Assembly: GCA_951406725.2 (NCBI GenBank)
Contig: OX597817.1
Location: forward strand, 115,630,001-115,694,000
Direction: 5' to 3'
Source: Octopus vulgaris
Taxonomy: Eukaryota
DNA length: 64,000 nucleotides
Position 1 is the stretch's first letter, and the number at the start of each line of letters is the position of its first letter. Of this stretch, positions 1-64,000 are shown in pieces. The position numbers and the translations under genes are program-made. The notes beneath the pieces are model-generated. The model made no database searches, was not told where the DNA came from, and saw only the letters and a list, made by a program, of their open reading frames with translations.

Positions 1-112
1 CTGCTTATCTATCCAGCAGCGTCATTTGAACGTCGATATAGTACAAAACCGTATTGTGATCAGCGATGTGTAAGAACACCTGATGGCCTGGTCGGTCACG
101 TGATCCCGTGAT
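1..112 (+). mobile_element. 3' tail fragment of SINE family C
   Basis: tgtgatcagcgatgtgtaagaacacctgatggcctggtcggtcacgtgatcccgtgat resembles the 3' part of the copy at 55920-56027. Confidence 0.45.
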
Positions 113-167
113 TTATACATATATGTATTTATGTGTGTGTATGTGTGTATGTATATGTAATTATTTA

Positions 168-388
168 TTGCCCACAAGAGGCTAAACAGAAAGTGGACAA
201 ACAAGGTAAGACAAAGGGACTAAGTCGATTACATCGACCCCAGTGCGTAACTGGTACTTATTTAATCGATTCCGAAAGGATGAAAAGCAAAGTCGACCTA
301 GGCGGAATATGAACTGAGATCGTAGCGGCAGACGAACTACCACTAAGCACTTCGTCCGGCGTGCTAACGATTCTGCCAGGTCGTCGCA
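168..388 (-). mobile_element. tRNA-derived SINE, family A
   Basis: Reverse complement reads ...ctggcagaatcgttagcacgccggacgaagtgcttag...gtcgactttgcttttcatccttcggaatcgattaaataagtaccag, homologous to 48956-49190. Confidence 0.85.
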
Positions 389-638
389 TGTGTGTATATG
401 CATTAAATGATTGATGGGAAGACAGAAGGTACTGTAAGCTTTATTTAGCACGACGGACGTTTCGGTTTGCAGTTGCACTGCTCCCTAGTGGGTAGTCAAT
501 TATATAATGGAATCGAATACAACCCACAGAGGAACAGACGAAACTTCTCCTGCACACTACTAGGAAATACCCCAAACAAGTTTTGGATAGTATATTATAA
601 AGTCTCCTATCTAAACTTTAATTTCAAAGATAACCATG

Positions 639-642
639 TATA

Positions 643-678
<36 letters not shown>

Positions 679-720
679 TGTATGTATGTATGTATGTATG
701 TATGTATGTATGTATGTATG

Positions 721-760
<40 letters not shown>
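639..760. repeat. (TATG)n/(TA)n microsatellite, representative of dozens of (TA)n/(CA)n tracts in the window
   Basis: Directly visible. These tracts produce the YIYI/MYVC/HTHT pseudo-ORFs. Confidence 0.95.
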
Positions 761-765
<5 letters not shown>

Positions 766-960
766 GATTGATTGATTCTAGCTTCAGCTCACGAGCTGGG
801 GCCATGCTGGGGCACTGCCATATATATATATATATACATATACAAAATTTAAAAATAAGATATAATCTTTATAAGAATTTATCAATTAGTTAGCGTGAAA
901 AACCTTATAAGAGAAAAATCCACCAATTTTTCTCTTAAATATATTTATTTATATTATATA

Positions 961-1208
961 GAGGGCGTTACTATACATAAATGCCACACGCTAGGAGGGA
1001 CTTTTAAAGTCAAAACTACCAAAACATATAAACACATCTTAGCGAAAGCGAGGGAATGCAATTCTCGAAGCTGCATTCTGAATTCTGTTTTTAGTGGCTA
1101 TCTTCGAGAGTTGCATTCCTTCGCTTTCGGTACATGTTTATTTATTTTGGTAGTTTTTACTTTAAGCGTCCCTCTTAGCGTCTGGCATTTATGTATAGTA
1201 ATGACCTC
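961..1208. mobile_element. Foldback MITE with about 110-bp terminal inverted repeats
   Basis: gagggcgttactatacataaatgcc...ttctcgaag (961-1070) is the imperfect reverse complement of cttcgagag...ggcatttatgtatagtaatgacctc (about 1102-1208). Spacer about 30 bp; TA on both flanks. Confidence 0.85.
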
Positions 1209-1244
1209 TATGTAATATATATATATATATATTCTAGAGACACG

Positions 1245-1305
<61 letters not shown>

Positions 1306-1798
1306 AAATATTCAATATAGATGCAGATGATTTTTAATTATTTACATTCTGTATTGCAATTATACAGGAATTCATCGAGTCGTTGACAAACATTTCGACT
1401 TGATACTTTACACATGTGTGATGGTTATTGCTTCGCGAAGAACTTTCAGAACTAAGATTACTGACGGCTATACTTACAAAGAAAAATCAAAGAACCAATA
1501 AAATCTGCCAAACCGAATTACTAATCATTCATTTCTCTGAAAAGGGTTTCTATTGATTATACACTGACGTTATTTTGCGTAAAACAATTTCTGCTAAACA
1601 GCAGTGTCCATCTTTAATGTTGAACAATCGGTACCTTAAGCTTAACTCCAGTACACTATCACTCGATTTTATGAATTAATATATATATGGTGTGTGTGTG
1701 TGTATGTGTATTTGTATGTGTGTGTATGTGTGTGTATGTTATATATACTTTTACGCGCACACATAGACACACATACACATACATACACATATACATAG

Positions 1799-1854
<56 letters not shown>

Positions 1855-1904
1855 TTATATGTATATATATACATATATATATGTGTGTATATATATATAT
1901 ATTC

Positions 1905-1935
<31 letters not shown>

Positions 1936-2246
1936 TACATATACATACATATATGTATATATATGTATATTGTTTGTATGTATATATGCATATATATCGA
2001 GACAAGAGTAGAAGGAATACGAAACCAATTAATTTAATAATTTCCTTCTTTATTTACATTTCAGCAATAACTTAGTGATAGCTATTACACGGTGAGTTGC
2101 ATAATAGCCATCAATAACATATTGTGGAAATACACGTGAAGAAGAAGGTTATTAAATTAATCGGTTTTGTTTTCCCTTTCCATTTAATGAATGTATTTTT
2201 ACACTACACTCAATTCTGCTTCTAAACAACCATCTCATGAACGCGT

Positions 2247-2292
<46 letters not shown>

Positions 2293-2422
2293 GTTTAAGA
2301 ATAAATACATCAATACATTCTTGTTATCGTATGTGTTGGGTTGTTATCAAATATATTGAATTCCATATAAATATATATTCGACATGCCAACTACAGGCTC
2401 ATACTAAAAAAATTATTATGCA

Positions 2423-2475
<53 letters not shown>

Positions 2476-2659
2476 TATACATACATATATACATGCTTAT
2501 ATATATATATATATGTGTGTATGTTCGCGCATGTCTATGTATATGCATTCTCTGTCTCTATTTCACACACACACCAACCAATATGACGATTTGCATATTC
2601 TATGAGGGACTTAATAAGAGTACTTTATAGATGTATTTGTGAAATATTTGTGGTAGAGT

Positions 2660-4330
2660 AATTTTAGATAGCTTAATATATTATGCACTCAAGATTTATG
2701 CTTGCATAAAAATCTAATAGCCTTCGTCAGATGAATTTAAGAATGTTCACGATGGCTCTTTTTAATGACAATCTATGCATATATGCTTGCCTAGAATAAT
2801 GAATAAGGACTATAAAACATTTCTGTGAGAACTATCAATAAACCTAAAATACATAATTAAACGGCCACTTCAGAACTTTAGTCAAATTCAAATTATTCAA
2901 GGACATTTGTGTTTGTGTGTATCTGCAAATCTCAGTTTTCTGAATTTGTTTTAATCTGGCATTCTGCTGCTCATCCAGTATAGTAGAAATAATTCGAGGC
3001 AATATCAGCATTAATTAATAACACTGATAATTTTAAAACAACTTTTTAATTATTGTTCTGATGTGGCGGACTTAGGATGTGACAGTTGCGTTTGCAGGTC
3101 ATCTGAAGATTGGTGAAATCAACGCCGTTAACTTCGTCTTGCCACCTTCCAGAGTATATAGTTGAAGGGGAAATCATGGATATCTCTGTATTAAGGTGTG
3201 CCAGCCTACCAAAAACACTTCATTAACTGGAGATGTGGCGTATACAAATACAGATGCTTAAAGGAAAAAAGTATGAGATATGAAGTGACAGTGGCTTCTT
3301 GCTTGCATTCATAATTTGGTTTACCTTATGTTTGCTGATTAGCTGCTCTGCCACTTCATTGCTTCATTTAGTAGTGGGGAGATTTTAAAATTTGATGTTA
3401 TGTTTGTGTATTTAAAATATTTATTTGTAAATTTAATTAAAGTTTTTTAAAGAGTTTTGTTTTTGTTTATAAATAATGTATTGGTATATACTGTATTGGG
3501 TTTGTAAATATTCAAGATACATTAAAAAGTATTTGTTGGCAGGAAATTTGTTGTGAACAAAATCAGGAAATTTTAATTAGTTGTTTATGAGTTAACCTTG
3601 TGAATTTAACTTCATAACTGATAGAGAACAAACTTGCAGATGGAAAAGTTCCTGCGTCTGATATATTAAGTGGTATTTCAAGTAAAGTGGCTTTTGCTAT
3701 TGTGTATGGAATGTTGTTTGTATCAAGAATGATAATGGCTTAAAGGGTGGGATTTATGTGGCTCCTTGAGATTCTCTGTTAAAATTAGGGAATAATATTA
3801 TTGCTTGTCTACTTCAAAAACATGTATTTTGTGAACTTTAAATATTTAAATGTGTTTAAAATGTGTTGAAATATGGGTGAATATGTGATGTGTTCAACGC
3901 TTGTTATTTTTGTACTTATGGTATATTATTAGATATATGTCAATCAGCATGTTTATACATACGCGTTCTGTTACAGGATTGTGTATATTCATAACTATGT
4001 ATAGATAAGCGACATATGCCGGACGTTTATTCTGATTTGGGATTTTATTTTTCCGAATATTTTTTTTACATGTGTCTTTTTATCAAGCCCAACTTTTTAA
4101 AATTTTTCTTTGTGATCAGCAATGGATATTTCATTGTTCTTGTTTAGAGGGCATGTAATTTTTGTAACTTAAAGATATTTTCCTGTGTCCTGACATAACT
4201 TCTGGAAAAATTCATGTATGACACCGGTCTATAATTTCTTATTTGTATTCATGTTGCTTTATTGGGTCTGTCACATATGTTTACACAGGAATATTTTACA
4301 TTTTGTATATGTTAAGAATGTGTGAGCAGT
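2660..4330 (-). mobile_element. Highly decayed Penelope-like retroelement
   Basis: Minus-strand peptide fragments resemble the Penelope RT/GIY-YIG C-terminus (LE.FL...NK..LRF..HKHK near 2900-3000). A CTGACGA hammerhead-like core follows near 2724-2730. Many stops and frameshifts. Confidence 0.45.
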
Positions 4331-4677
4331 GTATCTCATTGCGGGAGGGTTCCCACTTTTAGCGATCGAGTAGTTTTAATGCAGAGGTTTCGTGAAATAT
4401 GATTGTTTGTATATTGTTTCTGTAGAACGTGCGCGCTCTTGCTTGGGCGCAGTTGCGTGAGAATTCCGCTGTATTGATTGTCCCTTAGTGAACTGTTGTT
4501 CAGTGATTCTACAGTATATTTAGTCACAATGTTTGTCGACACTGATACTTACTTCTTCTGTTCCCTTTGTTTATTGTTCTCTTGGGGAACATAGTTATAC
4601 ACTAGAGTTAGCAGCATCTTAAGTATGTATTGTAGTTGTGCAATTTTGTCGCTGTATATATTGTAGTTTGAGGTATT

Positions 4678-5698
4678 CGTATCAGGACAATACATCTCTA
4701 GGACAATTTCCCACGGCGGCCACTACTCACTAATACAATTACCCCACTTGGTTAATTCCCCCTCTCCAATATATTAAGGAGTCTTAAATCATTATCTAAA
4801 AGTGCAAGTTATACGCGATTTCTCGCAAGTATTGTATCACATTTATGTTATCATAATTACTAACTACAGTGTTAATACGGGTTGAAACATCAAAATATTT
4901 CTTTCTAGATGGCTGTTTAGCAAATTCCGTCAAGGATTGCGTCATAAGTACTTGTTGTAATGCTTGCTCTCTTTTGATATATTTAAAAAAGTTCCAAATG
5001 TTTGGGTGGCAACAACCAGCATTTGATACTTCTGTGCCACCCTTCCACAGCATTGTTTGTTCTTGGAAACTTGAAAGTTCATCCGACGTTCTGTTGTACA
5101 TATTCCATATATCCATTCCAAGCCGTGGTTCTCGCTGTCTTCCTCTTCTACATGGTCATCCTAAGTATATATCCTCAAAATAATCTTGCAAGGGATATGT
5201 TCCTGATGGGAGTATTTCACATAAGGTTTCAAAAGTCTTTTTCCACATCCCATGTAGAAACAAAAGCTAAAACAGCTGTCATTCTCATAGAGATTGAAAA
5301 CTCTTTATCCTTTTGGTATTGCTGTTGAAATCTGTGAAATTGAATGTTTCTATAGATGATTTAACTAAAGTGAGAAAAACAACCGTTTATCTCGGCTTCT
5401 GGAAATATCCAATGTAAATTATTAATCACGGCCTTTTCAAAATCTACCATGATAGTTTTGGATGCTAAATCTTGTTTCAATGATTTTAGCCACCCCTGAA
5501 AATTTGTGTACGTAGTCTTTATCAAGTAACAGAATTTAATGGTACTGGTAAAAAATAGCGGCACCTGTAAATATGGTACACATCGGGGTTGAACTACTTA
5601 GGTATAATTGTCCTAGGGGCTTGTTGTCTTCGGGGGTAATTGTCCTTGGGGAGAGGTGTTATTGTCCATGGGTGGGGTGGGGTAAATGTCCGAGACTC
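4678..5698 (-). mobile_element. Mutator-like (MULE) DNA transposon remnant, internally deleted
   Basis: ORF 5361-5564 has TIMVDFEKAVINN...FPEAEINGCFSHFS (MULE D-FE-A and C-FH motifs). ORF 4796-5116 has HPNIWNFFKYIKREQ...YLREIAYNL. Both ends carry inverted ggacaat/attgtcc subterminal repeats. Confidence 0.85.
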
Positions 5699-6302
5699 GA
5701 GATATTTTGAGCATACATTTAGCTTTGAACATTTATTTGCGCACATATGAGAGCGTATGTTTTGTGTGTGTGTGAGTGTAGTGAGCAACGAAACCATTTT
5801 ATATTTCTTTCATACACTACCCATAGCCGTTGTGAGTAGATAATCATATCTGTTAAACTTAGTTTCATAATGGATGTAAGATGTTCCCTTTTAAAAGCTA
5901 GTCAGTAGACGACAGAAACACTGCATTTTCACTCCGAGGTAAATTGATATTAATCAGAGAGAGAAAGAGACAGGGAAGGTTTAAATTGCAGGTAATGTGT
6001 TCTTGGAATAACTGTGTATTTTGCGACAAATACTCAATCGTATATATATATAGTTATTCTTAGCGATTATCACGTTACTGCTTCCGAATGGACTATGTTA
6101 CACGTAATTCCATGTAATATGAAAAAAGATATGTGGCAGATGCAATGAGAATGTATCTTAATGTAGTAACTTTAGCAAAGTACTTAAAGCGATAGGACGC
6201 ATTCATATTACTGAGTATATAAATCAATGTAAACGTCACTAAGAACACATAAAAATAAACACATTGTAATATATATATATATATATATATATACATACAT
6301 GC

Positions 6303-6333
<31 letters not shown>

Positions 6334-9065
6334 CGCACACATACATACAGACACAGACAGATGGTATATTTTCGTATGCAAGTATATGTACGCATTCTTC
6401 CTATCTCATAAAATAGAATACAAGCTTTGTTCATGTTATATCTGCAAGATATTAGTCTATATTTATATTTTAGAGAAAGCCGTTTATTTATTTCGTTGGG
6501 TCGTTCATTTTCTTGTGCTAGATAAATGTACGTGGGAATTTGTGTGTATGTGTTTGTTTACATGTATAAATATATATGTGTGTAAATATATATGTATCTT
6601 TATATGTGTATATGTGTATATTTAGCTGTCTATCCACACCCACAAGTAGGCAAGCCTCATGTTGATATTCTGTATTGTAAAAAAATGACCTCTTTTATTT
6701 AGAGTGCTACATAGGCTTTGCAGCCTTATCTATTTTGATCCTCCTGTTTAAAGCTCATCTGAAGTTGTTTAGATTATGTCGTGTGGATTTTGCATAATGT
6801 AGTAAAATGACATTAAATTTTACAAACGCTAGGAACATGTCTACAATTATCTGGAACATGTCTACAATTATCTGGAAATTATCTTGTTGAACTTCGCATT
6901 ATTATCCTTAAATTGTAATATGTAAGATTGCAATACCTCCCTACTTCTCTCTTATTCCTTTAGTGACAAATGTACACTACTGCAGAATTACCTATTATTT
7001 TAGGCCTTAATAAAAATATATCATGTTGCAATAGTAAGAGGATTCGGAAAAGTATGTTTAGCTTGACATTTATTACGCACAAGGGCACCGAATGAAAATT
7101 TAGCTACTGTGTTACCCTTTATGATCACCATCACGACATTGACAACATTATCTCTCTACAGGACGGGCAAATAGGCAACGTGGATTATATGGCTTCATTA
7201 GTATTTTCTTTTAGCTGCACAATATGAAGCGTCATCTATATCAATGAAATATAGCCACTATAATTCATCATACATAAATGTATTACTTCTTTCAATGGTT
7301 ATCGGAATTTTCGTAGCGTATATTATATCGGGAAATTTAAACTTAGATTCTTGCAGCATTGAACTGAAAAATGATAGCATGCATATTCTATCTTCCAGAA
7401 AATGACGAACAGCAAGTTAGTAATTATTTCATACTTAAGCCATATGCATGTGAAAAAAATGTCTCTCTAAAACTACGTTGAAAATATTGCGGTATACTCT
7501 TGTAATATTATATTGCAGTATCCCGTGGTTTACACCTGAAGAGAAAGTAGGTATCACTCCGTCAACAGCAAAATGACTTTAATGATGTTCCCGAAAATAT
7601 ACCCGATAAAAAGTTTAAACAGAGAAAATATATCATCCTCTCTATTTTCTCTAAGTTTTGTACTTTATTTTCTCGTCGCAGATAGGCGTTAATGTATATG
7701 GAATTGCGTTAATAACAACCATATTTTCTGTAATCATAGAAATGACTTAGATGAATGACACATCGTATAGCTGGTGCGTGTATATATCTGTGTCCCTGTG
7801 TATGTGTGTGCGTGTGCGTGTGTGTGTGTGATAATGGTAGTATATGATAGTAATATATAGTAACATATTCTGCCACAGTTCTGTTTCCGAAACTGTATGT
7901 AAATCAGCGTAGTCACATTGTGTATGCGTATATTTTTGTATACATGTGGTAATTCATTTCATTTGTCTTTGTGCACGCGAATATAATGAATTATAATTGC
8001 ACCTCAGTTCCAATGGGTATAAAAATACAATAATAATAAATGCAAAAAAGCATTTTCATTAACTTCAAGAGATAACTGAAGTAAAATGTAGACCAAATTC
8101 CTTCAAACATACTCGATAATTTATAATACAACAGCTAAAAATATGTATAGAAATTATTAGCGTTTCTACAATATTCTCATGTTAACAAATGCTTTGGTAA
8201 CTGTATATAGGCATGTTTCCAGATTTTGATCAGAGCAGTTGTTTGCATAGTAACGTATGTCAATTCACGTAATCAAGCAATATGCAGATTCCCTTTTACT
8301 TGAATTAATAATGTTTTAAATTACGGTTTTAAAGGTTCATGCGGTAACATTTATTAAAATAGTTACACAATCGAAATTTATAAGCAAAGGTTACAATTAA
8401 CTTCATCTATTGTTTCATAAGCATTGTGTTAGCACGTTGAATATACTGTTGATTAAAGCGCCAATATAAGCATAATAGTGTATGTTCAGACATTGTTGAG
8501 TATCAGTGTATCTATCATAAGCATTTAAATCTAATCCATAGGTATGTACAAATAAATTGTGAATATACTACAATCATGTCTCCCTCAAACTTCGCCATTT
8601 CTGAAATGTTTTATGCTGAAATTCCTGTCAAATATATTTTCAAAATCACGTGTGTTGTTTTAGTAGTTTAAGATATGTTGTTCAGTTCAAACTGCAGTCG
8701 ATCATATAAGACGCGAATACCTTAGAAGTCTGTAAATCAGAATCACCACCAGAATTATCCCAGATGTACTAAAGCTGTTGGAATCATTTTGAAATCATAA
8801 ATTCTGCGTATAAATTTGTAAGAAAATATATCGACTTTATCTTCACAGAGAGACATTGAAAGCTTAGTAGACTCTGCCTATAATAAAATGTGCTTTCTAT
8901 ATGAAGACAAAATAAAATTCTGCAGTGCATGCATGGGCATAATTCTATATAATAAATCCAAGATACAAAAACAAATCAGATCTGAATACTAAATGATATC
9001 GAAATAACTTGAGTTTTGTGAATGTTGTTATAGAGTGAGTTTAATATATCATGACTGCTTTTATA

Positions 9066-10184
9066 CGAAGGCTGTACCGAAAATAAAGCAAAACTGTTAA
9101 CTTTTTTATTGGCGGATATATCTATAATTCAAACTGCTCACTGTTGTTACAGTGTTATTTCCCATTTGGTATTTCTTTTTATTCTTCCACTGAGGTTTTG
9201 ACGAAGAGTGGTGCAGGTTGTCCGACATCTACAGGAAGAGACAAGTCATTTACAAGGATGCCACCTTTGGCAATAGTAATATGGGGAGAATAAGCATTTT
9301 AAAGAAGGAAAAACTAGCCTTAAAGTTAAACCACGCACTAGCAAACTCACAACAATTGCTCTCTGGTGGACAAAATGAATTGCACTGAGCGGCAAATCAC
9401 AATCGGTCTATCTTCGACATAACTGAACTGTGATCACAATGAATAAGAAAAGAAGGTGGAAGATATTGGGCAGTGAAAGTGTGCGCAAAGTAAGTACCTC
9501 GACAGTTAACACCCGATTTGTAGGTTAGAAGGGTCGAAGATTACTACGATCTACTGACATGAGATAAAATACGAAGGTATCTTTATGAACCAGAAATTAA
9601 AAAAATCTAGTTCGTGAGACGGATCTTGGTCAAGGATCGGCAGACTGTTATGGTATGTATTTTAGAGGTTTGGAAGGGGCATCGATCTTCCAGATTTTTT
9701 GAAACGTGCCTGTTGCGTGAATAACGAAGCTACATTTTCATACTTAGAGGAGCCATTCAGAAGAAGTGATCAAATATAACTCTGAAAAAATCAACTTTTA
9801 CAATGACAATATAATATGAACACACGTTTTAGCAATTCTGGTAATTTGCAAACTTAGTTCGGTACTTGTCTTCTACACCTATATACATCCTGGATCTAGA
9901 ATCGAAGACTTTGATGTGTTCGAATGAATGAAGCAAAGCACATTCTCCGAGGACAATAACTTGATGGCATAGCACAGGTGAAAATGGCTGTGCAGAAGCG
10001 CGTACAAACAGTGCGTACAGGAATATTTTGAAGGGGAATTGCGAAGTTGCTTTTGATTGCGACTAGGTCTGGCAATTACTTTGTACAGACGAAGATTTAA
10101 TCTACCATCACGTAATTTGTGCGACCTGAATCAGTTAATAAACAATTGATTTCCTCTTTTGCATTACTTTCGATATAACCCACG
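9066..10184 (+). mobile_element. Decayed mariner DNA transposon, near full length
   Basis: TA-flanked imperfect TIRs: cgaaggctgtaccgaaaataaagcaaaa and ttttgcattactttcgatataacccacg. Internal remnants include KVCAK*VPRQLT (WVPREL motif, about 9477-9515), an HDN-like motif at about 9800 and a YSPDLAPSD-like motif at about 9880-9915. Confidence 0.85.
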
Positions 10185-10956
10185 TAGTTGGTATTTTATG
10201 ATGTCTTAAAGTGAAAATATTCAGTTATAGATGCAGTAGATAATTATTTTTTAGACTATCGCAAAGCCACATATTTTTGCTTTGTGTTGAAACAGTCGAG
10301 CTAACTCAAGTTGAATTCATTCTATGGCTTATATATGTAAGAAATGTACTTGGTTGGCAAGCAGATTTAAATTTGCTCTATCAATGTGCATAACTAAGTA
10401 GCGCAATGTATTAGTACTCTATTACAACCCTCGTCCAATTTGATATTTGAAAGTTCTATAATGATTAGCTGTTTAAAATTAAGTGACTATATCTCTCTCG
10501 AAACCCCTTTTTTCTGCAGTATTTCTCTGTAAAACGTTTGTAAAATATATTACTGTGTATAGCCTAACTTGATATATAATTGCTGTCCTGGTCATACAAA
10601 AAAATATATATATATAATCGAAAACAAATGCTCAAGCAATTACATAATCAAATACACATTCCTTTGCCACTTTCTTCATTTCATTCATTGGTTAGCAGCC
10701 ATCCTGTGGAACTGCCTTGAAATATTTAGTCAAAGAAATTTGGTACTTATTTTCTCTGTCGCTTTTACTGAACTGCCAAGTTACGGAAACATAAATAAGC
10801 AAACGTTGGTTGTCAAGATATGGACATTTACAAATACTGGGACACTTAAAAACGCATACGCGCATGAACAGAACACTCATATTTTACTCGTATTGATTGG
10901 CGTGTGTGATTTTAACACATCTACATGATGTGAAAGAAGTCAACTACCAAAATTCC

Positions 10957-11782
10957 TGTTGTATCGACGCCCCCAGACGACGAAGTAGGCTAGCCCAATA
11001 CGTAGATATAGAGGGAGAAGACTACACGTCGTGGAAGAGTAGCAGTCGGAGGTAGAGAGTAGTAATAGAGCAGAGTTGAGTAGTTGAGGCATCCGAACGT
11101 GCAACATAACAGTGGCAACGAGGATTCGTAGCTGACGCAGCCACTGTGTAGTATTACGATATAACAGTGGTGACGAGGATTTCGTATCTCACACAGACAC
11201 TGTGTAGTATTGCGATATAACAGTGGTGACGAGGATTCCGTATCTCACACAGCCACTGTGTAGTATTGCGATATAACAGTGGTGACGAGGATTTCGTATC
11301 TCACACAGCCAATGTGCAGTATTGCGATATTACAGTGGTGTCGAGGATTCCGTATCTCACGCAGCCACTGTGTAGTATTGCGATATAACAGTGGTGACGA
11401 GGATTTCATTTCTCACACAGCCACTGTGTAGTATTGCGATATAACAGTGGTGACGAGGATTTCGTATCTCACACAGCCACTGTGTAGTATTGCGATATAA
11501 CAGTGGTGACGAGGATTTCGTATCTCACACAGCCAATGTGCAGTATGGCGATATAACAGTGGTGACGAGGATTTCGTATCTCACACAGCCAAGGTGCAGT
11601 ATTGCGGTATAACAGTGGTGACGAGGATTTCGTATCTCACACAGCCACTGTGTAGTATTGCGATATAACAGTGGTGACGAGGATTTCGTATCTCACACAG
11701 CCACAGTGTAGTATTGCGATATAACAGTGGTGACGAGGATTTCGTATCTCACACAGCCACTGTGTAGTATTGCGATATAACA
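10957..11782 (+). mobile_element. Solo-LTR-like element with an internally amplified PBS/LTR-end array
   Basis: Starts TGTTGTATCG (10957) and ends CGATATAACA (11782), a 9/10 inverted repeat with TG...CA ends. Flanks are attcc (10952-10956) and gttcc (11783-11787), a 4/5 TSD match. A 155-bp unique head ends ...CATAACA and is followed by G-TGGCAACGAGGAT, a PBS-like motif. No coding sequence. Confidence 0.7.
11112..11782 (+). repeat. Tandem array of 12 units of 56 bp (first unit 55 bp)
   Basis: Consensus gtggtgacgaggatttcgtatctcacacagccactgtgtagtattgcgatataaca. Units start at 11112, 11167, 11223, 11279, 11335, 11391, 11447, 11503, 11559, 11615, 11671 and 11727. Confidence 0.97.
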
Positions 11783-12589
11783 GTTCCAATGAATATTAGA
11801 GAAAATATTCATTTGCAGAAGTAAGGTACAGTTAAGTAGTAAAAGAAAAATAAACATTACGTTCCAAGTAACTAATCACGTTTAAGGAGATCTCATATTT
11901 TAGAATTAGTTGAAACAACATTCAATGAAACGTATCTCAGGATTTTAGTCATTTATGATTGCTACATGTAATGTCCAGTGATGCATAGTAATAAACTATT
12001 TGTTTTCGTGATGAGAATCGTGAATATCACTGCAAGTAAATTAAATTATACAGAATTGATGATTGTGTGGATAACGTCCTAGGTTAAATCTACAGTCGTC
12101 GGTATGATATTCAATTTCCTGGCTGCGTTTTATTATATTTCAAATTCTGCGTAGAAGATATTCCTGAAATATTAATTATTAGATCAACTGCAACCTTCCG
12201 TCATCTTATTTGTAGCTCCACAAATTCATTAGGTCTGTCTAGGTTAACATTCATTCAACTAGCCGACTTGTGCCCCACACCTCGCGCACAAAACTCAGTT
12301 TCGTGATTGAATGATATGTGAAGCATAATACAGACAGAACTTCACTGCAAACTTAACTATTTTCTGAAATATGCCCTGTTAGATATAACGTTTTATATGT
12401 TATGACTTGATATTAGTGCCAATGATATACAGTTAGTAAATCAGCCAAAAATATATACGTTACTTTGCTCTTGACCACGTGACAAAAATAGACGTTTGTG
12501 TTGCAACTCGAAAATCGTGCAACTAGGAGTAACGTTGCAACCTCACATTGCATTGTATTTCTTCTGTTCACAAGATACAGTGTTTGTGC

Positions 12590-12659
<70 letters not shown>

Positions 12660-12779
12660 GATGTATGTATCTTTCTATCTATCTGTTCGTCTATCTATCT
12701 ACATATCTATATATATGTATATATATATATAGAGAGAGAAAATAGTAAAAAGTGAAAAAACTACAGAAGGCTTGTTTTA

Positions 12780-13216
12780 AAAGGTTAGAAAATATATATT
12801 TGAGTCAATATGTCTGAAGAATGTTATAATTTTTTTTCCTTACAATGACATAGTTTAGAAGAAATGACCGGTTTCGCGTTCAGCTTTTCAAATTTCTTAC
12901 ATCGTTATGTTTACGTTGAGACGAGTTATCGTTATGTTTATGTTGAGTAGAGTTCTAGATAAGGGGAGGTAATAAGTGATTTCTTCCGGTGTAAGGGAAA
13001 TAATTGTTTAAAATATTTTGCCTTTCCTTTGGAGTGAACTTCTCTGTATAAGTATGTTGGAATGGTTAAGTCTGGGCTTGTACTTTTCAATGAAGAATGT
13101 TTCCTTGTTTAGTCTAATTTGTGTGAGTGTTCCGATAGCACATTGGTAAAATGGAAAGATTAAAAATTGTGGTAGTAGTTGCTTTGCGCATTTCTCAATG
13201 TGCTCACTAAAAGGTA
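12780..13216 (-). mobile_element. Penelope-like element 3' end (GIY-YIG tail plus pseudo-LTR)
   Basis: ORF 13008-13319 contains IPFSEHIEKC...FLIFPFYQ...RLNKETFFIEKYKPRLN, typical of a GIY-YIG endonuclease C-terminus. A hammerhead-like motif lies downstream at 12859-12898. Confidence 0.8.
12859..12898 (-). ncRNA. Degenerate minimal type I hammerhead ribozyme
   Basis: Minus strand reads aagaaat TTGAAAA gc-tgaac-gc GAAAC cg GTC atttctt. Stem I is 7 bp and stem III is palindromic (accggt). The core has two changes from CTGAAGA. Confidence 0.6.
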
Positions 13217-13879
13217 TATATATATATATATATATGCATGTGTATGTGTATGAGTGTGAAAATATGTATAATACCAGTTCATTGCTCAAATTACGTATGA
13301 GCAGAGAAGGACCACACATTTTAGATACACGAAGTTAATATAAGAAGGTTTTAAGGATGATTTCTAAGTGAGAATATTGGGGGCCTGCGTTATTTGGTTC
13401 AACTTACGTGTATTCTACTTCTGCTTTGTAGAATGTCACCAAGTTATTTTTCATATATTTTCTATGTGGTTGAGGAGACAATAAACTGTCTCTCACGACT
13501 CTAACTGCACGTGATAAGTGCTAATTTCTTTCGTATTTTCACCTACCTATGTATGTGTATCTGAGTATGTTTTATGTCTAAGTGAGTGTGGCTGAATATG
13601 GGTGTTTGTATGTCCATGTGTTTTTTCTCTTCGTGTTTATTTTCTGACGTGTCTTCTGCATAACATCCATCGTTAGTTTGTTTAAGTACTTCTACTCTAG
13701 CGGTTCGACAAACGTCAACCGATAGATTATGTAGCATATTCAAAAGGGTTGCTTGGATGAACTGCTTTCTTGTAATCTGATATGCTCTTTGCTCCCTACC
13801 TTCAAGTCTCGCCAGCGTCAATTTTATCTTTCTTCTTTTGAGCTTGATATAAATCAGTCTTATACTAATTGCTTATGAC

Positions 13880-14179
13880 GACGAGGGTTCCAGTTGACCC
13901 GATCAACTGAATAGCCTGCTCGTAAAATTAACCTGAACATTCCATAGACACACGTATCCATAACGTAATTCTCAGGAGATTCAAAGTGACGAGAGTGTTA
14001 CAAGGCCGGCCCTTTGAAATACAGGTCCTACTCATATTTGCAAGCTGAGTGAATTGAAACAACGTAAAATAAAGTCTCTTGCTCAAGGATACAACTCGCC
14101 GCCGGGAATCGAAGTCGCGACCTTATGATCGTGAGCTGAATGAGCCGAATTCCCTAAACACTAAGACACGCGACTCCAC
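13880..14179 (-). mobile_element. tRNA-derived SINE, family C (CORE-like)
   Basis: Reverse complement has a tRNA-like head with B box (ttcgattcc) followed by a CORE-like ccttgagcaag. The head is similar to 55760-55880. Confidence 0.7.
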
Positions 14180-14499
14180 AGTCTTATGCAAAACTCATGA
14201 ACATGCTTCTTTCTTTCCCTTCAATCTGTCTCTCACTCTCTTTCTCTCTATTTTCTCGAAGAAATTGCTGGTTAGACCTTGAAAGGTTTGGGCTCCAACC
14301 AAAGCATACCGTATATTACTGGTAAATTATCCTCTGCTTTATTTTGTAATACTATAATACTTCGTAGAGTGAATAAAATATTTAAGACAGCCTTTTTTGT
14401 ATAAAAGGCAGCAAATTCAAGGGAAATTTATCAAAGTATTGCACCAGGAGCAAAAAACCAGAAAACGCAGTTTAGATTCAAAAGTGACATAACGGCCCA

Positions 14500-14800
14500 T
14501 AAACAATACCATAAAAGGCATATAAAATGTCCATATGTAGGGCGGCATCATATATGAAAAAATTAGAAAAACGGAATAGATGTATCTTGTGGAAACGATG
14601 AGTTTCCAGACAGAAAACCTACATGGATTATATAAATAAATACAGACAGAAAAGATAGTAAAAAAAATAGGAAAGATTCGAACGATGTTAGAGCGATTAT
14701 GTTCACTGCAACAAATTATTAGAGAAGTTTGCTGCAACAGGGTATTAGAAAAGAAAAACAAAATTATAATTATGACTAATGGAAGTTCTAAGTTCATAGA
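14500..14800 (+). mobile_element. Possible very old RTE LINE 3' fragment
   Basis: Weak peptide resemblance to the RTE C-terminal region; many stops. Confidence 0.25.
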
Positions 14801-15001
14801 TATTCAGTCTCACAGTCATACCCACATCCATATATCAAGACAGTAACGTGTTCATAAATATATTAATATATATATGCAATAGGTATACGTTAGTAGTAGT
14901 GTGAAGTGAAGGAAATATAGACAATACCAGCAGCAAAGTATTGAATAATTATGTGTGAGTGTGGGTATATACATATATGTATGTAAATATATATATGTAT
15001 G

Positions 15002-15071
<70 letters not shown>

Positions 15072-15298
15072 GCACACTATCTATATTTATCGATAATTAT
15101 TAAGAGACAAAGGTCTGTATTCTATATTTTATGTTTCCCTTCCGATAATTCATTTATTGTTATTACTCTATTGACATTAGGGAAATTAATTATTTGCTTG
15201 CTGGCTTAGGGATATTCATGTAAGTTTTTGTATGATATTTTCACACAAGCAGATAGATACAATACAATGCAGTCGAGGCACATATATTTGTGTGTGCT

Positions 15299-15339
<41 letters not shown>

Positions 15340-15412
15340 CACAAATCAATAATATTTACTTAGCATGAATATGTATGTGATATGTGTGTGGTGCGAGCGT
15401 GTGTGTGAGTGC

Positions 15413-15456
<44 letters not shown>

Positions 15457-15704
15457 GTATGTTTATAAGTATACATAACCACACCCACGTATATATAAAT
15501 TCATACACCCCACACTTATATATACATACAAACATACACCCACACAATCACAGTCACACACGCACACACGCGCATACACACACAAGAATATATATTTGCT
15601 TCTGTGATCGTGACTGATTCTGTGCACACTTCTGTATAAAATCCTACATATACATAGAAGTATGTTATATCTATAAACGCAGCAACACATAACTATGTAC
15701 AGAT

Positions 15705-15820
<116 letters not shown>

Positions 15821-18093
15821 GTGTGTGTGTGTGTGTGTCTAGATCTATCTATCTATCTATATATATATATATATATACGTATATTGAGAGATAGATATAC
15901 TCATAGATTCATATATATATATTTGCGTGTGTGTCTAAATGTAAATTCATATATGTGTGAATGGTTATGTCTCTGCGTCGGTACATGCAGCTTCTTAATT
16001 AAAAGATAAATTTAGATGTTTAGATATTTCAGGCCAGTATTCAATTTAATAAATAAATGATGAATGACAGAAGATATATATGTATATTGAACCTTATAAT
16101 CTTACAACACAACACGTGTAAATGAGTTGCCAAATTTCACACTTTAATAAGATAACACTGGAGTAAATTAAAATGCACTTCATTCTCTGATTTGTTGCCC
16201 AGCATTGATCTCTAAATAGTTCTACAGATGAACTACGCTGTCCTTTTTATGGGCAGCTCTTTACGCTGGAGAGATAAGAAGGGATAGTTTGATTTCAACG
16301 TTCTTTCATTTGTTACCTTCATAACTTTCTGTTTAAGAACATCAACAGATGCTACTGTCATAAATTTTTGTGTTACTTATAATAATAGCATTCTATATTA
16401 GATTGTATGAATTGATATATAATTTTAGAAACAGACGGACATTAAAGGAGCAAAATGGTTCACTGACTCGCAGTATTTTGTTTCTTTATTTTGTCTTTGC
16501 TTCTATTTCCTATTGAATTTCAATTTGTTTGCCATCTTTCAAGAACTGATCGACCAAATAAGAAAATGTTTTTGTATTTTTTTAAACAGATATTAAATCT
16601 GTTTGAGAAAATCAATGATGAAAGTGGCTACATTGATGATCATCTTATTTTCCTAGCTCTGTTATCTATTGTCTTCTATCCGGTAAAAACAATAGAGCGT
16701 GATTGTGGAGAGATGTGCTGTTAATTCTAGCAGCTACTTAGTATATTATTGGTATTCATATAAAACCTTACTCTGCCGGGCTTTAATAAATACAAATAGT
16801 ATTCGAAGGCAAATTTACATTACTGTGTCAACTCTCTACAAATGTATAGTTTTCCGATTCAATCCTGTTATATGACAAATATTATCGATGGTCTTACATC
16901 CCTAATGCATTTAAATATCTTGATGTACATATTACTTACGTTATGTTCTTGATGATAGGGATGTTTCGCACATTTAATACGTCCCCAAATTGACCGTGTT
17001 TAAAAATATATACTAAAGAAAATTTATATACTAGAAAATATATTCTAAAATCCCTACCATCACCGGATTGATTATGTGATCAGAGGGAGGCTGAAGATGT
17101 TGAACATAAACAATAAGAGACAACTATTTGAAATATACGTTGATTGCAATCTAGCCTGGTAAATTTGGCTACAAAACAGCTTCAGATGATTCCCTAAGAC
17201 CATCATATTCTCCAAGTCCTTTCTATAGGCACTCTCAGGACACCGTCAACACTCAATCAGGAATGTGTCACGTCAGACAAGGTCACAGTGCTGCATATTT
17301 AATGAGACGTGATTTGGAAACATGTATGTTTGATTCACTTCCATTGGTATCCCCCCCCCATCATAACCAACCTGTGGGAAACTGGGCACGGGCTTTCTTT
17401 TGTTTACCCTTTTGTGTTAACATTTCTTACACTTAAAAGAGAAATTGAAAGCAACAGAGTGAACCTGTTGCATTGCAGTAATAGCGTATAAATAAAGAAA
17501 ATTGCTACATCGTTATGCCGTCAAGCGTTGTTAATAAGTGGTGATTTGTATGCCGTTAGAAAATGTGCGAATGATGCAAAATCAGTGTCACTCCAGGGAC
17601 AACATTCAATAATAGCTAACATAAATTTCTTGCATACCCTTCTCAGAATAAGTCACAGTTTGCATAGATCAATGTAGTATATTTTTCCAAAACATACTCC
17701 AAGTTAGCTTTCTGTGCTCAGCTGTGTATAATACTGTCATGCGCATTGGTTTCGTATTACTACTAACCATACTACGTATACGTTTGTATGTCTGTGCATG
17801 TATGTGTTGTGTCTGTGTGAGTAATTCTCCGAGCAATTTTTTAAATAAAGATCCTCTTATCTGTCCATAAGAAGCCTGTGCTCTTCAGTAATGGCATGCC
17901 AACCTTGTAGAAATTGCTATGTATTGATATTTCTCTGGTCCTCATTTGGAGCTAGTCTCAATTGTCATTTGGTAATTGTCGTACATTCTTTGGAGGTAAA
18001 GATAAGTTTAAAAATTTATACAGTGACACGTCGTATTTAACGTATCTCTATTTCTCTATGTTTTATAATATATATACATATTTATACATATAC

Positions 18094-18150
<57 letters not shown>

Positions 18151-18151
<1 letters not shown>

Positions 18152-18367
18152 TCTTTTACCCTTTTACTTGTTTCAGTCATTTGACTGCGGCCATGCTGGG
18201 GCACCGCCTTTAGTCGAGCAAATCGACCCCGGGACTTATTCTTTGTAAGCCCAGTACTTATTATATCGGTCTCTTTTGCCAAACCGCTAGTTGACGGGGA
18301 CGTAAACACACCAGCATCGGTTGTCAAGCAATGCTAGGGGAACAAACACAGACACACAGACACACAG

Positions 18368-18433
<66 letters not shown>

Positions 18434-18598
18434 GACGGGCTTCTTTCAGTTTCCGTCTACCAAATCCACTCACAAGACATTGGTCGGCCCGGGGCTATAG
18501 CAGAAGACACTTGCAGAAGACAGATGCCACCCAGTGGGACTGAACCCGGAACCATGTGGTTGGTTAGCAAGCTACTTACCACACAGCCACTCCTGCGC
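18151..18598 (-). mobile_element. tRNA-derived SINE, family B, with internal (TA)n/(CA)n tract
   Basis: Reverse-complement head gcgcaggagtggctgtgtggtaagtagcttgctaaccaaccacatggttccgggttcagtcccactg (A/B boxes), then body, microsatellite and a ...gaaacaagtaaaagggtaaaagag tail. Homologous copies at 37800, 45460, 54735 and 60860. Confidence 0.9.
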
Positions 18599-18612
18599 TA
18601 TATATAGTGCTA

Positions 18613-18663
<51 letters not shown>

Positions 18664-18726
18664 ACATTTGTATATATATTATACAACATAGAGAGATAGA
18701 GATACTATATATATATATATATATAT

Positions 18727-18758
<32 letters not shown>

Positions 18759-19619
18759 CACTATCTATATATATATACATATATATAGTGATGTGTGTAT
18801 GAATCTATGTACGCCTGTTTATGTCTATCATTCGTAACTATATAAGGGCAAATTATATAAAAGATTCCTATAACAACACGTGTTAAGAATGACACCTCTT
18901 AATAACTTTGTTCGGAATTATTTTAGCTGCATTCCCGTTTCACACTGCCAGATATATGACGAAATTTCTCCGATTTAAACATTGGAAGCTTGTAACAAAT
19001 CACTCTATGCTCACAAATTAACACATATTAAGGAAATAATATATTGTAGTGGATTTTAACGCCTATTTTTAAGAGAGTTGAATTGAGATTCGGATAAATC
19101 TATTATTGCAAATATTAAGAACTTGTTTCTAATATGAGCTTGGGTGAATTTTCTGAGCGAGTATCAAATATTGATTTTGAAACTATTGGTGCATTTCGGT
19201 TCGTATTCCAGTTTCTATGTCCAAAATATGTTTTTTATACTTTCCTTTAGAAAGTAGCTGACAAAACAATCAAATATATAGTTGGGCTAACACTTTAATT
19301 AAATTTTATAATATCCATTATCTTGTAATTTTTGAGCTTGAAATACTGCTGTAGTCAAAGGAGAAATGAAGATCAATAAGTATACATTATTGTAATGAAA
19401 AACATTCAGCATTGTTTTATAACAATGTAGCCATCACTTTTAGCTTTTAGTAGGCAAAACGCCGATCACTTGTTCCTTCACAATCAAAGGTTATATTTCC
19501 ATGCTTATAACATGTTTCACACAGACACAAACACACACACATACACACACACACACCATACATTTACAAACACACATACACATAAAGACTTATATGTATG
19601 ATATATATATGTATATATG

Positions 19620-19651
<32 letters not shown>

Positions 19652-19899
19652 TATGCACATATAAGTTCTTTTCAATGCATATATTCATATTCTGTCTTTA
19701 TATATAATGTGTATATATATTTACACATATTCATATAAAAACACACATACACGCACATTAACACACATACTTGTATTTTTACATGTGCATGTACAGTTAA
19801 AGCGGTTGTTCAATGCACGTATTCTTATATGATAATGTATATGTGCATATATCTATACGCTATTGCATTGGCTTTGTGTTCAAGATTAATCTAATATTA

Positions 19900-20291
19900 T
19901 AGCTCATGTTACTTTTTGCTCCAATATACGTTCCACGTTTCCCTTAACTTTTCCTAATTTATTTGTAATTAGCGTTAAGCTATGAAAACATATTCTTTCA
20001 CGACAATGCTTCTGGATACTTATTGCATCCCATCCCTTTAGGTAAAACCTTTTTCAATTCAGTTTTAATGCATTAAAGAATAAGTCAGCTTTAATTGGTG
20101 TTTCATCGCTATTCGACATCAACCCGCGGTGTAATAGGAGTGCAGGCTCCAATGTGGCATTCCATTTTCTTTTAAACCATTGGAATATGATTTCAAAATA
20201 ATGTGTTTGCTATCTCTAACTGTTCAAGATTAGTTTCGGTATTAGTTTTGGCGGCAAGAAATAAAGTTAGATATTTTTTGAACGCACCTCG
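19900..20291 (-). mobile_element. Mariner-type terminal fragment
   Basis: Reverse complement starts TA-CGAGGTGCGTTCAAAAAATATCTAACT, a mariner-like TIR. The partner TIR was not found. Confidence 0.5.
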
Positions 20292-20939
20292 TATAAACAT
20301 ATTTAATACATAACCGGGAATTCGATTATGCTTTCGTGCTAAAACAAAATATATTTTATTGGTTACATGGCTATGGCTTATATGTCTTGACTCTCAAACT
20401 CATTGCTTGGAGTAATTTCTTCTAAGATAATGTTCTGTTAAAACTGCCACCTCTGTCAATAGTTACCATAAACACATAGTAGGGAAAATAAAGCCGTGAT
20501 ATTATGAGATATAAAGTATAGACATTAAGACATTTTAAAAGTTCTTTTGTAAAAGTTCATTTAATATATGTCTACATTTTTCCATAAACATATGTAGCTT
20601 TACCGTTAACAAATATTTTTATCAATCAGTTTGTTTGCGAACACAAACAACATACGCGTGATTATGTTTGTCAGCTCCCAAGGGCAAACTTCGAAATCAC
20701 GGAAAAATAAAACATTTTCTGAAGACGAAAGAACTACATATGATAATTATCTAATTTCTGAAAACGCAAATATGTGTACACAAAATATTACACAAACTCA
20801 TACACACATACACATCTGCAAACATATAACGCTAAGCATACGTACATATGCACGTAAGAATATAAATATTCATAATAATGTATGTAAGTGTAGGTATATG
20901 TGTGTACATATATATATACATATATATACACATATATAG

Positions 20940-20980
<41 letters not shown>

Positions 20981-20991
20981 TATATACATGT

Positions 20992-21068
<77 letters not shown>

Positions 21069-22599
21069 AATATTCTGTTATTATTTTATCTTCTTAAAAG
21101 GATTAAGAAACAAACTTTATTTCATATCTGACTGTTGATCTTTCCCAAAGTTTTGAAAGATGTAATATTTGGATACTTATGTAGATATTTAGATAGAAAG
21201 ATTGTGAGATGCTATGCAATGGAGATGCAATCGAAAAATCATCCACTAATGATGCAATATTATTGCTGTCAGCTATATTTCTTATGTTACTTAATAGCAA
21301 TAATTGACTCATGTTTCTATTCCAACTGTAATCAAGAAATTGTAAATTTCTGTGTCGGTTTTCAGCTATCGACGCCAGATAGCTGAAAAAGCAATATGTA
21401 ATTTGCTTCGATTTCTTTGAAGAATTACGACTTTAAAAATAGCAAATGTAATTTGTAGAATTACATTCTGGATTCTTCAACATTTTTGATAGGAGATATT
21501 TACCGTTGAGTTATCACATCAGTTATGAATGAATGTAATGGTATTAAAATAGGAATGTTACTTTATTTAATATTTGCGAATATCCAATTTGAAGACCGTT
21601 GTGTAAGTAGGCACTCACTAAATATATACCGTATTCTGTTACATTGTTCGGGATTTAGAATTCAAACTCTACAATTGTCGGCTGTTCTTTCTCCCTCCGC
21701 CAGTTCTCCTCCGGGAGTCGATGTCATAAAAATCAATATAACAGAATACACTCAATCATTTAGGCGATATCAATGTATCCAAAACAAGCGAATTTGTATA
21801 CATGATATCCATTGCTTTCCTGAAAAACCCTATATCTTAAAATAATTAGAATGATTCCAAATGGAAGCGGAAACGTAGTTGCCTCAACTAAATAAGGACG
21901 CAACATGCATTTAATACCTTGGTGTTTTATGCTAAATGACCATATATCTAACTACCAGCATTCTTTGAATGAATATTTTTTTGCCGTCCAGTATGCCCTA
22001 ATTAACTACATCTAATGTCAAAGGATTACATCACTCAATGTTTTCCATCTATGATATATGGTTGATATTTTTAGCAAGGAAATTTCTTGTCAGATCATAG
22101 AGCAGTTTGTAAAATATGATGGTGAATTTATATTAATTAACTTCTTTATCTTCGATTATTAACATTTGAACTAACAATATTGAATGGCTAGCAAAATATT
22201 ATTCCAATTAAACATTCGGTATAATGTGGTTTAAATAAGTTTATTGATATTTGATCGCATTAATATATCGTGTTGGTTTATCACCTACATTTGTTTGGCA
22301 TTGTGTGCCATGTTATCAGTAATTCCTCTTCAACGTACACGAATTGCTAAATCTAAATAGGTATCATTACAAAGTAAACTTCATCAATGCAAGCAGAAGG
22401 TGCATCTATTATTCTTCGTTTGTTTATAGATAATTGGATCAATACTTCCCATGTATTTATAATTTAACGTGTAGGGAGGATAAGAGAATTAGAAGGAATC
22501 CTGAATAATGAGACTGTGCAAATGCCTCCTGCACTAGTGCCAATTCCGTTAAAAGTATCTAGTGCTACACAATGGTGTTGAACTGGGTGAGATATTAAG

Positions 22600-22810
22600 T
22601 CTGTCATGAATATAGTCCACGGCGAGATTTGAACTTAGAGCCAATGGGACGAAACATATAACGTAAGGCGTCTCTCTTTGTTCTCTATTCTCGACAAGAA
22701 CTTTATTTATCGATTCCAGAACGTTGACAGGCAAAGTTGACCTTTGTGCCAGAATAAATGCTGCAATGCATTTAATCCGACATTCAAGTCACTCATCCAA
22801 TTCATCACTT
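22600..22810 (-). mobile_element. Decayed SINE family A fragments
   Basis: ggcgagatttgaacttagagc and tttatcgattccagaacgttgacaggcaaagttgacc match the family A body. Confidence 0.5.
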
Positions 22811-25469
22811 ACAGCATGGAGAGAGATTTGTACTGATTTCATGTAGGTATTATGCATAGTGATTTCCAAGTAGCTGTGCTTATGAGTATTATCACGTATA
22901 TCACAGAATCTCAGTAGGTCGTTACTTGTAACATATGCTGTATTCTGTTAAAGCTTAAAGTTAATCTAAAAGGCTTTTCCCTTAATATGTGTATATAACA
23001 TACTACTAACGTGTGGTACAATCCCTGCTCACAACTGCCTCATTTGTACATGTATAATCTATATTTACAACGATAGAATTATATAGTTTTTATTAGTCAC
23101 ATTTACTTAGAATTGAGTATGAAGTCAAGTTCCTACGTTCAGTCAACCAGAAATATAATTCTCTGATCCTCAATATAAATATTTTAATACAACTTTGCGC
23201 TACCTATACTATTTTAACGTTAGCCAAATTTTATCTGTTCTTTGATTGCAATATATTCTAAATGCAAACCATGGCATTGTATTTAAGATAAGATTTCATT
23301 CTCTACATTAGGATTATTAAGCTATCTCCATCACTTTTAGAATCAGTCAAATTAAAATACAAATATCTCGAAATGTCTTTCAGATTTTATTGCTCATGCG
23401 CAAGACGGTTTTATATCAAATCCTCAGGTCTCTCTAGACATGTAGTACAAAGTACCAGACATTTGATTGGTCGTAAACCCTTGAGAATAAGGCATAGATT
23501 CCAAGGATAAGAGATATCATTATTTTTTATGTATGACTACGTGCAGTTAAAATAATTTAGATTTGAAATGTCCATTTTATTGTCTTTGTCCTGTATATAT
23601 TATTTTAGAATATGCACATCTAGATTGTTTGAGGTAAACGAAGTTAGAAATTTTAAAAATGTCTGTGTATTTTGTAAAAATCGACCTAATTTACAATTCC
23701 TCACGTTTATATCGACCGACACCAAAGATTTTATACAATATTAATTACGTTCTAGCCGATAACGTTTAATACGAGGTGTCAGTTTCCAATGAGCTGCATC
23801 TGATACTAGATTCTGAGTTGAGGTTGTGAGCATTTCAGTTCATACAGTTTGAAGAGATATGAACATTCAAAATTGTAACTCTTTATTCGTGTCACTGATT
23901 CTAGTTGAAATAGAAATAACTCATATCAAATGACAATCGAAGTACTTTCTACTCCAGAACATAAGCCTTGACTTTCATTGTAACATAAAAATCATTTCTT
24001 TTCTCGGTTTCCATAAATATAGTCGTTTTGTGTCATCATTTCAGAAAAATGAAAATATGAGGGCAATATATTTAATATGCAAAGGATTTTAAAAAATGTA
24101 TACGCAGTACTAGTGTTTTATGTGTAGCCTCCATAATCTTGGCACTATGCTAATGCGCAAGATATAGATGTACAAAATGATAAACTTTATCAAACCTCTC
24201 AATACATTATATGTTAAAAACATATAGAGGAAACAGAAAAGCAAAAATTTGCTCTTTATAAAATAAAAGCAATCCACGTAAGATAATTTATATTAAGTCA
24301 CTATGTTATATTTGATGAAAGGATAAAAGAATGTCTATGCAGTATCTTCAAGACGATAGTATAAATTTTACAAAATATATGCCAAAATCAAAATTGCTAG
24401 ACAAATGCTAACGAAAGAAGTGATAAATGATGTAAAATCTTACACGAGAAACGTTTTAATTTGGTTTAATTAATTTCAGTGATAACTAGGCTTGATAACA
24501 GATAAAATATGTCTCAAAAACCGTTGCCCAAATAATTGAATTAACAAGTTCTCTAATGACGGCAGTTTTCGGATGATGGCATATTTTCTAATTAAAATTT
24601 ATTACTAATTGAGAAATATTATCCTTATCTGCAATGCATATCTGTTATAATTAATGAGACGAGACCAATACGAAAACATTTTTACGTAACTTTCAACGAC
24701 TCTTTCAATAAACACATTTGTTAAAGTAGGAAGGTAGTGGGTGTAAAAGAATGTTTCTAAATACGTTTATGAAATAAGCTCCAGGAGGTTTGCCGGATAA
24801 CTGAATTTTCTGGATATCTGAGGATAACCTTTAAAAATTACGATAGCACCTTATAAAACTCATGAAAACTATCTCTATACATCAATAATGTTATTAATAT
24901 TTTCAATAGAGCTGAAATGAAAGAAATAGAAATAAAAAACATAATTTAAGTAAAGAACAAGCTTTATCAATATACTAAAGTAAAGGTACTCTGAATGCAA
25001 TACATTAGAATAAATGTAGTTTGAAAACACATCTATGCATTCTAGAGAGATTTGAAACATTTTTAATGAGTATTACTTAACACAAGTGAGCAAAGACTCT
25101 TGATTATACATAACAACACACTTTCTTCTATTTTCTGAGTACTTGTTGTTTGAGTTCTGAATTAGAGGGCAGATACTGTTCTATGTCGATGGAGAACGAA
25201 TTCTTTACACTAATGTAAACAAAATCACCATCAACGAAGTATGTCACACTGAAATCGGTCACTAAATAAAGGTAAATGTAAATAAAATGAAGCTACGATA
25301 TGTCATTAGTGTATGGTAATAAGCTTGCTTCCCCACCATATAGACCTGGGTCCAGTTTGTATATGTGCGTGTGTGTCGGTATGTGTATACGCATATATTT
25401 TGAAGATCAATTCGTAAACCTACAGTTTTCTTACCTTCAGTTCTTAACATCAATGGCCCATGGCCTTTG

Positions 25470-25529
25470 GAGTCTGATGAGGCGTTTGTAAAGCTAAGCT
25501 CTTTATCGATCCAAAACCATTGGTAACTT
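25470..25529 (+). ncRNA. Degenerate minimal hammerhead ribozyme (PLE pseudo-LTR type)
   Basis: gagt CTGATGA gg...taaag...cttta...cc AAAAC cattg GTA actt. Stems I-III can form. The conserved GAAA reads AAAA, consistent with CpG decay. Confidence 0.55.
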
Positions 25530-26911
25530 TATTACCGGACGTATATTTAACTTCATATACACACTTGTCTGTACAGTATTCTCGGTAGAAATTTCTCTCC
25601 ATAGACAATATATGTAAAAATTCATTGTATGACTGAACAATGGCTTCAGCACAGCAACGACCCAGGACACCATTTTGGCTTAATGTTCCCTCTGAGAGGG
25701 CGCCGTTGGCAACCAACTTTTAAAAGAAGAAATGTATTCCCTCTTATTGCTTCTCACACAGGCCGATATCATGCGTCTTATATTAACTAACAGACCTCAC
25801 ATATAGCTTCTATCGAATCCTGTCAACAGCTGATCAAGGAAGACGGCAACAATCATTTTCTTTTGGAAGGAAAATATATTCTTCCAATGGATTTCGATTG
25901 ATTGAACTATAAGAACAGAAATGACTTTTGTATTTGCGTTAGCACATATTTGGATGTAAATTCTGCATTGTAGGAACTACTTACGTTAATAATTATCCCT
26001 TAAGAGGGATTCTATTCATATTCTGCAGCAATTACATTTGGTTACTTGAATATAATTATGTGGTTGTTTCACCGTTTATAATAGTTATGAGTGGGAATTG
26101 CTTTCTTATTAGGATTAAGGTATTTCCGATGCTAATCGATTCATCTTATAATGTACGATGCACAATTACAATTGGATTCAAGAAATATAACTGAATGTGA
26201 GAAGTGTACGAATAGACAAAATTGGATTTTGCAGATTTGGAGAGTTTAGTCTTTATTGTAATAAGAACGTTACTTGAAACTGAAATGATTAATTTTGCAA
26301 TATTGAATAAATAATTAATACAAATATAAAAGTAAACATTAATATTTAAAATATTTTGCCCTGTGGGTGTTACATGCACAGTTCCTTCTGAACAAAGTTG
26401 ACAAAAGCAATTTTGTCGTATATATAACAGTAATTAAAGTTTCAAATATTACAACTGTGTGAATTGCTTGAAACGCTTTCTTTAGATCTGACGATACACA
26501 AAAAGTGTTTAGAAATATAAAAATTCCGAAACTAGAATAAACCTAGTTTCAATTGCACACCCATACATATTTTGTGAATAACCATAAGGTCACTAACAAA
26601 TTGATTCTTTACTAATGGAAAGTAAATTAGTCTGGATATATTGGTGAATAGTGTTTCAGTTATTCAGGTTCGACATAAGTATATAATGAAAACAAAATAT
26701 AGCTGTGTGTAAATTTGTAGCTGCAATAAATGAACGAAATAAATATATTACAGTAAGCGAGATAAATGAATGTAATAACAAAAGAAAATTAAAATGAATT
26801 TCTACGTTGCTCCATAAACAGAAATTGTTACAATGGCTCACTTGGTGCAGCATGCAAAAATAACGTGAGCAAATTACTGGCGCAACATACGCACACGCGT
26901 ACATACAATTA

Positions 26912-26944
<33 letters not shown>

Positions 26945-27459
26945 ACATACACACACATACTCACATAAACACACTCACTCACACAATCACTCACTAACAC
27001 ACACTTTCATGCATAAATGTAAATTTATATGAAAATGTATCATATGTGTATGTGTGTATCTTATTAACTGCTTATTTTCTATCATCCACCAATCTACCAT
27101 CTACCTAACTACGTATATAAGTTTAAATAGACACACACACGCACACACACACACACGCGCTCAACACATACACATACATAGTTGGTTGTCCAGGTTTTTT
27201 GACTACTACCCTTTGTAAGTAGTTTATAAGTGTGAAACAAGAGGCATATGGGGAGAGATCTTAAAATTATTTTCTTTATCATCCGTCACCATGCTAAAAT
27301 ATCTAACAACCATCGACACTATTGGACCACAATGAGGTACTGAAGTAAGATTTCATAACAGTAATATACATACACACATATACATACATACATACATACA
27401 TACATACATACATACATACATACATACATACATACATACACACACACACATATATGCAA

Positions 27460-28190
27460 CAGAATAAGTCCCCAAATTCCAGGTCTTCCCACTCTACTTA
27501 TGTTCGGTAACTACCACAAATGAAACACGGATAAACAAAGAGAATAGTTTCATACACACCCAGTACCATAGTACACACCCAGACTTAACAAGCTGTAACA
27601 GATTACATACAGAAATAACTATTCATACACAAAAATCATTCTGCCACTTAACATGAACCTACACAGCTAACAGCCTAAACTTTAGCCACTTGTCTAGATA
27701 CAAACAACTCCTGTCAACTCCCCCACCAAATAGATAAATTTGGAGTTCCTTGATTGTAACTAAACATGTTCACTCCACTTTGTCGGCCTTCATTTTAGGC
27801 GCAAAATACACTGCCATGTGACACTACAGCAGGTTCTAAACTTAATCACGTGTTCATTCTCTACAAACACTTGACAGAAAACACTCAGAGCATTGATTGT
27901 TTAGTATTACCATTAGACCTATTCTGTCAACTGTGTCAGCCTTAATTTAGGATGCTAAATATTTTCACTTGCTACTAACACACGGACGTAGCGGGTAACC
28001 TAGAAAAGTGTCTAAGACTCGTGTGACTATCCTCTACCAGTCAACCCTATTCAAAACATATACTAATTTGAGCCGTGAATCCCCTATAAAAATAGTGCAA
28101 GCTTCAAACACGAGTCAGATTCAAAACAACTTAGATATAAACCATGTCTTACTATTTCAAACTTTTGAAAATCAATGTAAGCTGTGAAAC
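27460..28190 (-). mobile_element. Old L1/Tx1-like LINE, apurinic endonuclease region remnant
   Basis: Minus-strand ...KFRLLAV* near 27660-27690 resembles the FRL-AVYAP motif. Heavily decayed. Confidence 0.4.
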
Positions 28191-28407
28191 CTCTTAAATC
28201 TTTAAATGTAATAATAAAAGATACTCTAACTTTTGTCAGTGCATTTTCAACTTCTATTTTTCCTATATTTCTACTCGTGTGGAATAAAATAAGAGGGCTG
28301 AGCTAAAATTGTTTTAACATCAGCAAATAATAGTTTGAGTTTATCCGTGGGGTGTCGGTGGAAATTCAGAGACACACACGCACAAGCACGCACGCATACA
28401 CATGTAC

Positions 28408-28442
<35 letters not shown>

Positions 28443-30198
28443 AAAACACACACACATACACACACATATACATATATATATATATATAGAGAGAGAGGAA
28501 TATGTATATGTATTTATGATACGCCTAGATGTCGCATCTTTCTTCAAGTAACTCATATATAAATAATATATACAGCCGATATGAATATTATGCTGTTACC
28601 AGGAAACCTTAAAGTTCTTAAAATCAAATATAACAAGTATAATCAATAAAAATCATAGAATATTTGTTGTTGTGGAAATGTTGATAGTTTTTGGTGAAAA
28701 TGAATAAGAGTAGGTTGCGTCGGTAAGTCAGTCACGTACTAAGCTAGAACAATGAAAATAAAGAGCATTATGTTAGTATGCCATGAGACAAAGCGATATT
28801 TATGTTTCATCAGAGACCAAGATGTTATAAATCACTCAATATAATATAATCATATGATGTTCCTTTCTCTCTTTCTCTCTGTTTCGTATCTCTGTTTTAT
28901 TTTGTTGTTATGTACCTTCTGACTTCACCTTCTTTGTTCTCTTTCTTTTTTTCCCTGACCTAAATATCATTGTATCTTTTCGGTTTACATATTTGTGGTT
29001 ATCTGATTCTTTCTTTCTTTTTTAATTTATTTTTGTTTCTCTTGTTTTCGTACAACCAATCAAAAATATTGGCTGTCAAGGTTTACATTCATTTGAAGAT
29101 TGTTTTCTGCATATTTACATCTCTCAAACTGCCATGATCTTTTGTAATCACAATTCTAGATTTTTCTCACTGTTTTATTCTTTCCATATTCTTTGCCCCT
29201 ACGACCTTATCATTAACCATTTATAATGATTGTTATATTTGTAAAAGTAGAGGAACCTGTTCAGAGAACAGATAGTTAGATTCTTAACTACACGCATTTT
29301 GTATACTCTTCTCTTTTGTGACCTCTGTTGATATAGATCTACCAACACTACTAAAAGAGACACGGAACTGCAATATTACAACACTTGCACTTCATATCCC
29401 GAATCATTGGCATCCATTTCAGAATACGCGAGCCTGAGATTTTACCTAACAATTGCCTGGTGTTTTCAAAAGACAAATGTTGCTCTTAATCATTGTTTGC
29501 TCTAAAGTTTTCTCAACAAATTGTACATGTCGTTGTCAGGCTGTTTGTGAGAAGTTCTTAAAACTTTTGTTAGAGCTCAATATATTACAAAGGAAATGTC
29601 TGGCACCTTGGATAAAGGACTAGTGTAACAATTATGCAATCTGTTTTGTTGTATGTTATACAATTGATTCAATTGGCGAACGAAATTTAAATATCAGCCT
29701 AAATTTAAATATCAGCCTAAATAAGATGTCCAAAGAATAGCGAAACTATTGCGAGTTGAGCATATGATTTGTTTTTAGATGAGAAAATCTTTTTCTGAAA
29801 CCATAACAAGTGGAATAATTACGTACGTAAATTCCTCCACACAAAATTAAATATTAGTGATTAGCCCTACAATCTATAATTGTGTTTTCTTGTTTTCATT
29901 TAATGTTAAAGCTGAACGGATAGTAATGTACTCAACACACTATACAGGGTCGTTAACATAACACAATTGTAAAAACAACATAACACATTGTTTCAGACAA
30001 TGTTGCAAACAGACATTATGATATCGCGAGACTGAATAATTTAGAAATTTTGAGCTGTACTCTTTAAGCACTATCTACAGATAATCTAACATAATTTGAT
30101 GCTAAACATTATAATATGAAATTATAATTGAAGTAGAAAAAAAAAGTAATTTAAGACTACAGGTCTGTATTTAAGAGATGGGAAATTATGTACATTAT

Positions 30199-30296
30199 TT
30201 ACATTATTTACATTTGACGGATATTTGTCCTCATCTTGTTTGTTGCTAACAACAAACAGGATGAGGACAAATGTCTGTCAAATGTAAATAATGTAA
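30199..30296. repeat. 47-bp inverted repeat with a 4-nt loop
   Basis: ttacattatttacatttgacggatatttgtcctcatcttgtttgttg - ctaa - caacaaacaggatgaggacaaatgtctgtcaaatgtaaataatgtaa, with 3 transition mismatches. Confidence 0.95.
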
Positions 30297-30419
30297 TTTA
30301 AACCTATTAAAATGTTATTAAACACGTTTAAAAGGTATTAAAGATATTAGAGAGTCATTAAACGCGTTAAATTACTCAACTTTAAATTAAAATTGACGAA
30401 AGCACAGGCCTATTCTCAA

Positions 30420-31300
30420 AAAGTGTGGTTGAAAATTGGTCACGCAAAAGAGGATAGATAGGCAATATCGTGAGTGGGGTTCCAAAGCCGTGGCTCTTTC
30501 TCGAATATAGGTTGCTTTTAAAGAATGTTACTTATACCTTCCGTATTTTCCTTAATCTCTCACGAAGCAGTTCCCAGTGGTAGGATATCATGTTTAAAAT
30601 AATTTTTGTTCCTGGCAGGAATTATTTTCATTAATCTGATCCATGATTATTTTAATCTTAGTACAACTCTTAGAAATGTGTTCCATAGTTCGGTGTTATT
30701 GGCTCTACTGCAAGATCTCACAGTGACTCTTCTTGAGAGCAATGGACATTTTATGTCCAAAATTGTCATTTAGTCTATATTTTCCCGATGGACTTAACTG
30801 TGGATGGGATGCAGTGGAATGGCTTACACACGTACGCTTGATTTTTGGATTCCAGTTGCTTCAGCATTTGTATAATTGCATTCCGTTTCATACTACAACT
30901 TGGCATCATCTTAGATGGATCTTTAGAGTTGTAGGCTGTTTTTCACTCATAATAGCGAAATTAATTCTGAAAACTTCAGGTGTATGTGGAACATACATGA
31001 GTGTAGATCAAGGCTACTTGGGTAACTCAATAATTTCATTATGTAGCACAATGCTTCTCTTCTAATAATTTCATTTTCTCGGGGAAATTGTCAAGGCAAA
31101 AGCTTTCGAAAATGTGAAAGCGTTTCCATAGATATACAAACTAAAAATTGAAATTAGGGATGATGCCCTTGTTTCCCTTGAATAATTTCATTTTGTAGAA
31201 AAGAACTTTTCATTTTTTTTTAATTTTGTGAAAATATTTTCCAAGTAAATTACATCTTTTTCTTTATGGAAAATCATGTAGTACAGTAAGACAAGAGGTT
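30420..31300 (-). mobile_element. Decayed L1/Tx1-like LINE 3' region
   Basis: Minus-strand remnant of a C-terminal zinc knuckle, (C)RSC...TMEHISKSC, near 30660-30725. Confidence 0.4.
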
Positions 31301-31419
31301 TTCTAATTTGATAAGTTTTATTATCTTTCAGCTTCTTATACGTCACCAAATTGTTTGCACTTCAAATATTATTCTTACTTTACATTTAAGTAACTTTCTG
31401 TACAGAATGAAATCGAAAA

Positions 31420-31800
31420 CTTGTTAACACAAGTGAATAAACAAGACAATACAGGCAAAAAAGTGAGAGAAAACATGAGTGGAAAATGGTAACTCCACAG
31501 CAATAAGTAAACAGATCCTGTGTACCTGAGCATGAACCTGAATGATAAATACACTATCAAAGCAGAGTCAACAGATGCGAAGAGAAAACATGAATTATAT
31601 GTGAGTTGATAATATGCCACAGCATCTAGAATGATATCGAGGAAACAGTGCATTCTATAACATGAACGCAAGTCATCCGACAGATTACCATGAAGAATAT
31701 CGGAAAATAAAACATGACTGACGGAATTTTGCTTCAGCCAAGAAATGTTAAAAACCAAAAAGGAAAAAAAAAACAGTATTGTGGACGATTTGGTCCTCTT
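31420..31800 (+). mobile_element. Very decayed R4/Dong-like fragment
   Basis: KAES(TEG)-like and EETVHSI zinc-knuckle remnants in the expected order. Confidence 0.35.
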
Positions 31801-31886
31801 ATGATACCACATAATGAAGTTTAATGCTTTCAGTTAACTAAATGTATTGCTTTAACTATTATTTAGAAGATAACGTAACATATATA

Positions 31887-32357
31887 TCTATATATATAAA
31901 ACTGTAGTTGTGTGAGTGTCTGTCCCCTTCGATTTAGATTCCTAACTACTCCCACATTTTGCGGTGCAGTAGAACCAAAGTCGGGTATCTTATAGTCGTG
32001 ATTCATATCGAGCCCGTCTGAGTATTAGCGCGCGTCTACGATGAGTCTACGATTTTAAAAATAATTTAACATAATTTTTTATGTTGGCGTCCATGGTCAC
32101 ACCTGCACCTGTTTGCTTCTACCCCTTCTTCCCTCCCTCGTGAAGCTGTGGGGAAGGGAGTGTAAGGAATTTAACGTCGTACAGCGTTGTCAAGGAGACC
32201 AGCGTTCTTTTAGAACAACGACTTCATGGCTTGAATACACCAAAACAGAAATGGCTAAGAAAGCCCGAATTGGCATATATAAGGGAAGTAACTCTCTAAA
32301 AATGCTTATATAGTTATTTCCCTTACAAACCCGAGCAACGCCGGGCGATACTGCTAG
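31887..32357 (+). mobile_element. Complete non-autonomous Helitron (471 bp)
   Basis: 5' end is A|TCTATATATATAAAA. 3' end has the hairpin cccgagcaacgccggg (32330-32345) about 8 nt before CTAG|T. Inserted between A and T with no TSD. Confidence 0.9.
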
Positions 32358-32489
32358 TTATTAATATAAAGAAAGGTGGAATTTATACGGTCAAAGTAGT
32401 TATCTCACTGAAAATATTATCTCAAAGTAAATGAACGATAAACGTGTTTGCGCCGCTAAGCGAGTTATTTCTATATTATATTATGTTTT

Positions 32490-32790
32490 TTTTATATAAG
32501 GTAAAGTATAACTCTACTTACTGCTCTCTCAAGGACGGCGAATAAATCTTGTGCATCAAGTGAGGATAAGGAAGTAGTTCTTATTTGGCTTTTGCCAACT
32601 GTAGCCTGTACGAAGTCACTAAACAGGTTTATAGATCTCCAGCAAAAGCCACCAAGACATTCCTTTGAAATCTGAAAGTTAATAGTTAATAATATCTTAA
32701 TTATAACAAATTCTTCTGTCGTATTTATCAGTCTTTTAGAAATTGTATCAGTAAAACAGATAACATGTGACACTTATACATCACACAAAG
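32490..32790 (-). mobile_element. hAT (Charlie/Buster-like) transposase remnant
   Basis: ORF 32492-32773 has TDTISKRLI...LL..NFQI and AQDLFAVL, resembling the S-DTISRRI and G-DIF-L motifs. Confidence 0.4.
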
Positions 32791-33719
32791 ATGTCAGAAG
32801 TGATTCAAAAATAGGACTTATTTTGGAAAAAGTACCCTGGTGTAATGATCGTTGCTCTGCTCTATGCAACTGGAACCATTACTCTAGTACATTCTTTTAT
32901 CGAAGCACATCAATTAAGTTTTGTTGGGTATATGTAATGACCATAATCCGTTGAAGAAACGTGTACACAGGATTTTATGGACTATCATCACTTACATTTG
33001 TATATGCTCTCTTTAATATGAGTATTCACCATATCAGTACGCTAGCTTTATTTAAAATACATAAAATACACAATTAAAATACAATATATCATTGGAAATT
33101 TAACGTCATTTTAACGTCAAGATTACATAACAACATCAAAAACAAAATACCCAATAGTGTCTTCAAATATATCTCCATTTTTTATCTACCCCCAGAATAA
33201 CTTTCTGGGTAAACTAATAATCAAAAGTATGCTAGCTGTGGCCACAACATAATCATTTTCTATGATGCCTCCAGGAAGATGTCCATCATTGTGGAAGAAG
33301 ACAGGTGGGGTTTGAAGGATGTCTAGGTGCTATATCCAGAAGACCATAGAATCAATGATTAACGTTTGGATAGGGTATCACAGCCGTTAGTATTATGGAG
33401 TTAAGAAATGCTGCAATTTAATAGAGTCAATGGTAAATGAATACAAAGACTAGATGCGCATATTTCACCTATGTTAACAGCCTCAAAATTTCAGATATAC
33501 TCTTTTATACAAGTCAGTTAGTTGCGAAGAAATGTACTTTCGGGATTTTGTGCCAAAATTTGAAACCAATATCGGGCCTGCAAACATGGCTTGCAAATTT
33601 GGCCCCAGCATCATTTAGAATCAGAACAGAAAATTCCGGACAAATACCACAAGAAATTGCATCTGATTCTCGAATACCTCTGTGAGATTACTGCTCTCCA
33701 GAAATGATCCTTTCTAGTG

Positions 33720-33888
33720 TAGGCGCAAAACTTGAAATTTTGATGGAGGGGACTATTCAAATACATCAACCCCTAAATGATGATAGACAAGGTTTCCGGG
33801 GTGGGGTTGAACTAAGAAAATAAAGACAGACAAAGTGTTGCAAGGCATTATGTCTGCCGTGGTAATGATTCTACCAGCTCGCCCACTT
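33720..33888 (-). mobile_element. Decayed SINE family A
   Basis: ...aatgattctaccagctcgccc is the family A head in reverse. Confidence 0.55.
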
Positions 33889-34558
33889 AATCTTGAGCTA
33901 TATTAGATATAAATTTTGTAAAATACACATGGTAGTTTATCTTAAGTTTCGTATCATGCATATATTTTAAAACTTTTACTTTATTCTGATAATAACGTCT
34001 TCATATTTGCATGTAGGACAATTTCCATTATTTGCAAGAGTTAAATTCTTTGTTCAGAATAAAAAATGTAAAGCATATTGTCACATATAGGCGGGAATAC
34101 ATGTTTAAAATGAGAAGTAATGAGAAATTCTGAATTTAGTGTCATTCCCAATTGTATTCGAATCATAAACCATATAAAACGGATTCGATCATCTGAATCT
34201 GGCGAGAAGATATGTCGCCAGATTCTGACGTTTACTGTTATAGTGTGCGTGAGACAGAACATGCGAATAATAATAAATATCTCGTAAAAATATACAGTAA
34301 TGAAACGTTGGCATAATAGATGCATCCCTTTGAAATAGCCTATATTTGGGATGTCATTATGCAAATATTAAATATCGATAATTCTACTGTTAAAGTAATA
34401 ACTATAGTTTTCTCGATATCTCAGTACTTATATCAGAGGAATATTACGTCAGAGAACATCCGATATGTTACTCGAAATATTGTCTATGAAGTAATAATTG
34501 TAATTAATCATATGGTAATGTTATTTTTATTTGAATATTGAGATTTGTAGCTGTGTAT

Positions 34559-34599
<41 letters not shown>

Positions 34600-35084
34600 A
34601 CACACACAGAAACACACACACATACACAAAAACACACAAACACACCTATATAGCTGCACAGTTATAGATTTGGTCGTAAAAATGTAGAAAAGTATGACTA
34701 CGAATATAAAGATATTCTAGAATATAACATGACTACACACAGCGCTAAGGCTATATGTATATGTAGATGCAGAATGAATGAATCATCATCGGTATATGTA
34801 CATATATACTTCTATATACATGTCTGTGTATTATTTATATAGAATTTTATATAATGCGTAACACTCAAACATACACAAATGGACACATATGGACACGCAC
34901 GCACGCTCAGACAGATACAGACAAGGCAGACACACATACGCACGTGCGCGCACACACACAAGCACACACATATATAATGTTTTGGTTTTTATATAAAATT
35001 CTATATAATCAATCGAAAATTGAATTGAAGGCTCACAATATTTTCAGTGCGGTATTACATTTATTTATATCTACAAAATAAAAA

Positions 35085-35525
35085 GCTTTGTCCCCCAGTT
35101 TCAGCCTATTGGTGGTCATCAGACTGTAGGATTGTTTCTTTTTCAAACCTTATTTATAATTTATTAATCGGTGCATTCATCTGGTGGGTAGAATAGGGTA
35201 AACTCTAATTAGGCGTCGAGAATATTCAATTTTTTTGTGAGATAGAAAAGAAATAATTATAAGAAGGTCAATTTATTTAGTTTAAGTTGCCTGGCCTAAT
35301 TTGAAAAGTAAAGTTTCAGTTTTGATCAGCGCCAATGACTGGCTGTAGTATATGATGGGCATTTAACTGATTTGAACCCGTAGCTCTGTTTGAGATTTCC
35401 AGCGTACTCGCCTTTTTCATAGTAGCAATTTTTCCCACCTTAAACTCTTGATAAAATGATTGGTTTTATACAATTCGTACAATCTCTCATCGACTGGCGT
35501 AGTTGGGATTTGCCTGTGTGCAAAC
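35085..35525 (-). mobile_element. Internally deleted Penelope-like element
   Basis: Minus strand KTNHFIKSLRW...SYGFKSVKCP (Penelope ORF N-terminal motif) is joined to a short GIY-YIG-like tail, followed by a CTGATGA-ccaccaataggct-GAAAC motif at about 35098-35122. Confidence 0.65.
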
Positions 35526-35829
35526 TCCAATACCAGTCCTCTGAACACCTAAACTCTCACACTGCACCCCAAGTTAGCCCACATAGTAACAATAACACAA
35601 CCTTTACTAACACCCCTCAATTAAATAATACTAGACTCAAGCCATCATTCCACAATCCTACCTACGCAACAACAAATACTATCTGCAATACCACCTCCCA
35701 ATCCAATACATATTACATTTCAGATTCTCTCCCACTAAAAATGAATCAACCGAGCTCAACTAGTAGTAAACCCCCAACAACGGAGCAGGTAGGAAAACTT
35801 GCAACTGTCGCGTTTTTCAATTAAGCCTT

Positions 35830-37560
35830 CTTTGGGGCTTCTGTATACGCAAAATATAATCTGCAAGTACCATCTTTCTATTATATACATTTAGCTTAAA
35901 CTGTGACTTCTAATTCTTGATTTTCAATCTACACCAGCAAGCCCAAATCCACAGCGAGCGAAACAGCACGCTCCCACCAGGCAAGGGTACATATCGGGGG
36001 TGCCGTAGATTTCAAGCGCTGCTACTGTTCACAGAATCCAAATTATAATATATCAACTTCCTTAGCAAGGTATTTACACAACCTTAAATCTCAAAATATT
36101 TCTATCCCGGTCCATAGTAAGCGAAACTCCCCACATAATGCAGACATCGGCAAGTGTAAGTTGTCTTAAAGAATCATTAACCATTTTTCCCTTCGTAGTT
36201 CCTCGTTTATTAATAGATTCTCTAATGTTATTTATTCTTGAAAATACATGTGCTGCTCACCTTTCACTCACTTTACTAAATCTTTGTAATCCCATAAGTT
36301 TCCATACCCCCAAAAAACTCTAAGGTAAGACAAAGTCATCCTAGCAATTTACTACATAAAAAAATGCACCCATCTTATTCTTTTTCATACTCACATTTCT
36401 AAGTTCTTCCTAATTCTTCCGAATTCTTCTTAGCCTCCCCACTCTCCCTATTCTCTAAAAGCACTTAACAATACCCCAGTTTCTTTGAAAACTAACCAAT
36501 ATATTTCTGCCCCTTCACACCACCCTATTCAATTTCATACATCTCTCTTTACCATAACACACCCCACCTCCAATACCAAACCAATTTCTTTATCCCACTA
36601 ACAGCTACCACGTGTCCACCTTCTCACCCCACATACTATTTTCCTCCATCCCCTCACATTCCTCTCTACTTACTAATCTCCCTCAGCACTGATCCAGTCA
36701 ATGTATTTCCCTCAAATAATAGCCATCCCCATTTTTCATTCTCCCAACCGTTAACGCTATAGTCTTAATACAAATTAACACAAAGATCATCATTGAGATA
36801 CTACCAAAACAATCCTTCCCCCTCCCCCAACCTTCTGCCTTTACTACTTTCACTAGTATCATTATTTACTCTAACCCTAACAATTATTTTCTCCTCCCAC
36901 TACTCTCTATCTAAATACCCAGCAACTCCTCTTTCTAATACATTTTATTCTCCGCAAATTCATTCTATATTTAAACTCCATTCTCTCAACACTTCAAATG
37001 TAAACTTCTTCCCTGAAGACGGAGGCTGGTATTATCCAATGATACAATCAATTTACAGTCGCTATTTTGGACCACCAAGCTCTCAGAAACAGCTGTTGGA
37101 CACGTAAAACTCTTATTCAACCTTTAATTCCTGATATCATTTCAATTTTCTGTAATTCGGACCTTTTTATATGTAATAAAGTGTACACATGTTTGTATTA
37201 AATCCCTATATTGCACTACAAATTTCTATTATATACATTTAGCTTGAACTGTGATTCTAATTTTGGATTTTTAATTTATATCAGCAAGCCCAAATCCATA
37301 GACAGCGAAACCTTCCTACCTTCCGCTCGCTATGAAAGCTTCCCAGGTCCGCTCACTCTGAAAGTTTCCGTGGTTCCGCTCGCTCTGAAACATAAGTAGC
37401 TCGGATTTGATCTACTCCATTCCTTAACATTTGGATTTTCATTCGCATACCCGGTAACCCTGCTTGTCAAACGTGAAATATGAAATAATGTTTTTTGTCT
37501 TATCATACTTACATATGGGAAACGTTCACAAACTCCCACTCCAATAAACCATTATTGTCC
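35830..37560 (-). mobile_element. Mosaic of Penelope-like (Neptune-type?) remnants
   Basis: Minus-strand LKIKN*KSQFKLNVYNRKD (after the RT FLDL motif) occurs twice, at about 35875-35965 and 37222-37311. A hammerhead motif lies at 37010-37100 on the + strand. Confidence 0.55.
37010..37100 (+). ncRNA. Minimal hammerhead ribozyme with intact core
   Basis: tcc CTGAAGA c-ggaggctggt...accaagctctc-a GAAAC agct GTT gga. Both core boxes are intact, stem III is palindromic (aacagctgtt), stem I is 3 bp and stem II is long. Confidence 0.6.
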
Positions 37561-37730
37561 CTGAAAGTTGTACTTTTTAAAATATTTTCTGCGGATTGCT
37601 TGAATCTCACTTTGTTCCTGTTTCTCAATGATTCGACCTTACCTTGATATATTTATACTTATCTATCTACCTCTACGTATGTATATGTATGCATGTATAT
37701 ATACATGTATGTATATATATATGTGTATGA

Positions 37731-37788
<58 letters not shown>

Positions 37789-37799
37789 TTATTTATATA

Positions 37800-38173
37800 G
37801 GCATAGGAGTGGTTGTGTGGTAAGTAACTTACTTACAAACTACTGGACATCTTGGACAATTGTCTTCTGCTGTAGCCTCGGGCCGACCAAAGCCTTGTGA
37901 GTGGATTTGGTAGACGGAAACTGGAAGAACCTCATCGTATATATATATATATGTGTGTGTGTGTGTATACGTTTGAGTGTCTGTGTTTGTCCCCCAACAT
38001 CGCTTGACAACCGATGCTGGTGTGTTTACATCCCCGTAACTTAGCGGCTTCGGCAAAAGTGACAGGTAGAATAAGTACTAGGCTTACAAATAATAAGTCC
38101 TGGGGTCTATTTGTTCGACCAAAGGCGGTGTTCCAGTATGGCCACAGTCAAATGACTGAAACAAGTAAAAGAG
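37800..38173 (+). mobile_element. SINE family B
   Basis: ggcataggagtggttgtgtggtaagtaac...gactgaaacaagtaaaagag, homologous to 18151-18598. Confidence 0.9.
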
Positions 38174-38221
38174 TATATAAATAATATATATATACCTATA
38201 TAAATAATATATATGCATATA

Positions 38222-38977
38222 TCACGGATCAGCTTCAGACCATGCTGACGGAGCTCGACACCAAATGCTCTGCAGTAGGTCTCAAGATGAACCGCATGAA
38301 AACGAAGTTCATGCAGTCAGACAACATACCAACTAGTCGATTGGTGATCGGCAGTGATGAAATAGAGGAGGTAAAGGAATATGTCTACCTGGGACAGGAA
38401 GTGAATATGTACCGAGATACCGAAAAGGAGATCTCACGAAGAGTAAGGGCCGGACGGAAGGCATTTAATGGCATAAGGGATGTGCTCAAGGGAACGTTGG
38501 ACAGGACCCCCCGTGCTAACCTAATCAACTGCACAGTTCTACCTGCAATGTTATATGGTAGTGAAACATGGGCTACAACAAAGAGAGAAGAGCAGAGACT
38601 GGTAACGGCTCAAAGAGCCATGGAAAGGTCAATGCTTGGAATCTCGTTGAGAGAGCACATCAGTAGCGAGGTCATCAGAGAGAAGTCCAGTGTGAGGGAA
38701 GTCATCGCAGAATATACACGAAGCAAGTTTAGCTGGGCTGGACACGTCGCCCGGGTCACCGATAATCGGTGAAACCGCGCAGTTGTCGATTGTTACCGGC
38801 GCGAGCGGAAATGACTACTCAGAAAGCCTCCACGACGGTGGAGTTAAGATTTCAGGAGGAGGATTGGGATCACGTGGATAAGAAAGGCACGCTCCAGAGA
38901 GGGGTGGACAGCGTGCTGTTACCATTGGTGTAAGATGGACGCCCGACGGACTGGTTGGTCAAGGTGATCAAGGTAAC
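38222..38977 (+). mobile_element. 5'-truncated RTE-clade LINE (RT C-terminal region)
   Basis: ORF 38242-38772 has GLKMNRMKTKFM...EEVKEYVYLGQ...EISRRVRAG...VLPAMLYGSETW...QRAMERSMLGISL...WAGHVAR. Short-repeat tail (tcaaggtga). Confidence 0.95.
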
Positions 38978-39068
38978 ATAAATATTATATATATACATAT
39001 GTAAATAATATATATATGTAAATATATATATATATATATATATCTGAATAATATATATATACATATAT

Positions 39069-39126
<58 letters not shown>

Positions 39127-39574
39127 CATATACACACACATACATATATTTATATATGATTGGGTTTCTATCTTTGCCTATTCACAGAATTACTGTATAT
39201 AAATTATTTAGAGACAGTGTGTTGGCATCGTTCTATTACTTATAAAGTTAAGGAAAATATTTCAGTATTATAATATACTGCTTTTGTGCACGAGCGCATA
39301 CAGGTGTGCGCAAACATTCCTGTATACTTACGCATTTTGAAGCTTTATATTTAGGAATGTCTTGCCTACTTTGACTTAGCATTAGGGTGAAAAGACTTGC
39401 TGTCCAAATGAATTTCCTGCGCCTCATTCTAGCGATTCTGTTCGGGTTGACGACGTAGATGTCTTTCTTTTTAACATACCATCCTATGTAAAGCTGACAC
39501 AATAAGGGTATTTTTCTTTTTAAAATTTGTACATATTACAGTTCAAGTGTATACAATAAAGATAATACTCCATT

Positions 39575-39705
39575 CAAACTGTACTCAACTGGTACTTATT
39601 TTATCGACTTGGAAAGGATGAATGGTAAAGCTGAATTCGGCGACATTTGAACTCAGAGCATAAAAATAGACGAAATACCGCTACGTATTTTGCTCTACGT
39701 GCATA
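39575..39705 (-). mobile_element. SINE family A fragment
   Basis: actggtacttattttatcgacttggaaaggatgaatggtaaagctgaattcggcgacatttgaactcagagc. Confidence 0.7.
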
Positions 39706-40417
39706 TTAAATATTATGTATAACTGCCGTTTATTGTCATTAGGTTTCTGTACTATTTAGTCATACAACCAACATATTTATGAGGATGATTGACATTTATT
39801 AAATAGTGAATTATGTAATTAAAATGAAAAAAATGACATTAAATCATTTATAAATACGAACGAAATAAAAAATAAAATATGGAAATTTCTGATTCACTCC
39901 CCTAACAATATGTGAAAAATGGTTTCTTCATTTCAAAATTACGGTTACACAGACAAGTGTTATTACTGCATAAGTTACACATATAAAATGTAGGTATAAT
40001 ACGGTGACAAGGCATTCGACAGGAGATAATCGACGTGAATGAAAGCTGCCATAATTGAATTGTATGGTCCATTCAAATTTGGTATTTAAAATGGACAACA
40101 AAATAGACAGTTTTATTAAAATATCTGAAAAATGCGAATGTTTAGTTGTTTTCTAGAAGTTTACATTAACCCATCTGAAAATTTATCGGAAAATCATAAG
40201 AATCCCGTATTTAATTTAAATGGTGAAATTATGCGATAATTTTGAAATAATGTATTAGGCATAACGTCAGAAAAATAGTATACCTTAAAATAGTAATTGA
40301 TCAAATTAGGTGTTCGTTAACTGCAAGTTACAGTTAATATACTTTTATGTAACAAAAGAAATTTCCACTATTGGTGTTCTTGTTCCTGCCTTTTCTGTAG
40401 GTGCTGCTGCCATTTTT

Positions 40418-40582
40418 GCAGCATGCACTGGAACAACCCTAGCTGCAGTTGCACACTCTTGCTGCTGGTGACATAATTGCTGGTGTTGTAGTGTCAGTAG
40501 TAATGGGGGCCGTCTTTCAACTATCAGTTTCTCTTATTGTAGGAGGCAATAGGCCTTGAGGTGATCGTTGTTGCCACAATTT
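40418..40582. repeat. About 165-bp direct repeat, copy 1 (copy 2 at about 42501-42666)
   Basis: gcactggaacaac...gtagtaatgggggccgtctttcaactatcag...ttgaggtgatcgttgttgccacaattt occurs twice, about 90% identical by eye. Confidence 0.9.
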
Positions 40583-41139
40583 TGCTATTTATTTTTTTCT
40601 ACTATTTGATATCACTTACGTTTGCTGACCTCCTTGGCTTTATACAGGTGAACCCTAAATTAGTAACTCTAACTCTGTCCCAGCCCAAGTTGCATTTGTA
40701 TTTCTAGCAGAGTTTTAGGGATCTTAACACAAGACATTTCCCCACTTATATATTAAGTTCTCGTAGTAGGTTTCAAAATGTTTGCACTAACTTTTCAAGC
40801 ATTGTACAACTTGCTCTGTGAGACTGACGTTACTCAATGACCCTTCAGCGATATACATCTGTACATCACTTCCCTTCAGTCTGGTCTTAAATTCCCTGAG
40901 ATTACGTCGTTTAGGTACTTTTGATAGTCACTGCCTGGTATGTATCATCATCATCATCATCATCATCAACATCATCATTATTATTACTAGTTTCACTTTT
41001 TCTTTTATATTTATTATTATTATTACTTACTGCTATTCCTGAACGTGTCTTGGAAAATCTGTGAGTGCATGTCCTGTTTTCCTTTTACGGGATTGCTTTC
41101 GGTAATCTTACTCTTTTACCTTTTTAAGCCCACTGTGCT

Positions 41140-42457
41140 TGTAAGGAACGGTGAAGACCTGGATGATGATGGCTACAAGTATCTTCGGATCCTGGAGCTG
41201 GACAATATCTTGCACAAATATATAAAAGACAAGGTCTTCACTGCATATTTGAAGCGCCTCAAACTTCTCTTGAAATAAATTAAAACCCAACTGAAAAATC
41301 CTTGTGACTGCCATTAACATATGGGCTGTTGCTGTAGTCCGTTATAGATCACCCATCCGGAAATGGTCAGGAGCGGAGATTAATCAACTCGATCGCACAA
41401 CCCGAAAGTCATTGACATAGCATGGTGCCCCCACACCTTAAAGCGCACATAACCAGGCTCTACATGAAGAGGTATAAAGGCGAATGGGTTGATTAGCGTA
41501 CGGAAATGCATTAACAGTGAAAGAAGATACATGGCAGAGCATTTGTTAAATAGCAAACAAGACCTGCTACAGTATGCCGTTAATGCAGAAAGGTTTACCA
41601 ATAACGTACTTGAGAGTGTTTATGATTTCCGATCACGAAGAGCCAGCGAGAGACAATAAATCCTACTCTTCATGGAATTACATGGTCAGTTCCATCGAGA
41701 AACTAACAACTTAAAATATCAGGAAGCAACATGGAGGTGGCTCAGGAAGGGTGACCTAAAAAGAAATACTGAAGGCCTAATCACTGCTGCGCAAGATCAG
41801 GCATTGAGTACCAACTCAGTTGCAGGGATATATACCACACTATTGCAACGAACCTCTGCAAACTGTGTATGAAGAAGGTCGAAATCGTGACTCATGTTGT
41901 TAACACTTGTGAAAATGTTGCACAAGAAGAGTACAAGCGCAGAAACGACAAAGTAGACTTAAAACTTCCCTGGTTACTATACCGGAAGTATAGATACTAG
42001 ATAACGGGTGTTTGGTATAAATATACACCGGAAAATATAATGCACGAAAAGACTTTGACTTCCAGACAGATAAGGTGTTAGAGCACCGAAGCCGGATATA
42101 ATAACCTTTGAGATGGACAAACAAGTGTGCCAAATAATCCACATGGCATTACCAGGTCAACATATCATGAAAAAAGAGAAAAGGTTGATAAATATGGAGA
42201 TCTGAGAATTGAGATCGGCAAGATGTGGCAGCTACTATAGTCAAACATAACGATTGTTCGTGTTGTCATCGGAGCATCGGATTCAATATCGCCCAACCTG
42301 ATGAAACATCTGGAAACTTTAGAAATACCCTACAAACTATGTGTATTGTAAAAATCGGCTTCACCTGGAACTGCACGCATACTGCATAAAGTACTGTCTG
42401 AGGTCCTTGTTGTGACTTGACAATACATCACAATATTGGATACTGTGCGACGTCTTA

Positions 42458-42491
<34 letters not shown>
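41140..42491 (+). mobile_element. 5'-truncated R4/Dong-clade LINE (REL endonuclease)
   Basis: YKYL.ILE, LHGQFHRE, W.WLRKGDLKRNTEGLITAAQDQAL, an H-R-PDI REL motif, KVDKYGDL and a PGTARIL.KVL end, followed by an (AAT)n tail at 42458-42491. Confidence 0.92.
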
Positions 42492-42495
<4 letters not shown>

Positions 42496-42500
42496 CAGCA

Positions 42501-42666
42501 GCAGCTTGCACTGGAACAACTGTAATCTGCAGTAGCACACTCTTGCTGCTGGTGCCATAATTGCTGGCGTTGTAGTGACAGTAGTAATGGGGGCCGTCTT
42601 TCAACTATCAGTCTCTCTTATTGTAGGAGGAAATAGTCCTTGAGGTGATCGTTGTTGCCACAATTT
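42501..42666. repeat. About 165-bp direct repeat, copy 2
   Basis: See 40418-40582. Begins just after the Dong (AAT)n tail. Confidence 0.9.
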
Positions 42667-42812
42667 CTAAGCTATATGTCATATTAAATGATTGTCTAAG
42701 GGTGAAAACATTAAAATTCTTGAATCATAATCTTTTTTTTGAATACATTATAAAGGATTCTATTGAATATACTGTATAGACCTTTTTTCTTCAAATATTT
42801 AAAATAATGGAG

Positions 42813-43088
42813 TGTTGTCGGTGAAGTGACGGGTAGAAAATATTATTGTCGGTTTTTCAAGTCGGCGTAATAGCCTTCGTTTAAGAGAGAGACAAGAAGC
42901 AAAGAGACAGTAAGAGAAGAAAGCGGTAAAGAGAGAGGGAGATTAGGGAGAAATTCAGGGAAAGTATATGAGAATATACGAGGTGATGAGGTTAGAATAA
43001 AAGAATTTAAATCAAAGATTCACGCGAGAAAATGAGATATCTGGTTGGGAACGGTGGAAGACGTGATGTGTTGTGTGCGTGGACAACA
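42813..43088. mobile_element. Possible solo LTR (276 bp)
   Basis: TGTTGTC...GACAACA perfect 7-bp terminal inverted repeat. No TSD is recognisable. Confidence 0.35.
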
Positions 43089-43399
43089 TCAATGCACTAA
43101 TAATAGAATGCTTATTAAGTATATAAAATGTTAGAACAAATGTTGGTAAGAATTTATGTGAAAGATGTGTAGCGAGTGATAATATATTGATGATGTTAAG
43201 TAAACTATTAAATTAATTAAAAAAGGTTAAATGCCATTTAATTTAATTAATTAATTAATTTGCTTTCATATCGTAGATGCTTTATCACAAACTACACATC
43301 TATAATATTTATTATTATGATTTTATGTACTTGGAATAAATATGCTCGACGGGTTCGATCCCACTATATTTCCTGAGTTTGTGTCATGGTAAGAAAACA

Positions 43400-43420
43400 T
43401 TGTTATTATTATTATTATAA

Positions 43421-43479
<59 letters not shown>

Positions 43480-43555
43480 ATTATTATTATTATTAGTAGT
43501 AGTAGTTGTAGTAGTAGTAGTGGTAGTTGTGGTAGTAGTAGCAGTGGTAGTAGTG

Positions 43556-43612
<57 letters not shown>
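43400..43612. repeat. (TTA)n/(GTA)n compound microsatellite
   Basis: Directly visible. Confidence 0.95.
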
Positions 43613-43664
43613 CTGATATTATTAAGGCGGTCAGCTGACAGAATCGTTAGGTTCTGTGGCATTT

Positions 43665-43824
43665 TTTACATAACATGCTATGTTGTTTTCTCCTGCAGTA
43701 ATGCTGTGTTCGCATCCCATAAGTCCTCTTCCCCCTCTTTTTCTTGGGACATACAGTCTGTCTGTATCACTTTTTGGAGCGGAGTGGCCCCTATCTAGTT
43801 AGCAAGTTGTTTTCCTGTCTAATC

Positions 43825-43827
<3 letters not shown>
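43665..43827 (-). mobile_element. R4/Dong internal fragment
   Basis: Homologous to 49945-50108, the DRLYVPRKRGGRGL region. Confidence 0.8.
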
Positions 43828-43905
<78 letters not shown>

Positions 43906-43974
43906 TATTATTATTATTATTATTATTGTTATTGTTGCTGTTGTTGTTGTTGTTGTTGTTATTATTATTATTAT

Positions 43975-44185
43975 TGTTTTCTCTGTAACACAGGTTTAGT
44001 TGGAGCTCCTGAAGTCTTGCGTGCGCAGTGGGCTTATTACCTGCAGTCTACGGTACCATGCTATTCGTTCTTTCAGGTATCTCACACTTTTCTGATTAAT
44101 CTGTCCGTGCCAAGGAGGCAAAACTTTTGTAACAGTTCAACTTGGCACTGTATTTCAAGTAAGTATCTCATAAGTGCAAGTAAGT
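43975..44185 (-). mobile_element. R4/Dong 3' end
   Basis: Minus strand VELLQKFCLLGTDRLIRKV, then a 3' UTR and an (AAT)n-type tail at 43828-43975. Confidence 0.75.
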
Positions 44186-44435
44186 ATCTCATTTATTTCT
44201 TATCGTGTTTACCACTGATGACGAGAAAATTCTTTATCAATTAACTCAGTAATCGGGGCCGTTTACGAAAACTTCTAGAAATTTCTGTCGGCATGCTTCG
44301 AGAAGCATGCTTTTATTGATGATTTATATGTGGTTATTGACGATTTAAGTCTATTTTCGGCATATTTGGCACTGGAATTTTTTTCTTTTGCCCTTGTTTA
44401 TAAGTTATATATATATATATATATATATTTAAACC

Positions 44436-44468
<33 letters not shown>

Positions 44469-45387
44469 ATATCTATCTCTATATGTATGTATATAGATTT
44501 ATAACCGTACCTGTATGCGTACGTATCTATGCATATATTCGCATGTGTGTGGGCATGCTTATGTGCGTGTTGATTCAAGCTTCGGCATATAAGTAAGGCA
44601 AAGGTAATTTTGTATCCTTCATTTACCACAGTTTGAATTTTATGTTTCGGATTGTCGGGCGATTATTGAAATCAAGATCTGCATGCTGCAAATGTATACC
44701 AAAGTGATTCAGAAAAATGTATGGCAACAGGTGATTCATGATTGATTACATGTTATAAAACAAAATAAACAGGTGACAATTTTGCAGAAGATATTGGAGA
44801 ATACTAAAATTTGAGTGAGTTATATTTCGTCTAAAAAACCACAGAGCGAATCAGTCACTGATGGAAAACATATCTTAGTTTGTAACTTTCTTAAAAATTA
44901 CTTCGATTGTGTTTAAGGAATAAAAGTACTTTCTGATTTAAAGTAGGTTATTTGTATAAATATCAATTACTTATAAAGATACAAAATCAAATTTAACGGG
45001 AAAAATTTATTTTTCTATCTATCTACACACAAGTGCGCGCGCATACACACACAAACATACATATATATGAGAAAGCAAGAGAAAGAGAATGAGAGTGAGC
45101 TACGCACACAAACATGAAGTAGGAAAGATAGAACGACGCATGCACGCTTAATATGATTTGATCCATATTGTAGAGAAAGTGAGAACGTGGTAGTTACATA
45201 CATACATACTCATAAGTATATATGTGTATATATGTGTGTATATATATATATATGTGTGTGTGTGTCTATATGTATATATATATATATGTACATGTATATG
45301 CGTCTATATAGGTATATGCATATATGTATATATATACATATATATATGTATATATGAATATATATGTATATATATGCATATATATAT

Positions 45388-45443
<56 letters not shown>

Positions 45444-45459
45444 GTATGCATATGTACAG

Positions 45460-45624
45460 TCGCAGGAGTGGCTGTGTGATAAGTAGCTTGCTTACCAACC
45501 ACGTGGTTCTGGATTCATTCCCACTGCGTGGCACCTTGGAGATGTGTCTTCTTATATAGCCTCGGGCCGCCCAAAGTCTTATGAGCAGATTTGGTAGGCG
45601 GTAACTGAAAGAAGCCCGTCGTAC

Positions 45625-45684
<60 letters not shown>

Positions 45685-45797
45685 ACATGTTTGTGTGTCT
45701 GTGTTTGTCCTCCCAACATCGCTTGACAACCGATGGTGGTGTGTTTACGTCCCTGTATTTTAGTGGTTCTTCATTAGAGAATGATAGAATAAATACT
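45460..45797 (+). mobile_element. SINE family B, 3'-truncated by the Tc1 fragment
   Basis: cgcaggagtggctgtgtgataagtagcttgcttaccaaccac...caccttggagatgtgtcttc. Confidence 0.88.
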
Positions 45798-46640
45798 CGT
45801 CTCCCATCTCCCAAAACTACTGCAGAGATTAATGATCACCTCGAGAATCTAGTTTACACAAAAACTGTTCACAGAGAACTACACAAAACTGGATTCCACA
45901 GGAGGGCTGCAATCAGTAAACCACTACGTTTAGAAACAAACGTTGCAAAGCGTTTAGAGTGGAGTAAAAATTTACTGAATTGGTCCCTAGAGCAGTGGCA
46001 GTATGTTAGTTTCTTGGACGAGTTATCCTTTACCTTATTTACAAACACCATCCGAGTATATGTGTGGAGATAGCGAAAAGAAACATTTGACCAGACTGCT
46101 TTCTTCTAACTGTTAAACATCGAGAAGTATCTGTATGATCTGGTTAGTGGGAGGCTATCCTTGAAATTCTCCGGTTTAATGGTTTCCCTACACGGGAGAA
46201 TTAATAGTCAATACTATTTAAGCATATTATCAGATCAAATTCATCCTATGGTTGCGGGACTCTTTCCGTAGAAAAACACAATTTTTCAGGATGATAATGC
46301 ACTAATTCACACAGCTAAAGTTGTTACTGAATGGCACGAGGAACATTCTAGTTGAACATCATATCTGGCCACCACAGTCCCCAGATCTCAGTATTATTGA
46401 ACGTTTAATGTGCATTTTAGAAAAGCAAGTAAGGATTTGTTATCGTCCACTCATTACAAAGACTGGAGACTGTTTTACCTGAAGAATGGAAAAAAAATAC
46501 TTTGGAAACAATTAAAACTTTGTACGAGACCATAATTTGTAGAATTCAAGCTGTAATTACTACGAAATGCGGTCCTATCTCATATTAAAATAAATTTGTT
46601 TGAAACTCTAAGGTATCTCCCTTATTTTGTCCAACCCCTG
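45798..46640 (+). mobile_element. Tc1-family transposon remnant, 5' part missing
   Basis: TTAEIND...KTVHRELHKTGFHRRAAISKPL (HTH), FLDELSF, FQDDNA.IH and WPPQSPDL motifs. Right TIR ttattttgtccaacccctg|TA. Confidence 0.92.
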
Positions 46641-48759
46641 TATATATTTCATATATCAATACACTTATATACACATATTTACATATCTATGTAGTTTCTG
46701 TTGTGTCTGAGGAGACTCATTTTCTTTTTGTGCTTTATGTATTTTGATGTCTATTAATCTGTATCTGTTTATATCAATACTTAGAGTTGTCACATCTCTC
46801 GTTTCCATGTTATAATTTTGCCACAAACTCTAGAGGCGGACATAATTTCAACAAATCTAGGACATTTTGTTGTGTTTTATTTTATATACTTTTATTTATC
46901 TATGTTGTTCATATATATGTCGCTGGCGACTCGTATTCATATCTCTTATTTTTTCTTGTAGATATGTGAATATATGTTATTGACTTTCGGGTTCCCAGGC
47001 GAAACTGGATTGAATTCACCTTCTAACAAATGCATCGAACACAGGCCTCTCCGATCGTATATGAATATGTAGGCTATATTGGCCTGTCTAACTGAAGTAG
47101 TTGTGTACCTGCGAGTTTTAAAGGATATTGGTTGCAATTTCTATCGGCAACCATGCTTCACTATAAACTTTACGGGTTACTATATATTTGAGAACAGAAA
47201 ATGAAAATATTCTCAGCACCGTAAACAAAATATGTACGTGAACTGTTGATCAAATAATCCCCGTTAGAGTGAAATGCTTACATTATACATCCGACCTCTC
47301 TTTCGGAGACTATGGAATATATTTACTTGAATGTATGTGATTATTAAATGGTGATATTTGTTATTTCTACGATTTCTCATATTGATAGTATATGAATGTC
47401 ATTTACTTTCTAAATCTAAAAAATTTATATTCTTAAAAGAAACTTCTGTTTTGGGACCCGCACAATGTTTAACTAATTCACCATAATCTAACAGTATTTA
47501 AATCTATATTTAAAAAGGATCGTATAGTTTTGTCACGTATTACATTTTTTATTAAGTGGTATATGTTTCTATATACTTCATTGCTGTCACGTATTTACTA
47601 GAAATATTTGTTGCAGAACTTACTTTAAATCGCATGTTTATGTTTTATAACTTGTTCTCTGCCAGCAACAATAACTATAACAGCATCAATAATGGGAATA
47701 ATAGTAATGGCAATATATTACGTAGGGTTGCCGTATCCTATTTAATCGTGAAATGGAACAGGAGCTGTGATATATTAAGTTTTTAGCCAAGGGAATTAAC
47801 AGAGTAACATGTAATTCTACGTACAAGGATCTGATATGGATAATAAACTTAAAATACTCTCCAAAACAAACCTTTATGCGAATCCAAGAAGAAATATACG
47901 ATGTAATTTATCCATCCCCTAAATCTTTCTGAATTGAATGAAATACCACTAGAGTTGATTTTACTGTTCATTCCTCGAGAATCTAAATTGTAGCACTTAA
48001 ATAAATTCATTTCACTGTAATTTACGTTACTTTATCAGCCAAAAGATGGTTTACCATAGATATAATTTGTATAGATTATTTTTTGTGATTATTAATGGTT
48101 GACGAATTGGTGGGATTTTTAAACTAACGATCAAGAGTCTTATCAGTATTCCTTGTAAATCTTTGAAATGAAATTCCGCCGAGGTATTTTTATCGCAGAA
48201 AATACATCCCTTAATTGCTGCAACGTTCCTAGTTCAAAAAGCAGATCATTCCGATTCTTAAGTGTTCATGAAAATTATGTGCACATTTTACACTTGCTAT
48301 TACAATAATGACATTTAATACCGCCATTGTTGTTATGCAGAATCATATTTAGGCATGGAGAATCATATTTAAACATTAAGTGTCATCCAATTCATTTAGG
48401 AAATATTGTTACTGTGACTAAAACAATTTGTAAACTTGTCAAATATCTTGAAAAATGAGCAAATGTCCATATTATCATTTGGAAAATTAGTGAGAAAAAT
48501 TCACAGAAGATTATATTCATTTTCTAGCTTCTATACTAAAGTTACAGAGTGTCAGATATACTGCATAATATGTGTTATTTTTAAAAATTGGTTACATCTC
48601 TTAGAGTCTATGGGATTTGATTCTATTATGCCCAAGTTCAACACCATTAAAATCTCTTAATATAACTGCACAGGCGATAATGTTCCGCATTCTATAAAAA
48701 TGATTATTATGACACATTTTACTCCCATATATACCTATGTATATTGCCCGTTCCTGTAA

Positions 48760-48954
<195 letters not shown>

Positions 48955-48955
48955 G

Positions 48956-49547
48956 AGGCGGTGAGCTGGCGGAATCGTTAGCACGCCGGGCGAAATGCTT
49001 AGCGGTATTTCGTCTGCCGCTACGTTCTGAGTTCAAATTCCGCCAAGATCGACTTTGCCTTTCATCTTTTCGGGGTCGATAAATTAAGTACCAGTTACGC
49101 ACTGGGGTGGATATAATCGACTTAATCCGTTTGTCTGTCCTCGTTTGTCCTCTCTGTGTTTATCCCCTTATGGGTAGTAAAGAAATAGGTAATTCGTCTG
49201 CCGTTACGTTGTGTGTTCAAATTCCGCCGATGTCGACTTTGCCTTTCATCCTTTCGGGGTCGATTAAATAAGTACCAATTACGCACTGGGGTCGATATAA
49301 TCGACTTAATCCGTTTGTCTGTCCTTGTTTGTCCTCTCTGTGCTTAAACCCTTGTGGGTAGTAAAGAAATAGGTAATTCGGTAGTCGTTTGCCGCTACGT
49401 TCTGAGTTCAAATTCCACCAAGGTCGACTTGGCCTTTCATCCTTTCGGGTCGATAAATTGAGTACCAGTGAAACACTGTGGTCGATGTAATCGACTACTC
49501 CCATCCGTGCCAAATATCAGACCTTGTGCCCTTAGTAAAAAGATTAT
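48956..49547 (+). mobile_element. SINE family A, trimeric copy
   Basis: Head aggcggtgagctggcggaatcgttagcacg. The segment cgtctgccgctacgttctgagttcaaattccgcc...tttgcctttcatcctttcggggtcgat...agtaccag is repeated three times, at about 49011, 49195 and 49386. Confidence 0.92.
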
Positions 49548-49549
49548 TC

Positions 49550-50109
49550 TTCTTATATTCCTTCTGGGATGGTGGTGTACATTGGCTGGTAATATGCGAT
49601 ACGGTTTCACCGTTTTATCCACAGATTCTGCACTTAACACTTTTTGATGTGTTGTCTATTCTGTATTTTATGTAGTGTGTTCTTAGTGCTTGCTCTTTGG
49701 CAGCACAGATTAGAGCCTTCGTTTCCTGTTTTAAATCACTTTTAGTCATCCACAGCCATCTTCTTGCACTGTCTATCTTATCTTCAACATCTCTATGAAA
49801 CTGGCCATGCATTCTTTTCTTGACCCACCTACTTTCAGTTTCATTCGTTTTCAATTTCTTGTAGAGTGCTTTATTTTTGCAATTTTTCATCCTACACAAG
49901 GCTGACCATCTTACTTCTAATAATAGCGGTTCTGTGACATTTTTTACATACCATGCTATATTGTTTTCTTCTGCTCTAATGCTGTGTTCGCATCCCACGA
50001 GTCCTCTTCCCCCTCTTTTTCTTGGTACATACAGTCTGTCTGTGCCACGTTCTGGGTGAAGTGATCTGTATCTAGTTAGCAACTTCCTTGTTTTTCAGTC
50101 TAAGCTGTC

Positions 50110-50110
<1 letters not shown>
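49550..50110 (-). mobile_element. R4/Dong internal fragment
   Basis: ORF 49615-50082 has LHPERGTDRLYVPRKRGGRGL...MHGQFHR...WLWMTKSDLKQETKALICAAKEQALRT...CRICG. Confidence 0.92.
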
Positions 50111-50177
<67 letters not shown>

Positions 50178-52437
50178 CACTGAACATATTAGATTATTGG
50201 AAAAGAAAAGAATCCCAGCATTGGGCTACAACAAGTTGCTTTAGAATCCAAGAACCCTCTATCCATCTGTTCAGATCTTTAGAGATAGTTCCCAATGCAT
50301 CTATAACTATTTGGATACATTTACCCGCACTTTCCACAGTATCTATAATTCAATAGTTAGGTCTGGTAATTTGATATATTTTCTATACTTAGCATTTTAA
50401 TTGTTTTATCATTTGACATTGTATTGTCAGTTATCTGGAACTTTCTATTGTCTTTACTAAATTAGGTCATCTAGCTTCTATTACACTGTAAGTCTGAATA
50501 TTAAAGTCCTACATCTTCTACTTCTGGCTTTTAAGTTCTTTACTAGGTTCATATTCATACCATTTTTTGTATCCTAGCTTTCTACAAAGTTCTCAGTGGA
50601 TTGCTTTCCCTAGATTGTCATGTTTTTTCTTGAATCTTTTTCTGTGCTATTATGCTACATTCACTTACTATATGAGTAACGCTTTTCTCTTTTGTTTTGC
50701 ACAATCTACATTGTGAATCTACTTGGTTTTTGTTTTTATCTATTTTGGCTTTTAACCAGTTAGTCCTTAATCCTTGATCTTCTGCAGCTACTAACAAACC
50801 TATCTCCCGCTTCAGCTTTCTCTTCTGCGGGTATGACCATGTCTCACTACTATTTGTTGAAACTATCTTTGGGAACCTACCATGCAATGTTAGTCAGATA
50901 ATTTCTGCTATTTTTATGATTCTTTAAGTTCGCTTGATGTTTCGGTTTCCCTATGTCTTGTTCTGACTCTAGCATCTTATAGTAAACTTTCTTCCGTAAG
51001 ACATATATAGACGTCTATACTTTGTCAGATTCTAATACTCCTAGGTAATTACAACTCTCTCCCCCTTTAATGTTTTTAATATCTGGCCATCAGGTAATTG
51101 AATGCCTTCGCTGTTGACTACCTGTCCTCTTCTCATGACTAATACTGCATACTTATTTATGCCGAATTCCATGTCTATTTATTTGCTGATGAGGTTTACA
51201 GTCTGTATTATGGAATATATCTCCCTTTCATTCTTATCATTAAGTTTCAGACCATGTAGTAGAAATGGTTAATTTTTCCATTACTATTTCTGAACTGATA
51301 CCCTGCCTTTGTCTTCCTTAATACTAAACTGGGGGGATCCAACGTGGGACAAATATTAAAGAGGAGAACGCGTGCCCCTGGAAAATTCCTCTTTTGTTAT
51401 TAAATTTTCCTAAAAGTGTGTAACCTGACTTTAGGTTTACTTTCCATTTCTTCATGCTGCAGTTAATTAATTCTCTTATGTTGTTTGCAACTGATTATAA
51501 TCAAATATTCAGTTATCTATGAGCGTGGGATCATGCCATAGGCTTTCCTATAATCTATCCATGGTATTGTTAGAATTTTCTTTCTGCTTTTACTTAATTT
51601 AGTACTGCTTTGTCTATATAATAGATCATGTGTTCCTCTAGCCTTCTTTCTGCAACCTTTCTTTTCTTTTGGTAGTAAATTCTTGGTGTCAAGGTGCTCG
51701 TAAATGCTTTCTGAAATCATTAACAGCATCCACACTAATGGTAGGCAAATGATTGGTCTGTAGTTGCTAGCTGTATTACCCTTGCTCATATCATTCATAG
51801 TAAGCATTGTCCTCCCTCTCTTCATCAAATTTTAAAAATTATTTCTTCATGAAGGCAATCCTGAAGTTTTTCCCTCAGCCTCGCATGTAAACTGCTGAAT
51901 TTCTTGGGCCAGTACCCTCGAACAAAATCTGGTCCTGGACCCTTCCAATTCAGCATTTTCCTAACACTTTACTCATTAATCTTAGATCTGGTTGCTTCTC
52001 ATTCACTACTTTTTCCCTCACTTTTTTAACCATACTGTATCTCCATTATGACTGACTGGTTTATCCCAAATATTACTCCAGAACTTTCTAGCATCCTCTG
52101 CATTAGGTTTCTCATCTTCCGTACGTCGTTCACCCACTATTTATTTGGTTATCCTCTGGTCTTTTTCAAATAATTTCTTCTGTTGATGTTGATCTATTCT
52201 TTTCTGATATATGGATAGCTTACCTGCTACTGCTATGATACACTGTTACAACTCTTCTATTATTGTCCCAAATCCTTTCCCTTTGACTAAGTATCTTTCC
52301 TCGAGGTAAGATTTGCATCTTGTATTTCCTAATTTGTTTGTTTTCCAGTCTTCTATTCCACTCAGATCTTGTCTTAAAGTCTTCACTTTATTTTGTAGTC
52401 ACCTTTTCTACATTTGCTCTTTTCTAATCTTTCACTG

Positions 52438-52472
<35 letters not shown>

Positions 52473-53100
52473 TCTGGTGACTGCTACGCCTCCTGCATAG
52501 CTCAACATAATGTCATCTATACTTTTAGTATTTATCGTACTGATAACTGAATCTGCTTCCCTAGTCATTTCCTGTAGCTTCCTCCTGTTGATGTCTTTTA
52601 ACGCTGGCAATCTTCTTCTTACCTCTTTACTCGTTACCTTCTGCAATTCATCTAAAATCTTCTGATCTTCCTCACTTAAATCACTTAAGTCGTTGTTGCC
52701 AGTTGTCTCTTTCTTATTGGTAGCGCTATTATTATTTTTTCCTTTAGGGTCTTCATTAGCTTCAAATGTATCTCTTAAGTTGTTTGTTTTTCCCACTTTG
52801 GTCTTTCTTTTCCAGTACTCTTGTTATTTATTCTACCTCTAATTCTGTTATTCACATTCTTCACTTAATACCCAAAGTATTAACATCCGTTTTCTTTTAG
52901 GTACACTTTCTAAGTAGCACCTTATCATCATCCTGTATTCTTCGCTGGTCCACTTCGTCTTTGTTGCTCTATTATCTACTGATGGTGTATTAGGATGACA
53001 GCTGTGGTCAGTCTGCATCTTTACCGATCGATCCACTCCCGAGCGAAAGGCCTTCTCTTAAAGATCCAACTTCATTTTCACTCTTACAACCAGAGCTATT
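50111..53100 (-). mobile_element. Near full-length decayed R4/Dong LINE
   Basis: KWTSEE..MMIRCY N-terminus, NYRPIICL, GCRKKARGTHDLL, WIDYRKAY, GIFQG (about 51376-51391), MHGRF, AAEDQGLRT and CRLCKTKEKSVTHIVSEC knuckle. (AAT)n tail at 50111-50175. Confidence 0.93.
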
Positions 53101-53298
53101 TGTAAACTCCTGTTTCTCATAAACTGAGGTGAGGTAACGTTCTTCGCCATCGTCATCGCCACTATTATTTTTCGATATCTGAGTTAGCTGCTGTCAGAGA
53201 ATAAGCTTCTGTAAATTATAAGTTACTGTATGTTTAACACTTCCATAAACTGAATACTTTCATTCCTTTAATGCGTTTGCATACATACATACATACAT

Positions 53299-53346
<48 letters not shown>

Positions 53347-53948
53347 GCATTCATATATGTATGTGTGTGCCTGCGTTTGTATGTGTGAGTATGCGTGTGC
53401 GTGTGTTTATGTGGGTTTGTGTATGTGTGCATATATAATATATGTATCTATGCAGTTGTGAATTTTATATCTCTCAATCTATATTTATATGAATTCGTTA
53501 CAGGGATCCTTAAGATTCAAGCCCGTCAATCCGTAGGACCCTAGAATGGCTATGTACGATGACATAGAGCTCACGGTTAAATAAACAACATTGAATACTT
53601 CAAGTATTGTTAGCATACCATTGATATGCAAATATTAAATACAGTTTATAATCATAGATCCAACTCAGGGATGGGTTATTTGAGTGTACATACAAAAAGT
53701 TAACGCAAATAGCGTTTACCTCATAATTTGCAATCCACCATCACTAGGTAAAATTTCAAACAGGTAATATCAATGTTTAAAATCTTACATGTTTAAGGTT
53801 TTACCCAATGAGAGTGAATAGCATTACATTATGTAATCTTTTAAGACTGCATTAAATACATTTCTACTGATACAGCTGTCGTAATGTGTAAACGCCATTT
53901 TTGTTTGCTGTACACGAAAATACACACACACAAACATGATCATATGAC

Positions 53949-53990
<42 letters not shown>

Positions 53991-54017
53991 TTAAACCTAG
54001 TAGTTATTCTACTTGTC

Positions 54018-54712
54018 ATATCATCATCATCATCAATGTTCGACCGTCGTCGAGACAATGGAATTTACCATGCTACGCCAGACTTCACGGTCCATCATGG
54101 CATTACGGGGGTCCTGTTGCTGGATACCTGTATCCCTGGAGATTACATCAGGGTAGGAGAGTGTGCGCCCTCTGGTATTGCGAGTAGATGGCTTCCAGAG
54201 GAGAAGAGTAGAAATTACCTCTTTTTCATCTCTACAACAATGTCCAGCACACTGGACTCTCCTACCCTTCACAAGAGATGACACAGGTGGTAGTTTCCCA
54301 TATATTTGCATTTTGGTTGGATGGCGCTTCCACGAGAGATTTTGAGTTCTCATAAGGAGGCGAGTGTAGGTTCCATCCAACCGCCTCTCAAGCTTCTTTG
54401 ATAACGTCCAGATTTCTGAGCCATAAAGTAGAATTGGTTCGACTGTGGCTTTGAAGATTTCAAGTCTCTACTTTTCCAGATGATGATATGTATGACCCAA
54501 GATATTTGTAATCAGAAACCATATTTAAGGCCGCATTGTTGAGAGTATGGATGATGGAATCACTGTTGGGCAGGCAATTGTTTATATATTCAGTCTTGGC
54601 CTCATTGAGGTAAAGACCTACACAATTTGAGGCTTGTTCGAGAAATTGTAAAAGAGACTGAGCATTGGAGAGAGAATCACTGATAAGAGTGATGTCGTCA
54701 GCAAAGTCAGTC
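54018..54712 (-). mobile_element. 5'-truncated RTE-type LINE
   Basis: DFADDI at about 54690-54709 and GLYLNEAKTEY. ORF 54033-54380 has DGTYTRLLM..QNLSWKRHPT...YG.LPPVS...RRVQCAGHC.R. (GAT)n tail. Confidence 0.9.
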
Positions 54713-54734
54713 AGTCACAGTCGTCAGCAAAGTC

Positions 54735-54982
54735 ATAAACTGAGACATAAATACGCCAACACCGGTTGTCAAGCAGTGGTGGAGGGCAAACACAGACACA
54801 GATATATGCATGTATATACAGACGACGGCCTTTTTTCAGTTTCCGTCTTCCAAATCAACTTATGAAATTTTGGTCAGCCCGTGACTATAGTAGGACACAA
54901 TTGATTAGTGCCACGCTGTCGGACTGAACTCCAATCATATGTTTGAGAAGCAAGGTGTTTACCACATAGTCAAGCCTGCACC
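54735..54982 (-). mobile_element. Decayed SINE family B
   Basis: ggttgtcaagc...gacggccttttttcagtttccgtc...accacatagtcaagcctgcacc. Confidence 0.75.
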
Positions 54983-55034
54983 TATATATATATATATATA
55001 TATATATGTTTGTGTGTGTGTGTGTGTGTATACC

Positions 55035-55083
<49 letters not shown>

Positions 55084-55759
55084 ATACATACATGCTTGTA
55101 TATATATCTTGTTATTCAAAATACATCTAAATTTGAAAAACTTGTACTTGTTAAAAATAAATTATTTACATGTATATCAAACTAGCTTCAACAATATATT
55201 TTGTTTAGCAATGGTAAAAAATTAGAATTATGAATTAGAAAAACATCTTTCAATGTTGACAAGTTTAAATGTTCATAATCAATAATATAAAAACTGTGCA
55301 TCAACTGTTTTAAATGTACATAGTTCATTAGTGTTAGTAGTGATCGACAAGAAATAAATAAAATAAAAATTTCAGTCATACTGTGTTAAGAGGGAGAAAT
55401 GAAAATAGTAGAAAAGAGATTTGGTTTAAAATTTCTATGATTATCTTTCCGTCGTGTGGAGGAACTTTCGTTTGTAACAATGTGTTTTGGAATCCGGTGT
55501 GTTTATAATTTCTTTCCGCTATGATTTGTTAAATTACAGGTGACGTCTTGTTTTTCCGGTGGTCAAGTTTGTCGTTCTGCCTGGTTGACTTCGCTGTGGG
55601 AAGGGTAACTGTGTTGTATTTACTGAAGTTCGGCTTTGATTGGAGGTACAACTTCCTTGAACTTCCTATTCGTTAAGGTGAGATCAAGAAAATATGCCCT
55701 CCATCCATTGAGTAGTAAATATGATTTAATGTACACAGCTACTAATAGTTTCATGCATT

Positions 55760-56027
55760 GGATACGCGTGACCTAGTGGGCAGGATGCTGCACTCACGAT
55801 CGCTAGGTCGTGGGTTCGATTCCCAGACCGGGTGGTGTGTTGTGCTCTTCAGCAGAACAGTTCATTCCACGTTGCTCCAGACTCCCTTTCGGTCAGTGGG
55901 GAATGTTAGCCCGCTCACATAGCCAGCGGGGTGGCGGCATCCAAAGGCTGAAAGGATACAAAGTGCACTGTGACAAGTGATGTGTAACAAAATCTAATAA
56001 TGTGGTTGCTCACGTGATGACGTGATG
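55760..56027 (+). mobile_element. tRNA-derived SINE, family C
   Basis: gcgtgacctagtgggcagg (A box) ... ggttcgattccc (B box), then a CORE-like tgtgctcttcagcag. No complete cloverleaf or CCA end. Confidence 0.75.
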
Positions 56028-58079
56028 GTAAACGATGTATATAATTTGTGCTAATGAGAAATGTAGAAGTTATTCAACAAAATATCCGAACATTTTAGCG
56101 ATGAACAAAATACATTATATCTTGAACATGCACATCTTGCAACTGTGGGGGTAGAGTAGGTTTTAAGTTATCTAAATATAGGTTTTGTGTGTTCACACCA
56201 ACGGATTAACGATGATATTCTTATTTATGGAAAATCCGTTTAAATTATAAGATCATATAAAAATACTATTGAAAGAAATAAATTCAGCGTAACATAGTTT
56301 TGGTATTATATATCAAATAAGCTTGTCTTATAAAAACAATCTATTCGGCAAAGTTAAACGAAAACAAGATTTGAAAATATCATAGCATAATTTACTTTTA
56401 TGAAAATACCTCACATTCGAAAATATTCGATAAAATACCATGATTCATATAAATATGACCTTCTTTAATCATTACCATACAAATAGGATTGAACAAATAA
56501 TTATTTTAACATACTTGTTTAGACTTTAAAACATAAATGATGCATTCCTGAGATGAATATCGTAATAATAATATCATAAATGTCTTTGGTTGATTATTAT
56601 AAGGCGCTTTAAACTAGTAAACTCAAATGAATTGTATCATACCTGAATAACTGTTAAATATTTCTTTTCGGGATTTATTATAATTAAGTCTCGAAGGCCA
56701 ATGAGAAGTTATGAGCCGAATTATAAACAATGTCATATACTGAATACCTTTTAAAGATATATTTTTTAAGCACATCATAAGCGAAATGCATTTGATATTA
56801 TTAATTTCTTATGGGATGAAATCTTATTTTAAATCAATATTCGTTTCAAGTTTAAAACAATTTATGCAAGTCTTAATTTGTATTGCATTGGAACAGAATG
56901 TGTTTTCTAGTATTTAATTTCGATGCAAAGATACGTACTCGGAAGGAAATGTTGAAAACTTAGACGAAACTTAATAATCATGTGGAATGAACTCCCCATA
57001 TACCATAGAAAAAATAGCTATGCAGTAATTTCAACAATTGCTCAAGTGGTTTAGTCTTGCAGAAAATGAGAAAACGAATGAAATAAATCATGAAGCAAAA
57101 CAGAAAAAAAGAAATACTGCGAAATGAAGTGATTTTGAAAAATTAGATTATGATCTAAATAGATTCAACCAGAAAATAGAAAATGGTTATTTATGAAATA
57201 TTTTAACTACTAGCTCTTTCATTCCCAATTACTACAAACTGAAATATAACTAAATTAATCACAAATTAATGAATGATCATTTAAATGGTTGACGGGAAAT
57301 TACAAATATTGCATAAAGTTAATAAATCCAACCTACGTTTCTGTTTCAAAAAAAAAAAAGTTAACGAATTTCATTAACACGGTAATTGTTTAGTGAAATC
57401 TAAAAAATGGTAGAAATTCGTAAAAACATTTTCACTTGTTAAGCTTTGTACTTTACGTTGCCATGTTCAAGCGTCCCCTTATGTTGATCTCTTACTCCTA
57501 CATCTGCATTCATAAAATATTTATCAGCAGAATCATAGATATCATATATGCACTGTGAGGAATCATCATACACTGATCATTAAGTAAATGTCACAGCTTA
57601 TGTTAGATTAACGTTCTTACTAATTTTAATGCAAAGTATTTGCAACTTCATATGGTATGTTAAAATTGATGAATTTATTATGATCCGCTTTGAGATAAGA
57701 TGTTTAATATAATTTGATGTAAATAATATATCAACCTTCAGTTTCAAAGTCGAACAAATGTGATTATTATAAGCATATTGCACGCGACCAACGAGCGATA
57801 ACTTTCTACACATTCGGGGCAAAAAAATAAACTAGTGGATTTTGCTTGGACATATAGGTTCAAACCTGAATCTATAGAATTCCCCTTAAGGTTAGAACGG
57901 TGTTTTCTCATGGAAAATACAATAGTTGAGACATCAGTGACACTCAACACATGACCTGCAAGTCGATTGCACTTGACACTTTTAACCTCTTTATGCTACC
58001 AAAAGCTGCAAAATAGATAAGAATTACCTACAGCAATTTTTCTGCTCCTCTCCATTTCGTGAATTTAACTTCAGATTTA

Positions 58080-58900
58080 ATTTCTAGTGAGGTGAAAGTA
58101 GGTGTTCTTGATTCCCCCCAGTTCCCAGTGTGAATTTGTTGATTGGAAATGATTATATGGGGTACAAGGTACCGATGCAATTTATATTGTTTCTCTACAG
58201 AGTTCAGTTATTACAGAAACGTTGGAGGAGGATAGTCCCGGTATTTATACTTCTTGTGCAGTGATTCGTTCAATATCGAAAGATATATTTTCCAAGCCTT
58301 CTTTGCCGAATGATTCCATTTGTGATTTGTCAGGAACTTTAATAGATCATTTTAATTTTTGTAAGGTAGAGGCTGATCACTTATCTCTAAAGGGTAGTAA
58401 CTCTTCAGATCATAGATCTGATGGTGAGTCAAGTGGCAATCCCATTCTTTCTAGAGGGCAACTTGTTTGTACTCAGTTGCAGAAGTTAGCTAATAAGGCT
58501 ACTTCTTTTGAGGGGGTTAACAAAGTTCCAGATTGCTACTACTTTAGAGATAGTGTTATGATGAGGAAATTTAAGCCACCGGATATTTCTGCGGTTAATG
58601 TATGGAAAATGTACCATCAAATTGTGGTACCAAAATTGTTTCGACGTCATGTACTTTCATTCGCACATTAAAGTCCCATAGTCAATCATTTAGGTATGAA
58701 TAAAACTTGTGTGAAAATTTTGGCACATTTCTTTTTGGCCTAATTTGAGACAAGGTGTGGCTGAAGATTGTAAAACCTGCAATGCATGCCAAATTGTTTG
58801 AATACCATTCAGTCGGGTTATTATTGAATGTGTTTGACCGTTACCTAAGACTAAGTCTGGTAATCAATAGCTTCTCATTTTCATGTGTGCTTCAACCATA
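58080..58900 (+). mobile_element. Gypsy LTR-retrotransposon remnant, protease end plus integrase (Gmr1-like order)
   Basis: NLLIGND (protease C-terminus, about 58133-58153), then HQIVVPKLFRRHVLSFAH...HLGMNKT..KILAHF(F)WP.L...C..CNACQ (IN HHCC) and PFSRVII.CV.PLPKTKSGNQ.LL..MCAST (IN core start). Confidence 0.85.
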
Positions 58901-59194
58901 ACTCTTTTGACGGCTCCTATGCCACAAAAAATTGAAAATAGATAAGAATCACCAACAACGGTTTTTCCAACTGTTCTACTACTGCAAACGACATAAATAG
59001 TAAACAAAAACGCAAGAAGATAAAGAGAAGAGGCCACCCTTTTGTTTTATTGAGAATTTGAACTATAATATTTTATGACGGCTTCTTGCTGTGAACTCTT
59101 ATGTATTATAACAGTTCTCGCGGACATCGATGTGCGTTATTGCAATATTTCTTTCTCAGTACACAATTATTTCAATTATTACGGATTTGTTTCT

Positions 59195-59270
<76 letters not shown>

Positions 59271-60094
59271 CGTATATATATATATATATATATATACATA
59301 TATATATGTATACATACATATATATATCGTGTAGAAATCTAGGGGAGCGGGGTTACAATCGCCATCGCCACTGTGATAACAAAGACGAACAATGGCTTAA
59401 CATTTTTGAGCCATTTATTTCTACACGTACGTTACATCGCGCAGGTGTGCCGTGTGTTTATACAAATGTATGCCAAATGTACGGTAGACTACAAAATAAG
59501 AAAAATACAAAAATAAGACAAACTTAAATACAAAAAAATATTTGAACAGGGTTTTACTGATATTTGACTTCCTGATGTACAACTTTCTTGAAACAAAGTT
59601 TGATTATAGAATACATTCAAGTTGTTTATTATGACTTACACACACCAGCGAACAGTACTGAACTAGGAAAAATGTTGGATATACTGAAACACTTTCACCC
59701 ATGTATATGCAATTATCTACACCTCATTATATGTTTCAGTTTAGTGGAAGAAAAACAACTAGATATGTTTAAATTATATTATGAAAGCTTTGTCGGTTCA
59801 TCATTCTGGAAGCATCAGAAACTTGGTCCCACTTGAACAAAGCCACGTTCGCAGTAACATGAAATAACCAAAGAAGGAGAACATTCATGGATGACAGCGG
59901 ATTTACCGAAATATAGATTATAACTATTTCCGTTTATCTTTTTTTTATATATAACTCACCGTCCTAAAGAATGGCATAAGGTGTATTTATAGCTTGGAAG
60001 GGACTATATTGCATGAAAGGGATGATGAATAATGTAACATACTGAATTTCATGGACTCCTGCAGCATATTCTACTTATTCTATATATATCCTTT

Positions 60095-60298
60095 TCCACC
60101 CTGGGCATAAGGCCTGACATTTTGGTTAAATGAGTTAGTTGATTTTATCGATCCACGTACTGGATATACTTTCTTTAACGACCCCGAAATAGTGAAAAGC
60201 AAAGTAAAACTCGACGGAATGTCGAACTCATGATTTATACGGGGAATAAATAGTGGTAAGTATTTTTCCGGTGTGTTAACAACTCTGCCAGCTTGCCG
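60095..60298 (-). mobile_element. Decayed SINE family A
   Basis: gaccccgaaatagtgaaaagcaaagtaaaactcgacggaatgtcgaactca...taacaactctgccagcttgcc. Confidence 0.7.
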
Positions 60299-60808
60299 AT
60301 TTGTACATATCAAAAACACAGAATAACTTAGACTAAATATATATTCGAAATACAGCTATGTTTAGTTCAATGGCCTACAGACAGTCTCTATTCTAACTTG
60401 ACAAGAACAGACGTTGTAAGAAAAATTATTCTGTTATACAGAATATATTTACTAAAACTAGTATGAAGTTAACTAAGACCATAATACACTCCGATTTAGC
60501 GCAATTAATATTTCATAATAACCAGTTTGGAAAACTAGTCTTAATGAGATTGAAATGTCCGAGATAATGGGGTATAGCATTAGATATTTATCAAGAGCAT
60601 GATAAATGCTAAAGGTAGTGTATTTTGAAGTAATGAATACAAATTTCGAAAAATGCTTCTACAGGAAACATCCTACCTGTAGAAATACTAGATTTGTAAC
60701 TGACAAGTTAGATTACTGATAACATAAATGTATCTCTACTTTTAAATAATCTAAACTTAACCTATTATCGTCTTGCTATTTATGCACATCTTTATTCAAA
60801 TGTTTATA

Positions 60809-60855
60809 CTAGCAGAGATACCCGGCGTTGCTGGGGATTAAAATGGTATAGTGTT
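60809..60855 (-). mobile_element. Helitron 3' terminus
   Basis: Reverse complement reads ccccagcaacgccggg-tatctctg-CTAG|T, the same hairpin type as 32330-32357. Confidence 0.75.
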
Positions 60856-60859
60856 TTAT

Positions 60860-61050
60860 TCTTTTACTTTTTTCAGTCATTTGACTGCGGGTCATGCTGG
60901 AATACCTCCTTTAGTCAACAAATCGAACCCAGGAGTTCTGCTTTGTAAACTTAGTTCTTATTCTATCGGTCGATTTTGCCGAAACGCTAGGTAACGGGAA
61001 AGTAAACACACCAACATCAGTTGTCAAGCGATGGTGAAGGTACGAACAGA

Positions 61051-61116
<66 letters not shown>

Positions 61117-61200
61117 AAATGTACACATATATTTTGACGGACTTCGTTCACTTTCCGTCTAACAAATCCGCTCACAAGGCTTTGGTAGGCCCGAGGCTAT
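60860..61200 (-). mobile_element. SINE family B lacking its tRNA head
   Basis: cagtcatttgactgcgg...gacggacttcgttcactttccgtc...ggcccgaggcta. The internal tract is (CT)n/(CA)n here. Confidence 0.85.
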
Positions 61201-61212
61201 AATATATATACA

Positions 61213-62363
61213 CAGACATGCAGGAAGTAAATAGACACCTTTAATTTTCAAAAGTTCTCAGCTAAGCGTCTTAATATGTTTTCAACTGTGTAGAATTTAC
61301 AATGTATTTATTCTTTTTCATTTCAGGTGCCATTATATTAAACATTTGCGAAGAGTAACCATGTCACGCACAAAAACTTCAACAGAACCGTCAGATTTTC
61401 AAAGTTGTCGTATTGTTGGGCACTCTGAGGCTGGTCTTAGCCAACGAAAAATTGCCGAACATCTTCAAATTCTTCTTGCTAATAGAATTATAGTACAATT
61501 CAAATGCCAAGGAAAAGAATCAACAGATTCTTGTTCCGGCAAACCTGGGCCCTCGGAAAGGAAGTTTCGCTGTTTGAAGAGAATAGTGGAAAACGAACCC
61601 CGTTCGAAGGCTTTTGATATTGCAAAACAGCTAAAAGTTAGTCCAAGAGCGTGTGTTGCATATCCGCATAGGGTTTGGGTATTATGGCTGAGCAGCTAGA
61701 AGAAAATCTCTCCTTCAACCAATTAATAGCATGAAAAGAAAGAAATTGCCTATGGCGATGTCAGAAAACTCCATTTCATTTTGGGATAGAGTGATTTTCT
61801 CAGATGAATCCAGATTTGCATTATTTTCAGACAGTGGACGTGTTTGGGTCTGGAGGCTTCCCAATCAAAAATTTGATTTGAAACGACTCCAGCCAACTGT
61901 GTGAAAAGGGGGTATCTCTGTAATGGAATGGGGAGCTGTCACCAGCAATGGTCGTTCTGAGCTGATCGGATGTGTTGGAACCATAAACTCTGAAGAATAC
62001 ATCGAAATGCATCGAAATGGGATTAAAAAGCTTCGAAGGACGAGCCAATCTCCTGACATGAACCCGATGGAAAATATTTGGAACATACTAGATAGAGCTA
62101 TGCGAAAAACTCGACAGAAACCTAAATCTAAAGATGAAATGTTTCGATTGTTGCGTGAAAAGTGGGCAGAAATTCCACAAGAGAATCACAAAGCTCATCT
62201 GTTCAATGCCAAATAGAGTTTCTAAATTAAAAACTGCACAGGGAATGTCAACTAAACACTAAAGTATGTAGTCCTACCTATCGATTACATTTCAATTGTT
62301 TGCTTTGAGTGTTATATAAAAGATTTTGAAAATTCAAGGTGTCTATTTACTCCCTGCATGTCT
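61213..62363 (+). mobile_element. Tc1-family transposon with both TIRs, pseudogenised
   Basis: TIRs of about 40 bp: cagacatgcaggaagtaaatagacacctttaattttcaaaa and ttttgaaaattcaaggtgtctatttactccctgcatgtct. ATG at 61361 (MSRTK...GLSQRKIA), VIFSDESRF at about 61791-61817, and QSPDMNPMENIW. The region of the second Asp is deleted. Confidence 0.95.
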
Positions 62364-62631
62364 TTCTGTCTTTAATTCTTTTTCCTTCCCTTACGGAAAG
62401 TATTTTTACTCCCCTTATTCCTTACTTGTATAGAGTCCTTTAAATTTGCGCTTCTCCTCTCCTCTCCTCTCGCTCACCTCTTTCTATCGCTAATTGTTAT
62501 ATGTTAGATCCTCCCTTTTCTTTTTCTTTCCCCCATCTGCGTTTTAAAATTTACTTCTCATCTACATGTATACACCAAGTGACTTCTGCATGCGAGCATG
62601 ATTGCGTACATATGCACACATATATATATGT

Positions 62632-62667
<36 letters not shown>

Positions 62668-63031
62668 TGTGAACATTTACGTCTTACAAATATATGTCTG
62701 TATATGTATGCAGTCTGTGTACATCCATCTGTGTATTTTGATGTATATATGTATATTGATTGTTTAATATGCGTATACACTGTTGTAAAGTATTTATGTA
62801 ATGCAGCGTGAAAATTTTAATTTTTAATGTATTAATTGTATTAATTGAATTAAATTTCGTATACAATTATTTGTAATGCGTATTTTGAATCCACTCTTCG
62901 ATTTAAGGTTTTCCCTCGATTTTTATAATAGGACGAATTTGTATTGAATTCATTTATTTTGTTTATTTTGTTTATTGCATGCTTAAGACCAACTAGTTTT
63001 GACCATAACGTTATTTTTGTTCTATTTTAAC

Positions 63032-63078
63032 AAAACTGTCCGACGAAAGGGAACGTGAAACTCTGGGTAACAGGTTTT
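63032..63078 (+). ncRNA. Degenerate hammerhead-like motif in a probable PLE pseudo-LTR (about 62870-63105)
   Basis: aaaactgt CCGACGA aagg-gaa-cgt GAAAC tctgg GTA acaggtttt. Stem I is ctgt/acag; one change in the CTGA box. Confidence 0.45.
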
Positions 63079-63123
63079 GTTATATTTCTGCTAACTTTAA
63101 ATAAAGTATATATATATATATAT

Positions 63124-63260
63124 CAGTGGCGTGCGGTGACTTCCGGCGTTGGACATGCAATTAATTTCATTGACACCCCCCCCCCCCGGCAATTTTTCAG
63201 TAAAACATTTTCGTGTTCCTACGATTTACATATAAGAGATTCTGAATATGCAGAATAAAC
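63124..63260 (+). mobile_element. Possible hAT-like terminus
   Basis: CAGTGGCGT start after a TA tract, followed by a GC-rich subterminal segment with a C-run. The other end was not seen. Confidence 0.3.
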
Positions 63261-64000
63261 AGGGAATAAAAAATGGCTGTGCAGAGATGATCCTGAAATA
63301 AGTGTATTGTTTGTATTATACTTTGCTCTTCGAAACGTCAGTACTTTCCCATCCTCATTCTCCCTTAGAAAAGTCTAAAAATCATAAGTGAAATGTAATA
63401 AAGATGAAATTGGATTCTGTCAATATTTTTGCATATTCAGAATCTCTATTAAAGGTAGGAATCCGAAAAAAAAATTCACATAAATTCGTTTTTCAAAGGG
63501 GTGCGATTCTGCATTAGCCCCTATACCTATCGGTTGAGCTGAATGAAATGATTTAATTAAAAGAACACATTTAGTTACATTATATGGCCATGGTTTTAGA
63601 TCGTTACGCTCTCGAAGACAAGTCAGGTGCTTTATCATGCTACTTGTCAATTCCGGGAAAATTATTGACTGTTCTGAGACTTACTGAACTCCGTACATTA
63701 AAGGACTACGTCTCACGCACACACATTGAAAATACACGCATATACATGAATACGCACACAATGAAAGACAGCGAAAATTCAACATTGTAAAAAGCCTCCC
63801 AAAACTGTTGTGGCAGAAGTCAACATCTCTGAGATTGAAACAAGACACTTATTGAAAGTGAAACAAAACACTTATTTACGGCCGTAAATAGACTACACCC
63901 AGCAGCACAGAAAGGGAAATCTATGTAGGTTAGGTTTCACGAAGAAATCAAAACATTTCTCCTGCGAAACAATACTGATGTAAGAAGGTCGAACCTTACG

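Follow-up and report, generated by a model that had tools for sequence, protein, structure and literature searches.

How could a tRNA primer-binding site (PBS) and the end of an LTR, joined in one short module, come to be repeated 12 times inside a single insertion? This question is raised by a locus in a 64,000-nt stretch of the Octopus vulgaris genome (contig OX597817.1, positions 115,630,001 to 115,694,000; hereafter the window), in which an LTR-like head and a row of such modules lie between target-site duplications (TSDs). The initial annotation of this locus had offered three answers: an LTR that extends itself, a minimal TRIM-like tandem element, and minisatellite expansion after insertion. 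Our preferred answer, held at a probability of about 0.5, is that the window element consists of an LTR and leader modules of a tRNA-Ser-primed Gypsy element, likely a by-product of reverse transcription that was inserted without the rest of that element, and that the modules were likely amplified from about 2 units to 12.

Layout of the window element

The 155-bp head, the 12 units with PBS and att end, and the 4/5 TSD were borne out by their coordinates (Table 1) and by TRF, which gave a period of 56, 12.1 copies, 93% matches and a score of 1183 for the array. Each unit is made up of a G, a 13-nt PBS with 1-2 changes, about 30 nt, and the final 12 nt of the LTR; a short inverted repeat lies in the spacer (unit 1). 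The claim that every unit carries a PBS and an att end held for the layout in all 12 units, but not for the exact letters. The exact 13-nt tRNA complement was found in 0/12 window units, with one change in unit 1, a common C>T in units 2-12 and a second PBS change in unit 5, and the att end is altered in units 4 and 9. As for the flanks, the chance rate of a TSD match is 2.6% for at least 4/5 and 0.4% for 5/5.

Table 1. Features of the window element, in window positions.
Feature	Position	Strand	Remarks
Left target-site duplication, attcc	10952..10956	+	4/5 match to right TSD
LTR head, short-LTR subfamily of the Gypsy family, TG start at 10957	10957..11111, 155 bp	+	Relatives 80-86% identical; solos with 5-bp TSD; identical LTR type at both ends of gag-pol copies
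Unit 1: PBS for tRNA-Ser(GCT), ~30-nt spacer, 12-nt copy of the LTR att end	11112..11166, 55 bp	+	
Units 2-12, 11 x 56 bp	11167..11782	+	End of last unit is the right terminus of the insertion
Right target-site duplication, gttcc	11783..11787	+	

In the LTR of the window, the first ~75 nt and the U5 end are conserved and an AG-rich tract, which we infer to be R, is hypervariable. Both at window 11030-11090 and in LTRs of the family, this AG-rich middle varies strongly in length and order between copies and is usually alike in both LTRs of one copy, a pattern that suggests reshuffling at the first strand transfer. The window insertion reaches 671 bp beyond the LTR end; a canonical solo LTR ends exactly at the 3'-LTR-type end. 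A Pfam search of ten window ORFs gave no match. RNA folding predicted a local hairpin over att and PBS, with whole-sequence z-scores of only -1.4.

The left and/or right junction of the element was covered by single-copy contigs in 4/4 other runs (labelled as 4 organisms); because these contigs carry the junctions, the element is not an artefact of this assembly. The copy number of 12 is as read in this assembly, the other contigs being built from short reads and none of them spanning the array. No empty site was seen among the contigs of the 4 runs, which by their nature cannot show absence, and the unit-9 bin was nearly uncovered in one run. Elsewhere in the window, a 26-bp insertion relative to the window was found at 12196 in 3/4 other runs, and a 184-bp tandem duplication lies inside a SINE-like repeat at 49004-49496, with a copy in opposite orientation at 158-387, close to the start of the window.

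The parent family and the place of the unit

The head had been taken for an LTR, and it was indeed found to belong to a dispersed family (1363 first-look candidates, 40 scored), which occurs as solos with 5-bp TSDs and also flanks gag-pol copies. The 29 other head loci returned comprised 19 plain solos (mostly with a 5-bp TSD), 9 copies of LTR plus one unit, and 1 mini-element. The gag-pol copies are ~4-5 kb long; 82 gag-start matches were obtained, together with 67 PPT matches, a few of which belong to other families. Complete copies (e.g. L265, L269 and L271, with 5/5 TSD) have TG...CA LTRs at both ends, a PBS after the 5' LTR, a PPT before the 3' LTR and a short TSD. In L269, a natural copy with ORF stretches, Pfam recognized RVT_1, RT_RNaseH, Integrase_H2C2 and rve in that order; this succession of reverse transcriptase, RNase H and integrase is that of Gypsy elements, the assignment made from the window alone. 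Related proteins are K02A2.6-like and flatworm or nematode gag-pol, at 47-67% identity.

The PBS is complementary to the 3' end of host tRNA-Ser(GCT), as had been stated in the initial annotation, and 18-nt and 50-nt copies of this tRNA were found at family loci. When host genes ending in ATCTCATCCTCGTCG were searched with a 23-nt pattern at no more than 1 mismatch, 49 tRNA-Ser(GCT) matches were recovered compared with 0 in the control, and ARAGORN called Ser(gct) in 11/11 loci scanned. This pattern replaced an 11-nt tRNA-gene search that was non-specific (961 matches versus 597 in the control; an ARAGORN tRNA in 0/31 loci). Two clusters of gene matches were noted, with ~20 at G000:C3:70854305-70896771 and ~7 at C7:103873503-103889736. 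The parent is a decayed Ty3/Gypsy family primed by host tRNA-Ser(GCT). It is divided into a subfamily with long LTRs (~216 bp) and a less diverged one with short LTRs and units; the long-LTR heads checked for a joined unit had none, and no LTR and unit were found joined across subfamilies.

The parent layout reads LTR - (PBS-spacer-att)n - PBS - gag-pol - PPT - LTR, with a shorter final PBS between the units and gag. One to three units lie upstream of at least 36 of the 82 gag starts (one unit in 27, two in 8, three in 1), a count made from 78 parsed starts and 4 from earlier matches that includes some zero-unit rows of unclear context. One further gag copy has ~54 units ahead of gag. By comparison, units were present in 0/51 PPT-preceded 3' LTRs with a readable end (57 found; 42/51 of the short type), and TSD-matched copies bearing 5' units terminate in a plain LTR. 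The comparison of unit number in 5' and 3' LTRs that the initial annotation had proposed therefore gave units on the 5' side only, against self-extension. The unit thus belongs to the leader that separates the 5' LTR from gag, outside the LTR itself, and recombination between lengthened LTRs cannot be the source of solos made of LTR plus unit.

Such solos are common. A sample was taken by U5 motif from the first 79 of 255 listed places; after 9 already examined had been left out, the remaining 70 were called by script as 45 plain solos, 20 unit-bearing solos, three 3' LTRs and two 5' LTRs; hand inspection of ten doubtful rows moved 3 from plain to unit-bearing and 1 to inverted dimer. Units were borne by 20/65 solos compared with 0/42 short-type 3' LTRs (Fisher p=2e-5), and solo LTRs ending in a unit make up about a third.

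Traces of reverse transcription and the origin of the insertion

At dozens of loci, an insertion terminates in a unit end that is flanked by a TSD. Among these loci are 7 elements that lack an LTR start and have an inverted unit end as their left terminus, with TSDs matching at 5, 5, 5, 4, 4, 4 and 3 of 5 positions; L233, which sits in CA-rich sequence, is the weaker case. The number 7 is a lower bound because the junction searches missed L064, L073 and L320. Six of these inverted elements measure 78-414 bp, and the seventh, whose array has grown, measures 1.2 kb. Most of them join at an 8-nt inverted repeat common to the att-PBS junction and the middle of the unit, an arrangement to be expected from the annealing of two tRNA-primed minus DNAs through their 3' ends. 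Unit ends, whose use as att ends had been proposed from the window, did act as integrase ends. At three unlinked loci (L184, L199 and L276), a SINE-like repeat was found inserted at or just behind the att end of a unit.

Copies of the primer itself are also preserved. In L319, LTR and unit give way to a tRNA copy of exactly 18 nt, behind which stands the bare 3' part of an LTR of another subtype. L320 lies in a 5/5 TSD and has no LTR. Its inverted unit is succeeded by a unit whose PBS is of the tRNA type, then by an exact 18-nt tRNA copy and by ~75 nt of captured, unrelated sequence with an A-run, and it closes with an att end. Distal units carry tRNA-type PBSs in L073 and L065, those in units 2 and 4 of L073 possibly being one event that was duplicated. 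A stop of plus-strand synthesis at 18 nt is described as the signature of m1A58 in the part of PMC13191261 consulted. A further arrangement, L072, has an LTR, an 18-nt tRNA copy, an inverted unit and 3-4 forward units inside a 5/5 TSD.

Other loci record joins between molecules. Where gag is joined to the bare 3' part of an LTR, the LTR halves are often unlike within one TSD (L240, L251, L262, L319). PPT-bearing copies mostly have like LTRs, with tracts that differ by indels in L260, L266, L269 and L271. In L359 (G000:C1:223508400-223509500), two LTR+PBS pieces stand head to head through an 18-nt tRNA-type PBS copy, with the same 5-mer at both flanks by eye; this locus looks like two fused plus strong-stop DNAs. 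Three independent TRIM-like mini-elements (L019:1501-2045, L302 and L128), all with 5/5 TSD, contain 50 nt of tRNA-Ser(GCT) read through to the anticodon stem (46-48/50 nt matching), joined to the 3' internal region at ~10-nt microhomology, and the variable arms of the three tRNA copies match different host tRNA genes. Finally, in L223, L224, L233, L240, L244, L251, L262, L274, L286 and L077, the sequence behind the final PBS continues for 30-160 nt and then passes into the AG-rich tract or U5 of an LTR, without PPT or U3; these fusions likely arose when minus strong-stop DNA jumped wrongly onto the gag start.

We propose that tRNAs would prime at the first PBS of the leader and at a later PBS too. 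Priming at the first PBS would give the normal long minus strand, and hence a unit-free 3' LTR. Priming at a later PBS would give a short minus DNA that covers just the unit: the RNA upstream of the first PBS would already have been copied and degraded, so that synthesis would stop there. Plus strong-stop DNA (U3-R-U5-PBS) would then anneal to this short minus DNA instead of the long minus strand, and upon extension of both, a duplex of LTR plus unit with two proper att ends would be integrated as a born solo. Additional jumps could bring the number of units to two or three, or lead back to the long strand. Once at least 2 units stood in the chromosome, slippage or unequal exchange would turn them into a minisatellite.

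Direct traces of priming at a unit end amount to about ten rare loci, none of them the window copy, and the tRNA could have been joined to the unit end by first-PBS priming and an early hop instead. When loci were pooled from differently targeted searches, without ten tRNA-type-pattern loci and 37 unclassified rows, the LTR end matched the unit end perfectly over 12 nt in 20/40 unit-bearing solos compared with 4/47 plain solos (p=3e-5) and 3/22 unit-bearing 5' LTRs (p=0.006), and in 11/43 3' LTRs. This enrichment, which dual priming alone does not predict, favours a route using the identity, by template switch or later deletion; sub-lineage structure (partial linkage of LTR and unit type) could contribute to it. 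The terminal base was LTR-type in 9/20 mismatched solos versus 5/19 5' leaders (p=0.32), L068 and L188 have the LTR-type base in the last unit only, and a tRNA-type first PBS was weakly enriched in solos (7/40 versus 1/22, p=0.24). A mixture of dual priming, end capture and later deletion is plausible.

The 12-nt enrichment (20/40 versus 4/47 and 3/22) is predicted if the unit end was captured during reverse transcription by a template switch onto the minus-strand end via the common 12 nt, with the internal region looped out, no second priming, and later growth of the array. End capture also predicts the LTR-type last bases in L068 and L188 and the unit-free 3' LTRs. Alone, however, it leaves unexplained the elements that begin with an inverted unit end in place of an LTR start, as well as the 18-nt tRNA copies behind unit ends, and the unit-type last base is kept in 11/20 mismatched solos; we consider it possible but doubtful. 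The same enrichment is predicted by deletion after insertion, whereby repair through the 12-nt microhomology that links the unit end to the terminus of the 3' LTR would remove the internal region and the 3' LTR and leave the TSD intact, and many family copies do have internal deletions. Here the 12-nt match must compete with 110-170 nt of LTR-LTR identity, yet yield about a third of the solos, and TSD-flanked inverted elements or unlike LTR halves cannot be made in this way; we regard such deletion as an unlikely source of the window element.

The self-extending LTR of the initial annotation, in which distal priming would copy units into both LTRs and solos would arise via later LTR-LTR recombination, accords with how common TSD-flanked solos of LTR plus unit are. 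It is rejected by the absence of units from 3' LTRs (0/51, p=2e-5, compared with 20/65 solos), copies with 5' units also ending in a plain LTR, and we hold it to be very improbable. The other mobile alternative, a TRIM-like tandem mini-element that copies itself with many units, could point to multi-unit arrays at many loci, with up to 106 units in one 5/5 TSD. The repeat, however, contains neither the body of an LTR nor a PPT, no second LTR is present, and each long array has fixed variants of its own, which leaves this proposal scarcely credible.

Probable growth of the arrays, known systems and consequences

The number of units at insertion and their later growth can be judged from unit divergence. 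Single units at different loci differ pairwise by 0.106 (41 units). Units inside 2-3-unit copies are mostly 0.07-0.18 apart, with a few rows inflated by misregistered units; since they differ about like units of separate loci, they were likely present at insertion. Compared with these, arrays of 7, 8, 9, 12, 21, ~54 and 106 units show pairwise differences of 0.018-0.088, each with its own widely common variants, and among the long arrays examined there is no case of one being a dispersed duplicate of a second. Arrays of 7-106 units look like later minisatellite growth. The largest, L063 (G000:C3:44313387-44319453), has an LTR and ~106 units (6 kb) in a perfect 5-bp TSD, its units being ~2% apart with interspersed recurring variants. 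In the window array, the pairwise difference is 0.054 compared with 0.106 for single units across loci; two variants are present in 11/11 of units 2-12 and absent from unit 1, and three more occur in 2-3 units. Units 2-12 have the marks of a minisatellite, namely locus-specific variants and less divergence than single units of other loci. From these variants, the window insertion likely consisted of the LTR and about 2 units, with unit 2 amplified in place later to 12 in total. The minisatellite expansion suggested initially is in keeping with the growth to 12 units, but not with the origin of the unit, which is a leader module of the parent. None of these results suggests a function for the 12-copy array, which probably arose as a by-product without selective effect; the role of its RNA as a tRNA or tRF decoy, suggested initially, would be hypothetical.

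Engineered retroviral vectors with two tandem PBSs, reportedly studied by Voronin and Pathak in 2004, are said to initiate twice on one RNA, as scored by deletion between the PBSs. These vectors are the nearest precedent for the proposed dual initiation. They are artificial, whereas the octopus module occurs naturally and has an att end of its own, which allows the second product to be integrated. Drosophila Gypsy, as described in the part of PMC1635307 consulted, is alike in being a natural element with two sites for one primer tRNA and unlike in having its second PBS at the 3' end. The short LTRs, tRNA-Ser/Leu PBS and 5-bp TSD of the Mag lineage are matched by the octopus family, although these traits are not exclusive to Mag. 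Among Mag-lineage elements, cqgypsy_24/25/66 of Culex have short LTRs, a tRNA-Ser or -Leu PBS, mostly 5-bp TSDs and a length of 4-5 kb (PMC3286476, sections consulted). According to the same sections, the 5' UTR contains tandem repeats in three Culex families (PMC3286476); for these repeats no PBS, att end or role as terminus is described there, whereas the octopus units have PBS and att and act as termini. Another Culex element, cqgypsy_1 of the Osvaldo lineage, is alike in carrying, behind its 5' LTR, an insert derived from a tRNA, together with a 26-nt duplication of LTR sequence. It is unlike in being a single odd element with whole tRNA copies, for which the sections consulted describe no LTR+module solos, inverted products or arrays (PMC3286476).

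Tandemly arrayed TRIMs and Cassandra arrays resemble the octopus arrays as TSD-bounded tandem arrays from LTR elements; according to the portions of the two sources used, tandem TRIMs alternate whole LTRs with internal domains, whereas the octopus repeat is a PBS, a spacer and only 12 nt of LTR, without PPT (PMC4717578, PMC6934838). In Helenus and Ajax, tRNA- or 5S-like promoters are described inside LTRs (PMC10886601, in part). Solo LTRs formed by LTR-LTR recombination have one LTR in a TSD, at least in the portion of PMC6934838 used, and about two thirds of the octopus solos look so. About a third end at least 55-56 nt past the LTR, where no 3' LTR reaches, and plain LTR-LTR recombination therefore cannot give them. 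In the literature searched, which excluded Repbase, subscription journals and supplements, no description was found of tandem PBS+att modules, nor of a PBS+att module acting as a terminus.

Taken jointly, the loci give roughly even odds to the following picture. A natural Gypsy family would routinely prime twice per RNA, and a large share of its apparent solos would never have been full-length; tiny palindromic DNAs without LTR or PPT, with both strands tRNA-primed, would also have been integrated, and such inserts would be the seeds of dispersed minisatellites reaching 6 kb. The solo-to-full-length ratio is widely taken as a measure of DNA loss by recombination; if about a third of the solos of this family were born solo, as may be the case, that measure would be biased. 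Intermediates of reverse transcription that are otherwise observed only in vitro as a rule are preserved in the octopus genome as fossils marked by TSDs: tRNA copies of 18 and 50 nt, strong-stop DNAs from different molecules linked to each other, and pairs of tRNA-primed strands joined tail to tail. The genome further illustrates a concrete way in which a cis-element of a retrotransposon gives rise to dispersed minisatellites.
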